DNA of 64,000 nt from a virus. A program made the position numbers and the translations under genes. Shown here in pieces: positions 1 through 64,000 of this stretch (the first letter of the stretch is position 1; each line of letters begins with the position of its first letter). Below the pieces are notes generated by a model, which saw only the letters and a list, made by a program, of their open reading frames with translations, had not been told where the DNA came from and searched no databases. The stretch is from IMG/VR virus record IMGVR_UViG_3300009104_000002, positions 1 through 64,000 of that record. The stretch is one strand, 5' to 3'.

Positions 1-58
1 TTAGAGTGTTTAGAGTGTTTAGAGTGTTTAGAGTGTTTAGAGTGTTTAGAGTGTTTAG
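1..58. repeat. 9-bp tandem repeat (TTAGAGTGT)x6 plus partial unit, cut by window edge
   Basis: Read directly at 1-58; the array runs off the left edge. Confidence 0.95.
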
Positions 59-65
59 TATTATT

Positions 66-94
66 AATATAACAGTATTTTAGAATCTTGTCAA
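66..94 (-). promoter_or_regulatory. sigma70-type promoter TTGACA-N17-TATATT reading into the 9-bp repeat
   Basis: Plus strand has aatata at 66-71 and tgtcaa at 89-94, a 17-bp spacer. Confidence 0.65.
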
Positions 95-113
95 GGAAAA
101 AATTGTAATTTTT

Positions 114-1040
114 TTATAAACCAAGTTCTTCATCTGGAAATTCTCCCTCAATATCAGAATCTATATCAATATCCCCAGGAGAGGCTACTGAAACTTGTGT
201 AATTGGGTTGTCATTAAAATAATCATTATTATATCTTCCAGCCCATGATAGGACATTTACTTTATAAAAAATTTTAAATAAATCCCTCTCCGTTAAAGAA
301 TTTGCCGGAAATACCTTATATTGTTTCTCCGATTCTGGTAAAAATATATTTTCTCTTGTATCTAAGACTACCTCATCTTTGATAATATTATCTGGAAAAT
401 TTGTATAAAATTCTATCAATGCAGTGGCGATGCCGCCACTTTCATATGCTTTTTCAGTATATTTTTTTAATTCTGCATTTTCTTCATCTTGGGTAAGCTC
501 TTGAGAGTCTTCTCCGAGAGTAAAATCTTCTTCTTCCGTTTCTCCAGAATCCGCACCCATATCCCCTCCTGGGATATCACTAACCTTAATTGTCACTACT
601 TCATCTTCTTCTGAATCTTCCAGATCTATATCTTCTTCAGCATCATTCTCGATACTGGATCTTCCTTTCTTGACATTTTCCAGATCTTCTCCGGCGTCAA
701 TGTTGTCCATGGTCTCTTCAGAGAAGTCTAAAATAAATTCTACGAAGATTTCTCTATCTTCCTCACTTGAGACTAAATCAATAAATGCCTCTTTAAAGGC
801 AAATTTGCCCTTTTGTTTTTTTGGACTTTGAGATCCAAAAACTCTAGTCATAAGATGACCCAACTGATTTAGGGAATTATATTCATATCTAGGCGCATCC
901 AGAGCTTCTTTTAAAAAAGATCTTACTATGGTTCGGATATATTTATCCTCTTTTAAATTTTTTTTCTTTACAATATTTATAGCTTTGCGAATATTTTCTC
1001 GCAATAGCTGCTCTTTAATAAAATCATCTCTATCAATCAT
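114..1040 (-). CDS. acidic hypothetical protein (308 aa)
   Basis: Long ORF, D/E-rich centre, upstream ACTAATTATA motif. Confidence 0.8.
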   Translation of the reverse strand: MIDRDDFIKEQLLRENIRKAINIVKKKNLKEDKYIRTIVRSFLKEALDAPRYEYNSLNQLGHLMTRVFGSQSPKKQKGKFAFKEAFIDLVSSEEDREIFVEFILDFSEETMDNIDAGEDLENVKKGRSSIENDAEEDIDLEDSEEDEVVTIKVSDIPGGDMGADSGETEEEDFTLGEDSQELTQDEENAELKKYTEKAYESGGIATALIEFYTNFPDNIIKDEVVLDTRENIFLPESEKQYKVFPANSLTERDLFKIFYKVNVLSWAGRYNNDYFNDNPITQVSVASPGDIDIDSDIEGEFPDEELGL

Positions 1041-1064
1041 ATTTAAAAAATCTCCAAATTATAC

Positions 1065-1074
1065 TATAATTAGT
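1065..1074 (-). promoter_or_regulatory. recurrent ACTA(T/A)TTAT(A/T) motif, putative phage late promoter
   Basis: Plus-strand (t/a)ataa(a/t)tagt occurs at 1065, 4418, 9254, 12646, 18973, 21040, 22426, 24937, 27239, 37373, 43926, 46752 and 55277 (13024 ends in c). Nearly all are a short distance upstream of a minus-strand start codon. Confidence 0.7.
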
Positions 1075-3799
1075 TATTTTTTCTGTCTGAGGAAGTATAA
1101 ATTTTTATTCCTTTAATTTTATCTCTAGGACTTGAGGCATTTCCTGCCACAGCACCTCCAGCAACTGCCGAAATTTCCTCGATTGGATCAAAAGGATCAT
1201 CATCGGCCTTTTTTCTTCTTGACCTAAACGCTTTCGTGGGATCCTTTTTGGGAGGACATTTGCATTGTTGACAACATTGTTTACAATTCGCAATTGGTGG
1301 CCCAGGTTTCCCACTAAATGATCCGCCATCTCCGCCAATGGCGCGATATTCTTCAAGTTCTTCTTCGGATTCTTTGACTTTTTCTGGCAAATTTTCATAA
1401 TCTTTTTTTGTCATTTTGGATCCCAGCTTCTTTGCGGCTTCCGGATTATTGGCATACAAATATCCCTGCTGCACCTCACTATCAAACTTTTCCTCAATAA
1501 CTTCCCTAATTAATGAAAAAATTGCTTCTGAGAGCGCGTTGTTTGGATTTGAAATTCTTGCCCTCACCATCTCATAGATATCCTCGTCAAACCACCCCAT
1601 AAGCCCCTCAAAGACTTCAGGGGTCATATTTTTTAGGCATGCCCGAATAGATGTTCCGCACATCTCTCCAAAGCCACTTATTTCCATGGAAACGTGAGGT
1701 GCAACCATAATATATCCATGTTTATTATAGGTTTCTAAATTATTTTTATTTGCTTCGTAATCTTTGAACCAGGCAGGGGAGCCAGATTTAGTTACTCCAC
1801 CCATATTTGCAAAACGAGGATCTTCATTCATATCTTTTTTACCAACAGCATAAATGGCCGTTGTTTTTGAGGGATCAAAATAATTATCTAATTCTTTTGA
1901 TCTATATGGGCTGTCTGCAAACAATATTTGATTTTCTGGTATACCATGCTTTATCATAATTGCTTTTTTATCTTCGAAATTTAAAGGAGATTTCGGAATA
2001 ACAACTTTATCAGAGGTAATAATATAAACATTTCCTTTTCCCCACTTATTCTCTAATTGATGAAACACCTCTAAGTGGTGTCTCCCCATTGGCTGAAAGC
2101 GGCCAGGATATAAAATTACTTTTCTTTTCTTTTCCTTTTCTTCAAATAAAGTCCGCACAACCTCATCTATAAGATTTTCTTTTATTTCGCATTTTTTCTT
2201 GGTCTGTTCGGACAAATGACGACAAATGGCACCCGCTATAGCAAGTCTAACATCACTAACATTTTCTATAAAAGATGGTAGTGGAGTTTCTTTTAAAATT
2301 AAATTATATATAAATTCACTATCCGCCGCGATGCTTTTTCCATTAATCTCAACAATTTTATTCCGAGGATCTTCAAGTTCGGATAGCCACACATTAATTG
2401 GTTTGGTAATCTTATCTTTTTCACTAAAAGCAACAGTAAAGGTTTCTTCTAGGCCCGCAAAAGCTCCAAATTTTGATTGAAGAATAAAATCACCAGTAAT
2501 TTTAAATGGAGAACTATACATTCCATTAACAATAATGCCTTCCTGCTTAGTAAGATTTCCAAAAACATCTGATATATCAACCCCCTCCCATTCACCCTTC
2601 TTATTTCTTTCCAGTCTTTTAATATCTGCCTTAAGGTGTTTTAAGAGAACAACCCCCAAAATTCTTGTAATTTCTACTATAACAGGTCCAAAAATTGCCA
2701 ACTTACAATCTGTTATTTCTTTTGAATCTAAATCGCAGTTAGATCGTTCGGCTGCTATCAAATCCAACACTGGAAGTTGTTTTTTTATAACATCATCATA
2801 AAGATCTCTGTGATATATACTTCTCTTTTTTCCGTCTTTCATTCTAACCTCAGAATGATAATTGGGAACAACGGTTATTATTTCGAACCAATCGTTGATA
2901 TTTTTACTAATAACAACTGAATCAGAAACATTAACCTCGATATATTCTTCAAGAGCATTTTGGAGTGCGCTCGTTAAATCTTCTTTCACCTCGCCGGCTA
3001 CATATGTAGCCACCGGAGCGTATACTTCAAATGCCTGCTTTCTTGCAAAGGGAATAATTTTTTTAACCAACCTATCCAATGCTGTCCTATTATATGAGAT
3101 TGGTCTGCTAGTTTCTTTTCCCAATGTAATTTCATTTGTGTGAGAATTTTTTATTTTTCTAGGTTTAGCCCCAGGCCTCGTGATTTCTCCCGTTCTTTTA
3201 TCCTTTTTTTCATAAAATTCATTAATTCCGTGAAAAACAATAGCACTATGGGGATATTCAATTAAATTTGCTCTTCTGGTTTTGGGATCGATTTGAATAT
3301 ATTCAGTATTTAGAAATTTTGTAGTATCAGCTTCTCCATTTTTTTTGATGAGTCCCAAGTCTTTTAAATCTTTTATCATATCTGGCTTATATGCTTCGAG
3401 TGCCGGATTCATAATTTGATCGAGCAAAATCTCGGTAGAGCTTCTTAGCCCCACATTAAGTCTTCTTTCATCAAAATCATCAGTAGTAACCCCCAATGGA
3501 TCAATGGGAAATCGCCCTCCAGTTGAGCCGCGATCTAAAGCAAACTCATATTTTCCCCTTCGGTCAATAATTTTAATACTGTTATTTGAGCCGTCCCATT
3601 TTAAAGAGCTGCGCGTGGCTAATTTTTTACTTAATGAAACACCAGTTTCAATTTTTTTCTTTAATTCTTTATCAACTTCTATCGAAAGCCATTCAGGAAT
3701 CCTTAAAAATAAATTCCTTAATTCATTTCCCGTTTTTACCTCTTCGAGTTCATATGGATGTGCTGCATGGCCAGCTGCGCCGCCCTCAGTTAAAAACAT
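1070..3799 (-). CDS. multidomain protein: GGAAGH..HP / KWDG ligase-like N-domain (DUF6267-like) fused to an HxGH-type (cytidylyltransferase-like) nucleotidyltransferase
   Basis: Motifs EGGAAGHAAHPYE, SLKWDGSN and VILYPGRFQPMGRHH; Cys-rich tail CKQCCQQCKC. Confidence 0.65.
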   Translation of the reverse strand: MFLTEGGAAGHAAHPYELEEVKTGNELRNLFLRIPEWLSIEVDKELKKKIETGVSLSKKLATRSSLKWDGSNNSIKIIDRRGKYEFALDRGSTGGRFPIDPLGVTTDDFDERRLNVGLRSSTEILLDQIMNPALEAYKPDMIKDLKDLGLIKKNGEADTTKFLNTEYIQIDPKTRRANLIEYPHSAIVFHGINEFYEKKDKRTGEITRPGAKPRKIKNSHTNEITLGKETSRPISYNRTALDRLVKKIIPFARKQAFEVYAPVATYVAGEVKEDLTSALQNALEEYIEVNVSDSVVISKNINDWFEIITVVPNYHSEVRMKDGKKRSIYHRDLYDDVIKKQLPVLDLIAAERSNCDLDSKEITDCKLAIFGPVIVEITRILGVVLLKHLKADIKRLERNKKGEWEGVDISDVFGNLTKQEGIIVNGMYSSPFKITGDFILQSKFGAFAGLEETFTVAFSEKDKITKPINVWLSELEDPRNKIVEINGKSIAADSEFIYNLILKETPLPSFIENVSDVRLAIAGAICRHLSEQTKKKCEIKENLIDEVVRTLFEEKEKKRKVILYPGRFQPMGRHHLEVFHQLENKWGKGNVYIITSDKVVIPKSPLNFEDKKAIMIKHGIPENQILFADSPYRSKELDNYFDPSKTTAIYAVGKKDMNEDPRFANMGGVTKSGSPAWFKDYEANKNNLETYNKHGYIMVAPHVSMEISGFGEMCGTSIRACLKNMTPEVFEGLMGWFDEDIYEMVRARISNPNNALSEAIFSLIREVIEEKFDSEVQQGYLYANNPEAAKKLGSKMTKKDYENLPEKVKESEEELEEYRAIGGDGGSFSGKPGPPIANCKQCCQQCKCPPKKDPTKAFRSRRKKADDDPFDPIEEISAVAGGAVAGNASSPRDKIKGIKIYTSSDRKNN

Positions 3800-4074
3800 T
3801 ATTCATCCCCTCGATTTTCTTCAAGAATTTGTAATTTTTCTTGAAGTTGACTATTTTCTTCCGATAGGACCCTATTTTGTTCTTCCAGTTTCCTATAGCC
3901 CCTCCTCAAATGAGTTAAATTTTCCAATGCCAACTCTATTCTCTGTCTCTCTTTGATGGTCCTGGGCTTGAGACTCTCTAAAGCCTCTTTTACCGCTCTG
4001 GCCCTAGAAAGGCCGGATGCCTTTTTTTTCCATTCTCCGAGGAGAAATTTCCTTGTGATTTTTCCAAAATCCAT
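3799..4074 (-). CDS. coiled-coil hypothetical protein
   Basis: ORF abuts the next gene; heptad-rich C-terminus. Confidence 0.7.
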   Translation of the reverse strand: MDFGKITRKFLLGEWKKKASGLSRARAVKEALESLKPRTIKERQRIELALENLTHLRRGYRKLEEQNRVLSEENSQLQEKLQILEENRGDE

Positions 4075-4079
4075 AATAA

Positions 4080-4388
4080 TTATTCCTCTTTTTTCTTGCT
4101 TCTGAATCTTCCCTTATTCTCGGTTGATTTCTCATCTTTTGAGTCCGTTTTTCTATCCACAGATCGCGAAGCCGGGGAGGATTTACTTATCTTTTCTTGC
4201 CTCCTAATCTCTTCGGCGGCCTTCCTTTGTTTCGCACGTCGCTCTTTATCTTTTTTCGCAATGGCTGCCTGCTCGGCAGCCAAATTGGCTGCAGCAAGCG
4301 CTTGTTTTTCCGCCAAAGCCTTTTTAGCCAATTCTTCTCTTTTTTGTCGAGCAGCTCTTCTACAAGCCCTTCTTCTTTGTTTTCCCAT
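4080..4388 (-). CDS. basic K/R/A-rich hypothetical protein
   Basis: AAGGAG RBS upstream and a late motif at 4418. Confidence 0.7.
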   Translation of the reverse strand: MGKQRRRACRRAARQKREELAKKALAEKQALAAANLAAEQAAIAKKDKERRAKQRKAAEEIRRQEKISKSSPASRSVDRKTDSKDEKSTENKGRFRSKKKEE

Positions 4389-4435
4389 AATAAAACTCCT
4401 TTAAATAAGTAATATAATATAAATAGTTCAAAATC

Positions 4436-5869
4436 TTATGCTGATCCAGAAAAATCTTGATTTGTTCTCAATCTCAAGCTACTTATTCCTTTCGTCCCCA
4501 AAGTAAATGGAATTTGATCAACTTTGCGTGCCCTCTGTACAGACAATATTTTATATGTATTCAGAGCATATCCTTCGCCAACAACCGCAGTTACTAATTT
4601 TTCTTGAGGATTTGAAGCCGTTATAATTGGGTCCGGACCTGGACCGGGAGGAGTTGCAGAAGAAATATAAGCGTAAACACTCCCACTTAAAGATGGCGCG
4701 GAAATTGAGGCGCCCTCGGTCATATTTAAATTTGTTTCATATGTTCCAGACGCGTCTGGAACAAATGTGAATGTTTCCCCCAAACCAACATTTCCAGACA
4801 AATCAGAAGCTACCGATCCTGATTGTAAAAAGAATAAATTACCAACCTCCACTGGTGAAAGTTGCCTATCCCATATTGAAAATTCATCCAAGGTCGCTTC
4901 AAGGCGGCCGTGGTTACCAAGTCTCCCAACTTGCAAATTGTTCGATAAGCCAGTAAGGGCCGCGCCCACAGTACTGGTGTCGGCTAATGACCCATTAATA
5001 TAGAGGGATAAATCAGAGCCATCATAAGTTATAACTATTTGACTCCAATCATCGACAACTGCGATATTTCCTTCAACGGTATCGGGAGCATTCCAGGCGC
5101 CCACAAATGACCGAATAGTTGTTGCATTTAGCCAAAAAATACCAACACCTTGAGTCCAAGAGAAAGAATTTGAAAATCCAAGCACCCCATCATATAATGC
5201 TGGGGTCCACCCCCCATCACCCTTCATCCAAATAGCCATAGAAAAACTGGAGGCCGGCGAAAGGAAACCACTAGCCAATCCAAAATCAATATAGCTAGTA
5301 TCTGCTGTGAGCCCAGAACCTATAATTTGATATCCTTCGGCACCGATTTTTCCAGGCGCCAGAATCACATTGCTGGTGGTTCCATTTTTACTATTTCCAG
5401 AAGAATCATCTGCGTTTCCTTCAAAGTGCCACAATCCTTGATTATTTGTCATATCAAAATATGTATTTACACCATTATCTGGCAAAGGATAACTGGAATT
5501 TCCGAAAGAACTACCAGCAGGTACGGAATTCCAAGACCAATGAAATGTTGATGATGCGGGGTCCAAAGATTGAGAAGAGGCGTCAAATGAGGCACTTATG
5601 CCGACTGTACCACTTATATTTGGAACAAGAAATGGAACATCTGCATCGTGAACGGCCGTGGCGAAAGTTTTGCGAAGTTCTATGGGCGTCGTTCCCTCTG
5701 GAACATCATGAACTACGGTTCCGAAAGTTTTTCTAAGCTCAATAGGCGTCGTGCCCTCTGGAACATCATGAACTACGGTTCCGAAGGTTTTCCTAAGCTC
5801 TATGGGTGTGGTGCCCTCTGGAACATCGTGGACGACTGTTCCGAAAATATTTCGGAGGTTGGTCGTCAT
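4436..5869 (-). CDS. LamG/concanavalin-A-like domain virion fibre protein with N-terminal 20-aa repeats
   Basis: GLWHFEGNADDSSGN, FSMAIWMK, WSQIVITYDGSDLSLYING and LDEFSIWDRQLSPVEV are LamG-type strands. Confidence 0.75.
   Translation of the reverse strand: MTTNLRNIFGTVVHDVPEGTTPIELRKTFGTVVHDVPEGTTPIELRKTFGTVVHDVPEGTTPIELRKTFATAVHDADVPFLVPNISGTVGISASFDASSQSLDPASSTFHWSWNSVPAGSSFGNSSYPLPDNGVNTYFDMTNNQGLWHFEGNADDSSGNSKNGTTSNVILAPGKIGAEGYQIIGSGLTADTSYIDFGLASGFLSPASSFSMAIWMKGDGGWTPALYDGVLGFSNSFSWTQGVGIFWLNATTIRSFVGAWNAPDTVEGNIAVVDDWSQIVITYDGSDLSLYINGSLADTSTVGAALTGLSNNLQVGRLGNHGRLEATLDEFSIWDRQLSPVEVGNLFFLQSGSVASDLSGNVGLGETFTFVPDASGTYETNLNMTEGASISAPSLSGSVYAYISSATPPGPGPDPIITASNPQEKLVTAVVGEGYALNTYKILSVQRARKVDQIPFTLGTKGISSLRLRTNQDFSGSA
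5644..5846. repeat. 60-bp coding tandem repeat, about 3.3 copies (FGTVVHDVPEGTTPIELRKT)
   Basis: Lines 5641/5701/5761/5821 align in register with mainly synonymous differences. Confidence 0.9.
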
Positions 5870-6924
5870 TAGCTACCGCTTATCTCCGCGTTGAGAACGA
5901 AAGAACTCCCAGAGACTAAACCAACCGATCCGCTACTCGTCCAGGCATAGGCGTTTATTCCATCAACAACAGCGCTACCGGTTGTGAAGGGTCCAGCAGG
6001 ATTATTCCCAATTCCAGCAATTATATTTGTCGCCGATGACCCGCTGGCATAAAGGTGAGCGGTTACTCCATAAGTATTAAAAGAATCCAGCCCCAGAGTG
6101 GTCCCAAGAATATCTGTATTGACTCTCACATATTCGCCAGTCAGAGGGTCTGCTTCGGCAACTACCGGCGTCGTCGCAATCTGGCCAGTCAAATTCGCCG
6201 ACTGGGCATCGGTCACCCCATCCGAAGCTGGCGTCCAAGACCCACTGTCACTAAGGTCCTGTGTGGGCCCCGTTCTCGTCACAAGCTGCCCATAGGGGTT
6301 TGGATCAGTAAGTTCGTCGTAAACAACAATATCCGAAAGCATCGTATAAAATCCAGCGTCTTCCAGGCCGTTGAAGCGGAAATTAGCAACAGACTCTTCC
6401 TGTAGATTACCACTTGTTCGACTCCCGGAAGCCACAGAGGCCCCATTTATAAAAAGTTCGGCGCCCCAGTGGGATGACACACCCGTTGTCATATCATACT
6501 TTACGGCGAGGTGATGCCAAGTATCTTTCTGGAGACCGAGTCCGGCGGCGGTCGCGACTTGGTTGGAATCAATCCAAATGGTAAAACCATTTCCGGCCGC
6601 GCCCTGAATCCATATGTCTCTGGGCCCAGATACGGGACCCTCAATTTCAAGAATATTTCTTGCTTCAAAATCGTTAGCAGGATCATTAAAATAAAAATAA
6701 AATCCAATCCACCCTTTGCCACCTCCCACACTTAATGGCGCCAACATCCCATTGGAGACATAATCCGCCTGCATAGCCCACCTGTCGGCCGCATCACCTA
6801 CATAAGTGTGAACGATGGCCTGCGATGGTTGAAATTGGGCTGTATTAACAATCTCCCATCCGGCCAGATCATTTAATTCTGTTGATGTTTCAGGGCCAAA
6901 CGCCCAACTCCACTTATAAGCCAT
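5869..6924 (-). CDS. LamG-like beta-sandwich virion/fibre protein
   Basis: WHHLAVKYD...ELFINGASVASG motif; G/S/T/A-rich; coupled to the adjacent LamG gene. Confidence 0.6.
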   Translation of the reverse strand: MAYKWSWAFGPETSTELNDLAGWEIVNTAQFQPSQAIVHTYVGDAADRWAMQADYVSNGMLAPLSVGGGKGWIGFYFYFNDPANDFEARNILEIEGPVSGPRDIWIQGAAGNGFTIWIDSNQVATAAGLGLQKDTWHHLAVKYDMTTGVSSHWGAELFINGASVASGSRTSGNLQEESVANFRFNGLEDAGFYTMLSDIVVYDELTDPNPYGQLVTRTGPTQDLSDSGSWTPASDGVTDAQSANLTGQIATTPVVAEADPLTGEYVRVNTDILGTTLGLDSFNTYGVTAHLYASGSSATNIIAGIGNNPAGPFTTGSAVVDGINAYAWTSSGSVGLVSGSSFVLNAEISGS

Positions 6925-9251
6925 TATAGAAACCTCCTTTTAAGTTCATAATATTTCCTCTCTCTTCTTTCGGTTAGTGAATTTCCGAAAGCGCGATTTG
7001 TTTGTTTATATCCGTCTTCCCAGTCGCGAAAAATCATATTTCCACGAAGATAAGCGTCTTCTTCCATTTTCCTTAGGTGCTCATCAGATTGGGCGTACCC
7101 TTCACCCATTGCTCTGAGATTGTCGAATTGTCCGTCACAATTTTGAGCATGATGAACTAATTCGTGAGAAAGAGATCTCATAATATCTTTTGGGTGTCGC
7201 CCATCAATAAACACAGTGACAGCCATAGATGAGGGGTCATATTGTGCTGTTTTTCCCAACATCTTTTTTCCATTTTCTGGATCGGAAATAAAATTAATTT
7301 CTGGATCCTTATCATAATTTAATCTCTTTTTAATGAATGGCATAAATGAATCTAGGTGCACCTTGAGGTGCTGGTGATCCAAACTTTCATTCAATTCTTG
7401 TCGTTTTCCGGCCTCTGTACTCATTAGGGCCTCTATCTTTTTTCTAAGATGATTTCCCATAAAACCACTGGGAATTTTTAATTTGGGAATAATATCAAGA
7501 GCATTATTTAAATTATTTAGATTTTGCAATTCGTCTTTTTCAAGCATTTTCTTTAGAAGGACGGGTGGCTTTAATTGATACAACTTTGATTTATTTATCC
7601 ACCCCTTAACTTCGTCTACAATCTGCTTTGTTGACATCATTTTATTTTTTTCTTCTAGGCCGGCAAAAAGTTTCTCAACCCACAGACCATAAGAATCTGG
7701 ACTTAATATAATTCCTTCCATATATTTTGGTTGTCTAAACCACTTACCAAGTGCCCCATATGCAAGGAGTGCCTCAAATGTATCGATATTGTGGTCCTTA
7801 TTTAATAATACTTTGATTTTGTTTATGACATCGGTTAGTTTAGGCTCGATATCTTTTCCAATGCCTTTTTTCCTAAATTCATCTTCGTCTTCTTTTGACT
7901 CATAGCCAAGATATTTTGAAATTTTGTCTGTCACAAGTTTTTGGATGTATTTAATAAAAATCCACCCCACGCCATCGCCACCGTCAGCAATGTTCCAGAA
8001 AAGGTCATTAGCCTGCTTGACATAGTCGTGGTCTTTGTCGGACGCCTCTTCTAGACCGCCAGTGAGGCTTGGGTCAACATTGTGTTTCTTTCCGCGATGA
8101 AGCCGCGCCTTTCGCTTTTTGGCGTTTCTCCTCAACCTATCCCATATTGCCAAAATCCTCCGGGCCCGAGCCCGCTTCTTGCCCTCATATTCTTTCCATC
8201 CATCTCTCATAGCTTTTTGAGTATCTACTTGTCTCTGTAAATTACCCAAGGTACCCAGGAACAATAATTTATAATAATTTTCAGCATCTTTCGTAGCCAT
8301 ATCAATCCCGCGTTGAGCCAACTGTTTAAACTCCTCATCCTTGAGTCTATTTCCAATGGCGCCCAAGGACACAAAATCTTCTTGTCTAGTCCTCTCCCCT
8401 TTGGCCCCGACGTACAATAATTTAAAAAAATCTTCTTTATCTTTTACCATCAAGTCAAGACCAGCCTGAGCCATCTGTTTAAACTCCTCATCCTTGAGTC
8501 TATTTCCTTCTTTGGCAGACTTAAAAGCATCGTCAACCAATTGTCGATAACCACGAAGGCCAGCGCGCTTCCAATCGTCAGGTGCATCCCCCTTCATATA
8601 TTTTGGATCCCTCGTTCGCTTGGTTGGATTTACCATTCTAGGAAACATATCGCTATAAATACTTAGCACCTTAACCAAATCTTTGGGTGTATACACCCCT
8701 TTCTCATCCCAATCAGCAGCTATTTTTAAAAATGTTTCAAATTTTGGAAACCCCAACCCATGTTTTCCGGGACCAAGAACTTCAGCCCCAGCCTCTTTAA
8801 ACATAGAATTTAGAGCCTTATAATATTCAATTTCTTTATTATTTTTCCCTCTCATATGTTTCGGGATAATTTCGCGCTCTTGTAATTTGCTTTTTACAAT
8901 ATCGTGAGTTGCCTGAACCGCTCTCTTGTCTATTTTTCCAGGAAGTCTTTTACCTCGCCGCCACCCTGATTTGGCGGGATGATAAAGAGGGAGAGATTGC
9001 GCCAAAAGCCTCCGCATGCTAGCGGACAGATCACTATTAGACGTAATTGGCGTGTTATTTATAGCGTCATACCACTCCGAAAACATTTGATAGCCAGCCC
9101 TCATCGCAAAATTGTAGACCTCCCCCGGAGAAGAATCAGAGGTTATGGTCGTGTCATCCCAACCCATAAGGGACTCTCCCCCACTCTCAATGGATTCTCT
9201 GAGGATATTTTTAAAATCTTCTGATTTCATATAAACAAATTCCTTTTTCAA
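6924..9251 (-). CDS. 775-aa protein with an internal duplication and a C-terminal HExxH zinc-metallopeptidase-like domain
   Basis: DGRHPKDIMRSLSHELVHHAQN; two copies of GNRLKDEEFKQ(M/L)AQ. Confidence 0.65.
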   Translation of the reverse strand: MKKEFVYMKSEDFKNILRESIESGGESLMGWDDTTITSDSSPGEVYNFAMRAGYQMFSEWYDAINNTPITSNSDLSASMRRLLAQSLPLYHPAKSGWRRGKRLPGKIDKRAVQATHDIVKSKLQEREIIPKHMRGKNNKEIEYYKALNSMFKEAGAEVLGPGKHGLGFPKFETFLKIAADWDEKGVYTPKDLVKVLSIYSDMFPRMVNPTKRTRDPKYMKGDAPDDWKRAGLRGYRQLVDDAFKSAKEGNRLKDEEFKQMAQAGLDLMVKDKEDFFKLLYVGAKGERTRQEDFVSLGAIGNRLKDEEFKQLAQRGIDMATKDAENYYKLLFLGTLGNLQRQVDTQKAMRDGWKEYEGKKRARARRILAIWDRLRRNAKKRKARLHRGKKHNVDPSLTGGLEEASDKDHDYVKQANDLFWNIADGGDGVGWIFIKYIQKLVTDKISKYLGYESKEDEDEFRKKGIGKDIEPKLTDVINKIKVLLNKDHNIDTFEALLAYGALGKWFRQPKYMEGIILSPDSYGLWVEKLFAGLEEKNKMMSTKQIVDEVKGWINKSKLYQLKPPVLLKKMLEKDELQNLNNLNNALDIIPKLKIPSGFMGNHLRKKIEALMSTEAGKRQELNESLDHQHLKVHLDSFMPFIKKRLNYDKDPEINFISDPENGKKMLGKTAQYDPSSMAVTVFIDGRHPKDIMRSLSHELVHHAQNCDGQFDNLRAMGEGYAQSDEHLRKMEEDAYLRGNMIFRDWEDGYKQTNRAFGNSLTERRERKYYELKRRFL
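8322..8507. repeat. 33-bp identical direct repeat, 153 bp apart, within the CDS
   Basis: ctgtttaaactcctcatccttgagtctatttcc at 8322-8354 and 8475-8507. Confidence 0.9.
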
Positions 9252-9258
9252 TCTATAA

Positions 9259-9537
9259 TTAGTCTTTGGTATCTGAAATTTTTATCAAATTTGAAAGTAA
9301 GGTGTCAATAATTTCATCTTCACCGAAAACATATATCTTTGCAAGCGGAAATTTTCTTTCCGAAAGCTTTTCCGTGAAGATTTCTAATATGATCCCAATC
9401 TTAAGAGTTGGAGAATTTAAAGAACACCACTTAACTAAATCACCAGAGTTATATTCATTTAGCAATTCTACACCAATAATTGGGATATTTTCTTTCATTA
9501 TTTTGAGTGTTTGTCCGCTATTGAATTTGAAGCCCAA
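9259..9537 (-). CDS. small SH3/KOW-like hypothetical protein (true start probably MKENIP)
   Basis: YNSGDLVKW...IGIILEI pattern. Confidence 0.55.
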   Translation of the reverse strand: MGFKFNSGQTLKIMKENIPIIGVELLNEYNSGDLVKWCSLNSPTLKIGIILEIFTEKLSERKFPLAKIYVFGEDEIIDTLLSNLIKISDTKD

Positions 9538-9959
9538 GCATCGGGCTTTATTTTACAACTAAATCCTGCACCCTTTGCATATCCCATAAGCATGTCTGCA
9601 AATTTACTGGTTTTTTCTTCTTTTTTGGGGCTGGCGTCAATATGTATTTCAATATTTACGTCTGGATTTATTTCGAGGATTTTGCATCCCATTTCTATTG
9701 ACTTTTCCACTTCCTTAGTTAGTCTCATCAACATTGTTGGGAATGAATTTTTTTCTCTTTTTTCTCTTTTAAAAAAATAATATCCACCCTTTTGATTGTC
9801 TGCGCCATGCAAACAAATGACGGTGGAGAAAACACACCTGTCTTTAATAATTTGGCTATCACATCCAATAAAAACATTTCCATTATCATTTGAATGTTTC
9901 CTAACCTCTTCTAATATATTCTCAAATTCTACCTCTTTTCCAGAACCAGAATTCCACAT
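9498..9959 (-). CDS. RNase H-like YkuK-family protein
   Basis: VFIGCDSQ, RLTKEVEKSIE, IEIHIDAS and KPDAWASNSIADK motifs. Confidence 0.8.
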   Translation of the reverse strand: MWNSGSGKEVEFENILEEVRKHSNDNGNVFIGCDSQIIKDRCVFSTVICLHGADNQKGGYYFFKREKREKNSFPTMLMRLTKEVEKSIEMGCKILEINPDVNIEIHIDASPKKEEKTSKFADMLMGYAKGAGFSCKIKPDAWASNSIADKHSK

Positions 9960-9960
9960 T

Positions 9961-10344
9961 TTATTGCTCGTATCTACTAGTTGGAAAAATGGGGCCAGTT
10001 TCTGTTGGCTTAATTCCCTGATCTCTGAGCGCCATAAGTGAACTTTTCAAAAATTCAATTGACTGTGTGGCCCTCTCACATTGATCATCAATGAGATAAT
10101 CCAAATCTGCTTTTTGAATTATTCCTTCTTGATAATCCATTTTTGCTTTTTCCATCATTTGATCGAAAAAATTCTTAGCACCAGAAATAAATGATTCATA
10201 TCTAAAAAGATTGCTTTTTCTTGCAGCGGTAACTTGATTTGCTTCCCCCTGGTCATTTAAAAAAAATTCTTTTAAAATTTCTTCATTTGAATTTTTAACT
10301 ATGTTTTTTATATCTTTTTTTGTTAGGTCTTTCATTTTATACAC
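9961..10344 (-). CDS. hypothetical protein
   Basis: Packed in the operon; helical. Confidence 0.7.
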   Translation of the reverse strand: MYKMKDLTKKDIKNIVKNSNEEILKEFFLNDQGEANQVTAARKSNLFRYESFISGAKNFFDQMMEKAKMDYQEGIIQKADLDYLIDDQCERATQSIEFLKSSLMALRDQGIKPTETGPIFPTSRYEQ

Positions 10345-10828
10345 TCACTTCATATTCTTTTTGTGGCCGGCCCTTAAAGCCGAACCTGTCGGTTTCAAAA
10401 TTATCTTTTCTCATCACGGTATGGACAACCAAAATATCGGGCCCCGGTTGCATTCTCAGAGAGCACACAATATTTAGTTTTGGAAGCTTGCTTTGTTTTC
10501 CGCCGCTAACTATAATGAGGAATCTTTCATTATTTTCAATTTCTCCATTTGCGAAATCGCGAAGAAAGTCAGGCGCCGCCCTATCAACTCCGTTGATGAT
10601 ATTATCTCTAGAGATTCCATATCTATTGCCATATTCATCAGGCTTTTTGATATGCCTTTTCTGTCTGTCTCTCGTATGCTGGGTTGGTATCACCGATAAA
10701 TCCAGCAAATCAACAACGTATTTTTGACCTTTCATTACCTCATAAGGTGACGTAAGTTGGCGCCCTCGTTCGCGATCAGACATAGATTCATTTAGGAATC
10801 TTTTCCAGTTTTCCATAAGAAGCTTCAT
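10337..10828 (-). CDS. hypothetical protein with MKLLMENWKRFLNE leader
   Basis: Leader shared with both upstream neighbours. Confidence 0.8.
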   Translation of the reverse strand: MKLLMENWKRFLNESMSDRERGRQLTSPYEVMKGQKYVVDLLDLSVIPTQHTRDRQKRHIKKPDEYGNRYGISRDNIINGVDRAAPDFLRDFANGEIENNERFLIIVSGGKQSKLPKLNIVCSLRMQPGPDILVVHTVMRKDNFETDRFGFKGRPQKEYEVSV

Positions 10829-11898
10829 TTTGTATCCTCAATTAATTGTAGAGTAAATTGATAAATCCGCTGAATTATCTTTTTTTGAAGAGGTTTTATT
10901 GTTAATTCCCAATAATCCATATGTTGAAAATCATAGATATTTTTTATGTGCTTGATAATATTTCTAATATTTGGGCTCCCCTTCTCTAATTCCGCTCTTA
11001 TAAGGTTTAAATCATCAGTGTCTGTATCTATATCCACCTCCTCAGAAGAGTGGGCGAAATTTTGAACCAACTTAAAGATGGGAATCAATCTCGCCTGGAT
11101 TTCTTCGGTACTATTAATATATCTTATTCGCTTTTCGAGGGCTGCGGTACCGAACCTGTACACGCCGTACTCAATGCTAGGATAATTATCTTTAAGGTAT
11201 TGAAAGATTTCTTTCCCTCTTTTGGTTTTCCAATAATCCCTACTCATTGGAGTGCCATCACCTTCCCCATCGGCGCGAACTGAATTAATAAAGTGAGTTA
11301 GTTCGTGATCCAAAACCCGCCGAAGAAGGGATTTATAATTTGATACTTTCATAATTTCTCTGATATCATCAGCGCCTGAAATTTGTTTATATGTCTCTTC
11401 GTCCATAAAACTATTAAAATATAGAGTTAACTCTTTATCCCCTACATTCCAGGTTCCCATTGCGCCAGATTCTTTATCAAACTTAATCTCGATTGATGGC
11501 AGCCAAAAGCCCTCCCAATCAATATTCTGTGAGATCAATTCTCCTCTTGGGTCTATTTCTTTTATTTTTTCAACGACCTCATGGCGCCGGGGCTCGATGA
11601 AATAAAGCGAGTAATTCTTTGGCTTATTCGGGTCTATTTTTTGAAATATGTGGGGGTTTCTATCAATAAATGTTTCGCCGTCCTCATCTTCCGTGTTGAA
11701 AAACTTATCAAGCCTCGCCATGGCGCGCTCCCGGTCCAGCGGATTACCTTCATATTTCCTCTCTTCTTCTTCGGATTCATATTTAAAATTTCGATGATCG
11801 GAATAAACATCGACAAAGAAATCCACCAAGCGAGAATAAAGCTCATCGGTTTTTCTTTCATTTAGATATTGCCGCCAATTTTCCATAAGAAGCTTCAT
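10825..11898 (-). CDS. MKLLMENWRQYLNE-leader protein with an HExxH motif
   Basis: VLDHELTHF...EEIQA resembles a zincin active site. Confidence 0.7.
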   Translation of the reverse strand: MKLLMENWRQYLNERKTDELYSRLVDFFVDVYSDHRNFKYESEEEERKYEGNPLDRERAMARLDKFFNTEDEDGETFIDRNPHIFQKIDPNKPKNYSLYFIEPRRHEVVEKIKEIDPRGELISQNIDWEGFWLPSIEIKFDKESGAMGTWNVGDKELTLYFNSFMDEETYKQISGADDIREIMKVSNYKSLLRRVLDHELTHFINSVRADGEGDGTPMSRDYWKTKRGKEIFQYLKDNYPSIEYGVYRFGTAALEKRIRYINSTEEIQARLIPIFKLVQNFAHSSEEVDIDTDTDDLNLIRAELEKGSPNIRNIIKHIKNIYDFQHMDYWELTIKPLQKKIIQRIYQFTLQLIEDTK

Positions 11899-12644
11899 TT
11901 TTTTGACCCCTGTACTTTAAAAACATTTTTTGGACTAGAGATCGGAAAAATTAAATATTCATTAACCATATCTTCGTCGACATCGGATGGCGATAAATCG
12001 ATGGGTTTATCGAGGGCACCTCTTTTGACTAAAATCTTTACAACTTTTTGAGCTGCCTCATTTGAACGACCTTGATGAGTGGCATCAGTAAATACATAAT
12101 ATTTAGCGCCCATCTCTTTTTGAAGAAGAAATAAAGCAGCTTCTCTAAGGGATATCCCAAGTTTGGCAAGTTGTATTCGACTTATTTTTTCTTCAACGTT
12201 GAAATCATACACCTCCCAGTGACCGCTATATAAATCTTCATCCAAAAACTCGTCAGTGATAAGATCTTCATATTTAAGATCATCAATGCAATCGTCACAA
12301 TCATACCTAGAATATCCTGAGCAGTATTTCGCAGCTGATATTAAATCGCCCAGCCATCCGCTATATTTGTGAATCGAAAATCTCATCACTTTTTTACCAG
12401 ATTGATTGAATAAATAAATACCACCGACATTTTTGCGAGTTCCTCCGATAATTTCATCGTCGCAAACAGGAATTTCTATCTTATCAGAGTGGGTTCCGTC
12501 AAACTCATAAATTATATAATAATTGTCATATAAATCTTTTCTTTTGTTTGGGGTCTGCTGTTGCTTCGGGCGCCCAAAGTCAAAACTTGTCTGCCTTTCT
12601 TCCTTCAAATATCTTTTCCAATTTTCAATTAGGAGTTTCATCAT
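11895..12644 (-). CDS. hypothetical protein with MKLLIENWKRYLKEE leader
   Basis: Late motif at 12646 immediately upstream. Confidence 0.8.
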   Translation of the reverse strand: MMKLLIENWKRYLKEERQTSFDFGRPKQQQTPNKRKDLYDNYYIIYEFDGTHSDKIEIPVCDDEIIGGTRKNVGGIYLFNQSGKKVMRFSIHKYSGWLGDLISAAKYCSGYSRYDCDDCIDDLKYEDLITDEFLDEDLYSGHWEVYDFNVEEKISRIQLAKLGISLREAALFLLQKEMGAKYYVFTDATHQGRSNEAAQKVVKILVKRGALDKPIDLSPSDVDEDMVNEYLIFPISSPKNVFKVQGSKK

Positions 12645-12668
12645 ATATAAATAGTATTGAATATTATA

Positions 12669-13019
12669 TCATTTATTTTTTTTACCACCATTATATGGCA
12701 CCGCCAACCCTTCGTCCAATAAAATTTTATTGACACTCTTATCGTTGATAAAAATCTCTCCGAGGCATCTCCCATACTTATCAACACCTTGAGAGACAAT
12801 AATGAATTCATTTCCAGAATTATTCAATATCTCAATTAATCTCTCTTTTGCCTTGATACCTCTGGCTTTTTCATTTAGATCTCTGGTTCTGGTCTCAGGC
12901 GTATCAATCCCATTCAACCTTACCCGTTTTTTAGCCCACATGCTAAATCCAAGATCTATCATTGCATCAATGGTGTCTCCATCAATAACTCTTATTAATT
13001 TAGCAGAATATTTATACAT
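12669..13019 (-). CDS. thermonuclease (SNase-like) family nuclease
   Basis: RVIDGDTID, RVRLNGIDTPE and DKYGRCLG motifs; start moved to MYKY below the motif at 13024. Confidence 0.9.
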   Translation of the reverse strand: MYKYSAKLIRVIDGDTIDAMIDLGFSMWAKKRVRLNGIDTPETRTRDLNEKARGIKAKERLIEILNNSGNEFIIVSQGVDKYGRCLGEIFINDKSVNKILLDEGLAVPYNGGKKNK

Positions 13020-13036
13020 TTGATATAAATAGCAAC

Positions 13037-13360
13037 TTATTCTATAATCTCGAAATCTTTTAATGAAAACCACTCTTCATTAAGATCTTTCCACTCATCA
13101 ATAACCACATTTGCTTCAAAAATATCTAAATTTTCATTAAGTGTCCAAAAATCACAAATATATTTTTTTACATTTTTCGGGAAAGAAGAGGGGGAATTAA
13201 ACCAGTAAACCCTTATCATTGGAAATTCTATTTTGGTTGAAATCTTTTCTTCCCAACTTTTCCTCACACTATATCCAGATCTATAACTTATAATAATTCC
13301 GACGTGTTCACTAACTATATCACCCATATTCGGAGTATATTTGATTAATTTTCCCTTCAC
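13037..13360 (-). CDS. hypothetical protein (SH3-like)
   Basis: Intact ORF; HVGIIISY...IRVYWF. Confidence 0.6.
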   Translation of the reverse strand: MKGKLIKYTPNMGDIVSEHVGIIISYRSGYSVRKSWEEKISTKIEFPMIRVYWFNSPSSFPKNVKKYICDFWTLNENLDIFEANVVIDEWKDLNEEWFSLKDFEIIE

Positions 13361-13375
13361 TATTCTTCCAATTTT

Positions 13376-13528
13376 TTAATTGATATATATACCCAACATA
13401 CTATACAACAACATACTTGCCCCTACTATAGAAATACAAAAATCCCCCGTCTGTATGCCAACAAAAAGGGTAAAAACATTAACTATAGATAAAAAACCCC
13501 AAAAAGTAATCATATTTTTATCATTCAT
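13376..13528 (-). CDS. small two-TM membrane protein (MNDKNMITFW...)
   Basis: GGGGGA RBS; two hydrophobic stretches. Confidence 0.6.
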   Translation of the reverse strand: MNDKNMITFWGFLSIVNVFTLFVGIQTGDFCISIVGASMLLYSMLGIYIN

Positions 13529-13618
13529 AAAAATTCCCCCTGAAACGATCAACAACCATTTTTTTAAAAAGAAAATGGAACTATGCAAGAAACGCCCGAA
13601 AACATCACTAGGGGGCAT

Positions 13619-14194
13619 TTAAGGCGCGCCAGAGTCACTTTCTTGAGCCAGCATATCTAAAATAATTTCTTCGATCCTTCCTCTACGAAATCCAACCTCT
13701 TCTAAAACAAATTCCATGTCCCTATTAATAATAAAAAATGTTGGAAATGATGACATAACCCACCCAAGATCATAGCTGTGACTTGTAATATCTCGATTGC
13801 CCGCCAATACTGGCGCGCCAACTATTCCAAATGCGTCGGCCCACGTTTTGGCGTCTACAACTGTTGGGGCCTCAAATTGCATATCATCTATTAAAACTGT
13901 AAGATACACCACATCTTTGCCATATTTCTGATGTATCTCTTCAACTTCTTTTGCTGCTGACTGGCAAGGGCCACACCACATAGCACTAATATCTAAAATA
14001 ATTATTTTTCCGTAGTAATCATATAAACTGACATCATTATTATTTTGATCCTTAAAGGTGAAATCGCACGGATTTGAGCCGATACTTTGTGAACATTCTG
14101 TGCCCCATGGTGGATTCTCTGAATCAAATTCGGGAATTTTACACGATGATAATAAAAAACCAAATAAAACTAAAATAAAACTTATATATTTCAT
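13619..14194 (-). CDS. TlpA/ResA-like thioredoxin-fold lipoprotein
   Basis: Signal MKYISFILVLFGFLLSSC (lipobox); DFTFKDQN...ISAMWCGPCQ CxxC. Confidence 0.85.
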   Translation of the reverse strand: MKYISFILVLFGFLLSSCKIPEFDSENPPWGTECSQSIGSNPCDFTFKDQNNNDVSLYDYYGKIIILDISAMWCGPCQSAAKEVEEIHQKYGKDVVYLTVLIDDMQFEAPTVVDAKTWADAFGIVGAPVLAGNRDITSHSYDLGWVMSSFPTFFIINRDMEFVLEEVGFRRGRIEEIILDMLAQESDSGAP

Positions 14195-14253
14195 AATAAA
14201 TCTCCTGTACTTGTAACTATGGTTCGAAAAATAAAAATATATTTTTATTTTTC

Positions 14254-14282
14254 TTGACAAGAGATGAAATATTTGCTATAAT
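14254..14282 (+). promoter_or_regulatory. perfect sigma70 promoter TTGACA-N17-TATAAT
   Basis: ttgaca at 14254-14259 and tataat at 14277-14282. Confidence 0.85.
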
Positions 14283-14288
14283 AAATTT

Positions 14289-14453
14289 ATGTATACTTCA
14301 ATAATAAAAGGAAAATTATTAATGGCAATCATGGGGATTTTGATGGCAGTCACCTTGTTTATTTATGTTCAAATAACAACAAAAACAACAATTGATAAAA
14401 TATTAGATGATGTTAAAGAACAAAAAGCCTGTGATTGTGAGTGCCCTTGTTAA
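14289..14453 (+). CDS. 54-aa single-TM protein with CDCECPC tail; only credible plus-strand gene
   Basis: Manual translation MYTSIIKGKLLMAIMGILMAVTLFIYVQITTKTTIDKILDDVKEQKACDCECPC; ATG 6 nt after the -10 box; stop overlaps the convergent gene. Confidence 0.65.
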   Translation: MYTSIIKGKLLMAIMGILMAVTLFIYVQITTKTTIDKILDDVKEQKACDCECPC

Positions 14454-17038
14454 ATTATAAATTTTTTAAAACCTTCACGAAGGCTCATAATATCATCCAC
14501 TAGGCGAGTTAACAATTCTTTATCTTCAATTTTCTCTCTCGCAGAAGAAAGCTCTTTATCATTAAGCGGACTATCTTTACCAGGCTTAAGCCATTGTGCC
14601 GCTGGAAATTCTTCCTCGTCAATATATCCAGCTCCGAGATTAACCTTATTATGCCAGCCTTCATTGGCTAACTTAATTAATTTCTTACTAACTTCTAAAG
14701 AACTTTTACTTTCTAAAATAATTAATGCTAGTTTCCTAAAGGATTCAAATATTGGCCCACGATCGGCCGGAAAATAGAGAGCCGTCGCCGGATCATCCCC
14801 CGCAATAATAAAATTATTAAAATCTATATCTCTTTGAAAAGACTTTGGGGAAATAAAATCTGAGACGACATTAGCAAAAACTGGGGAATCTTCTTTGAAC
14901 CTAAGAAACTTTATCTTAACTTCTTTATCTGAAACTGAATATCCTGAATAAAAAGCTATATTTTTTTCTCTACAAAAAGTTATCAATTGAGGATTTATCT
15001 TTGTCATAGCATCATATACCATGCGATATGAATAAGAAGAAATCGCATTCCCCATATACTGCCCCCCTTCCTCTATATCTTTTTCAGATATATAGAGTGA
15101 TTTTTCCATATTTCTAACAAAAATGCTATATAAACTCGTACCTTGATCTGTTGTTATCATAATGTCGTTCTTTTTTAATTTTTTGAAAAAATCTAAATTT
15201 GTGATACTAACTTGTTCATTTTTTAAATTATTAATAAATCCAACAAGATCCTTAATATATTCTCTTTTCTTAAATTCTGGATCTGCTGCAGCTTTAACAA
15301 TGAAGGCATAATATTTAAGAGCTTTAATCATTGTTTCTAAGGTCACATTCATATTTCCAGGATATCTAAATTCAATATATTTTTGATTTTGTAGATAATT
15401 TATATTAAATCCAATACTTTTGGATCCTATATTCCTTGCTGTTTCTCGCACTTTGGCCGTAAGAGTATCTGATAATTCTTCGAAATTATGAGATAAATAT
15501 AATTTCATAAATTTCTTTTTTGTTAGAGTGTCTCTCAAATCAGAATCTTTTGGTAATTTCTCAAGAAATTTAATAATATTATTTAGGGCCGGCTTCTTAA
15601 GATCTGTTGCCCAATGCGAATGTTCTCTCCGGGGGAATCCAACACCCTTCGTTGCATATGTGTGATTTAAAAATATAAGTGCTTTAAATAAATTATATTC
15701 CTCTTCTTGACTTCCATCTTCTTTCATATATCCTATATTTGTATGCAATCCCGTACCTTCAGTGAAGGTAAAAACATCTTGATTATTATAATCTCTAAAG
15801 AAATCTTCAAGATATTTTATAGCGCTTTCTAGACCAACCATATAGAGTTTTGGTTCATTACCTTCATCATAAGTTCTATTAAAGTCCCTGCCGTGAGAAA
15901 ATTCTATTCCACACTGTAGGGAACCGTCTTTTTCAAATTTTAAAGTATCTTCATATTTAGCCATGAAATTGGGTAGTTTCTGGAAAAGCTTATGCTTTAA
16001 ATCTTCTTTATTACAATCCCGCCGACTTGCCTCTGAATAGTACTCACCATCAGAGAACCATTGATCTTCTTCATAGCCCATTTCTTCTAGCCAAGAAACC
16101 GGATCCGACTCAAAATTTTCTATTCTTTCATCGATGACTTCCTCAAGCGCGCGCTCTACATAACCGCGATATTTTAATAAAATTTTTCTCTTCCAATTAA
16201 TATCACCATATTGCGAAATTTCTGTTAAGATATTATCTATTAACATATCGCCCCAGCTATCTGTTAAATCATCGACAGCGCTATCCATAGAGTCGACGGC
16301 ATCTTCGGCATAATTGAGGGTATGCCCGGTTCCAAATTTTTTAATTAAATCTTCCAAATAATATGGATGCTTAGATTTGGGAAATAAATTATCTGTATTT
16401 TCTTCAATTAAGGATGGTATATTAATTACATAATAATTAATAATTTTAGCAACTGACTTATTATTTTTGGCGATTCTTTCTATTGCTAAAGGGTAAGCCT
16501 TTCCCCCCTCCACTTCAAAATAAAAAGTTAATTGTTTTTCCGACCACCCAAGCAAATCTTGAAGTTCAGACCTTCTCTCCCATTTGCGAAAAAGATCTCT
16601 TAAAAATATCTCTGGAGATTTAAGTATACTTGCAATATCTCCTATGAAAGATCTTATAACAACATCACTACCCAAAGCTAATTTAACTATATCCCACTCG
16701 TTAAGTGAAAGACCTGACGTATATTGCCAATACCATTCTAACATTTCCTCCCCATCAGTTGGCATCTCAATACCAATACTATCCGGCTCTACTCCCCCCA
16801 GGTCATTAAGAAAATACTCTCGGGGGTCATGACCTAGAGCCCCCAATGCGGCTTCACGCCTCGCTTGCGCCCACCTCTCAATACTTTCTTCCTCATCTTC
16901 TTCTGCTTCTAATTCAATCTCAAAAGAAACTGTAAACCTTCCTCCATCTTTCATAATTTCTTTTTCATCTTTTTTATTAAATTCTTGGAGGATTTCTTTT
17001 TTATTTTCTTCTGATAGAAATTGTTTCCATTTTTTCAT
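14450..17038 (-). CDS. amidoligase (COOH-NH2 ligase type 2)-like protein, paralog A
   Basis: VSFEIELE, FEKDGSLQCGIEF, TGLHTNIG and YIEFRYPG motifs. Confidence 0.7.
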   Translation of the reverse strand: MKKWKQFLSEENKKEILQEFNKKDEKEIMKDGGRFTVSFEIELEAEEDEEESIERWAQARREAALGALGHDPREYFLNDLGGVEPDSIGIEMPTDGEEMLEWYWQYTSGLSLNEWDIVKLALGSDVVIRSFIGDIASILKSPEIFLRDLFRKWERRSELQDLLGWSEKQLTFYFEVEGGKAYPLAIERIAKNNKSVAKIINYYVINIPSLIEENTDNLFPKSKHPYYLEDLIKKFGTGHTLNYAEDAVDSMDSAVDDLTDSWGDMLIDNILTEISQYGDINWKRKILLKYRGYVERALEEVIDERIENFESDPVSWLEEMGYEEDQWFSDGEYYSEASRRDCNKEDLKHKLFQKLPNFMAKYEDTLKFEKDGSLQCGIEFSHGRDFNRTYDEGNEPKLYMVGLESAIKYLEDFFRDYNNQDVFTFTEGTGLHTNIGYMKEDGSQEEEYNLFKALIFLNHTYATKGVGFPRREHSHWATDLKKPALNNIIKFLEKLPKDSDLRDTLTKKKFMKLYLSHNFEELSDTLTAKVRETARNIGSKSIGFNINYLQNQKYIEFRYPGNMNVTLETMIKALKYYAFIVKAAADPEFKKREYIKDLVGFINNLKNEQVSITNLDFFKKLKKNDIMITTDQGTSLYSIFVRNMEKSLYISEKDIEEGGQYMGNAISSYSYRMVYDAMTKINPQLITFCREKNIAFYSGYSVSDKEVKIKFLRFKEDSPVFANVVSDFISPKSFQRDIDFNNFIIAGDDPATALYFPADRGPIFESFRKLALIILESKSSLEVSKKLIKLANEGWHNKVNLGAGYIDEEEFPAAQWLKPGKDSPLNDKELSSAREKIEDKELLTRLVDDIMSLREGFKKFII

Positions 17039-18969
17039 TTCTTTTTTTCCGCCCTTCTTGCCTTTTCAAACGTTTTATAAAATCCCTCTGGATCACTAAC
17101 AAGAAATGCTAAATCTCCAAGATATTCTTGTCTTTTAAATTCTGGATCCGCTGCAGCTTTAATAATGAATGCATAATAAAATAGGGCATCCCTCATTGAT
17201 TCGAGGCTTACTTGATGACCAGGAAATCTAAATTCTATATATCTCCGCGTCTTTGTATAAACAACATTAAAACCGATGTATTTTGGGCCAGTGATATCTG
17301 CAATATGAGAGATATTTTTATTTAGATTGGCCTCTATATGCTTAAATTTTCTATCCTTAAGCCATTGAGCATATTTATCATTCGTTAAGATACGCTTCAT
17401 AATTTTTTTAAAGGCGGGTTTTCTTATATCTTTCGTCCATTTCGTCTCCTCTCTTGACGGAAAGCCAATGCCAGATGTTGCATATGTGTGATTCAAAAAC
17501 ATCAATGCCTTAATTAGATTATAATTTTCTATAGGATCCCCATGCTCATTTAAATAACCAATATTGACATGAAGACCAGTTCTGTCGTTAAAATAAAATA
17601 TAGATTGTTTATTAAATTCTTCAAAGAAATCTTCTAAATATTCCTCTGCCTTACTTAATCCCACCATATAACGAGGTTCATAAGACGCAAACTCGATGCC
17701 ACATTTTAAACTCATATCTTTTTCAAACTTGAGAGTTGGTTTATATTTTTTCATAAATTTTGGAAAAAGATCCTGAAGAGCAACTTTCATTACTTTGAGT
17801 GAACAATCTATTTCTGGAGTTGTTTTTTGATTTTCTAGAAATTTCTTTTTCCACTCTTCATGCTCTGGAAAAAATTCTTTTATTGGAATTTTAAATATAT
17901 TTCTGAAGATATATTCGACGTTTTCAAAACGCACATCACCATGTATACGGGGAAGATCTCTCCTTGCCCGCGATTGCGCATGTTGAGCGATAACGCCCTC
18001 CAAATAGTTAAGATAAAAAATCATTATATGTTCTATCATATTTACAACCCACCCATCTCCCCTATCTGGAGAAGAAGAAAGGAGTTTTTCTTTGAATTCC
18101 GCAGGAGATAGGTCGTAAATCTGATCAAGCTCATAGGTCATTATTCTATATGAGGTACGCCTAATTTCATCAACAATATCTTTTGATCCGAATTTTTCCA
18201 AAAACTCAAAAGGGTCCATCTTTGGTTTGCCATGGCCCATTAAATCGTACAAAGTTCCTTTATAATTTTTTTCTTTGAGCTTTTTTAATGGTATGATTCT
18301 TTCAATATATTGGTTGCGAATAGCGGAAGAGTTGTGGTAACTATCATCTTCCCATCCCATATCTTTCATAAATTGCAATCTTTTTGATTTATCGCTGAGA
18401 ATAGATTCAACAACGCCATCAACAGCCTTTACTAACTCTGGGCTTCTAATCAATGCAATAACAACTTTAATTAGCGATACATCACCATCTATAAGTCTCC
18501 TGATTCGGCCTGACCGTTTTAGCCCGTCGACCCACCGGCTGTGACCGTATATAAAAAGATCAATAAGCCCTGCTCCATCCTTCGGGATGTTATATATCCG
18601 ATCACGAGCAAAGTGAACTTCCGGCCAAGAAGAAATTTTCTTGCTCATATAATAATCAGTCAGAGCATCTTCCCACGTCATATCTTCAGAATATTTATCC
18701 TTTTTCCACTGCTCTGCTCTTTTAAATATTTCTTCGCCGTTAGCCCGAACAAATGCGTCTGGATCCTCGGGAATAATTTTTCCAGTTTTTATACCATTAC
18801 TTTCAAGTTCTATTTCAAATGAAATGGAAAATTTATTATCATCTTTGAGAAGTTCTGATTTATCTTTTCTCCAGTTTATCTCCTGGATGATCTGGAGATG
18901 TTTTTTTTCTAGAAATGTCAGCCACTTTTTGTTATCCCACAAATTCATTGCAAAATCCCCATATGTCAA
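17035..18969 (-). CDS. amidoligase (COOH-NH2 ligase type 2)-like protein, paralog B
   Basis: ISFEIELE, FEKDMSLKCGIEF, TGLHVNIG and YIEFRFPG motifs; NLIKALMFLNHTYAT and FKAAADPEF-like blocks shared with paralog A. Confidence 0.7.
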   Translation of the reverse strand: MTYGDFAMNLWDNKKWLTFLEKKHLQIIQEINWRKDKSELLKDDNKFSISFEIELESNGIKTGKIIPEDPDAFVRANGEEIFKRAEQWKKDKYSEDMTWEDALTDYYMSKKISSWPEVHFARDRIYNIPKDGAGLIDLFIYGHSRWVDGLKRSGRIRRLIDGDVSLIKVVIALIRSPELVKAVDGVVESILSDKSKRLQFMKDMGWEDDSYHNSSAIRNQYIERIIPLKKLKEKNYKGTLYDLMGHGKPKMDPFEFLEKFGSKDIVDEIRRTSYRIMTYELDQIYDLSPAEFKEKLLSSSPDRGDGWVVNMIEHIMIFYLNYLEGVIAQHAQSRARRDLPRIHGDVRFENVEYIFRNIFKIPIKEFFPEHEEWKKKFLENQKTTPEIDCSLKVMKVALQDLFPKFMKKYKPTLKFEKDMSLKCGIEFASYEPRYMVGLSKAEEYLEDFFEEFNKQSIFYFNDRTGLHVNIGYLNEHGDPIENYNLIKALMFLNHTYATSGIGFPSREETKWTKDIRKPAFKKIMKRILTNDKYAQWLKDRKFKHIEANLNKNISHIADITGPKYIGFNVVYTKTRRYIEFRFPGHQVSLESMRDALFYYAFIIKAAADPEFKRQEYLGDLAFLVSDPEGFYKTFEKARRAEKKK

Positions 18970-18984
18970 TAATATAATTAGTTA

Positions 18985-19878
18985 TTATTTATGGAATAAA
19001 GAATTAAATATTTTTTTTACAATTCCGTGGCCCGGATCCGGATAAAATGTCATCCTTCTCCTAAAACGAATAATTTTTAAAACAGGCTTCCACATATCGT
19101 CGCTTATTCTCATCTCCCGCGATAAAAGTTTTAAGCAGGACACTTGTTTGTTTTCAGCAAATTCAAAAACTTCTTGCGGATCTATTCCTAAATTTTTAAG
19201 ATCATTTTCAATTGTTTTTAGGCCGCGTATTTCTAGGGTTATTAATCTCATTTGCCACCAAATAAAAGTTAATTTTTGCCATGGCCCCATCTCTTTTATT
19301 AATTTGGGGAGATATTTTACTCCCAATGCTATATGTCTTGCCTCATCTTTTTCAAAAAGGTCCAATAGATCAACTAATATCGGGTCTACTTTAGATTTTC
19401 TCAAAAATCTAAAAATAGTAATTGCAATCGGCTCCACCATTAAATTCAAACCCAAAATCTTCCGTGCTAGATTTTTAGCGCTAGAAACTTCTTCTAAAAC
19501 TAGCAAAGCGGGCTTAAAAATAGCGGCCGGCTCATAGCCCAATCTTTTCTTTAAATAATCCCTCATCACATAAAAGTGTCGTGCCTCATCGTGAGCCTGA
19601 GATACAGCCGCCATCTTTGCGCCGTAATCTACAAAACAGGCGGACATTTCCGATGAAACGTTCCAAGCAACATACTCCCCCCATAGAATAATACTTAAAA
19701 TATTTTCCAATGAAGAAATATGTTCTGGGTGTATTTCTATATTATCATATTTTTTAAAAAGATTGTCTAGGATTTCCCTACCATCCCAAATCTTTTCTTG
19801 GGCATTGTGATATACTTTTTCTAGTCCTCTTTTGACATCATCTGGATCACCATAATAAAAATCAAAAGGAACAATCAT
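18985..19878 (-). CDS. ferritin-like di-iron carboxylate protein
   Basis: WGEYVA, QAHDEARHF, MVEPIA and EKDEARHI give the E / ExxH / E / ExxH ligand set. Confidence 0.8.
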   Translation of the reverse strand: MIVPFDFYYGDPDDVKRGLEKVYHNAQEKIWDGREILDNLFKKYDNIEIHPEHISSLENILSIILWGEYVAWNVSSEMSACFVDYGAKMAAVSQAHDEARHFYVMRDYLKKRLGYEPAAIFKPALLVLEEVSSAKNLARKILGLNLMVEPIAITIFRFLRKSKVDPILVDLLDLFEKDEARHIALGVKYLPKLIKEMGPWQKLTFIWWQMRLITLEIRGLKTIENDLKNLGIDPQEVFEFAENKQVSCLKLLSREMRISDDMWKPVLKIIRFRRRMTFYPDPGHGIVKKIFNSLFHK

Positions 19879-19881
19879 ATT

Positions 19882-20013
19882 TTATAGAAACCAGCGCCCA
19901 AACATAGCGCCCGAAATCCATACTAGGACAGTAAACCAATATACTTCTGCTGGCGCGCGAAGCATAATAAACTCCTTGCAAAGATCTTTAAAATCTCTTA
20001 TTCTCTGTAACAT
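19882..20013 (-). CDS. 43-aa membrane peptide (MLQRIRDFKDLCKEFIMLRAPAEVYWF...)
   Basis: AAGGAG RBS; manual translation; paralog of the C-terminus of 20659-21012. Confidence 0.7.
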   Translation of the reverse strand: MLQRIRDFKDLCKEFIMLRAPAEVYWFTVLVWISGAMFGRWFL

Positions 20014-20043
20014 ATTAATAGTCTCCTTTATTTTTTTAAATAA

Positions 20044-20655
20044 CTATCTCTTTTTGCAATATCCTCGCAAAAAACTCTGTATACTCTCCGGATCAACGTC
20101 TAATTTTACAACGTGAAGTGCTTCCTGAGTTGAAAGGCGCCCATTCCAAGTCTGTGTAACTTTGTCGACCCAGTCAGGCCCAGGATTTAAAACATCCCTA
20201 AGGGCCCCTATTTGATACCACCCTGCGCCGTTTTGCGATCCACCAACTGCCTCAAGGGTCAAAATCTTATCCGTTTCTGGGCATCGATCAACTACAAAAA
20301 TTGAATGTCCATTCATAGTTTTTGTATTACGAAAAAATTGAACTAGATGCACACCTCTTCCTGGGGCGTCTGTTGCAATCCCCAATTGCTTTGCGGCATA
20401 AGGCCCATAGCCAGGTACCTCACTCATTGTTTTCCCAACCATCCAAGCTTTCAATAAATCGGGAGTAAATGTCAAATTAAAAGCTTTCGCTACCATCCAA
20501 AATGTAAATTTTACACAATTGGTGCTATCCATTCCTATACGCGAAGAATGCATAGGCGCGCCAGGTATTTGTGAGGGAATTTGAGCACCAGACAATTTAT
20601 ATTCTTGGGGAGTCATGTGTGGAAATAAATCAACAAATTTTTGAAAATTTATCAT
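20044..20655 (-). CDS. papain-fold / NlpC-P60-like Cys-His hydrolase (putative)
   Basis: DSTNCVKF (Cys), NGHSIFV (His) and ILTLEA (Glu) in the family order. Confidence 0.5.
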   Translation of the reverse strand: MINFQKFVDLFPHMTPQEYKLSGAQIPSQIPGAPMHSSRIGMDSTNCVKFTFWMVAKAFNLTFTPDLLKAWMVGKTMSEVPGYGPYAAKQLGIATDAPGRGVHLVQFFRNTKTMNGHSIFVVDRCPETDKILTLEAVGGSQNGAGWYQIGALRDVLNPGPDWVDKVTQTWNGRLSTQEALHVVKLDVDPESIQSFLRGYCKKR

Positions 20656-20658
20656 TAT

Positions 20659-21012
20659 TTACAATAACAGACCAACACAAACCCCGGAAGCCCAAATCAT
20701 TCCCACAAAAATATAAACTTCTACTGGTGATTTAAGTGTTGCGAACTCCTTTGTAAGTTCATAAACTTCTTTAATAATGTTAAGCATTGTAACTCCTTTT
20801 CTTCTTTTGTCTTTAGTTATTTGTTTTTCCACTTCATACGTCTTTTTCAAAACGATCAGCGGCTTTCTATACTGTTGTTGGGCCTTTTTGGGATCTTTTT
20901 TTAGAGCCCTTCTCTTTTCCTCCAAAGCTTGTTCCCTTGCTTCGTTGGCTTGTTTTTCAATTATTTTTTTAAGATTGTCGTGAGACAATTTAATTGTTTT
21001 TTTTGTAGGCAT
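20659..21012 (-). CDS. basic protein with C-terminal membrane peptide; internal RBS and ATG at 20787
   Basis: GGAG-N5-ATG gives the 42-aa MLNIIKEVYELTKEFATLKSPVEVYIF... in frame. Confidence 0.65.
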   Translation of the reverse strand: MPTKKTIKLSHDNLKKIIEKQANEAREQALEEKRRALKKDPKKAQQQYRKPLIVLKKTYEVEKQITKDKRRKGVTMLNIIKEVYELTKEFATLKSPVEVYIFVGMIWASGVCVGLLL

Positions 21013-21065
21013 TATATAGACAATTCACTTTTTAAGTACTATAAATAGTATATAGATGATAATAA

Positions 21066-21422
21066 TTAGCGTTTTTTCCAATTACCACTACCGATGGTTA
21101 ACTCATTTCTCAAGAAGCCTGGATCCAATATATACATAAAAACAACCTGCCCATCCGAGAGTTCAATTAATTTACGCCGATAAAATTGAGGGTGCGATTC
21201 TAAAGCGTCAAGATTCATTAAGGTTAAACCGTCTACTTCAAAAACCTCACCAACAATACCGGTATTTCCACCTTCTACTACAGCTGGGAATGCACCTAAA
21301 TCATATAGGGTATATTTTTTAAGAGTGGTAGATCTTCCGAGGTATGTTGACCTTTCAAGAATATAATGATTAAATTCCCCTCTCATTAGGGAACCATATA
21401 CAAATACTTTATATTTTTCCAC
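21066..21422 (-). CDS. gamma-glutamylcyclotransferase (AIG2-like)
   Basis: VFVYGSLMRGEFNH, LYDLGAFPAV, GEVFEV and LDALESHP.YRR motifs. Confidence 0.9.
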   Translation of the reverse strand: MEKYKVFVYGSLMRGEFNHYILERSTYLGRSTTLKKYTLYDLGAFPAVVEGGNTGIVGEVFEVDGLTLMNLDALESHPQFYRRKLIELSDGQVVFMYILDPGFLRNELTIGSGNWKKR

Positions 21423-21425
21423 TTT

Positions 21426-21695
21426 TTATCCTGGAAACTTTAGAATATTGTCTGGAATTAGGACATCCTTTTCAAGAGATTCCCTCTCTTCGAGATCTAG
21501 CTTCATTTCGAGCTGTAAATCCAGAAATTTATCATAAGTCATCAAAATATCTTTTATTAAATTATTTGTTACATCGGAGTCAAATTCGCTCGGAAGATCT
21601 CCTCGATCGACTCTTTCTTCCCAAATTATTAGCGAATGACCCAAGGAGGCAACTACAATATCAATTTCTTTTGGTGTTATTATTAATGGTTTCAT
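21426..21695 (-). CDS. hypothetical protein
   Basis: Downstream of the perfect promoter at 21723. Confidence 0.7.
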   Translation of the reverse strand: MKPLIITPKEIDIVVASLGHSLIIWEERVDRGDLPSEFDSDVTNNLIKDILMTYDKFLDLQLEMKLDLEERESLEKDVLIPDNILKFPG

Positions 21696-21722
21696 TTTAT
21701 CCTATAATTATAGTACTCTTAT

Positions 21723-21751
21723 ATTATAACCGCATATGATTTAGATGTCAA
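21723..21751 (-). promoter_or_regulatory. perfect sigma70 promoter TTGACA-N17-TATAAT
   Basis: attata at 21723-21728 and tgtcaa at 21746-21751. Confidence 0.8.
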
Positions 21752-21778
21752 GTATTATTTATTATTTTTTTTCAACAA

Positions 21779-22405
21779 CTAAGGAGAATATTCCCAAACA
21801 CAGGTAACATTGACATATCCGTGATTTCCACTTGGATCGATGCTTATACCAACTAGATCACCAACAGAGAAGTGGCTACTGCTTGAAAAAGAAAAAGTAG
21901 CAGTCGTATTCTCACTGGCAGTCACGCTAGCAGTCTCCAATGCTGTAGTGGAGATCTCGGCATTACCGTTAGAACCAATGTGTATTCCAACAATTGTTGA
22001 TCCCATACTTGAATCGCTTCTGATGTGTACTGTTTTTAATTTTCCGTTAAACGGTGCAACATGTTGATCCAAATAGTTTGGAGAAGTTTTTTCAGTGGTC
22101 TGATACCAAGGAATATAAATTAAAGCATTTCCAGATTTATGATAACCGTGCTCTGTTGATTGCAGAAAAGTCTGCGTTGTACAAACAGCATCCGATATAT
22201 TCATTATCTTTACTTGCTTTAAATTCCCGGAATCATCCGTCTTACTTACTAAAATACAATCATCACCACTTACACTAACAACTTCGTCCTGTCCGCAAAT
22301 TGAGTCGCTCGCTATTTCACTAGCACCAATGGCGTTCTCGGCAATATCAGAGTCAGTTACGGTACCATCCCTAATCTGGCCTCCGTGAATTTTTGTTCCG
22401 CCCAT
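21779..22405 (-). CDS. virion fibre/decoration-like protein
   Basis: TKIHGGQIRDGTVTDSDIAENAI N-terminus; S/T/G-rich beta C-domain; GGGAGG RBS and late motif. Confidence 0.55.
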   Translation of the reverse strand: MGGTKIHGGQIRDGTVTDSDIAENAIGASEIASDSICGQDEVVSVSGDDCILVSKTDDSGNLKQVKIMNISDAVCTTQTFLQSTEHGYHKSGNALIYIPWYQTTEKTSPNYLDQHVAPFNGKLKTVHIRSDSSMGSTIVGIHIGSNGNAEISTTALETASVTASENTTATFSFSSSSHFSVGDLVGISIDPSGNHGYVNVTCVWEYSP

Positions 22406-22469
22406 ATAAATAAACCTCCCTTGTCTATAAATAGTCTGTTAATATCATGTCAAGACCAAAAAAATAAAA

Positions 22470-22842
22470 TGGTGGAGGTGGCGGGAATCGAACCCGCGTC
22501 CGCAATAATGTCCAGTTCAAGTCATCCACAGGTTTGTCTTGTTTATTTCCGAAACAAGAAAAAATATGCGATGCCCCACCTACCCCTCATCGCCACGGAG
22601 TTCCACCCGACACCGATCGGGGATACCATTTTGATTTTTTATTTTCGCTGGAATCTACCAGTTATTCGCTATTTGGTAACGAGGTCAGCGAAGACCCAGC
22701 AAGCTATGCCGCTAAAGCGACGGCTTGGAAATGATTATTGTTATTGGCAATTATCAAAATTTCAATAAGTTTAAGGTCATTCATTGAAGTCGACCACCTG
22801 CACTATTCGTTTATTTTACCACGTCGAAACCTGAGCACCCCC
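22470..22842 (-). ncRNA. ssrA: tmRNA (transfer-messenger RNA), tag (A)NNNNHFQAVALAA
   Basis: 5' GGGGGTGCTCAGGTTTCGAC; 3' GCGGGTTCGATTCCCGCCACCTCCACCA; 7-bp acceptor stem with G3-U70; ATAATT-GCC resume context and reading frame ANNNNHFQAVALAA-TAG. Confidence 0.97.
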
Positions 22843-22850
22843 GTTAAATG

Positions 22851-23012
22851 TTATCTGGTGGCCACCATTGCTATTAAAATAAGCAATGCGCCAAATCCTA
22901 ATACTATTATAGCAACTCCCGATGCAAATGTCAAGTAATCTTTTAAAGGAATTTTTAATTTTGTTGGTTCTTCTTCTGGTACCTCATCATCTCTTACAAG
23001 TCTTAATGTCAT
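22851..23012 (-). CDS. 53-aa single-TM protein
   Basis: GGAGGT RBS; MTLRLVRDDE...FASGVAIIVLGFGALLILIAMVATR. Confidence 0.65.
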   Translation of the reverse strand: MTLRLVRDDEVPEEEPTKLKIPLKDYLTFASGVAIIVLGFGALLILIAMVATR

Positions 23013-23110
23013 AAATTTATACCTCCATCATACCATAAACAAAAGAGCAGAGAGCCAAGAAGTCCAAGGGCAATTAATAAAAGGATAGGTAATGAGAGGC
23101 CATCAAGCAT
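23009..23110 (-). CDS. 33-aa membrane peptide
   Basis: MLDGLSLPILLLIALGLLGSLLFCLWYDGGINL; ATGA overlap with the next gene. Confidence 0.55.
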   Translation of the reverse strand: MLDGLSLPILLLIALGLLGSLLFCLWYDGGINL

Positions 23111-23114
23111 ATAA

Positions 23115-23954
23115 TCATTTAGACCTTTTCTTTTTTAATCGTCGGCGTTTTCTTTCTTCTAAATTTCCAGGCATTGGTGCGTCTTGGGCATCGCTGGGCA
23201 ACTCGGAGGTTGCTCTCTTGTGTACACACTCTGGACACCACTCGTTTACATGCTTCCCCAGTGAAGAGAGAATAGCAATTGCATTTTTGGCCTCTTCATC
23301 TGCAAATTCGCTTTTGGCATATGCTTCTAGTCTCTTGACATCTCCGAGATTTGGCCAGTGCTGTCGAACAGTTTTCAGAGCATTAACCATTTTTTTATCC
23401 ACCAGCGTTGCTAGTCTTTTGGCTCCAGCATCATAAGCGCCAGGAGGTTGCGCTTTCCCACGCTCGATATCAACCCACTGGGTTGCTTGACTGATCTCTT
23501 CAAGCTCTGATCCCGAGTCATCACCTGCCTCCGCCTCTTTGGCTTGCCTTATCTGATGAGCCGCCGCTTTAACTGCTTCTTCTTTGGAAGAGTTAGTGTT
23601 GTTTTTCAAATATTCAAAAGCGTTATGCATTATAACTGCAATACCACCAGCGCCGACTAGCGGTACCCAAATGGATGTAAATTTCGCCGCAGCCTGCAAA
23701 AGATCTGTTACCTCTTGTGGTCCTATATGCTCAAGTCCTGGCAAGCCAACTTCATTGAGCCCCTCTTCAAATGAATAATCGATATCGGAGGATCCTCTTG
23801 GAACATCCTTATCTTTCTTCTCTTTCTTTTTTCTTTCCTGCTCGTCTTCCCACCTGCGTTGCTCCAGCGGATCATAACTAGGAGCATGAGGCTGTATTCG
23901 ACGGTCCCTATCATTTTCTTTAAGGATTTTAATTAATATTTTTTTCTTCGGCAT
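23115..23954 (-). CDS. hypothetical protein
   Basis: GAGGA RBS; repeated xLEE segments. Confidence 0.75.
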   Translation of the reverse strand: MPKKKILIKILKENDRDRRIQPHAPSYDPLEQRRWEDEQERKKKEKKDKDVPRGSSDIDYSFEEGLNEVGLPGLEHIGPQEVTDLLQAAAKFTSIWVPLVGAGGIAVIMHNAFEYLKNNTNSSKEEAVKAAAHQIRQAKEAEAGDDSGSELEEISQATQWVDIERGKAQPPGAYDAGAKRLATLVDKKMVNALKTVRQHWPNLGDVKRLEAYAKSEFADEEAKNAIAILSSLGKHVNEWCPECVHKRATSELPSDAQDAPMPGNLEERKRRRLKKKRSK

Positions 23955-23998
23955 CTTTAATATTCCTCGCGATCATCCTGATCGTCGCGTTTATTCAT

Positions 23999-24562
23999 TC
24001 ACTCTTCGAGGGGAGGTTCGTCATCCCCTCTGGTACCAATTCCGAGAGCATCTAAAACTTCTTGACTAGTTTTCTCTTCACCCGATTGACCAATCTGCAA
24101 TTCGAAACCATTCTTCCTTGAAGTTTCGGCGAATTGAATTGCATTTTCTAGATTAATCGTTGATAATTTTCCCCACGGAGAAATATCAACAAAATAAATT
24201 TTCCCCCCGTTACCCTCTCCGCAAGCCTCATTGTGCAACCCTTTTCTTCTATCATCATTCCACGATGAATCCGGATCATTATAAGGGTGATCTGGATGAT
24301 CCTTTGGAAGATTCCAGGGCGACTTCTTCTCCTCTTCATCACTTGGAAAATTTCTTTTAAATTTATTTAAAATCTTATCTTCTTCTGTTTCTGGAGGAAG
24401 ATCATCTATTGAAAATTTCCTTTCTCTTTTCTGGCGCTCGATGTCATCCTCTTCTGGATACTTTGGTTCGGCGCCGGAACCTCCCCCGAGCCTCATTTCA
24501 TTCAGAAAATAGCGCGGGTCAATTCTTTTTTTATTTTTTCTTGGCTTTCCCCATCTAGACAT
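23999..24562 (-). CDS. hypothetical protein with RIDPRYFLNE leader
   Basis: Intact ORF, acidic. Confidence 0.75.
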   Translation of the reverse strand: MSRWGKPRKNKKRIDPRYFLNEMRLGGGSGAEPKYPEEDDIERQKRERKFSIDDLPPETEEDKILNKFKRNFPSDEEEKKSPWNLPKDHPDHPYNDPDSSWNDDRRKGLHNEACGEGNGGKIYFVDISPWGKLSTINLENAIQFAETSRKNGFELQIGQSGEEKTSQEVLDALGIGTRGDDEPPLEE

Positions 24563-24917
24563 TTCCCTCTCCTCCTTCTTCCTGCTGGATGCCGCCCATA
24601 TGTTGCTGTGGCATCTGGGAGGGCTGTCGTCCGCGACTCTTTATATCTTGGGCAATTTCTCCAACAATTATTTTTAATCCCTCTAGGGATTGCAAAAGCG
24701 CCCCCTGCATTGATGCGTCACTCAATCTATTAATTGGATCAATCATTTGATCACAAGTTGCCCCAATACTCATTATAAGCTTGTCATCATCACTTCCATT
24801 GATGCTGTCCATCTGATCTTGCATGGTTGCAAGTTGCACAGCATCATTCTTTACTTCTTCGAGGTGACTCATTTCTTCAATAATAATTTTTTTGAGCCAC
24901 TGTTTTGTGATTTTCAT
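24555..24917 (-). CDS. hypothetical protein with MKITKQWLKKIIIEE leader
   Basis: GGAGG RBS and late motif at 24937 place the start at 24917. Confidence 0.75.
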   Translation of the reverse strand: MKITKQWLKKIIIEEMSHLEEVKNDAVQLATMQDQMDSINGSDDDKLIMSIGATCDQMIDPINRLSDASMQGALLQSLEGLKIIVGEIAQDIKSRGRQPSQMPQQHMGGIQQEEGGEGNV

Positions 24918-25008
24918 AGCGCGCGCCTCCGGTACCAATAAATAGTCCCTCCGCAGCCCGAAAACCCGAGATTTTTTTTCGCAAAATTTTTATTAGCTTG
25001 GTAGCCTA

Positions 25009-25230
25009 TTAATAATCTCTTGTGTTTGTACTCAAAAAGTCAATAAGAGCCTTCTCCGCTATAGACTCTTCATTTAGATAAAGTTCTCGCAAAGCAATAT
25101 TAATCATTCCCCTTGCATAATCCATCCAAACTTTCTCATTAAAGTCTTCTTTATTTTTATTTAAGCCATATACTTCGCCTATAAACATAGCTTGAGATAT
25201 GATAAACGCTAATTGAGAATTATTTGCCAT
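25009..25230 (-). CDS. hypothetical protein (start MANNSQ)
   Basis: AAGGAAG RBS. Confidence 0.6.
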   Translation of the reverse strand: MANNSQLAFIISQAMFIGEVYGLNKNKEDFNEKVWMDYARGMINIALRELYLNEESIAEKALIDFLSTNTRDY

Positions 25231-25240
25231 TTTAGCTTCC

Positions 25241-25684
25241 TTATTTATAATAAACTTCGGTTTCGTGATAATCTCCATTGCCCTCTTCATCAAGGGCAAC
25301 AAATCTTATTTTGTAATCAATTCCACACCACATCTTTGTTTGGGTTTCTTCCAACCACGATGACTCCCAATATTTACCATCGTCATTAAAGAGAGGATAA
25401 ATATCAATCGGCTCATCGCCATCAATATTAAAAACCTCAGCGCGGACCTCATATATATCTTCAAATTCGTGATGTGGATAGTGAACCCAGGCATTAAAAT
25501 ACCACACAAAGTCTTCATGTGTGAAATTATAATTACAAGAAACCCTTATGGCCTCAATGGTTGGTCGTTCGCTTGGGTCGATATCAGAATTAAGAATCAA
25601 TGTCTCATGGCACTCGGATGTTGAACACCCAGCAAACGAAAACAGGAGCGCCACAATAAATAAAATTAAATTAATGCTTTTCAT
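25241..25684 (-). CDS. putative lipoprotein
   Basis: MKSINLILFIVALLFSFAGC lipobox; promoter at 25701-25729. Confidence 0.7.
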   Translation of the reverse strand: MKSINLILFIVALLFSFAGCSTSECHETLILNSDIDPSERPTIEAIRVSCNYNFTHEDFVWYFNAWVHYPHHEFEDIYEVRAEVFNIDGDEPIDIYPLFNDDGKYWESSWLEETQTKMWCGIDYKIRFVALDEEGNGDYHETEVYYK

Positions 25685-25700
25685 TTTTTCCTCTATTATA

Positions 25701-25729
25701 AATATAACATATAATAGGGGCTATGTCAA
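25701..25729 (-). promoter_or_regulatory. sigma70 promoter TTGACA-N17-TATATT
   Basis: aatata at 25701-25706 and tgtcaa at 25724-25729. Confidence 0.7.
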
Positions 25730-25884
25730 CTCTTTTCTTTATTTTTATTTGGATAAAAAATTGGATCTAAAATACAATCCGCGATCCAAGATAAGAAAAA
25801 AATCAAATAATGAAGCATTGTTAAAAAAAATGTCAAAAATATAATGAGAAATAATACAAATAAAATAAATGCAATTAAATCCAC
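25726..25884 (-). CDS. 52-aa hydrophobic membrane peptide (GTG start)
   Basis: MDLIAFILFVLFLIIFLTFFLTMLHYLIFFLSW...; fills the gap exactly. Confidence 0.5.
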   Translation of the reverse strand: MDLIAFILFVLFLIIFLTFFLTMLHYLIFFLSWIADCILDPIFYPNKNKEKS

Positions 25885-26798
25885 TATTTTTTATTGTTTA
25901 TTGGATTTTGAAATTTTTGAACCATTTTGTCAATCATTTCTTCAAGTGTCCCTTCTTCGTCGCCAAGAATATCCTTCAACCATTCACTCTCTTCTTCAAC
26001 ACCAAGATCCCCAAATGGGTCTTCTTCCTCTTCATCTTCCCAGTAATCTGCTTCCAGGTCTTCGATCTCGTGTTCAGGAACATCATGTGGGGGAAGCCTT
26101 CTTTTGGGTATAGTTCCTGGCCCATATCCTTCACTCTCTCCGCTAGCTTGGGATACCCATCTGCCCTCTTGTTGTACAAAATTTTTAAAATTTTCCGCCA
26201 ACAATTGAATTTTCTCGTTACTTGAATATTTTTTTGACATTTTTATTTCCTTTAAATCTAAATCGGCGACCATTTTATCTACTTTTCCGGTCACCACGTT
26301 GTGCCGAGCGCGCGTCTGTGCAGCCCTCTCTTTATCTCGCTTTGTGGTGTCTTCGGCACTGGTTTCAACACCATAATAATTGCCACAATTATGGAATCCG
26401 GCTGCATTATCAACAAGGCCAAATTTTTTATCAAAGTGTTTCAAGATCTTTTCGAAGAACGAAACGGGCGGCTTTGGAGCATCTTTTGGGAGAACCCCCT
26501 TTGATATCATATGATTCCTAAGTCTATCTTTAAAAAGGTAATTATGGCCCGGTCCAAGCGCGGCAAAGCATGCACGGTCTCGGCCAATTTGATATTTTTG
26601 CTCGAAATAGTGTCCAGAATACCATTCCGAATTGTCGGGTTGCAACCATTGCTTCTCGCTCATATTTTTAGAATTGTGGATATACATATCTGCTATAGTG
26701 TCCCAAGATAGATAACCATCCCCGTCGCCAACTTCCTCGGGAGCAAATTCAAGAAGCGCGTTCCTCTCCTCCTTGATGATTTTAATTTTGATTGCCAT
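25884..26798 (-). CDS. hypothetical protein with MAIKIKIIKEE leader
   Basis: Long intact ORF with an acidic tail. Confidence 0.75.
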   Translation of the reverse strand: MAIKIKIIKEERNALLEFAPEEVGDGDGYLSWDTIADMYIHNSKNMSEKQWLQPDNSEWYSGHYFEQKYQIGRDRACFAALGPGHNYLFKDRLRNHMISKGVLPKDAPKPPVSFFEKILKHFDKKFGLVDNAAGFHNCGNYYGVETSAEDTTKRDKERAAQTRARHNVVTGKVDKMVADLDLKEIKMSKKYSSNEKIQLLAENFKNFVQQEGRWVSQASGESEGYGPGTIPKRRLPPHDVPEHEIEDLEADYWEDEEEEDPFGDLGVEEESEWLKDILGDEEGTLEEMIDKMVQKFQNPINNKK

Positions 26799-27217
26799 TA
26801 TTTTTTATTCCAAGCATTAAGCGACTGTGCAATACTAACCATAGCAGATTCCAGGGCAAGGTCATTTTTATTCAATCTTTCAAGGCCAACCTCGTCTTTA
26901 AGAGAACTAACAATAGCGATTGTTTGATCTCGTTCACTCTGGAAATCAATATCTTTGAGCGAATTAAAGATCTTATTTGCCGCTGGGACAATATCACGAG
27001 GCATCATTTCTAGGCCAATCATGGCAAAGCGCGCCTCGTCTCCTGGCTGCGGTTCAATAAACTCTTCGTAATCCATATCATCTCGCGATGGGCGCCTCTG
27101 GCCCTTACTCATTATATGTCCCACATTAAATTGTCCCATATCAACGTCATCTGATTCAGACATCTTTTGAAGCTCTTCCTGAATGATTTTTCGTAATTGG
27201 TTTTTTGTAAGTTTCAT
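26798..27217 (-). CDS. hypothetical protein with MKLTKNQLRKIIQEE leader
   Basis: GAGGA RBS and late motif at 27239. Confidence 0.8.
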   Translation of the reverse strand: MKLTKNQLRKIIQEELQKMSESDDVDMGQFNVGHIMSKGQRRPSRDDMDYEEFIEPQPGDEARFAMIGLEMMPRDIVPAANKIFNSLKDIDFQSERDQTIAIVSSLKDEVGLERLNKNDLALESAMVSIAQSLNAWNKK

Positions 27218-27274
27218 GATGGGGATCCTCTTTTCTCTTATAAATAGTCTTATTGAAACGGAAGATCTCGTTTT

Positions 27275-27751
27275 TTATTCTGGGAAATTTTGGATCGCTG
27301 CGTTGAGTCGCTCATAGCGCTCCCTCCCGTTCAGCTTCCAGCCCTTCCAAATGACTCGCAATAACTTATCGTTCCAAGGCCTTCCTTGGCGATTCAGGGT
27401 CTTTTGCTCGTTCAGTTTGTCGCAAACAGCACGATATGAAAGTCCCTTGTTTCGAAACGATTCAATCTTGTGTAGGACCAAAAGTTCAGCCAAATTCTTT
27501 TCTAAATTCCCCTCTTCATCTGCCTTGAATCCATAGGGAACTTTGCCTGTAGTTTTATTTTTCTTGATGAGGGTTTGCATGGCCCCTTTTGTTAATTCCC
27601 CTATATTCATATCTCTTTTTCCATGGACCAGGCCATGGCACACACAACAAAGAGAGATCGTCTTTGTTCCACCCCTGCTTTTAGGGACAATATGATGATC
27701 GTGGATTTCAATCTGATCTTCGGTTTTTTCGCATTCAAAACATTGTTTCAT
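27275..27751 (-). CDS. HNH endonuclease fused to a recombinase-type DNA-binding domain
   Basis: CFEC...HDHHIVPKSRGGT...LCCVCHGLVH; GKVPYGF...GLSYRAVCDKLN...RQGRPW. Confidence 0.85.
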   Translation of the reverse strand: MKQCFECEKTEDQIEIHDHHIVPKSRGGTKTISLCCVCHGLVHGKRDMNIGELTKGAMQTLIKKNKTTGKVPYGFKADEEGNLEKNLAELLVLHKIESFRNKGLSYRAVCDKLNEQKTLNRQGRPWNDKLLRVIWKGWKLNGRERYERLNAAIQNFPE

Positions 27752-27756
27752 ATTTT

Positions 27757-27785
27757 ATTATACCACAAAAGCCAAATTCTGTCAA
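27757..27785 (-). promoter_or_regulatory. perfect sigma70 promoter with TG-extended -10; leaderless start of the HNH gene
   Basis: TTGACA-N17-TATAAT ends 5 nt before the ATG. Confidence 0.75.
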
Positions 27786-28075
27786 TTTTTATTCTGGGAA
27801 ATTTTTAGGCCCGTCTCGCGGGTGTATCAGGCCGGCGCGGGCCGATAACCCAGTTAGGAAGCCACTTTCCGGCGAGTGGGAGGGGGAGGGGGGTCCCCCC
27901 GGTAATGCCCTTTAAACCTGACAAATCGTTTGCTGTCTGTGAAAAATCAGTTTGTAACTTGTTTATTTTTGTCAATACCTTTATGTCAATTACTTGTCAA
28001 TTCGTTATAGTCTAGTTAGACCCTGGGCAATTGCGTGTCAAGAACTAAGTTGTCAAGTCTATGTCAATTCGTTAT

Positions 28076-28193
28076 AATAATGCTTGACAAACAAAAAGGC
28101 AGGAACAAACTGCTTTCTCACGAGGTGTGTGTGATTATGAACGATTAGTCATAAAGCAGTTTGTTCCTGCCTTTTCATTTGTCAAGCATTATT
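28076..28193. repeat. 41-bp inverted repeat with 36-nt spacer, 2 mismatches
   Basis: Arms at 28076-28116 and 28153-28193. Confidence 0.9.
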
Positions 28194-28231
28194 TTGTCAA
28201 GAGAATGTAAACAATTAAATAAAAACTTGAC

Positions 28232-28259
28232 AAAGAAAAAGCCAGCTTGATGCTGGCTT
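28232..28259 (-). terminator. intrinsic terminator closing the early region
   Basis: Minus strand AAGCCAGC-ATCAA-GCTGGCTT followed by TTTCTTTG. Confidence 0.7.
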
Positions 28260-28294
28260 ATCGAGGGCATATATGTTATTTTGTTATGGCTGAT

Positions 28295-28453
28295 TCAGGA
28301 GAAGAAACCTCCACAATAGAGGACTGTCGCTAAGAGAAGGATTAAGGCGGTATTCTTCCACATGCTGATTTCGAGCTTTTGACCGTGCAAAAGCACGCCC
28401 GCGCAAAAGGTAATTGAAAGGTAGACAATGATGATGACTGCTGGAATAGACAC
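28295..28453 (-). CDS. 52-aa two-TM protein (GTG start)
   Basis: MSIPAVIIIVYLSITFCAGVLL...MWKNTALILLLATVLYCGGFFS. Confidence 0.55.
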   Translation of the reverse strand: MSIPAVIIIVYLSITFCAGVLLHGQKLEISMWKNTALILLLATVLYCGGFFS

Positions 28454-28455
28454 TT

Positions 28456-28767
28456 TTAAACGTCCTTTTCGACGGGGTTCATAAAGATAGTTTCTAACAT
28501 AAATTTGCGGTCTTTGATGTTCGCTGATATAAGAGTTTTAAACTCTTCTTTCTTTGAACCCTCAGACTCTTTAAAGCCTTTGAGCAATTCTCGGCCTTCT
28601 AAGCGCACTTCTTCCATGATGCGCATTGTTTCGGTTAAAGCTGTATTAAACAAGAGGTTGGTTGTGAAGGTTAAAGCTCTGATTTGAGCGAGTTCGAGAG
28701 GAGTCAGTTTGTCAGTTTGCATGGGCATGATTAAGAATTCCTTATATGGTAGGTAAGAAGGGCACAA
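28456..28767 (-). CDS. helical hypothetical protein (true start probably MPMQ)
   Basis: Coding-like composition. Confidence 0.65.
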   Translation of the reverse strand: MCPSYLPYKEFLIMPMQTDKLTPLELAQIRALTFTTNLLFNTALTETMRIMEEVRLEGRELLKGFKESEGSKKEEFKTLISANIKDRKFMLETIFMNPVEKDV

Positions 28768-28884
28768 TTGTAATTATGAACGTATATAATTAAATGCAGG
28801 TTAAAAGTTGACAATTTATCGCTTGATTATCTAGTTAGAATGGGCGACGTACACAGCGTGATTTCACAGTTTCCCCCTTGATTA

Positions 28885-29265
28885 TTAACAATCTCTGATA
28901 GTTGTATTTAATAGTACGTTTTCATTGGGTTCTGGTTCCTCCCACGATACTCCACTTTGAACCACTTCTTTCCCTTCTGGGCGATAAGCAAGTTCCCACC
29001 TGTATACTTCATGGTCTATATACTCTAGGGGGATAGTGAAGGTTGAACCTGGATTATTGAGGTCAGAACTCTGGGTAAAATCTCTATAAACGATATGTAA
29101 GGTTAAATCTGTATAATCATTTATATATTCATTATTGGCCTCGGAACTTTGTTTTGCGAGAACGAGGTATTTACCAATTACTTCGCCGTTTTTGGGATGG
29201 TCGGCGCGATTGGCGATACAAACTATCATATCACCGGGCTTCGCATTTTCAAGGTTCCAACTCAT
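28885..29265 (-). CDS. SH3/KOW-like early protein
   Basis: AKPGDMIVC...KYLVL...NPGSTF...WEL...VQSGVSWEE. Confidence 0.7.
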   Translation of the reverse strand: MSWNLENAKPGDMIVCIANRADHPKNGEVIGKYLVLAKQSSEANNEYINDYTDLTLHIVYRDFTQSSDLNNPGSTFTIPLEYIDHEVYRWELAYRPEGKEVVQSGVSWEEPEPNENVLLNTTIRDC

Positions 29266-29541
29266 TTATTTGTTCTTCCCTCGAACTCTTTCGGGTTCGA
29301 CGTAAGCGTAGTTTCTACCTGTATATTTGCCCACCGAAATATCCACCTTGATAACTTCTTTATCGTGGATTGTCAAACGCTCCAAAGCCCGCTTTGTAAC
29401 TTGGATATAGTTACAAGGCAAGCGGGTGTTGTTCAAGAGGACGGGCACCGAAAAGGTAGTTTTTTTCTGCCTTTTGAGCCAGTGATGAAACGACTCGGTG
29501 TCGTTGAAAGTCAAGGTTTTTCCTAGATTATCGTCTGACAT
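29266..29541 (-). CDS. hypothetical protein (start MSDDNL)
   Basis: GAGGGG RBS. Confidence 0.65.
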   Translation of the reverse strand: MSDDNLGKTLTFNDTESFHHWLKRQKKTTFSVPVLLNNTRLPCNYIQVTKRALERLTIHDKEVIKVDISVGKYTGRNYAYVEPERVRGKNK

Positions 29542-29542
29542 A

Positions 29543-29965
29543 TTATAGCCCCTCAACGTCTGCATCGATGTTGGCGGCCATAACGTCGGATAAAACTCCG
29601 TTTTTGTTCTTTGAGTCAATCCAATTGCACCATGCTTCTCGGCGAGCGGGGCCGTCAACGATTCCATCTTGCTCATATTGGGCTTTGATATGGGGTAATT
29701 CGACCTCCTCGAATTCCCGTATTGCTAACTGGGTTTTCTTCGCAAGCTCGGCGTCGAACGCATCTGTTACGGTTTCAAGCATATTATCGGCCAGTTCCTC
29801 GATGTCGCCTTCAAAGGCGGATAATGCGTCATAGGAAACATCGGATGCTTCGATGGTTTTATCCAAGGTATAAAGCTCGTTTTCGAGCGTTTCCTCAATG
29901 GCGGCGTGGATAGCGGATAATAGGGCGGCGTGAATATTGCTGATTTGGTCGGTTGAAAGGGTCAT
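29543..29965 (-). CDS. acidic hypothetical protein (start MTLSTD)
   Basis: AGGAG RBS; ARREAWCNWIDS motif. Confidence 0.7.
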   Translation of the reverse strand: MTLSTDQISNIHAALLSAIHAAIEETLENELYTLDKTIEASDVSYDALSAFEGDIEELADNMLETVTDAFDAELAKKTQLAIREFEEVELPHIKAQYEQDGIVDGPARREAWCNWIDSKNKNGVLSDVMAANIDADVEGL

Positions 29966-30017
29966 GTGATAGGCTCCTGAAAAGTAAGTTTTAAATTGGT
30001 TTATTGAAGGGTGTCGA

Positions 30018-30164
30018 TTATTGTTGAGTTTCGCGGCGGGTTTTGAGCCGGTTAAGGCATTTCTTAATTGGGTCGTCGGCGTCATCTTCGAGGGCATAGC
30101 CGACGAGAAGGGCGGCGCTGATTATCACCGGCAAAACTATAATAAGAAGAAGTAATGTTATCAT
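30018..30164 (-). CDS. 48-aa single-TM protein
   Basis: GAGG RBS; MITLLLLIIVLPVIISAALLVGYALEDD... Confidence 0.55.
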   Translation of the reverse strand: MITLLLLIIVLPVIISAALLVGYALEDDADDPIKKCLNRLKTRRETQQ

Positions 30165-30177
30165 TTGTGGCCTCGGA

Positions 30178-30432
30178 TTATCGGGTTTCTAAGCCGGTAA
30201 CTTCCTGAATCTCGGAAGGACTGGCGGGGACGGTTGTGAAGTTAGAAGGGTGATAATTGCGAACTGCCGCATTACGGTGCTTGTTAGTAGTATTTGAATA
30301 CTTCTTCGAATTAACCAAGGTCAAACCTTCCTTATGAAGGACGACGACCTGCGGGACGCCGTAGCTCAAAAGCGCCCTGAAAACTGGGGTTTCGATGAGT
30401 GTTTGATTGGATGCGATGTTAGTGATTTTCAT
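30178..30432 (-). CDS. conserved-type phage early protein (LSYG...KYSNTTNKH)
   Basis: Motif typical of small phage proteins; start MKITN. Confidence 0.65.
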   Translation of the reverse strand: MKITNIASNQTLIETPVFRALLSYGVPQVVVLHKEGLTLVNSKKYSNTTNKHRNAAVRNYHPSNFTTVPASPSEIQEVTGLETR

Positions 30433-30596
30433 GGTTGAAAGTACCTTATGAATGAGTGAGTGATAGTTGATTGAGGGTTGGGTGAAAAGTAAGGTTAAAG
30501 GTGGCTTTTGCCGATTGGGGGCGCGACTTCCAAGCATAACGCGCTTATGTAAACGTCATCGACGGTGAATCCTCCAAAGCTAGGGGTGAAAGGTGA

Positions 30597-30797
30597 TTAT
30601 CGAGCGGGCTGAACGTCGTAACCGTACTGCTGCAAAAGGTTGATTGCATGCACCAAATCGACATCATCGATTTGGTCGGGCCGGATTCGGTAATTCTCGG
30701 AAACGATACCGTTGTGGACGGCGCACGCGGCGGTACGGACCTCGAAGGCTGAAAAGCCGGGAATAACGTGACCATCTGGAAGGGTGAGATTATACAT
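30597..30797 (-). CDS. hypothetical protein (start MYNLTL)
   Basis: GGAG RBS downstream of a promoter cassette. Confidence 0.65.
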   Translation of the reverse strand: MYNLTLPDGHVIPGFSAFEVRTAACAVHNGIVSENYRIRPDQIDDVDLVHAINLLQQYGYDVQPAR

Positions 30798-30880
30798 AGA
30801 AGAAACTCCAATATCGCGCACGCGAGCGAGAAGCGCGAAGGAAGGGTAAAAAGTTGTGAACTGCTCGATTTCATATACAT

Positions 30881-30935
30881 ATTATACCGCGAAACTGGAG
30901 AAATGTATACCCCTATCTTGTCAAGAGAATGTCAA
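30881..30935 (-). promoter_or_regulatory. triple-box early promoter cassette (degenerate -35 TATACA)
   Basis: attata at 30881; boxes at 30905, 30920, 30931. Confidence 0.7.
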
Positions 30936-30939
30936 GACG

Positions 30940-31038
30940 TTATTGTCGGCCACAAAGCACGACAATCAAGGTTAAGAAAGATGCGCTAAAGGCACACAAG
31001 AGCAATAAGACAAGAGCAAGTTCGGCGCTTATCATCAT
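30940..31038 (-). CDS. 32-aa membrane peptide
   Basis: AGGAG RBS; MMISAELALVLLLLCAFSASFLTLIVVLCGRQ. Confidence 0.5.
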   Translation of the reverse strand: MMISAELALVLLLLCAFSASFLTLIVVLCGRQ

Positions 31039-31256
31039 TTTAATTCTCCTTCCCACGATAATCCGCTTTCAACGAGGATTTTCCACTTGTCGCCCACTTG
31101 GCTGAACATCCACTCCCCGACTTGTCGCGTTGAACCTATCTTATCGAGGACTAGGTATCTTCCTATCTCATCGTATTCGTTCGTTGCCGGGATTCGGGAG
31201 TATCTAACCAATATATCGCCGGGTTGTGGGTTTAGCTTTGCCACTCTTTCCTCCAA
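31035..31256 (-). CDS. SH3/KOW-like early protein
   Basis: PQPGDILVRY...RYLVL...WKILVESGLSWE, paralog of 28885-29265. Confidence 0.7.
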   Translation of the reverse strand: MEERVAKLNPQPGDILVRYSRIPATNEYDEIGRYLVLDKIGSTRQVGEWMFSQVGDKWKILVESGLSWEGELK

Positions 31257-31510
31257 TAACCGGCCTCCAAGGTGCTATATGAGAAGAAGGCTAGCTGTCC
31301 GGGCTTGTCTGGCTTGCCATCGCGGTGGCCACCGGAAAACAAAATCGAGGTTTTAACTCCGTTATCGAGCCTCTGGATGATTATGTGCCTTTGAAGCTCC
31401 ATATAGTCGGTGCCCGCTCCAAGGGTTTCGCGTGAGGTTAGTCTCGCCCATTGGCTAATTATATCCCCGACTTTCAAGGTGTGGGCGTTTATCTTACTTT
31501 TGAAGTGCAT
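31232..31510 (-). CDS. SH3/KOW-like early protein
   Basis: LKVGDIIS...RHIII...KPGQ...YWRKE. Confidence 0.7.
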   Translation of the reverse strand: MHFKSKINAHTLKVGDIISQWARLTSRETLGAGTDYMELQRHIIIQRLDNGVKTSILFSGGHRDGKPDKPGQLAFFSYSTLEAGYWRKEWQS

Positions 31511-31646
31511 TTTAAGCCTCTGTTATAAAAAATTTGGCGAAATAAAAAAATCGGCGTATCAAGCACACAATCCTGGGGGCCGCCGAGAACCGCGCTGGAA
31601 ACTTCATTATTTTAGTTCCCATTGGGATTCTTTGAAACCCAATTGT

Positions 31647-31907
31647 CTAAGCCGCACCTTTCACTTCCTCGATTCGCCAGTGAGTACGGTCAATATCGCA
31701 CGGTGCGCGAAAAAGGTCTTGGTAACATGGTTTTGGCAAGCTAAACTTGGCACCGGGTGGGAAACCATTATCTTCATCATGCAATAGCACGATTGTCTCG
31801 TACTTATCTGGCTTTTCTTCGATTACGATACAACGAAAGAGGTCGCACTCCTCCAAAGGGCTGTAACAAACTAAGAAATCACCGATGTTAAGCTGTGGTG
31901 CTGACAA
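31647..31907 (-). CDS. SH3/KOW-like early protein
   Basis: LNIGDFLVC...RCIVIE...ETIVLL...PPG...HWRIE. Confidence 0.7.
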   Translation of the reverse strand: MSAPQLNIGDFLVCYSPLEECDLFRCIVIEEKPDKYETIVLLHDEDNGFPPGAKFSLPKPCYQDLFRAPCDIDRTHWRIEEVKGAA

Positions 31908-32145
31908 GTTTCCTCCATTTATCAGTATCTAGGTCGATTATTTGAAAATTATAAATGTCGCCCGGTTGCCAACCATCGCTAGCGTCGAGCAATACCACAG
32001 TTCTAAACAGCCTTTTCGTGACTTCGAAGATATAAAGCCTTGAATACTCACAAAGACCAAGGCGCGAATCGCGGGCTTGAAGGCTGATTATATCGCCAGC
32101 CTTCAATTCTTCGGTTTTAAACTGAATTCTAGTCATCGATTGCAA
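31888..32145 (-). CDS. SH3/KOW-like early protein
   Basis: LKAGDIISL...RLYIFE...RTVVLL...QPGD...KWRKL. Confidence 0.7.
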   Translation of the reverse strand: MQSMTRIQFKTEELKAGDIISLQARDSRLGLCEYSRLYIFEVTKRLFRTVVLLDASDGWQPGDIYNFQIIDLDTDKWRKLVSTTA

Positions 32146-33475
32146 TCACTCGCTCATTCGTTTGGAAGTAAGGGCGTTCTGCGCAAGCCTTGGTAGTCAT
32201 CCACATGCGCTGGCAGTTGCTGGAAACCGGCTTAGGAGCCTCCATATCGGTTAGTACGATGTGACCATCAAATTTATTCTCATTTACCCACTTAGTTGGG
32301 GCGTTAAAGCAGGTTCCACCGTACATATAACGGATTTTCTCATGTCGCTCGCCCTTCTTCCAGACGTGCACATGTGCCTCTGAAACCTGGGTATCAAAGG
32401 GGACAATCGTAAAGTCGGCGATTTGTGCCAACTTCTCAAGCTCGGAATAGAAGGCTGTAAGCATACTATCGGAGACACTGCCCGATTGGTCAATTGAAAT
32501 GGCGATTTTCGCCTGACGCTTTGCTTTGCGACCGGGATGGACATAAGCATAACGCCGGTTCAACCTCTTGATTGTCGAAGTCCTATCGGCGCGTTGGGAA
32601 GCCTTGACGAATGAACGCAGGACGGCTCTCCAGTTGACTTTTGGAGTTATAACCTCCTTTATCGTCCGGCGCATACCAGCAGAGACAGAGCCGAACCCTT
32701 TGGATTGGGCCTCGACAAAAGCCTCTTTGATACTCTCTTTTAATCGCTCCTCGGCGATTTTGCGCTTTTCATCTGTACCATCGGAGTCGCCCCAATCGGA
32801 ATGGTCATCAAAGCCGTTTCCACTGGAAGGACCGGGCTTTTCGCCGCCCTCTCCAGAGCCGTCGCCTTCACCCTCATCATCGCCGGAAGCGGAGGAAGAA
32901 CCTTCATTATCGCCTTCCTCACCCTGGCCTTCGCCTTCACCTTCGCCGCCTTCATCCTCGGGATTGTCGGGGAGCAAAGTCATATATTCCTCAGCCGAAA
33001 GATGAGGGGGAAGGTCCACAAACGGGCCGACCGTTGGAATACAGGCCATATCTACCGGCAAAAGGGAACTTTCGACGGCACAGCCAGTCGGAGTATCGGC
33101 ATGGCGTGTAAATACAGTTAGTTCGCTGTTTATCGCGAGGTCCGTGGCAATATTCCATTTCTTCGTCATCTTTCCATCGGGTAGGCGAGAAGTGACGTGC
33201 AAAAGCATAATATGGTAGAACTCGTGCAATAGTACGCCTTTAACGTACTTTATATCTTGGTCGAGCATCTTCGCCATGAAGTCTGGATTATACATCAGTT
33301 CAAACCGGCATTTTTCCTCATTGAAGCGGACGCCAGCGGTAGGAATGGACTTAGAAGGTCGCTTTTCCATCTTTCGCGAAAGCGCGGAGAAGAAAGGTTC
33401 ATCGCGGAGAAGGTCAACGATGTGATTGTTGAGGTCGAAAGCTGGTAATTGCTTTTCGGGTGAGGTGATAGTCAT
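32129..33475 (-). CDS. DUF2201-type metallopeptidase-VWA protein
   Basis: LLHEFYHI, WNIATDLAIN, acidic G-rich linker, WRAVLR, and IAISIDQSGSVSD (MIDAS)...GGT.F...IVLTD. Confidence 0.9.
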   Translation of the reverse strand: MTITSPEKQLPAFDLNNHIVDLLRDEPFFSALSRKMEKRPSKSIPTAGVRFNEEKCRFELMYNPDFMAKMLDQDIKYVKGVLLHEFYHIMLLHVTSRLPDGKMTKKWNIATDLAINSELTVFTRHADTPTGCAVESSLLPVDMACIPTVGPFVDLPPHLSAEEYMTLLPDNPEDEGGEGEGEGQGEEGDNEGSSSASGDDEGEGDGSGEGGEKPGPSSGNGFDDHSDWGDSDGTDEKRKIAEERLKESIKEAFVEAQSKGFGSVSAGMRRTIKEVITPKVNWRAVLRSFVKASQRADRTSTIKRLNRRYAYVHPGRKAKRQAKIAISIDQSGSVSDSMLTAFYSELEKLAQIADFTIVPFDTQVSEAHVHVWKKGERHEKIRYMYGGTCFNAPTKWVNENKFDGHIVLTDMEAPKPVSSNCQRMWMTTKACAERPYFQTNERVIAIDD

Positions 33476-33500
33476 AAGAAGAACTCCAAGTTATATATAC

Positions 33501-33555
33501 ATTATACACGTTTTTCGCGTATAAGTAAAGAGAAAAGTTGTAAAGAAAATGTCAA
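33501..33555 (-). promoter_or_regulatory. triple-box early promoter cassette
   Basis: attata at 33501; boxes at 33525, 33540, 33551. Confidence 0.8.
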
Positions 33556-33568
33556 GGGTGAAAAGGGT

Positions 33569-33605
33569 GGTTGCAAGGGAGGATAACCAACTCCCCCTTG
33601 CAACC
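33569..33605 (-). terminator. hairpin after the AAA gene (GGTTGCAAGGG/CCCTTGCAACC)
   Basis: 11-bp perfect stem; weak U tract. Confidence 0.5.
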
Positions 33606-33625
33606 GGAGCTATCACACTCGTAAA

Positions 33626-34780
33626 TTATTTGCCTCCAAGCAGCTTAATGAACGCCTCGACCTTTCCCTGCTTTGCAAGCTCCCGATGGAAGTTCGAGCC
33701 ATTGTCGGCGGAAATCTGGTTATTCGCCTTGGTTAGCGTAGTAAACAGTTTCATCCTCGCTTCTGCCGGGAGGGTATCAAAGTACCGGACCAAATTGGAC
33801 ATTTTGGATTCTTCCATTTTGGAGTTGAAAACCTCACTTGCATCCATTTTCTCAATCAAGGAGACGTGGTCAACCAAGCCGAAATCGGAGGTTTTATCTA
33901 CCTTACCGTGGACCAAAATATCGTCAACGGTTACCTGTCGCTCGTAATTCTCAACAAAATCACGCAACGCAACGGCGGCCTCAAAACCTACGAATCCGTT
34001 GGACAGATTGAAAAGCAAGCCCAAATCTGCCTTTTCGTCGTCAAGCATATTGACCTTTGCAAGCGTATTGCTCAGGCGGTGCCATGAACGGCGCGAAGGG
34101 TGAACAATGCCCGGTTCAAACTCGCCTTTGTGCTCCAAGTGGTCTTGGTTCTGGTTGATGAAGTCCCAAATGATAGGGTGAACCTCGGTTTTGCCCCAAT
34201 CAAGCCAATCTTCGACGCTAGGCTCAACGTCAAAGCAAACCCAACGGTCAAGTTCAGCCGGGTCCATATCAGCAACTTGGTATTGTGCAGCATGAACGCC
34301 GCCATTCACCGCGCCGAAAATGACCGTCCCAGGATGGAGTTTCCAACCGTTGATTTGGCGACTATCGCCAAGCTGGAAAAATCCCTGTCGAACCTCAGTC
34401 GTGGCTCGGTCAATTTCATCGAGAAAGAGCACGACAGGCTCAGTACAGGCCCGCACAAGCCACGAGAAGGGTCGTAAAGCCGCCGCCGCCTGACCATTGA
34501 CCTTGACCATCTCGGGGGATGGGAGGCCCAACAAGTCGCCCTCAGTCATCTGTGAGGCGCGTTGCTCAATAACTGGAAGAGGGGTTTCACCCTTCTTAAT
34601 CGGGCGCGTGGTTTTGGTCTTTTTATCCCACGTCAAACCGTTAGCGGTTTGGTAGGCAATCCACGATTTACCGATACCGTGGCGGCCACGGATAAGGACG
34701 GAATAAAGGTTGCTTTCGTCGCCCGAAAGAAGGGTCGGAATCATTGAAAAAAGGTTTGAGAATGTGATAGCTACGGACAT
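33626..34780 (-). CDS. MoxR/dynein-related AAA+ ATPase
   Basis: Walker A GRHGIGKS, Walker B LFLDEIDRA, DMDPAELDRW, PSRRSW. Confidence 0.9.
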   Translation of the reverse strand: MSVAITFSNLFSMIPTLLSGDESNLYSVLIRGRHGIGKSWIAYQTANGLTWDKKTKTTRPIKKGETPLPVIEQRASQMTEGDLLGLPSPEMVKVNGQAAAALRPFSWLVRACTEPVVLFLDEIDRATTEVRQGFFQLGDSRQINGWKLHPGTVIFGAVNGGVHAAQYQVADMDPAELDRWVCFDVEPSVEDWLDWGKTEVHPIIWDFINQNQDHLEHKGEFEPGIVHPSRRSWHRLSNTLAKVNMLDDEKADLGLLFNLSNGFVGFEAAVALRDFVENYERQVTVDDILVHGKVDKTSDFGLVDHVSLIEKMDASEVFNSKMEESKMSNLVRYFDTLPAEARMKLFTTLTKANNQISADNGSNFHRELAKQGKVEAFIKLLGGK

Positions 34781-34827
34781 TTTAAGGCTCCAAGGTTAAG
34801 TAGGGGAGAGGTTCAAGTTATGTATAC

Positions 34828-34882
34828 ATTATACACGTTTTTTTGGGTCAAGTCAACAAAAAAGTTGTCAAGAGAATGTCAA
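34828..34882 (-). promoter_or_regulatory. triple-box early promoter cassette
   Basis: attata at 34828; boxes at 34852, 34867, 34878. Confidence 0.85.
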
Positions 34883-34896
34883 GACTCCAAAAGGGC

Positions 34897-35667
34897 CTAT
34901 AAAGCCCCATGATAGGATTTTTGTTTCTTATATACACGCTTCCAGAATTTTAAATCGCCTCCGAGCGACCACTTATCGGGCGGAATCGGAGTTTTGACGG
35001 GACTTTCCACGTCACAAAAATATTGCATCTTACTATCAGAGCGCCAATGTGAGCCTTCAATCCACTGTTTGGCAACACATTCATCCATGAGCAGCTTGGC
35101 GGTTTCGGGATCCCAAACCCAACCGGGTTCACTATTCCAACGCGCTGTTATGTCGCATAAAGGTCTGGAAAGCCATGGCGCGTTATTATCGAAATAGGAA
35201 TATTCTCTATTAAAGTGGTTGATATTATCCCAGCTTATAAGTGTAATAACGTGAGGAATACGATAGCGCGCAGACTCATAATCATCCTCGTCGGTGCGAC
35301 CCATAAACCTATCTGTCGATAAGATAGTTCCAACGCCGACTCCCAGAGCTTTCATTCTTTCGAGGATCGCCTTCCGGAAAATAGCGTTCTTAGCCTGACT
35401 TTCGAGGATGTGGGCGCGAAGCTCAGGACAGGTTGCGCGATTGTGGCCTTTGCCATCGCAATATGAGCACTTGCGGTCTTTAGCCTTCGCGCTTCTCTTG
35501 GCTTTCTTCCTATCATAAGCGGCGACCAGATGATGGCCATCGCCGTTCTCTTTGCGGATTCGCTCCATTCGGCCCGCGTATTCGGGACAAGATGATTTAT
35601 TATGCCCCCGTTCGTGACAATACGAGCACCTAACTGTTCTTTTCGCGTGTTTATAAGAGTAGGCCAT
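34897..35667 (-). CDS. protein with two CCHC zinc knuckles
   Basis: CSYCHERGHNKSSC and CSYCDGKGHNRATC match CX2CX4HX4C; GGAG RBS before MAYSYK. Confidence 0.8.
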   Translation of the reverse strand: MAYSYKHAKRTVRCSYCHERGHNKSSCPEYAGRMERIRKENGDGHHLVAAYDRKKAKRSAKAKDRKCSYCDGKGHNRATCPELRAHILESQAKNAIFRKAILERMKALGVGVGTILSTDRFMGRTDEDDYESARYRIPHVITLISWDNINHFNREYSYFDNNAPWLSRPLCDITARWNSEPGWVWDPETAKLLMDECVAKQWIEGSHWRSDSKMQYFCDVESPVKTPIPPDKWSLGGDLKFWKRVYKKQKSYHGAL

Positions 35668-35714
35668 GTGATAGACTCCAAGAGTTTGGGGTGAGTGGTT
35701 CAAGTTATGTATAC

Positions 35715-35769
35715 ATTATACACGTTATTTCGGTTCAAGTCAACAACTAAATTGTAAAGAAAATGTCAA
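35715..35769 (-). promoter_or_regulatory. triple-box early promoter cassette
   Basis: attata at 35715; boxes at 35739, 35754, 35765. Confidence 0.85.
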
Positions 35770-36008
35770 GAGGTTTTAATTTCGGTCAAAACTGGCATAA
35801 TTTCATAAGTGATACTCTCCGTGCATCCCGTGAGGTCATACCAATTCTCCAATGCCCGTTTATCAGTTATATCCTCTGGAATTTCGAACTCACCTCTCCA
35901 CTCACGCACCCATTCGAGCATCGCAGTGTTGGCCAAAGCCTCGGTTGCAACTACGGTATGGTCAGTTCCATGTCGGTGTTCATAAGTTACTAAATATATT
36001 TCTTTCAT
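35766..36008 (-). CDS. hypothetical protein
   Basis: YEHRHGTD motif; stop lies within the next cassette. Confidence 0.7.
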   Translation of the reverse strand: MKEIYLVTYEHRHGTDHTVVATEALANTAMLEWVREWRGEFEIPEDITDKRALENWYDLTGCTESITYEIMPVLTEIKTS

Positions 36009-36283
36009 TTTTATCTCGGTTTTTATAAAGTTTCAAACTGGTAAATAGATGATGACCAAGCGGGACCGTTGTCGTTTTTCTCGGATAGCCGACTTCCTAT
36101 CTGCATAAATGTATTGTTGACGCTTTAGTCGCCCCCTCGATAATGGAGATAGAAAGCCCTTTATGTACCGCATCGGCGATAAGCAACCTTCAACCCTTAG
36201 AATCGAGAGCCAGCCCTATACAGCAACGGGCTGGGTTTTGTTCTATGTGGCCCCACTTGGCCATATTCAAGTTAAGACATAGC

Positions 36284-43973: not shown

Positions 43974-44932
43974 GGGGTTATTCTATAATATTTTATAGAA
44001 TATGCCATCTCAACTAAGGCACCTTCAAGTGGAATAACATTAAAATATATTATATTTGTTGTCGAATCATAGCTCCACAAACTTTTTTCCATCGGCAGAC
44101 CGTCCTCAAATACAACTATCGTATCCTCATAAGGTATATGTTGTAACTCATATTCCTCATAGGGTTTAATATTTTGGGTTGCCTCGTCCACGCCGGATGA
44201 CCAATCTTCTTCACAAATATCAATTATGTTTCCTGCGAAAAAGTTTACTGCATCCATATATTTTACCCCCACCATCGTAGAGTTTGGAATGTAAGAACAA
44301 ATAGAGTCCGAGGGATAAACATGTCCGATAAATGCCAGATATACAGACGGGCGTTGTAGGCCGTACCAATTTATAAATTCTGTACTTGTCAAGGTGCTTT
44401 GCTCTTTTTCATCTGTGACAAAAACAACCAAGAGTGCTGCTGTCGGACGCATCCAGGTTTTAGCATAGGTATCAAACATCATATAATTTTGCACAGCCGA
44501 GAAGCCAGCCTCCGAACCGTCATATGGGAGTTGATTATACATATCGATTGCGTCGGAAACAGTATCCCCTCGCGTGAGAGGGAAAGTAGTTGATTGAGCT
44601 ATTCTACTACCATCACCAGCGGTTATCATCTTCAACCTCCAATTAACATCTGGGGGCAAATTATTTATCATATGATCAATACCATCCATCAAAGCTGGTT
44701 CATGAGCGACCATAGAACACGATCCATCGATCACCCACAAAATATCTATATCTTCATATGCACCTACCTGAATAAAAGAATCAACCCACACATCAACGTC
44801 TGGCTCAACTGTTACATAGATTGTTTCCTTCTCTGGGGGTGTTCCATCTGTGTGAATTACATAATCAAAATTATTATCGCAAGCCGCGAGGAAACAAAAG
44901 AATAAAATTATATATTTTTTAAAATCCATCAT
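43970..44932 (-). CDS. VWA-domain lipoprotein
   Basis: MMDFKKYIILFFCFLAAC lipobox; DILWVIDGSCSM MIDAS; LVVFVTDE. Confidence 0.8.
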   Translation of the reverse strand: MMDFKKYIILFFCFLAACDNNFDYVIHTDGTPPEKETIYVTVEPDVDVWVDSFIQVGAYEDIDILWVIDGSCSMVAHEPALMDGIDHMINNLPPDVNWRLKMITAGDGSRIAQSTTFPLTRGDTVSDAIDMYNQLPYDGSEAGFSAVQNYMMFDTYAKTWMRPTAALLVVFVTDEKEQSTLTSTEFINWYGLQRPSVYLAFIGHVYPSDSICSYIPNSTMVGVKYMDAVNFFAGNIIDICEEDWSSGVDEATQNIKPYEEYELQHIPYEDTIVVFEDGLPMEKSLWSYDSTTNIIYFNVIPLEGALVEMAYSIKYYRITP

Positions 44933-45740
44933 TTTTTCTTTTCTCCAGAGTTCGTATGTTTTGCCGAACATACTGCATATCAATTAAATTCGCAGGCGCA
45001 ACGTATACAATCGAACCAACAAGGGTGGGTCCAAAGAAGCCCCTACCAACCATAATTGAACTAACAACTCCAACAAACCTCCCCCTCGTATCAAATACTC
45101 CAGATCCAGACGAGCCGCCCCAAGCGAGCGAGTGCATAGCCAGATCAGTGCCATATCCGTCTCCGGCGATTTCGCCCTCAAAAGTTAAAAGAGAGTTTCT
45201 ACCCGGAAAACCAGAGTAAACTACCGTTTCGCCGACTGAATATTCTGGATCCCTGACAAACTTGGCCGGGGTTCTACTCCCCAATTCCGGAGTTACCAAT
45301 ATGGCTATATCCACATATGGATCCCAGTAGACCAATTTTCCAACTACTTTTTCAAGAGGAGAGGTTATCAGCGCCTCACTCGTTAAAACAGTCGGTGGCC
45401 CTTCGGCCCATAAGTGGGCCGCAGTCACAACTATGTGGTGCCCCCTATATTTAAAATAAGTGCCCGTCCCCCGATATCTACCGCCGGGAGCCTGAACATG
45501 TATTTTTACAGCAGATTCGCGGGAAACACGCTGGGAGTGTCCCTCAATACTGTCCTTTACTCCATACTCCATAAAGCAACATTCTTGATTGTCCCTCACT
45601 TCTTGGAGGGAGGGCGGGAGTGAATCGCCTCCAGCTGTCCAAAGAAATCCCTCTTGCGAGGAGCAACTTAAATTTGTTAAAATTACTCCAAAAAATAATA
45701 CTACAATTAAACCGTTAATCACCTTCCTTATTTTATTCAT
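44919..45740 (-). CDS. trypsin-like serine protease, exported / lipoprotein
   Basis: VVTAAHL (His), DIAIL (Asp), GGSSGSGV (Ser); N-terminal hydrophobic signal ending in LSC. Confidence 0.85.
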   Translation of the reverse strand: MNKIRKVINGLIVVLFFGVILTNLSCSSQEGFLWTAGGDSLPPSLQEVRDNQECCFMEYGVKDSIEGHSQRVSRESAVKIHVQAPGGRYRGTGTYFKYRGHHIVVTAAHLWAEGPPTVLTSEALITSPLEKVVGKLVYWDPYVDIAILVTPELGSRTPAKFVRDPEYSVGETVVYSGFPGRNSLLTFEGEIAGDGYGTDLAMHSLAWGGSSGSGVFDTRGRFVGVVSSIMVGRGFFGPTLVGSIVYVAPANLIDMQYVRQNIRTLEKRKNDGF

Positions 45741-45805
45741 TGATTTAGTTCCTCATGAGGCCGTGCCTCTATAAGTAAGTATCAGTGAAAATATTAAAAG
45801 GGGAA

Positions 45806-45961
45806 CTATTTTTTCGAAGGATTATCTTGCTTTTTACCGTATTCTGGTAGTTCTTCTATTTCCTCTTCTGTTAAAATCTCTTCCCTAGCCTTGGGAGTGG
45901 CAGTTTCCGTCTTCTTTGGACAACTACAAAGAAATAGTAAAAGGAACATTATCCTATTCAT
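45806..45961 (-). CDS. 51-aa putative lipoprotein
   Basis: MNRIMFLLLFLCSCPKKTET...; ATGA overlap with the Nudix stop. Confidence 0.6.
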   Translation of the reverse strand: MNRIMFLLLFLCSCPKKTETATPKAREEILTEEEIEELPEYGKKQDNPSKK

Positions 45962-46374
45962 CCGATCGCCTTCCGAATAGCATCAAGATAAATTTCTCCA
46001 ATATTATTTAATTTTTTTATTTCTTCAAAGTTTGACCACCGATAGTCATCGTGCTCTGGCAGTTCATCTTTTTCGAAAAGTTCTCCCTCCCAATGGGTCG
46101 TTTTAAAATATCTTTTCTTGCCATCATCATATAAAAATTCTAGAGATAAAATATTCAAATTCGTTTCCTCTTTTGTTTCCCTCGCTGCACCATCCTCCCA
46201 CTCCTCTCCTTCCACCAAATGCCCACCCGGTAAGTCCCACTTTTTAGGGTATCTTTGATCTTCCTTTCTCAGCAGTAGCAAAACTTCCCCGCGCTTATTC
46301 ATAACAATAACCTTAACTATTTTATTTGTATCTCTTAATTTACGAAATGATGAAATTTTTATATTTATGGACAC
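45958..46374 (-). CDS. Nudix hydrolase
   Basis: WDLPGGHLVEGEEWEDGAARETKEETNL Nudix box. Confidence 0.92.
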   Translation of the reverse strand: MSINIKISSFRKLRDTNKIVKVIVMNKRGEVLLLLRKEDQRYPKKWDLPGGHLVEGEEWEDGAARETKEETNLNILSLEFLYDDGKKRYFKTTHWEGELFEKDELPEHDDYRWSNFEEIKKLNNIGEIYLDAIRKAIG

Positions 46375-46751
46375 TACTGAACTCGTGATGGATGTCGAAC
46401 GACTCGAATCACTTTACAGCCTGGGATCTCCGAACCCCGGATAATCGGGAGGAGATGATCTTTAACAAAGGTTTTGGGTGTGACCGAATCAGAATGAGGA
46501 TGAAATTTGATCTTCACGCGACTAGAATAGGATGTTGATACTTCCCGATATGATGAATCAAGGGCAGTCACAACAGTAACCCCCCCGATGGAACGTATGT
46601 CTTGCAGAGTCTCCTCCACTCCATATTCCGCCTGTATTTTTAAAAGCAATTCTACCTGGAAAGTTCTTAATTTATATTTTTCTTCGTGGAGCTTTTCTAA
46701 TTTCTCTTCGATGATTTGATCTAATTCTGTGAAGGGCATTTTATTCCTCAC
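46374..46751 (-). CDS. hypothetical protein
   Basis: GAGGA RBS and late motif at 46752. Confidence 0.75.
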   Translation of the reverse strand: MRNKMPFTELDQIIEEKLEKLHEEKYKLRTFQVELLLKIQAEYGVEETLQDIRSIGGVTVVTALDSSYREVSTSYSSRVKIKFHPHSDSVTPKTFVKDHLLPIIRGSEIPGCKVIRVVRHPSRVQ

Positions 46752-46766
46752 AATAAATAGTTTATT

Positions 46767-47114
46767 TTATTTCCAAAATACCTGAATTGCTATGATAATA
46801 AAAGATAAAAGCACACACACTAAAGTCTTTGGTTCGAAGATACTTTCATTAAAATACCAGTAAGTCAAAAATGGAAATACCAAATAGGAAAGCCCAAAGC
46901 CAAGTAGCCTCGGACCCCACGCCTCGCCCATCTCTTCGACTGCGTATTTCATCCCAAATATAAACAAGTAGCTAGTCGGGAGAGCAAAGATCAGGGGAAT
47001 ATAAATAATATTTTCCTCGCACCACTCCCAAATAAATTGAGAATAGGTGGCATACCACGCGACGACGTGGCCACATAAAATAAGTGTACATGCAAAATAT
47101 AGTTTGAGAGTCAC
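46767..47114 (-). CDS. multi-pass membrane protein
   Basis: Four hydrophobic segments. Confidence 0.7.
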   Translation of the reverse strand: MTLKLYFACTLILCGHVVAWYATYSQFIWEWCEENIIYIPLIFALPTSYLFIFGMKYAVEEMGEAWGPRLLGFGLSYLVFPFLTYWYFNESIFEPKTLVCVLLSFIIIAIQVFWK

Positions 47115-47452
47115 TACTCCCTCCGGTAGTCATCTTCGAGTCGGACAACATCATCCAGATGATTGGTACTCACCTCAATAACCTCCACATTGCTTTCCAT
47201 CGCTGCGAACCTATGTATTTGCCCCGGCTTGACATGAAAGGATTGTCCCGGTGTGAGGCGAATTACGTTTTCATCTTTATCATAATTATATAAAGTTCCC
47301 TTGAGAACATAAATCGTTTCTTCTTTCTGATTATGATATTGTCGCGACAATCTATTTCCCGAAGTTATATGTAGCAACTTGCCAACATAATCATCCGTTT
47401 GTGCCCAGATTATCTCGTATCCCCACGGCTTATCAATTTTAATCTGCTTCAT
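47114..47452 (-). CDS. cupin (mannose-6-phosphate isomerase-like)
   Basis: KPWGYE, LSRQYH..KEET, PGQIHR, VVRLEDDY. Confidence 0.88.
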   Translation of the reverse strand: MKQIKIDKPWGYEIIWAQTDDYVGKLLHITSGNRLSRQYHNQKEETIYVLKGTLYNYDKDENVIRLTPGQSFHVKPGQIHRFAAMESNVEVIEVSTNHLDDVVRLEDDYRRE

Positions 47453-47852
47453 TTAAAACCCACTTTATATATTTTAAAAGGCTATCGCAATAATTTTCTT
47501 CCCACATATTTTTCTTTATTTCTATTCCGAGCTTCTCTGATAAATTACGCCCCTCATACCAAGCCATTATCTCTTCTCGCATAACTTCCATTCTTCCGTC
47601 TATAGTCTGCGCATCAACATACTCTGGAATTTTATTATTCTTGCTGCGAAATATAATGTGGCCGGCCTCATGCAACAAAATGATTAACTGTGTTAAAGGA
47701 GGGTGGGAGCTATTTATGGAAACAACCCCCGCATCATCTGGATTTTCCGGGTCAAACCAAAATTCATCCATCCCACCCCCATCAAAATCCACATATACAT
47801 CGTACTCGTCGATGAGAAAAGCCTCGACGTAACTAATTTGTTCTTGTATCAC
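47439..47852 (-). CDS. HExxH metallopeptidase-like protein
   Basis: LLHEAGHI...EEIMAWYEG. Confidence 0.7.
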   Translation of the reverse strand: MIQEQISYVEAFLIDEYDVYVDFDGGGMDEFWFDPENPDDAGVVSINSSHPPLTQLIILLHEAGHIIFRSKNNKIPEYVDAQTIDGRMEVMREEIMAWYEGRNLSEKLGIEIKKNMWEENYCDSLLKYIKWVLNEAD

Positions 47853-48289
47853 TTTTTAGAACGCCCCCGAGGACGGCCCCTCTTGGAATAACTTTTATTT
47901 AAGCTATGCTTATTGCTTCCCCTACCCCAGAAATATTTACTATTTTTTTCATCTATAAATAATGAAACACTTATTTTGTTTTCCATCACAATAAAGTATC
48001 TAACTTCCAAGTTGCCATACTTCGGCTTCCTTGATCTCTTTGTTGGAGGCTTATTTAGGTGAGTTAGACACCCATCGACTATCTCTTTGGCCGCTAATCC
48101 TTCTTTTAAATAATCTTGTAAGGGTTTCTCTGGAGTAATATAGGCAGCGATTGCCCACTTTTTTGTCCCGAAACCCGGCGTGTTGAAAGCTCCCCCGACA
48201 TACCTGCCCAGCTTTTTTTTATCGTCTGGACCCGGCAAGATGGCTGGTTCCAAGTTTCCAACTTCATTAAATTTACAAACAATCTCCAT
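47849..48289 (-). CDS. basic hypothetical protein
   Basis: GGAG RBS. Confidence 0.7.
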   Translation of the reverse strand: MEIVCKFNEVGNLEPAILPGPDDKKKLGRYVGGAFNTPGFGTKKWAIAAYITPEKPLQDYLKEGLAAKEIVDGCLTHLNKPPTKRSRKPKYGNLEVRYFIVMENKISVSLFIDEKNSKYFWGRGSNKHSLNKSYSKRGRPRGRSKK

Positions 48290-48290
48290 A

Positions 48291-48584
48291 TCAACTCCTC
48301 AACAATTTTAATTTTTGATTTTTTAACTTATCATAAACTTCGTCAACAGCGCCGACGACAACAATTTCCTGGCCATATGTCCCTTTGTTTATGGTAATGC
48401 GGGTAAAGTTTTGTCTAGCATCTAAATTTTGTGGTAGGCGCCCCTCTGACAATAACCCCTTTGTAACCGCATCTTCCCTCATACAAACAACATGGTCTGG
48501 GTTTATGTAAATTGTTCTTAAAGAATAATTCCTCACCACAGTTTCATTGTCCGTCCCATAAATTTCTACAAGTTTAATATTCAA
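48291..48584 (-). CDS. FlbD-like small protein (TTG start)
   Basis: IYINPDHVVCMRE...TRITI...IVVVGAVDEV. Confidence 0.5.
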   Translation of the reverse strand: MNIKLVEIYGTDNETVVRNYSLRTIYINPDHVVCMREDAVTKGLLSEGRLPQNLDARQNFTRITINKGTYGQEIVVVGAVDEVYDKLKNQKLKLLRS

Positions 48585-48834
48585 CCTCTTCTCCTGATTC
48601 GTATACATGACATGACTGAACAGTCCAGAGGTTTCCCTCATAGAACACTTCGCAATATTCTGGATATGGACTATTAACAAACATAAGTTTTTGTGGGGCC
48701 ACCAGTACCACTGTCTTTTTAAAGTTCGCGCCCCAACAATAGAATGGATCTTCGCGGACTTGCTCCTCGTATAAAAACATCATAACGTCAGATGGGACGT
48801 GGACGTAATCACCCTGTTTAAGATTTCTCTTCAC
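48574..48834 (-). CDS. SH3-like hypothetical protein (GTG start)
   Basis: LKQGDYVHV; GGGGGAG RBS. Confidence 0.6.
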   Translation of the reverse strand: MKRNLKQGDYVHVPSDVMMFLYEEQVREDPFYCWGANFKKTVVLVAPQKLMFVNSPYPEYCEVFYEGNLWTVQSCHVYESGEEVEY

Positions 48835-49120
48835 TCTCCCCCCATTCCTCGGCGTCCTCCTGCTCCGTTTCTGGTATCGCAGAGATGGCCCGGACATATC
48901 CAGATAAAATATCCATTGAATCGACCAGCTTTAGGTCCAATTTTGCCAGACTAATCCTTATTTCCCTTAGTTTCTCAACGATTGTCAAAGGATCCCCCCC
49001 AATCGTATGATTCAATTCCCCGTGAATTGATCTAAAATTTTGTTCACATTCCTCTAGAATGCGTGATACCTCGCTCGGTACGTCATCTAAATCAACGGAA
49101 TAAGTTATATTTACTCTCAA
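48818..49120 (-). CDS. helical hypothetical protein
   Basis: GAGGT RBS with TTG start; promoter at 49138. Confidence 0.7.
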   Translation of the reverse strand: MRVNITYSVDLDDVPSEVSRILEECEQNFRSIHGELNHTIGGDPLTIVEKLREIRISLAKLDLKLVDSMDILSGYVRAISAIPETEQEDAEEWGESEEKS

Positions 49121-49137
49121 ATTTACCTCTTTCTAAT

Positions 49138-49166
49138 AGTATAACAAAGTTTACGAGAAAAGTCAA
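49138..49166 (-). promoter_or_regulatory. sigma70 promoter TTGACT-N17-TATACT
   Basis: agtata at 49138 and agtcaa at 49161. Confidence 0.65.
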
Positions 49167-49170
49167 GTGC

Positions 49171-49497
49171 TTAACTAAAAAAAGTTTGCCAGATAGTTGC
49201 GACAGCCAATCCAATAACGGAAGTCATTATGACCCAAACAACTTTTGAAGTTTGGTCCTTCCATTGTTCAATTGCGCGGAGGCGCGCATAGAGTCCTTGG
49301 TCCGGATTATAGACAGCCTCTTTAATTTTAGAAATGTCCTCTGTCATTCTGAATTGGCATTGCCTCATAGCGTCTAAATTATCGACCAGCCTATCAAGCT
49401 TTCCATCCATCTCTACAATATCTGTCATCTTCACATCATCCTCTGACATAAGTAGCCCTCCCCCGCCCTGCGATTTATTGAGTGAAATAATTTCCAT
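49171..49497 (-). CDS. coiled-coil protein with C-terminal TM (holin/XhlA-like architecture)
   Basis: Coiled coil then VVWVIMTSVIGLAVATIWQTFF. Confidence 0.6.
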   Translation of the reverse strand: MEIISLNKSQGGGGLLMSEDDVKMTDIVEMDGKLDRLVDNLDAMRQCQFRMTEDISKIKEAVYNPDQGLYARLRAIEQWKDQTSKVVWVIMTSVIGLAVATIWQTFFS

Positions 49498-49515
49498 AGT
49501 ATTCTAAATAGATGC

Positions 49516-51084
49516 TTATTTTTCAATCACCGCGCAATTTGTAGTTAAAAGAGTACCAGAGACTGATGCTGCATTCTGTAGCGCTGTCCTCGTTACCTTA
49601 ACTGGGTCAATAACCCCTGCTTCGATTAAGTCTCCCACCTCGTCAGTTAGGAAGTTATAACCCTTGTTTCCCTCATGAGTTAGTACGGTGTTACAAATTA
49701 TATCAGGTGACAGGCCAGCATTCAATGCCATTTGTCGAAGGGGCGCCTGAACTGCCTCTTTTATTATTTCAACGCCAAGAAGCTGATCGTCATTATCTAC
49801 GTCAACCTCTAAGTTTGTAGTCGCTCGGATCAACGCCGTGCCTCCGCCGACGATTATGCCCTCCAACTGTGCGGATCTAACTGCCTCAAGTGCGTCCTCG
49901 ACCCTGTGCTTCTTCTCGACCATCTCAATCTCGGTGGCCGCGCCAATACGAATGATGGCAATGCCACTGGATAATCTAGCAATCCTATCCTGAATTTTTT
50001 CGCATTCATGCAAATTTGCTTCTTCTACCAAATCAGCCTTTAGATCGCAGACTTGGCGATCAATCAAACCAGCATCCCCTTCGCCGCCCACGATCGTTGT
50101 TTGATTGCGCGTTATATCAATTCTGCTCGCTGTTCCAAAATCAGTTAGTTTAACGTCATTGAGCTTTCGGCCCTGTGACCTACTGATAAAACTGGCGCCG
50201 GTTGAAATTGCCAGGTCTTTTAAAATGTTTTGTCTCTCTTCGCCATAACGAGGAGCCTTGACCGCTGCGACCTTCAAAGTTCCCTTCAAAACATTCATAA
50301 TTAAAGCCGCCAGTGCTTGACCCTCGACTTCGCTGGCTATGAAAATTAAAGGTCGGGCCTCCCTAGCAGACAACTCCAAGATTCCCATAATATCTTGAAC
50401 GTGTTCAATCTTTTCATCGGTTACTAGCAGGAGTGGATTGTCGTAAGTTGCGGCCCTTCGCCTCTCATCAGTGATGAAGGCCGTCGCAGCATAGCCAGAG
50501 TCCACCCTAAAGCCTTCCACAAGGTCTAGGCTGGTTTGATGCGAACGTGCCTCCTCGACCGTAATGGCGCCGTCCTTTCCGGCTGCACTAACAGCGCGGC
50601 CGACCAGGGTGCCAATCACCTTGTCGTTATTGGCCGAAATGGTGGCCACATGCGAGATATCTTCCTCACAACTAATGGGCTGCGCTGCATCCTTTAAGTT
50701 GCTAACAACGACCTCAACTGCCTTCTCAATTCCGCGTTGGAGTTCTATGGGGGGGACACCCGAAGAAATATACTTCTGCGCCTTAGTGAGAATCGCTCGC
50801 GACAACACTGTTGCCGTCGTGGTTCCATCACCGGCATCTAGGTTTGTTTGCATCGCTGCTTGTTTAATAATCTGAGCACCAGCATTCTCAATTGGATCTT
50901 CCAAGTCCACAAACTCTGCTACTGTAACCCCGTCTTTCGTAATGATGGGCCTCTTGCCCTTCTCTTGCAGAATAACGTTCCTTCCTCTCGGTCCAAGGGT
51001 CGAAGCTACATTATCTGCTAAAACATTGATTCCTTTTAAAATCTTTTGGCTCATCTCCGAACCAGAACCATAATGCTTAGTCAA
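49516..51084 (-). CDS. groEL: group I chaperonin GroEL-like
   Basis: TLGPRGRNV, TKDGVTVA, AGDGTTTATVL, GGGTAL and GVIDPVKVTRTALQNAASV. Confidence 0.97.
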   Translation of the reverse strand: MTKHYGSGSEMSQKILKGINVLADNVASTLGPRGRNVILQEKGKRPIITKDGVTVAEFVDLEDPIENAGAQIIKQAAMQTNLDAGDGTTTATVLSRAILTKAQKYISSGVPPIELQRGIEKAVEVVVSNLKDAAQPISCEEDISHVATISANNDKVIGTLVGRAVSAAGKDGAITVEEARSHQTSLDLVEGFRVDSGYAATAFITDERRRAATYDNPLLLVTDEKIEHVQDIMGILELSAREARPLIFIASEVEGQALAALIMNVLKGTLKVAAVKAPRYGEERQNILKDLAISTGASFISRSQGRKLNDVKLTDFGTASRIDITRNQTTIVGGEGDAGLIDRQVCDLKADLVEEANLHECEKIQDRIARLSSGIAIIRIGAATEIEMVEKKHRVEDALEAVRSAQLEGIIVGGGTALIRATTNLEVDVDNDDQLLGVEIIKEAVQAPLRQMALNAGLSPDIICNTVLTHEGNKGYNFLTDEVGDLIEAGVIDPVKVTRTALQNAASVSGTLLTTNCAVIEK

Positions 51085-51095
51085 TTAACACCTCT

Positions 51096-52481
51096 CTATT
51101 CTTCTTTATCAACGACATTGTCGACCTTATCTCTTAACAAATAGGCGTCTTCCCTAGCCGCTAGTGCGCGCCTCTTTCTAGTTACATCTTTTTTATCGAC
51201 CCCGAGAAAATATCTGTTTATATTTTCACTAAAAGAGTGAAGTGCTGAATAGATGGGAATAAGATCACTTGCCAATTTATCTAAATATTTTTCCGTAATT
51301 CCCAGCAGGTTTTCTTCCGACAAATCTAGCTGTCCCACGTTTTGTGATACCGAGGCGGCATATGTAGGAGAAATGTGAAATTGTGCTGAATTTTGATAAC
51401 CTGGGGTTTCCCTCAAGAGCGCGATAAATTCACTAAAATTTCCGGTCTGCGCAAGTTTAACTTTTTCATACATCTCAGCGCCGCCGTAAAGATGATTGAC
51501 GCTGGCGGAATATCTTTTTATTTTCTTGACATCCTCATCCGTTCTGTAAGTAACGGAGAAGGGCGCGCCAACTTCCTTAAAGGCCCTGGCGGATCTGGCG
51601 ATATTCTTCCCCCCTGAATCATATATTTTAATAATTCCCGGCTCTGTAACTCTCTTTGAAACCCCAGTTTCTCTGAAGAAATCTGCCAACTCTTCTCTGG
51701 AAAGGCCCGAGACTTCCGACTCTTCTTTGACTTCGTGATATTCAGCCCACCCAATATAATCTGTAAAATTTTGCTGTGTAATTGTAAATTCATAAAAATC
51801 CAAAACGTCATTACCCACTTTACGAACCACCAAATAAGTTATTTCTGGCGGCTCTACCGTGGCAAAATGTTCTACAAGATTCTTGTAAGAGCCATCAATC
51901 GATGTGCCGGGAGATAATAATTTTAAACTATAATGAACCCCGTTTAGAACCACATCAGTAATGGGCTTTCCTGATTGCCCAGATGCCTCATCGCCAGTAA
52001 CATCCACAATTTGAATACTTTGGCCGCCAAATATTCCAGCAAGAAATCCCTCGAATAAAAAGCCTCCAACCGACTCTGTGTATTCCACCAAGATACTCCT
52101 CAATGTCTCCAAAACGACCATGGCAGAAATAATTTTCGGAATGTCAGCGCCGGGATCGTATTGAATAACCTCATTAAGATTCGCAATCTTTCCCTCAACA
52201 CTATCCCCTTTTAGGTTTTTAGTAAATTCCTCAATGATGGTCCTGTCTTTATTATCAACCTTACCCCACAGTTCTGTGATCTTGAAGGTTGGTAATTTTA
52301 CACCACCACGGAGAGACTCTGGCACCTCTTTCTGGGCCGCGTCGTAAGTTGTAGAAACTGAGGCCTCTTCAAAGAGAGGCTGCAAGTTCAGCATGGTTTC
52401 TTCCACGACTTCCAGCAACTTTTTAAAGGAAAAATTGTTTTCCCCATAATGCTTTTTAATTAAATTATCTAGTTTACTCAT
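51096..52481 (-). CDS. hypothetical protein, possible PD-(D/E)xK nuclease fold
   Basis: GFLFEGFLAG...PITDVV....YSLKL. Confidence 0.55.
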   Translation of the reverse strand: MSKLDNLIKKHYGENNFSFKKLLEVVEETMLNLQPLFEEASVSTTYDAAQKEVPESLRGGVKLPTFKITELWGKVDNKDRTIIEEFTKNLKGDSVEGKIANLNEVIQYDPGADIPKIISAMVVLETLRSILVEYTESVGGFLFEGFLAGIFGGQSIQIVDVTGDEASGQSGKPITDVVLNGVHYSLKLLSPGTSIDGSYKNLVEHFATVEPPEITYLVVRKVGNDVLDFYEFTITQQNFTDYIGWAEYHEVKEESEVSGLSREELADFFRETGVSKRVTEPGIIKIYDSGGKNIARSARAFKEVGAPFSVTYRTDEDVKKIKRYSASVNHLYGGAEMYEKVKLAQTGNFSEFIALLRETPGYQNSAQFHISPTYAASVSQNVGQLDLSEENLLGITEKYLDKLASDLIPIYSALHSFSENINRYFLGVDKKDVTRKRRALAAREDAYLLRDKVDNVVDKEE

Positions 52482-52489
52482 AATACTAA

Positions 52490-53131
52490 TTAGTCTCCAA
52501 AATCCGCTTCTTCCAATAGAGTGTAGGTAAAGCTGTTTCCAAACGTTTCTTTTGATCTATTTACTATTTCCATAAATTTTTTGTATTCTGTTCCATTTTT
52601 AAAAACTTGACACCCAGCAGAGTAAGCCCCAACATAGCTTGTTTCTCCGGATTTCGCCCGATGGATATTTATTCCAAACCACCCCTCTTCTAAAGAGTCC
52701 GGATCGTGATCTAGGATATTATCTCTGTTATTATCCCTCCACACTTTCACCTTTGATCCTCGCTGACACAGCGCTTCGTGGGCAAAACGAGGATTTCGCT
52801 TTGCGTGCGTATCAACTTTGTAAGTGCCACGATATTGATCCGGGATCAGGATTGCAGTTCCCGCTGAATTAACAGGGTGATCAATCAAATAGTATGTTGA
52901 CGGATCTGTCGTGATTCTTGCATTAAATACTTCCAACTCTTTTTGCTTGTTCCTATACAGAACTAAAATTGAATCATCAAACTTATTAGCTCTTCTGTTT
53001 TCTGAACGTATACCAATAATATTTATATTCCAAGAGAGATTTCCATCAAAATATTTATATTTCTTTTCTTTTAATATTTTCCTAACCTGCTCGGTGATTA
53101 TTTTTGCCTGCAACCCTTTTATAACTGGCAT
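52490..53131 (-). CDS. L,D-transpeptidase (YkuD)-like putative peptidoglycan hydrolase
   Basis: NKFDD, TTDPS, GINIHRA and YSAGCQV give the H...S.GC catalytic pattern. Confidence 0.6.
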   Translation of the reverse strand: MPVIKGLQAKIITEQVRKILKEKKYKYFDGNLSWNINIIGIRSENRRANKFDDSILVLYRNKQKELEVFNARITTDPSTYYLIDHPVNSAGTAILIPDQYRGTYKVDTHAKRNPRFAHEALCQRGSKVKVWRDNNRDNILDHDPDSLEEGWFGINIHRAKSGETSYVGAYSAGCQVFKNGTEYKKFMEIVNRSKETFGNSFTYTLLEEADFGD

Positions 53132-53143
53132 TGTGTGGCCTCC

Positions 53144-53689
53144 TCATACAATTATATCTGCTATGCCTCGCTCTACTGCCTCCTCCGCTGAAAGATATAC
53201 ATTAACATTTTTCATAAATAACTTTTTCAGGACCGTAGGAGTAAAATTGGTATGTGCACAGAGAGCCTTAATATATAAATCTTGTATTTTTTGTGTCTCT
53301 TTCATTTCATTTTTTAAATCGTGAAGTGGACCTGCATTGCCAGCCACAACAGAGTGCAGCATAATTCTACAAGTGCGCCCGACCTTTCTCTTCCCTTTTG
53401 TACCCGCTGCCAGCAGCAGAACACCCGCCGACATGACCTTCCCCAGCCCGAACGTCACAATATCTACTTTTGATTTTGCTTCCCTCATGAAGTCATATAT
53501 ACTAAACATATCAGATGCTCTTCCACCATCCGTAGAAATATATAATTCGATATCCTTATCTGAATCCGACAAGTAGAGTCTGAATGCATATATTACCTCT
53601 TCCGCCTTCTTTTCATCAATATCCTGAAAAATCCCAACTACTCTAGGCTCTTCACTCTGCCCATCATCGGCTCGCTTTGGGTTTGCCAT
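53144..53689 (-). CDS. clpP: ClpP-family protease subunit
   Basis: LYISTDGG, GKVMSAGVLLL (Ser), IMLHS (His), YLSAEEAVERGIADII. Confidence 0.9.
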   Translation of the reverse strand: MANPKRADDGQSEEPRVVGIFQDIDEKKAEEVIYAFRLYLSDSDKDIELYISTDGGRASDMFSIYDFMREAKSKVDIVTFGLGKVMSAGVLLLAAGTKGKRKVGRTCRIMLHSVVAGNAGPLHDLKNEMKETQKIQDLYIKALCAHTNFTPTVLKKLFMKNVNVYLSAEEAVERGIADIIV

Positions 53690-54017
53690 CTTGCGTCCTC
53701 CTTCTCTTATTTTTTGATTCTATATAATCCAATCCGAGCTTATATGGCTTTGGCTTTCCGGACTTCTCCCCTATCTCAATAAGATAGTGGGGGAATCCCC
53801 TTGCCCATTTCTTCCATTTCATCTCGCTCGAAAACTGCTTTTTATACATCAAGGTTTTTGTCTTAGTCGCCGGATCGTATCCCTCTCCGTATTCCTTCCA
53901 ATCTTTCAACTCTTTTAGTATTTTGTTCTTATTCCTAACTCCCTTAATACCATCAACCTGTATGATATAAGTGAAATTATTATCTTTTTTTGTGTGCTTC
54001 CATGCAGTTGCCTTCAC
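53664..54017 (-). CDS. basic hypothetical protein
   Basis: GGGAGGA RBS with GTG start; promoter at 54039. Confidence 0.7.
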   Translation of the reverse strand: MKATAWKHTKKDNNFTYIIQVDGIKGVRNKNKILKELKDWKEYGEGYDPATKTKTLMYKKQFSSEMKWKKWARGFPHYLIEIGEKSGKPKPYKLGLDYIESKNKRRRTQDGKPKASR

Positions 54018-54038
54018 TAGAATCCTCCCACTATACTA

Positions 54039-54067
54039 AGTATATACCTTTTTCAATTGAATGTCAA
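54039..54067 (-). promoter_or_regulatory. sigma70 promoter TTGACA-N17-TATACT
   Basis: agtata at 54039 and tgtcaa at 54062. Confidence 0.7.
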
Positions 54068-54462
54068 GAACTTTTTATTACTTTCTCCAAATATCTCATT
54101 GCGCCTTGCCAGTCTCGATACTCAATGTGTGCGGAGTAATCGGGAGGAAATCTCAGAAGGATTTTCTTTATTGCTTTTCTCTTCCACTTTTTAATATTAA
54201 CCTCATCAATATTGATTGATACTTTTATTTGATTTTCCGGTACTTGTAAATCTTTCATCGTTTTTCTTTTTACTTCTTTTAAGAATATCATATCTTCATA
54301 AGACCAAACCAATAATTGGAGAGAATAGAGTTCTGCTATTTTTAGTATTTGCACCGCCTGTGAAGAGCCATAGACTCTGCTAAAAATTCTGTGAAATAAA
54401 ATTCCAAGTAAACAACCAATTATTATATTTATCATATCATTGCCAAAATGCACAAATGCCAC
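54064..54462 (-). CDS. hypothetical protein with N-terminal TM
   Basis: IIIGCLLGILF segment. Confidence 0.65.
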   Translation of the reverse strand: MAFVHFGNDMINIIIGCLLGILFHRIFSRVYGSSQAVQILKIAELYSLQLLVWSYEDMIFLKEVKRKTMKDLQVPENQIKVSINIDEVNIKKWKRKAIKKILLRFPPDYSAHIEYRDWQGAMRYLEKVIKSS

Positions 54463-54507
54463 GACAGATTGTGAGTAATGGCCGTGGCATTTGTATAATT
54501 ATCTTTG

Positions 54508-55233
54508 CTATTTTCTACTCTTGGAAGCCATTTTAGCCAAGCGCTGCTTGACCCTTCTAGTGATTTCTTGCACAACTTCATCTCTGGATGTGGCAGTATC
54601 ATCGGCCTCTTGACGCAAGCGCGGGATTGCCCTTTCTCTTCCCCTAGATCTAGCGCGTGCTTTTGATCCCAACGAAGAATCGTCGTCGTCGTCATCTTTT
54701 TTGTCGTCATCTTTTTTGTCGTCATCTCCCTCCTCGGATAAGACGCTATTGAGAATTTCGTCCAAAGTTTCCTCTTCTTCCGCAGAAAATTCGACTTCTT
54801 CTTCGCCGCCCTCTTCTGGGCCCATGTCCACGGGGTCTTCCATATCAATTTCGTCGCCCATTTCAATTTCGTCGCCCATTTCAATTTCGTCGGCGCCTTG
54901 ATCAGAAACCTGCACATTGACACCAGCCATGGCGGCAAGGGCCTCCAAATCACTAGCAATTCTCAACACCAAAGATTCGGCGTCTTCTTCGCCGGCTGGA
55001 CCCATTGGATCTTCAATATCTAATTCGGCGTCCATATCCAATTCCATCTCTTCTTCGTCTGGGCCCATTCCAGGAATTTCTTCCTCCACGTCTGCCTCAA
55101 CATCAATTTCTTCCTCGTCTCGCTGGTACATTTCCTCTTCGTCAATGTTTCCAACAAAATTTGAAGTCACGTTTTCATTTAGATTAGCCAATTTCATAAA
55201 ACGTCGGACTTCATTCAAATACTTCTTGCTCAT
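54508..55233 (-). CDS. highly acidic scaffold/core-like protein with coding micro-repeats
   Basis: MSKKYLNEVRRFMKLANLNE; 18-bp repeats at 54845-54892 (DEIEMG); 15-bp repeats at 54688-54727 (DDKKD); C-terminal basic helix. Confidence 0.7.
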   Translation of the reverse strand: MSKKYLNEVRRFMKLANLNENVTSNFVGNIDEEEMYQRDEEEIDVEADVEEEIPGMGPDEEEMELDMDAELDIEDPMGPAGEEDAESLVLRIASDLEALAAMAGVNVQVSDQGADEIEMGDEIEMGDEIDMEDPVDMGPEEGGEEEVEFSAEEEETLDEILNSVLSEEGDDDKKDDDKKDDDDDDSSLGSKARARSRGRERAIPRLRQEADDTATSRDEVVQEITRRVKQRLAKMASKSRK

Positions 55234-55314
55234 AATTTGTTCTCCTAAAACTCACAAAGAATAACAGTTTTTCATTTATAAATAGTTCTCTGATTTTTAA
55301 AAAACCCTGATATT

Positions 55315-55644
55315 TTATAAATCTGGGTGCTCTTTTTCTAAAATATCAAAAATATTTTCTATTTCCTTATCTTCGAGACCGAACTTTCTTTTAATTTTAT
55401 CGGCGCCGGTGATAGAATCCTTAACAATTTTGGCCTGCCTCTTACTTTGGGCGTGTTGTTCGCCCTTGTATTTCCAGATAAAGTTCATGAAATTGGGATC
55501 CCCCTCCAAGTATGCAGTTAGGACTGCCCTAAAGAACTTAGTCTTAGTTAGTCCATCATGCTTTAATCGGATCATTAAATCTGCATTTCTCTTATCCGTA
55601 TCCATAAAAGAAATTCTTTTATCCCTCTTGCCATAGTCTGACAC
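55315..55644 (-). CDS. small putative DNA-binding (ribbon-helix-helix-like) protein
   Basis: KRISF...LMIRLKHDGLTKTKFFRAVL. Confidence 0.55.
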   Translation of the reverse strand: MSDYGKRDKRISFMDTDKRNADLMIRLKHDGLTKTKFFRAVLTAYLEGDPNFMNFIWKYKGEQHAQSKRQAKIVKDSITGADKIKRKFGLEDKEIENIFDILEKEHPDL

Positions 55645-56672
55645 TATTTTCTTCCTAAAATATGCGTACTACTTTCAAGCTGGCCGGCCGTAGTCTGGAA
55701 AACAAATTGAGATTTTGCGTGCAGTTCGGCCATACTGGTAGCTCCAGAATAAGAAAACCCACTCCGTATTCCATTATCCAAATCTAAAAGAATGTCCAAA
55801 ACATTTCCACGATAGGGTACTGTTGTGGAGATCCCCTCGTTTGAACTGTGTGTCCCCCTCCAATCATGTTGAGCCTCTTTGCTTGCCATTCCTCGATAAG
55901 TCTTATATTTTTTTCCCTGCGAGGAGGTGAAAGTCGGACCTGGAGTTTGCTCTGTTCCAGCTAATATAGAACCCAACATAACAAAGTCGGCGCCGGCAGC
56001 AAGCGCTTTAACAATATCTCCACTATTTCTGATCCCGCCGTCAGCAATAATTCTTACATCCCCCCAAGTATCGGAAGATGCACAATCCAACACTGACTGG
56101 AAGGTTGGCACGCCATGGCCAGTCTGTATCCTCGTAGAGCAAATTGATCCTCCGCCGATCCCCACTCGAATAGAGTTTGCACCCCACGATGCCAAATCCT
56201 CGAAGGCGCGCTTGGTGGCGACGTTTCCAGCCATGATATGAATATGGGGGAACTCTCTCTTAATATTTTCTATTGCCTCTCTCATCATCGAGTGATGACC
56301 ATGGGCAACATCCAAACAAAGAATGGCGGCTCCCCTCTCTACGAGAGTCTCGGCCCGGTGAAAATAATCCCCACTAATTCCCGTGGCAGCAGCAACATTT
56401 TCTATTCCGTTTTCTCGGCACAGCCAAACCATATTTGCTTGTTCTTCGATGGAGTTATATCTATGGATAACCCCCAAACCACCAGACCGGTCCATTCTGA
56501 CTGCCATCTCTACTTCCGTAATGGTGTCCATCGGGGAAGAAATAATGGGAGCAGTAAAAATTCTTTCGTCGTCCAGTGAGTTGCCGATTCTCACTTGCAG
56601 CCTGCTTTCAACATCTGAATATTGCGGCACCAATAAGACATCGTCATATGAGAGGCATTGTTTAATTTTCAT
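55644..56672 (-). CDS. guaB: IMP dehydrogenase / GMP reductase family, lacking CBS domains
   Basis: LSYDDVLLVP, SSPMDT, GNVAT, RVGIGGGSICSTR, IADGGI and YRGMAS. Confidence 0.88.
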   Translation of the reverse strand: MKIKQCLSYDDVLLVPQYSDVESRLQVRIGNSLDDERIFTAPIISSPMDTITEVEMAVRMDRSGGLGVIHRYNSIEEQANMVWLCRENGIENVAAATGISGDYFHRAETLVERGAAILCLDVAHGHHSMMREAIENIKREFPHIHIMAGNVATKRAFEDLASWGANSIRVGIGGGSICSTRIQTGHGVPTFQSVLDCASSDTWGDVRIIADGGIRNSGDIVKALAAGADFVMLGSILAGTEQTPGPTFTSSQGKKYKTYRGMASKEAQHDWRGTHSSNEGISTTVPYRGNVLDILLDLDNGIRSGFSYSGATSMAELHAKSQFVFQTTAGQLESSTHILGRK

Positions 56673-57202
56673 AATTTGTCCCCAAGCTCCCAGCCAAGCG
56701 GCATTTCATAAGGATCAATTGAGCCTTGAGGAATGCCCCCCTTGTCTGTTGATCCAAGTGCGCCATCGCCCCTGTCACTCAGCGTAATGGGATACCACTC
56801 GTAGAGATTATCCTGTGATGTTTCCAGTGCTCGAAAGTGAACAACGGGAACCATTACAATTTGCGCGATCTTCATTCCTCGCTTAATAAATTGTGTTTCT
56901 ATACCGACATTGTGTAAATTAACAAAAACCTCTCCGTCATAACCAGAGTCAACGACACAGGCTCCGACGAGTAAACTGCGTTTTGAGGCGTTGCCGCTGC
57001 GGTTCTTGACTTCAAGCATATAACCGTGGGGGATTCCGAACTTTAATCCTGTCGAGAATAGTTTGCTCTCTCCTGGTTCAAGGTAAACTCCCTTTATTTC
57101 TCCGTCGTCTGGATTAAAATGAACATCCAATCCTGCATCGGATGGGTTTGCTCTTGTTGGCGGAATTGCATCCGGCCTTGTTCGATAATACTCTAAAATC
57201 AT
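56669..57202 (-). CDS. dut: trimeric dUTPase
   Basis: DAGLD, KNRSG, GACVVDSGYDGE, KIAQIV and RGDGALGST. Confidence 0.95.
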   Translation of the reverse strand: MILEYYRTRPDAIPPTRANPSDAGLDVHFNPDDGEIKGVYLEPGESKLFSTGLKFGIPHGYMLEVKNRSGNASKRSLLVGACVVDSGYDGEVFVNLHNVGIETQFIKRGMKIAQIVMVPVVHFRALETSQDNLYEWYPITLSDRGDGALGSTDKGGIPQGSIDPYEMPLGWELGDKL

Positions 57203-58140
57203 TCTTCTTTCTCCAAAGTGTTTAAGTGATTTTCAATTCTTTGCTTGCTTTTGTTAAAAAAATCCTCATCTAATTCACATCCAATAAACTTTCTACTGGT
57301 ATGTATGGCCGCAATGGCCGTTGTGGCCGAGCCGGCAAATGGATCCAAAACCAAATCCCCCTCTTTTGAATGCTTCAAAATTAAGTCCTTGAACAGTGGG
57401 AGGCTTTTTTGTGTGGGATGGAACCTTTCTTTGCCTCCCTGCACAGGATGAAAATGTATTCCATTATCAATGTATATTCCATTATCGTATTTGCTATTGA
57501 ATGTTGGCTTAGACTTTTTGATACCAAGCAACGCTATCTCTCGACAGTTGGTTAGATAATTTACTTTACTATTGATCGGTTGCGGATTTGTTTTAATCCA
57601 CTCAATAAACCTAATCTGTTTAAATTTTGCACCCTCCAATAATTCTTTTAAGTTTGTAATCTTCCACAAATCAAAAAAGATAATGCAAGTGCCTCCAGGC
57701 TTGAGGATTCTGTAAAAGTGATTAATGAATAGCTCAAGTTGTTCCAGTGTAAATTCGGAATCCCACTTGCCATAATTGGTTGTAACGGCATATTTCTTTC
57801 CGTAGATGCTGCCATACTTTAAGAAGTCGGCCTTCATCTTGGCTAGCTTCTTCTCTCGACTCGCCGGCTTAATTTTAGAATTTTCAAACCATAAATCCCA
57901 TTGTTCTTTTGTTTTATAAGCTCCCCACTCCTCTTCCGTCTTAATATTCGTGGAGTCGGACGCATCTTGTTTCTCAACATGACCCACCCACTTATCCATT
58001 CCAGTCTTTCTGGACGTGATGTAGGGTGGGTCAGTTAGGATGAGGTCAATGGAATTATCGGGAATGTCCGATAGAAATTGTAGACCTTCTTGGTGGAGTA
58101 GTATGGCTGAACTCATTATAGGGTATTTCTCGAAACCCAA
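57199..58140 (-). CDS. beta-class N6A/N4C DNA methyltransferase
   Basis: DLILTDPPY near the N-terminus; HPTQKS and VLDPFAGSATT near the C-terminus. Confidence 0.93.
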   Translation of the reverse strand: MGFEKYPIMSSAILLHQEGLQFLSDIPDNSIDLILTDPPYITSRKTGMDKWVGHVEKQDASDSTNIKTEEEWGAYKTKEQWDLWFENSKIKPASREKKLAKMKADFLKYGSIYGKKYAVTTNYGKWDSEFTLEQLELFINHFYRILKPGGTCIIFFDLWKITNLKELLEGAKFKQIRFIEWIKTNPQPINSKVNYLTNCREIALLGIKKSKPTFNSKYDNGIYIDNGIHFHPVQGGKERFHPTQKSLPLFKDLILKHSKEGDLVLDPFAGSATTAIAAIHTSRKFIGCELDEDFFNKSKQRIENHLNTLEKEE

Positions 58141-59207
58141 GTACCTTTTAAGATATGAACTGAAGTCTCTTTGAGGGTTTGTGGCATCCAGAAAATCTCA
58201 TCGAAAGCATTGAAAATATTTTTATTCCACTTTTTGGCCTTCTTTTCGATGGTTATTCGCGAAGCAGCCACAGTAGCCGTTGTCGAATCATTGAGTACTC
58301 CGACAACAATCATATGATCGATGTTTTTATTGTGTCTCAAAAGAGATGCATTGGTTGGAAGGGCGCCACCCATTTCAGACTTCTGGCTTGCAAAATATAT
58401 TCCATATACTACATTGTTTATTTTTACCACCGAACCGGAAAGCTTTGAATCCAAATCCGACTCTTTAATACCATAGGGGTTGTGGGCGCAGAAATATTCT
58501 GCTATCTTTGCTTTACTATAGTTGGCAAAACTCAATCCAACATTGGGATTACCATTTTGAATAAGCTTATTCCAAACTCCTTTGAATTTACGGCCGCCCC
58601 AAAAAGGCGTATTGCTTTTCATAAATGCTCTAGCTCGATCGTATTTATCTTTATCACTCAGGCTCTGGAATGAGGTTGGGTAGCCAATATCGAGACCCCC
58701 TTGAGATATATATTCCCTCAACATGTTGACCATTTCGTCTTTTGTAGCCGGGGATGAAGGCAGCTTATCGCCATTTTCCCTCATCTTAAGTGCTGTGCGC
58801 TCGGCTGGACTGCCCGTGAAAACCCAAGCCCAAATACCCGGCTCTCCAGTAATTGGGTGGTTAGCAATTGCTAGGCCTTTTGCGTAAGCATCATTAGCGG
58901 CCCACTCCCTATGGCATCCGAACACAATATCGAATTTACCTGTTGCTGGGTTCCACTCCAAACAGATGGGTTCTATTTGTCCTTTCGGGTCAGATATAAA
59001 AGATTCAAGAATTTGAGTTACCTTAGTTGACAGTGTGCCGCCGGAGCGCGCCGGATTGTGTGAGAAACTCTCAATATCACTTAGAGGAACAAAATAGCAC
59101 GTCTTTATTCCATCAACTGGGCACTCCATACGTTGATTTTTATAGTTTTGTAAATTACAGCTTCTTTGCGCGCTGCTTTTCAAATTAACAACTTTCCCAT
59201 AATTCAT
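58116..59207 (-). CDS. ParB/Srx-like N-terminal domain protein
   Basis: HNPAR...ILESF..DPKGQIEPICL...FDIVFGCHREWA matches the ParB GxxR core. Confidence 0.65.
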   Translation of the reverse strand: MNYGKVVNLKSSAQRSCNLQNYKNQRMECPVDGIKTCYFVPLSDIESFSHNPARSGGTLSTKVTQILESFISDPKGQIEPICLEWNPATGKFDIVFGCHREWAANDAYAKGLAIANHPITGEPGIWAWVFTGSPAERTALKMRENGDKLPSSPATKDEMVNMLREYISQGGLDIGYPTSFQSLSDKDKYDRARAFMKSNTPFWGGRKFKGVWNKLIQNGNPNVGLSFANYSKAKIAEYFCAHNPYGIKESDLDSKLSGSVVKINNVVYGIYFASQKSEMGGALPTNASLLRHNKNIDHMIVVGVLNDSTTATVAASRITIEKKAKKWNKNIFNAFDEIFWMPQTLKETSVHILKGTWVSRNTL

Positions 59208-59208
59208 C

Positions 59209-59703
59209 TTAAATTACCTTTGTTCCATATTTTTTAATCTCTGTCCAAGTAATGTTCGCACTTAAACGAGGATCCTTCTTCTGGAGAACGGTATCAAACT
59301 TTTTACGAAGTTTCGGTTTTAATAGTTTAAAGACTGTCTTTCCGCTCATTTTCCAACTCTCCACAAGCTTTCCCTTGTTGAAGCGATTGTAGTAATGCTC
59401 TGGGTACTTGGCGATTTTTTCTTTTTCCAGGTATGCTTCCTGCTCTTTCCAGGTTGGCTGAACAGAAATACCAGTATAGGCTCCCTTGGGGTTCTTGCTG
59501 GTTGTAGATTTGTATTCTACTGGCTCTCCCTTTTGGTTAAATGCATCTGCACCCGAAAAGGTTTGAGCCACAGTGTGACCAAGAACTATCGCAGCATTGA
59601 TCTCCTTTGAGCGAGCATAGCTGAATGGATCACCCCATCCTTGCTCTTCGCAAAGTTGGGCTATATTTTCATAAAGGTTTTGATATTTTTGTTCTGGTGT
59701 CAT
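59209..59703 (-). CDS. PvuII-like type II restriction endonuclease (PD-(D/E)xK)
   Basis: SGADAFNQKGEPVEYKS, IAKY and C-terminal KYGTKVI parallel R.PvuII EGNDAVDNAGQEYELKS, IAKY and EHGTKIY (recalled sequence); similar length. Confidence 0.65.
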   Translation of the reverse strand: MTPEQKYQNLYENIAQLCEEQGWGDPFSYARSKEINAAIVLGHTVAQTFSGADAFNQKGEPVEYKSTTSKNPKGAYTGISVQPTWKEQEAYLEKEKIAKYPEHYYNRFNKGKLVESWKMSGKTVFKLLKPKLRKKFDTVLQKKDPRLSANITWTEIKKYGTKVI

Positions 59704-60014
59704 TACACCTTTCCTGCCACTTTTGCAAGTGATTCATAAACTTGTGTAAATTCATCGAAGTCAAAGTCTTTTGTGCTCATCATTCGATAAGCCTTGACAG
59801 TCATAGAGATCTCATCTCCAGTCAGCCAGCCCTGCTCTTTAAAGTCTTTCTTGAGTTCACGCTTTTGCTCCTTGAATGGCTCCATAGAATCCTCAAGGGC
59901 CTTGAGGCTGCGAACATATTCAATCATCTTTTGCTCTTTTGTGCTAACGTTTTCATCCTCCACTTCTGCGTGAATTTCAACTACATTTTCAAAAATTTCT
60001 AAACCACTCATCAT
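59703..60014 (-). CDS. GapR / T4 DsbA-like dsDNA-binding protein
   Basis: EYVRSLKALEDSMEPFKEQKRELKKDFKEQGW...KAYRM. Confidence 0.6.
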   Translation of the reverse strand: MMSGLEIFENVVEIHAEVEDENVSTKEQKMIEYVRSLKALEDSMEPFKEQKRELKKDFKEQGWLTGDEISMTVKAYRMMSTKDFDFDEFTQVYESLAKVAGKV

Positions 60015-60046
60015 AATCGGTGTTCTCCTGTTTTGTTTCTAATACT

Positions 60047-60075
60047 AATATAACATATAATTTTACTTCTGTCAA
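60047..60075 (-). promoter_or_regulatory. sigma70 promoter TTGACA-N17-TATATT
   Basis: aatata at 60047 and tgtcaa at 60070. Confidence 0.7.
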
Positions 60076-60317
60076 GGATTTATTTTATTTTTTATTATTA
60101 TCCAACAACCAAAATTATTGTAATTTTCTGGAAAATATCCCAATTCATATTTTTCTGCGATCTCTTTTGTTTTTTCTATGAAAGTTTCCGAATACCCTGT
60201 TATTATTTTTACCGGCAATCTTTGAAAATTATCTGTTATAAATTTCTCTATTATAAAATCAGCGGCCTCGTGACTCTCCCCATGCAAGTCGAGTATTAGC
60301 CAACGAGGATCGCTCAT
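60072..60317 (-). CDS. stand-alone Smr domain protein
   Basis: LDLHG...IEKFI...VKIITGYS...NNFG. Confidence 0.75.
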   Translation of the reverse strand: MSDPRWLILDLHGESHEAADFIIEKFITDNFQRLPVKIITGYSETFIEKTKEIAEKYELGYFPENYNNFGCWIIIKNKINP

Positions 60318-61321
60318 TAAATTGTCTCTGGACTTGAAGAGAAAACTACGTCAATTGCCCCCAAATAATCCGTTATATATGCGCAGAATTGTTCCTTATT
60401 TTGAAAGGCAAACAAATTGTTGTTTGTTCTGCCTCCGACATACAACGACCATGCCTCCACTTTTTCTAAAATATCAATCTTGTTTATTATTAAATGTGTC
60501 ACCCCGTTTACATCAATTGCTTTTTGCAAACCAGGAAGACTCAACCAGTTGCATTGTCTTGGGCGCCCAGTCGTTGCGCCGAACTCCTGCCCCACTTCCT
60601 GCAAAATATGAAACACATCCTCATCTGGTTGGAAATCTTTTGACCCCACATATGTTTCGTATGCTTTTGCTACCCCGTAAACATTCCTCACGGACTTTGG
60701 CGCGAAACCATTAAGAAGTGCGCCGGCAGTAGTACAGTGACTGCTGGTGACATAAGGGTAATCACCCCAATCAATATCCAAATTAAAACCCTGTGCGCCC
60801 TCACAAAGAACAGTGGCATCCGGAGAGCGTAAATAAAACTCCTCGTACATATCAATTAAGTAATCATGCAACACTGGAAAGTCTGCGGCGCGCGTGCCTA
60901 TTCTGGCATACTTGTCTCCATAACACGGGCCGTTACCCGTCCTTGTTGTACCAATACGCTCTTCTCCGCTATCTGCTGCGGTGTGCTTTTCTTTAATCAT
61001 ATGGGCGTTTTTTGCAATAAAGATTTTGTCGGCAACATCGATACCACCCTCCCTGAGCATTTTGATCTCTGCAAAGAACTTATGAATATCCACCACACAT
61101 CCAGGGCCGATAATGCTTTTAATCCCGAAAAATACGCCGGCCGGTATGTGGTGTGTGACAAACTTTTCGCCCTTATGATATATGGTGTGCCCCGCATTGC
61201 AACCACCATTATATCTGACACAGTGTGTATATTTTCCGTTTTTTAAAAGGTGGTGAGTTACTTTCCCTTTCCCCTCATCACCGTGTTGAACGCCAACAAC
61301 AACATCAACCGTTAAAGACAT
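60317..61321 (-). CDS. purA: adenylosuccinate synthetase (short form)
   Basis: QHGDEGKGK, GGCNAGHT, IGTTRTG, EGAQG, YPYVTSS and EFGATTGRPRQCNW. Confidence 0.95.
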   Translation of the reverse strand: MSLTVDVVVGVQHGDEGKGKVTHHLLKNGKYTHCVRYNGGCNAGHTIYHKGEKFVTHHIPAGVFFGIKSIIGPGCVVDIHKFFAEIKMLREGGIDVADKIFIAKNAHMIKEKHTAADSGEERIGTTRTGNGPCYGDKYARIGTRAADFPVLHDYLIDMYEEFYLRSPDATVLCEGAQGFNLDIDWGDYPYVTSSHCTTAGALLNGFAPKSVRNVYGVAKAYETYVGSKDFQPDEDVFHILQEVGQEFGATTGRPRQCNWLSLPGLQKAIDVNGVTHLIINKIDILEKVEAWSLYVGGRTNNNLFAFQNKEQFCAYITDYLGAIDVVFSSSPETI

Positions 61322-61343
61322 CTCTTCTCCTATTTACTTTATT

Positions 61344-61372
61344 AGTATAGCAGCTTTTCTTTTCCGTGTCAA
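61344..61372 (-). promoter_or_regulatory. sigma70 promoter TTGACA-N17-TATACT
   Basis: agtata at 61344 and tgtcaa at 61367. Confidence 0.7.
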
Positions 61373-64000
61373 GCTAAAATTCTAAAATTTCTTCGAAGGC
61401 TTCGAGTTGAGAAGCCCCATTTCTCATTATGCTCTAGCTTTGCCATATATGGCTTGTTAACGTGGATGCGATCATAGTCCTTCACACCCCAAACGCGGAT
61501 GCGAGTCAGAGTGTTGGTATCATCGATAACCTCAATAACCCAATATGTCTTACCGTTCTTCGTCTTCTTGGGAACAACCTTGCGCGGAATGAACCAAACA
61601 ACTTCACAAACCTCCGGATCGTATTTGGCAATGGGCGGAATAAATGCAGCGTTTAGCTGCTCATAAATCTCCGGTTTCATCACTCGGTTGAATGGGAACA
61701 CCCCAGTTAATTCAACAAGATATCCAATCTTCTCTTCGTCCGAGAAGTCACCTTCTGGTGCAAAGCTTTCAATGTTCTCTAAGAGATTCTTTTCTTTTCT
61801 CGGCCGATCAACACATATCGCAGACCAGAAGTGTTTGCCACCCGTGAAGCGATCGTCAATGAGTCCATTCAACGTTCCAGAGCGACACAGAACATCAAGA
61901 CTCTTCTTGTTGAGTTTCGAATAGGTTATATTCTCATTGAATAGAAAGTCCTCAACCTTATTAAATGGTCGGTTGGCTAAGATCTGATCGATCGCTGCGT
62001 CACCCAGTCCCTTGATTGAGGACAAGGGTTGGATCAAGGTTGTTCCATCCTCGGAAATCTCCCAGACGCGACCAGATGAGTTGACGTCCAAGCTCTTGAT
62101 TCCCATACCGAAAGACTTGGCCACATTGATAGCCTTCTCTTTGCGAGTCTCTGGTTCCTTGTCCAAGAACGCCGCGAGCCACTCGACCTGATAGTAATTC
62201 AGTAGCCAAGCACATTGGAAAGAGATGATGCAATATGAAACTGCGTGAGACTTATTGAAACCATAGCCAGAGAAGTATTCGAACTTCTCCCACAGCCTTT
62301 CGCCGGTGCGTTGCTGCAAGCCCTTCTCGGTGCAACCTTCAATAAACTTCTTGCGAAGTGTGTTCTTCACCTTCGCCTCCTTACCTGTTCCCTTCTTGGT
62401 CAAGACCTTGCGAAGCGCATTGCCCTCATCAAGAGAAATGTCCTTGCCAAGTCGGTGAGCCAATTCAGCAATTTGCTCCTGGAAGATGAGGAAGCCGAAG
62501 GTCTCCTCGGTCACTGAGCGGTGCTCGTCATTCATGAATGTGAGTCGTTGTGGATTCTGTTTGGCATCAACATAGTCGTTGTGGACGTTGGCGCCCAGAG
62601 GTCCGGGTCGATAGATGGAAGTGATAGCAGCGAGGTCAATCAGGTTTGTCGGCTTTGCAAGTCGGCAGAAGTTCTGCGCGCCAGCCTCTGTGAACTGAAA
62701 GACTCCAGCCCATTTACCTTTGTGAAAGATATTCTCATAAACTTTCTGGTCACTGAAATCCATCACGTCTGGGTGGAGATTCTTATCGTAGAAAGCTTTG
62801 ATATCCTCGAAGGTTGGGTTCTCGATGTTGTGATGACGGCGAAGGATATGGTAGATCGCGCCCTCGATCATTTTAAGAGTAGACAATCCAAGGACGTCAA
62901 ACTTAATAAATCCCATTGGCTCAAGGTGGCGGACATTCTGTCCCTCGGACCACGGAGTCTGGCGAACGCCGCCAGAGTTAATGAGGGGCATCCTGCTATT
63001 CAAATCTTCGCCGACAACGACGCCGCCAGCATGGCGGGAGCAAGAGCGAACCTGACCATACAGCGCCTCAACATGAGTCTTGACGTGCGGATAGCGAGCC
63101 AAGAACCTCTTCAATGTATCACTGAACTCCATTACCTCATCGAAGGTGGGAGCATAGATCCCCGACTTAATACCATGCTTAAGCTTGGCTGGACCCATTG
63201 CTTCATAGAGCATCACCGAAGTAACATCGTTGACCTCTCGAAACTCAATACCGTAGAACTTTGAAATATCCTTGATGAGACTTTTAAGTTGGAGTGTGTT
63301 CCAATTTGAAATGGGTGCAACCTTATCTGCTCCCCAGTCTTTGATAAGCATCTCCTTCAAGCCCATACTATCCGACACATCATAGTCAATGTCTGGGTAG
63401 TCGGTTGCGTCGGCGCGCATGAAGCGGGAGAACTGAAGGCCGTACTTAAGAGGATCAACCTGCGTAATATTCAAAGCATAGGCTACGAGCGAACCCGCAG
63501 CAGAACCACGGCCCGGTCCTGCCAGCATTACTTCATTGGCCTTCTGGCTAATCTGGTTCATAGTCAAGAAGTATTTGGAGAAGCCTCGGTCTGAAATAAC
63601 CCCAAGCTCCATTCGCAATCGCTCGGTGTACTCCTCATTCGTATGTAAACCAAGGCGCCGTAAGCCTTCTATGCAAAACTTCTCCAACGCTGAGTCTGCT
63701 GTCTCTCCAGCGGGAATAACAAAGTCGGGGAGTCGAACAGTATTATCCGGTAGAAAGTCAGCGATCCTTTTGTGGGCGATCGTATGTGTTCTTATGATGG
63801 ATCCCAGAACCAAGGCGTCGTCGTACTCGACGCCACATGATTCAGAGTATTTCTTATATGCTTCCCACATCTGATTCCCATTGCGAGGGTATAGTTCATA
63901 GCCAATCTCTTCTACGCCCTCGGGAAGCTCAGCGCTTTCGTATCCGGGGCGAGGCTTGCCCAGCCACCCCAACTTCTTATAGAGTTCTCGGTCCTTCCAA
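61369..64000 (-). CDS. dnaE: DNA polymerase III alpha subunit (family C), 5'-truncated by the window
   Basis: GRGSAAGSLVAY, YPDIDYD, RHAGGVV, KFDVLGL, GVFQF, YGFNKSHAVSY and LSSIKGLG; the frame stays open to base 64000. Confidence 0.97.
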   Translation of the reverse strand, partial: WKDRELYKKLGWLGKPRPGYESAELPEGVEEIGYELYPRNGNQMWEAYKKYSESCGVEYDDALVLGSIIRTHTIAHKRIADFLPDNTVRLPDFVIPAGETADSALEKFCIEGLRRLGLHTNEEYTERLRMELGVISDRGFSKYFLTMNQISQKANEVMLAGPGRGSAAGSLVAYALNITQVDPLKYGLQFSRFMRADATDYPDIDYDVSDSMGLKEMLIKDWGADKVAPISNWNTLQLKSLIKDISKFYGIEFREVNDVTSVMLYEAMGPAKLKHGIKSGIYAPTFDEVMEFSDTLKRFLARYPHVKTHVEALYGQVRSCSRHAGGVVVGEDLNSRMPLINSGGVRQTPWSEGQNVRHLEPMGFIKFDVLGLSTLKMIEGAIYHILRRHHNIENPTFEDIKAFYDKNLHPDVMDFSDQKVYENIFHKGKWAGVFQFTEAGAQNFCRLAKPTNLIDLAAITSIYRPGPLGANVHNDYVDAKQNPQRLTFMNDEHRSVTEETFGFLIFQEQIAELAHRLGKDISLDEGNALRKVLTKKGTGKEAKVKNTLRKKFIEGCTEKGLQQRTGERLWEKFEYFSGYGFNKSHAVSYCIISFQCAWLLNYYQVEWLAAFLDKEPETRKEKAINVAKSFGMGIKSLDVNSSGRVWEISEDGTTLIQPLSSIKGLGDAAIDQILANRPFNKVEDFLFNENITYSKLNKKSLDVLCRSGTLNGLIDDRFTGGKHFWSAICVDRPRKEKNLLENIESFAPEGDFSDEEKIGYLVELTGVFPFNRVMKPEIYEQLNAAFIPPIAKYDPEVCEVVWFIPRKVVPKKTKNGKTYWVIEVIDDTNTLTRIRVWGVKDYDRIHVNKPYMAKLEHNEKWGFSTRSLRRNFRILA

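What the first reader, a model, noticed from the sequence alone, without database searches (positions are those of the whole stretch)
57199..59703. Phage-encoded PvuII-like endonuclease, ParB-like protein and beta-class methyltransferase in one coupled unit
The 164-aa ORF parallels R.PvuII along its length: G..D.F, G.DA....G...E.KS, IAKY and terminal GTK(V/I). It is followed 1 bp later by a 363-aa ParB/Srx-domain protein, whose end overlaps a DPPY beta-class MTase by 25 bp. A type II R-M pair split by a ParB-like gene inside a lytic-type replication cluster is unusual. It may be a three-component system for host-DNA degradation or exclusion of competing phages, with the ParB domain as NTP sensor or regulator. 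DPPY suggests m6A whereas M.PvuII is m4C, and CAGCTG is still present (3772, 12332, 21281), so the specificity probably differs or the sites are methylated.
Basis: partly seen in the sequence, partly recalled or inferred. Interest (0 to 1): 0.75.

Follow-up and report, generated by a model that had tools for sequence, protein, structure and literature searches.

The report
Phage-borne PvuII-like restriction-modification cassette
An uncultured 190-kb marine T4-type phage carries an early-expressed restriction enzyme of the PvuII family with an adenine-type DNA methyltransferase; this pairing recurs in dozens of related viral contigs, whereas the ParB-like gene between them is an optional insert, not a fixed third part.

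Summary
The 164-aa ORF is a true PvuII homologue. A family profile matches PvuII end to end (E 7e-8 to 1e-15), and the AF2 model (pLDDT 97.6) has PvuII as its top 11 PDB hits (TM 0.61-0.75). D53/E63/K65 (PvuII D58/E68/K70) are invariant in 62 distinct relatives. The 363-aa ORF has a ParB/Srx N-domain with an invariant GxxR and Asn, plus a C-domain with a weak restriction-endonuclease-like fold and no catalytic triad. The 313-aa ORF is a beta-class DPPY methyltransferase, closest to the m6A enzyme M1.HpyAVI and not to M.PvuII.

In 60 distinct viral loci, R sits within one gene of a methyltransferase in 54. The partner is either this beta-class M or an unrelated small NPPF methyltransferase, as in the closest relative. 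The gene between R and M may be absent, ParB-like, a MORC-like ATPase, or one of two unknown proteins. One relative has the ParB-like gene without the PvuII-like R or this beta-class M.

The core is therefore a two-gene type II R-M cassette behind a strong sigma-70-type promoter, among nucleotide-metabolism genes. It probably cuts unmethylated host or rival DNA. Specificity is probably not CAGCTG.

This is a new variant of a known kind. Another first-stage note in this scan covers the same stretch.

The parts
60047..60075 (-). Sigma-70-type promoter (TTGACA, 17 nt, TG-extended TATATT) with an AT-rich upstream stretch, followed by AGGAG and the orf103 start
   Evidence: Promoter scan, 11 of 12 matches with TG. 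Sequence read. It is a consensus match only and its function is inferred.
59703..60014 (-). orf103, a small acidic protein of unknown function and first gene of the coupled run. Its stop overlaps the R start (TAATG).
   Evidence: No significant Pfam, PHROG or HTH hit. Conserved upstream in relatives.
59209..59703 (-). R: PvuII-family PD-(D/E)XK endonuclease homologue, 164 aa, with catalytic D53, E63 and K65
   Evidence: Family profile against PDB PvuII, E 7e-8 to 1e-15 over the full length. AF2 pLDDT 97.6. Foldseek top 11 hits are all PvuII, TM 0.61-0.75. The triad is invariant in 62 distinct homologues. phrog_35715, E 1e-60, 'unknown function'.
58116..59207 (-). ParB/Srx-like protein, 363 aa. 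The N-domain (about 31-146) has the ParB/sulfiredoxin fold with VFGCHREWA (GxxR) and RENGNK. The C-domain (about 226-363) is alpha/beta and restriction-endonuclease-like, without a D...(D/E)xK triad.
   Evidence: AF2 pLDDT 90.2. Foldseek hits to ParB, Noc, KorB, PadC and sulfiredoxin at prob 0.99-1.0. VIA-align Z 8-9 for the N-domain and Z 5-7.5 for the C-domain. R54, G97, R100, N145 and R317 are invariant across 16 slot homologues at 15-61% identity. No Pfam hit on the sequence itself; 5 of 37 homologues carry PF02195.
57199..58116 (-). M: beta-class N6_N4 DNA methyltransferase (DPPY, then DPFAGS). The probable start is the ATG at 58116 (305 aa); the first in-frame TTG is at 58140.
   Evidence: PF01555, E 6e-32. 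Closest solved structures are M1.HpyAVI at 5e-30 and CcrM at 1e-15; M.PvuII matches only the motif I region at 1.5e-6. TAATG overlap. Its stop overlaps the dUTPase start.
56669..57202 (-). dUTPase, the next gene in the same coupled run (context). It is followed by a GMP-reductase-like gene at 55644-56672.
   Evidence: PF00692, E 2e-15, and PF00478, E 6e-107. NCBIfam GMP reductase and IMPDH models.

Best explanation
This is a phage-borne type II restriction-modification cassette. R is a PvuII-family endonuclease, presumably a homodimer. M is a beta-class methyltransferase, probably N6-adenine. Both are transcribed early by host RNA polymerase from the promoter at 60075-60047, as part of a translationally coupled run: orf103, R, ParB-like, M, dUTPase, GMP reductase.

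Inferred mechanism. The packaged phage DNA already carries the protective methylation, and M maintains it on replicating DNA. R cuts unmethylated DNA at a short site, which means the host chromosome and any unmethylated co-infecting phage. That would shut the host down and feed the adjacent nucleotide-salvage enzymes.

The recognition site is probably not CAGCTG and probably contains an adenine.

The ParB/Srx-like protein is an optional, exchangeable accessory. Most likely it is an NTP-binding DNA-associated factor that assists or tunes M or R, as in known ParB-methyltransferase fusions. It is not a required third subunit.

Shown here: homology, fold, catalytic residues and gene linkage. Inferred: enzyme activities, specificity, target, and any role for the ParB-like protein.
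For: R identity:
- A family profile matches PvuII along the whole length.
- The AF2 model has PvuII as its top 11 hits.
- D53/E63/K65 have PvuII spacing and are invariant in 62 homologues.

M identity: PF01555 with DPPY, nearest solved relatives are m6A enzymes.

Linkage:
- In 60 distinct rows, 54 have a methyltransferase-like gene adjacent to R or one gene away.
- Both gene orders occur, and several genomic contexts.
- In P-TIM68 the R homologue is flanked by two annotated methylases.
- Two unrelated M families (beta-class, and the small NPPF type of phrog_799 at 9e-34) alternate next to orthologous R. This is hard to explain except by protection from R.
- Putative recognition-loop residues are near-invariant whichever M is present.

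Other R-M pairs occur in the same phage group: MvaI/BcnI with an SPPY M, and MvaI/BcnI with a Dam-type M.

Expression: a strong sigma-70-type promoter and stop/start overlaps.

Precedent: chlorovirus R-M pairs are adjacent, and host DNA degradation there is attributed ('presumably') to the packaged virus-encoded endonucleases (PMC7019647).

Accessory reading of the ParB-like gene:
- It is present in 14 of 60 rows and scattered on the R tree.
- Its ParB/Srx pocket residues are invariant.
- A ParB-adenine methylase fusion with nicking activity is on record (PMC5512222).
Against: - No activity, cleavage site or methylation data exist.
- This sequence alone is below Pfam's PvuII threshold (13.2 against 25 bits).
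- Four loci and P-SSM2 have R with no methyltransferase next to it, although P-SSM2 has two PF01555 genes 12-23 kb away.
- R lies upstream of M with no controller protein, so nothing visibly delays R.
- The host is unknown, so host-DNA degradation cannot be told apart from exclusion of other phages. In chloroviruses the endonucleases were found not to cause mutual exclusion.
- R-M systems are reported as nearly absent from virulent phages (PMC4176335), so the prior is low.
- The consistent placement of the ParB-like gene between R and M, in both gene orders, could mean more than an optional accessory.
Confidence: 0.65

Rival explanations
1. Obligate three-component system. The ParB/Srx protein is an NTP-dependent subunit that gates or targets the PvuII-like nuclease and the methyltransferase. 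The MORC-like ATPase and the other slot proteins are analogous NTPase or nuclease modules in a modular R-X-M architecture.
For: - The slot gene always sits between R and M, in both R>ParB>M and M>ParB>R orders, and in contigs with different flanks.
- It is tightly coupled, with a 1-nt spacer and a TAATG overlap.
- The ParB-like superfamily has diverged to 15-61% identity and still holds this position with invariant GxxR/Asn.
- An alternative occupant is a MORC-like GHKL ATPase. That class is known to work in R-M systems (PMC2292703).
- No ParB-like gene was seen with the small NPPF M.
Against: - Twelve distinct R-M pairs have nothing between them and 21 use the small M with no slot gene.
- The closest relative of this very R lacks the ParB-like gene.
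- L100 has a 52%-identical ParB-like gene with no PvuII-like R and no beta-class M next to it.
- No fused forms were found, though that is weak evidence.
Confidence: 0.15
2. The ParB-like gene is unrelated cargo. The R-M junction, and this whole replication and nucleotide-metabolism region, is an insertion hotspot. The ParB/Srx protein would then act on its own, for example as an NTP-regulated nickase or DNA-binding protein of the kind proposed for other phage ParB domains.
For: - The slot holds four unrelated gene families or none.
- L100 shows the ParB-like gene apart from the PvuII-like R and the beta-class M, next to UvdE.
- The same region carries other swapped R-M and methyltransferase genes in relatives.
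- Stand-alone ParB-like DNases or NTPases are described in phages (PMC5512222).
Against: Seventeen of the 80 loci place a member of this one diverged superfamily exactly between R and M, including the reversed gene order. A random hotspot would not be expected to do that. Even in L100, an R-M pair lies about 0.7 kb away.
Confidence: 0.25
3. The 164-aa protein is not a restriction enzyme. It is a PvuII-fold nuclease used for repair, recombination or structure-specific cutting, and the neighbouring methyltransferases are ordinary anti-restriction orphan methylases.
For: - The family is essentially viral. Only 3 tiny MAG contigs matched among 185,579 species genomes.
- It is annotated as unknown function.
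- A few loci lack an adjacent M.
- Orphan methyltransferases are common in phages (PMC4176335).
Against: - R keeps an M partner although the M family is swapped.
- The nearest structures are PvuII itself, well ahead of RecU or Hjc-type resolvases, which score prob 0.35 or lower.
- The full catalytic triad is invariant.
Confidence: 0.07

Closest known systems
PvuII restriction-modification system of Proteus vulgaris (R.PvuII, M.PvuII, C.PvuII)
   Same: R is a homologue of R.PvuII. It has the same length class (164 against 157 aa), the same fold, the same D-x9-E-x-K catalytic motif and a similar C-terminal GTK(I/V) end. It lies next to a beta-class PF01555 methyltransferase.
   Different: - Sequence identity is only about 17%.
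- The positions aligned with the PvuII loops STHHH and INN read SVQ.T and KDPRL. That these PvuII residues are its DNA-recognition residues is my own knowledge.
- M carries DPPY and is closest to m6A enzymes, whereas M.PvuII is an N4-cytosine enzyme.
- No C protein was found.
- The cassette is carried by a lytic-type phage, not a plasmid or chromosome.
- CAGCTG is not avoided: 16 observed against 20.8 expected in the genome.
Chlorovirus-encoded R-M pairs (for example in PBCV-1 and NY-2A)
   Same: The pairs are virus-encoded, R and M are always adjacent, and the virus DNA is methylated. Early host DNA degradation is attributed ('presumably') to the packaged virus endonucleases, in a virus that must rebalance nucleotide pools (PMC7019647; PMC10142491, abstract).
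   Different: Those are eukaryotic algal viruses with other enzyme families, 2-4 bp sites and endonucleases packaged in the virion. Here packaging is unknown, and the genes sit behind an early-type promoter in a T4-type phage.
ParB-methyltransferase fusion proteins (for example Bacillus cereus Bce_0392)
   Same: A ParB/Srx domain lies directly upstream of an adenine-type methyltransferase, here as separate genes with a TAATG overlap. The fusion's ParB domain is reported to nick DNA non-specifically (PMC5512222).
   Different: - Here they are two polypeptides.
- The ParB-like protein carries an extra C-terminal restriction-endonuclease-like domain.
- It is flanked by a PvuII-like R.
- No fused long forms were found.
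Prokaryotic MORC/paraMORC GHKL ATPases in R-M systems
   Same: In relatives L018 and L047 the gene between R and M is a HATPase_c_3, MORC2-like, MzaB-like ATPase. Such ATPases are proposed to function within R-M systems (PMC2292703).
   Different: This applies to relatives, not to this window, and the partner here is a small type II PvuII-like enzyme. It is relevant only as a parallel for an NTPase inserted into an R-M pair.

Membership tests
PvuII endonuclease family (Pfam PF09225) | Sequence match to the family model or to PvuII itself | tested here: met
   The single sequence is below threshold: Pfam 13.2 bits against 25, E 0.087, and phmmer against PDB at E 0.07. A 32-member family profile matches PvuII chains over profile positions 11-166 at E 7e-8 to 1e-15. 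Five of the 32 members pass E 0.01 on PF09225 by themselves, the best at 2.8e-6.
PvuII endonuclease family (Pfam PF09225) | PvuII fold | tested here: met
   AF2 pLDDT 97.6 and pTM 0.90. Foldseek ranks 1-11 are all PvuII, with prob 1.0, TM 0.61-0.75 and about 167-171 aligned columns.
PvuII endonuclease family (Pfam PF09225) | Catalytic D...E-x-K with PvuII spacing (D58/E68/K70) | tested here: met
   D53/E63/K65 align with D58/E68/K70 and are invariant in 62 distinct homologues.
PvuII endonuclease family (Pfam PF09225) | CAGCTG-recognition residues (His83-85 loop, Asn140/141) and CAGCTG specificity | tested here: not met
   Aligned positions read SVQ.T and KDPRL instead of STHHH and INN. CAGCTG is not depleted. 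The actual specificity cannot be tested with these tools.
Type II restriction-modification system | Endonuclease gene linked to a DNA methyltransferase gene, with the linkage conserved in relatives | tested here: met
   54 of 60 distinct loci have an M-like gene adjacent to R or one gene away, in both orders and with two M families. P-TIM68 shows the same.
Type II restriction-modification system | Site-specific cleavage blocked by the cognate methylation | not testable with these tools
   This needs enzyme assays or a methylome.
Beta-class N6/N4 DNA methyltransferases (Pfam PF01555) | Family match above threshold, with motif IV (D/S)PP(Y/F) N-terminal to AdoMet motif I | tested here: met
   PF01555 at 111.8 bits against a cut-off of 26.7. 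DPPY lies near residue 37 and DPFAGS near residue 266.
Beta-class N6/N4 DNA methyltransferases (Pfam PF01555) | Target base (N6-adenine or N4-cytosine) | not testable with these tools
   DPPY and the nearest solved relatives M1.HpyAVI and CcrM suggest m6A. This is an inference only.
ParB/Srx superfamily (Pfam PF02195 ParB N-terminal domain) | ParB/sulfiredoxin fold with the conserved GxxR pocket | tested here: met
   Foldseek prob 0.99-1.0 to ParB, Noc, KorB, PadC and sulfiredoxin. VIA-align Z 8.1-9.0 over residues 31-149. G97, R100 and N145 are invariant in 16 homologues. There is no Pfam hit on this sequence; 5 of 37 homologues carry PF02195.
Chromosome/plasmid partition ParB proteins | Central HTH DNA-binding domain, C-terminal dimerisation domain, and a ParA partner with parS sites | tested here: inconclusive
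   The C-terminal half aligns with restriction-endonuclease-like alpha/beta domains rather than ParB HTH or dimerisation domains. No ParA gene lies in the coupled run. The genome was not searched for ParA or parS.
ParB-methyltransferase fusion proteins | ParB domain and methyltransferase in one polypeptide | tested here: not met
   They are separate ORFs with a TAATG stop/start overlap. A search for longer relatives found none, which is weak evidence.

The most novel reading that the evidence does not exclude
Lytic marine T4-type phages use a modular 'R-X-M' weapon. A PvuII-like endonuclease and an adenine methyltransferase bracket an exchangeable NTP-dependent module: a ParB/Srx protein with a degenerate endonuclease-like domain, a MORC-like ATPase, or an HNH-like protein. 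That module would gate or direct cleavage. The result would be an NTP-regulated type II-like system aimed at the host genome or at rival phages, not a defence of a cell.
Probability: 0.15. Interest if true: 0.7.

Novelty: new variant of a known kind. Interest (0 to 1): 0.5.

Why it matters
Complete R-M systems are reported as nearly absent from virulent phages: nine systems in 831 genomes (PMC4176335). Here a PvuII-like R with a methyltransferase partner recurs widely. A scan of IMG/VR found 420 stretches that encode a relative of R, and 54 of the 60 distinct loci examined have a methyltransferase beside it. More than 790 protein clusters at 90% identity match R. The family includes cultured Prochlorococcus phages, where the gene is annotated only as hypothetical.

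If R is active, these phages use restriction offensively, as chloroviruses are thought to do. That bears on host shutdown, nucleotide recycling and phage-phage competition in the ocean.

The family could also yield a new specificity in the PvuII fold. It offers a natural experiment in which two unrelated methyltransferases protect against one conserved endonuclease. It is also a tractable case for asking what ParB/Srx and MORC-like modules do inside R-M cassettes.

Tried and rejected
1. Z-genome idea. The neighbouring PurA-like gene (phrog_1211, labelled as a PurZ-type synthetase) raised the thought that 2-aminoadenine DNA protects the phage from its own nuclease. NCBIfam scores it higher on PurA models (282 bits) than on PurZ (123 bits against a cut-off of 300), below every cut-off. 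I dropped the idea.

2. Inferring the recognition site from palindrome avoidance. CTCGAG, GAGCTC, CCGCGG, CCCGGG and TACGTA are absent from the 190-kb genome, and CATG is depleted. CATG, AGCT, CTCGAG and GAGCTC are also depleted in pooled R-bearing loci. A phage that methylates its own sites need not avoid them, and host pressure explains this equally well, so the result is not diagnostic.

3. R fused to M or to other domains. Longer relatives carry unrelated domains (Zeta toxin, epimerase, Myb) that may be gene-call artefacts. None is an R-M fusion.

4. Longer fused forms of the ParB-like protein: none found.

5. PADLOC and NCBIfam give nothing for R or the ParB-like protein. The atlas search shows only viral hypothetical clusters.

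6. DNA-level search of isolated phages finds only short methyltransferase matches. tblastn with the ParB-like protein finds no isolated phage.

7. Controller (C) protein. orf103 has no HTH or other significant hit.

The viral-contig scan with the ParB alignment returned only two loci.

9. The two unknown slot proteins (about 469 and 639 aa) have no PDB or Pfam match beyond a weak HNH hint.

10. The careful tree search did not finish, so the tree cited is the quick one.
Full report
**Observation.** They belong to a longer, tightly packed run.
- An upstream 103-aa ORF (59703-60014) ends in a TAATG that overlaps the start of the 164-aa gene.
- One base separates the 164-aa stop from the 363-aa ATG.
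- The 363-aa stop forms another TAATG with an ATG at 58116.
- Relatives of the methyltransferase align only from residue 8-14. That ATG, not the upstream TTG, is therefore probably the real start, and the '25-bp overlap' is probably a 1-nt overlap.
- The methyltransferase stop overlaps the dUTPase start.
- A near-consensus sigma-70-type promoter with an extended -10 and a strong AGGAG lies just upstream of orf103, at 60075-60047.
- The window is the first 64 kb of a 190,479-bp viral record. An earlier follow-up in this scan calls it an uncultured T4-type phage.

**The 164-aa protein is a PvuII homologue.**
- Alone it only grazes PvuII: Pfam E 0.087 and PDB phmmer E 0.07. The aligned stretch is nevertheless the catalytic motif.
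- Full scans found more than 790 close homologues and 203 clusters at 50% identity, mostly marine.
- A profile of 32 diverse members matches PvuII chains over essentially the whole length, at E 7e-8 to 1e-15.
- The AlphaFold2 model is very confident (pLDDT 97.6). Its first eleven PDB neighbours are all PvuII, with TM 0.61-0.75.
- D53, E63 and K65 correspond to PvuII D58, E68 and K70 with identical spacing. They are invariant in 62 distinct homologues, as are E34, K96, H103 and a KDPR loop at 143-146.
- The positions aligned with the PvuII loops STHHH and INN read SVQ.T and KDPRL. That these are PvuII's recognition residues (His83-85, Asn140/141) is my own knowledge.
- CAGCTG is present five times in the window and is not depleted in the genome. 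The fold and chemistry are PvuII-like, but the specificity very probably is not.

**The 363-aa protein.** Pfam, PHROGs, NCBIfam and PADLOC are silent on it.
- Five of its 37 homologues carry PF02195.
- The model (pLDDT 90.2) has an N-terminal domain that matches ParB, Noc, KorB, PadC, sulfiredoxin and the ParB-fold serine kinase. Foldseek gives prob 0.99-1.0 and VIA-align gives Z 8-9.
- The motif VFGCHREWA supplies the GxxR of the ParB/Srx pocket. RENGNK parallels the ParB 'EN' box; that comparison is my own knowledge.
- Residues 226-363 form a second alpha/beta domain. Its best neighbours are mostly restriction-endonuclease-fold proteins: AF2093, PaqCI, NucS, YaeQ, FokI, BglII and BamHI. The scores are only Z 5-7.5, which the tool itself warns may reflect a common arrangement.
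- Across 16 slot homologues at 15-61% identity, only R54, G97, R100, N145 and R317 are invariant, and G170 is kept in 15 of 16.
- The ParB/Srx pocket is therefore under selection, while the C-domain has no D...(D/E)xK triad. I read it as an NTP-binding or DNA-handling protein, not a canonical nuclease.

**The methyltransferase.**
- PF01555 at E 6e-32, with DPPY ahead of the AdoMet motif, is beta-class.
- Its nearest solved relatives are the m6A enzymes M1.HpyAVI (5e-30) and CcrM. M.PvuII matches only around motif I, at 1.5e-6.

**Linkage in relatives.** A scan of IMG/VR found 420 stretches that encode a relative of R, and I kept 80 loci. After removing duplicates there are 60 rows including the window.

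| Arrangement | Rows |
|---|---|
| R then beta-class M, adjacent | 10 |
| M then R, adjacent | 2 |
| R, ParB-like superfamily member (323-382 aa), M | 13 |
| M, ParB-like, R | 1 |
| R, MORC-like GHKL ATPase, M | 2 |
| R, unknown ~469-aa protein (weak HNH hint), M | 3 |
| R, unknown 639-aa protein, M | 2 |
| R then small (176-203 aa) NPPF methyltransferase-like gene | 21 |

- The MORC-like ATPase carries HATPase_c_3 and matches MORC2 and MzaB.
- The small NPPF gene is highly conserved. It matches phrog_799 'DNA methyltransferase' at 9e-34 and gives weak Eco57I and EcoRI-methylase hits.
- Of the remaining six rows, the contig ends about 50 nt after R in L020 and just after a ParB-like gene in L053. 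L021, L059, L079 and L082 show no methyltransferase next to R.
- In cultured phage P-TIM68 the homologue lies between two annotated methylases.
- In P-SSM2 it is alone, with two PF01555 genes 12-23 kb away.
- On a quick ML tree of R the partner types are interleaved. The window's R is sister (SH-aLRT 98) to L008, which has the small NPPF gene and neither the ParB-like gene nor the beta-class M.
- R therefore stays while its methyltransferase is swapped between two unrelated families. This is what is expected if the methyltransferase is there to protect against R.

**The ParB-like gene is not a fixed third component.**
- It is absent from most cassettes, and unrelated genes can replace it.
- In L100 a 52%-identical copy sits between a UvdE gene and orf103, with no PvuII-like R and no beta-class M beside it. 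A different pair, a Dam-type M and an MvaI/BcnI endonuclease, lies about 0.7 kb away.
- When it is present with the PvuII-like R, it always lies between R and M, in both gene orders and in different genomic contexts. That leaves room for a real functional tie.
- Known parallels are ParB-adenine-methylase fusions with nicking activity (PMC5512222) and MORC-type ATPases embedded in R-M systems (PMC2292703).

**The region is a general R-M hotspot in this phage group.**
- The contig of the closest relative also carries an MvaI/BcnI-family endonuclease (Pfam 2e-17) with an SPPY methyltransferase, upstream of DnaE.
- At the same place this genome has a solitary DLPY methyltransferase just past the window's end.

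**Mechanism (inferred).** Host RNA polymerase transcribes the run early. R, presumably a PvuII-like dimer, cuts unmethylated DNA. The incoming phage genome is already methylated and M keeps it so. The cassette sits among dUTPase, a GMP-reductase-like gene and a PurA-like gene. Taken with the chlorovirus precedent (PMC7019647), this makes host-chromosome destruction with nucleotide recycling the most economical reading. Exclusion of unmethylated co-infecting phages is an equally compatible target that I cannot separate from it. Nothing here shows activity, site or target.

**Comparison and novelty.**
- It works like a type II R-M system, and R is a member of the PvuII structural family.
- It is not an orthologue of the PvuII system. 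The M class signature differs, the recognition residues differ and there is no C protein.
- Close relatives of R are essentially confined to viral sequence. Only three 2-3 kb MAG contigs matched among 185,579 species genomes, in a pattern-limited search.
- Databases label the family 'unknown function'.
- R-M systems are reported as nearly absent from virulent phages (PMC4176335), so a widespread phage R-M family with swappable partners is of moderate interest.
- I rate it a new variant of a known kind, with interest 0.5.

**Limits.**
- The careful tree search did not finish.
- Most loci are 4-10 kb pieces of fragmentary contigs. 'No M nearby' is therefore not 'no M in the genome'.

Noticed in passing
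window 60317-61321 (-), 55644-56672 (-) and 56669-57202 (-): A short (334 aa) PurA-like adenylosuccinate synthetase, a 342-aa GMP-reductase/IMPDH-family enzyme without a CBS insert, and a dUTPase flank the cassette. Together they suggest a phage route from GMP to AMP. The PurA-like protein scores higher on PurA models (282 bits) than on PurZ (123 bits against a cut-off of 300). This is therefore not evidence for a 2-aminoadenine genome.
   Followed up: partly
whole genome (190,479 bp; the window is its first 64 kb): Several 6-bp palindromes are completely absent: CTCGAG (0 observed, 22 expected), GAGCTC (0, 18.6), CCGCGG (0, 15.3), CCCGGG (0, 9.8) and TACGTA (0, 6.2). CATG is at 0.66 of expectation. 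CATG, AGCT, CTCGAG and GAGCTC are also depleted in pooled related loci. This is probably host restriction pressure, and the host is unknown.
   Followed up: partly
just beyond the window: genome 64805-65440 (-), locus L088:1477-2208: A second beta-class methyltransferase (243 aa, DLPY, PF01555 at 5.5e-31) lies immediately upstream of DnaE and has no endonuclease beside it. At the equivalent place the closest relative's contig has an MvaI/BcnI-family endonuclease (230 aa) plus an SPPY methyltransferase (L095:722-2193).
   Followed up: partly
L100:2965-7013: A related phage carries UvdE, a ParB-like gene (52% identical to the window's), orf103, dUTPase, a Dam-type (PF05869) methyltransferase and an MvaI/BcnI endonuclease (Pfam 3.6e-41). 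It has no PvuII-like gene. This is a different R-M pair in the same neighbourhood.
   Followed up: partly
window 61344-61372 (-) and 60047-60075 (-): Two near-consensus sigma-70-type promoters (11 of 12 matches, TG-extended -10) precede the PurA-like gene and orf103. They resemble the repeated early promoters that other first-stage notes describe at 28-42 kb.
   Followed up: partly
protein P0168 (343 aa, from the representative search): This metagenomic protein matches the 164-aa query in two stretches, the best-scoring at its residues 184-330, and Pfam places a PvuII domain at 176-297. It may be a natural tandem 'single-chain' PvuII-like enzyme or a gene-call artefact.
   Followed up: no
window 60072-60317 (-): An 81-aa ORF between the PurA-like gene and the orf103 promoter has a weak Smr-domain hit (E 0.011) and is conserved in two relatives.
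   Followed up: no
L064:4090-4995 and equivalents in the clade at 55-58% identity: In the clade that pairs R with the small NPPF methyltransferase, the gene just upstream of R is a DUF6267 protein (PF19782 at 1.5e-80), function unknown.
   Followed up: no
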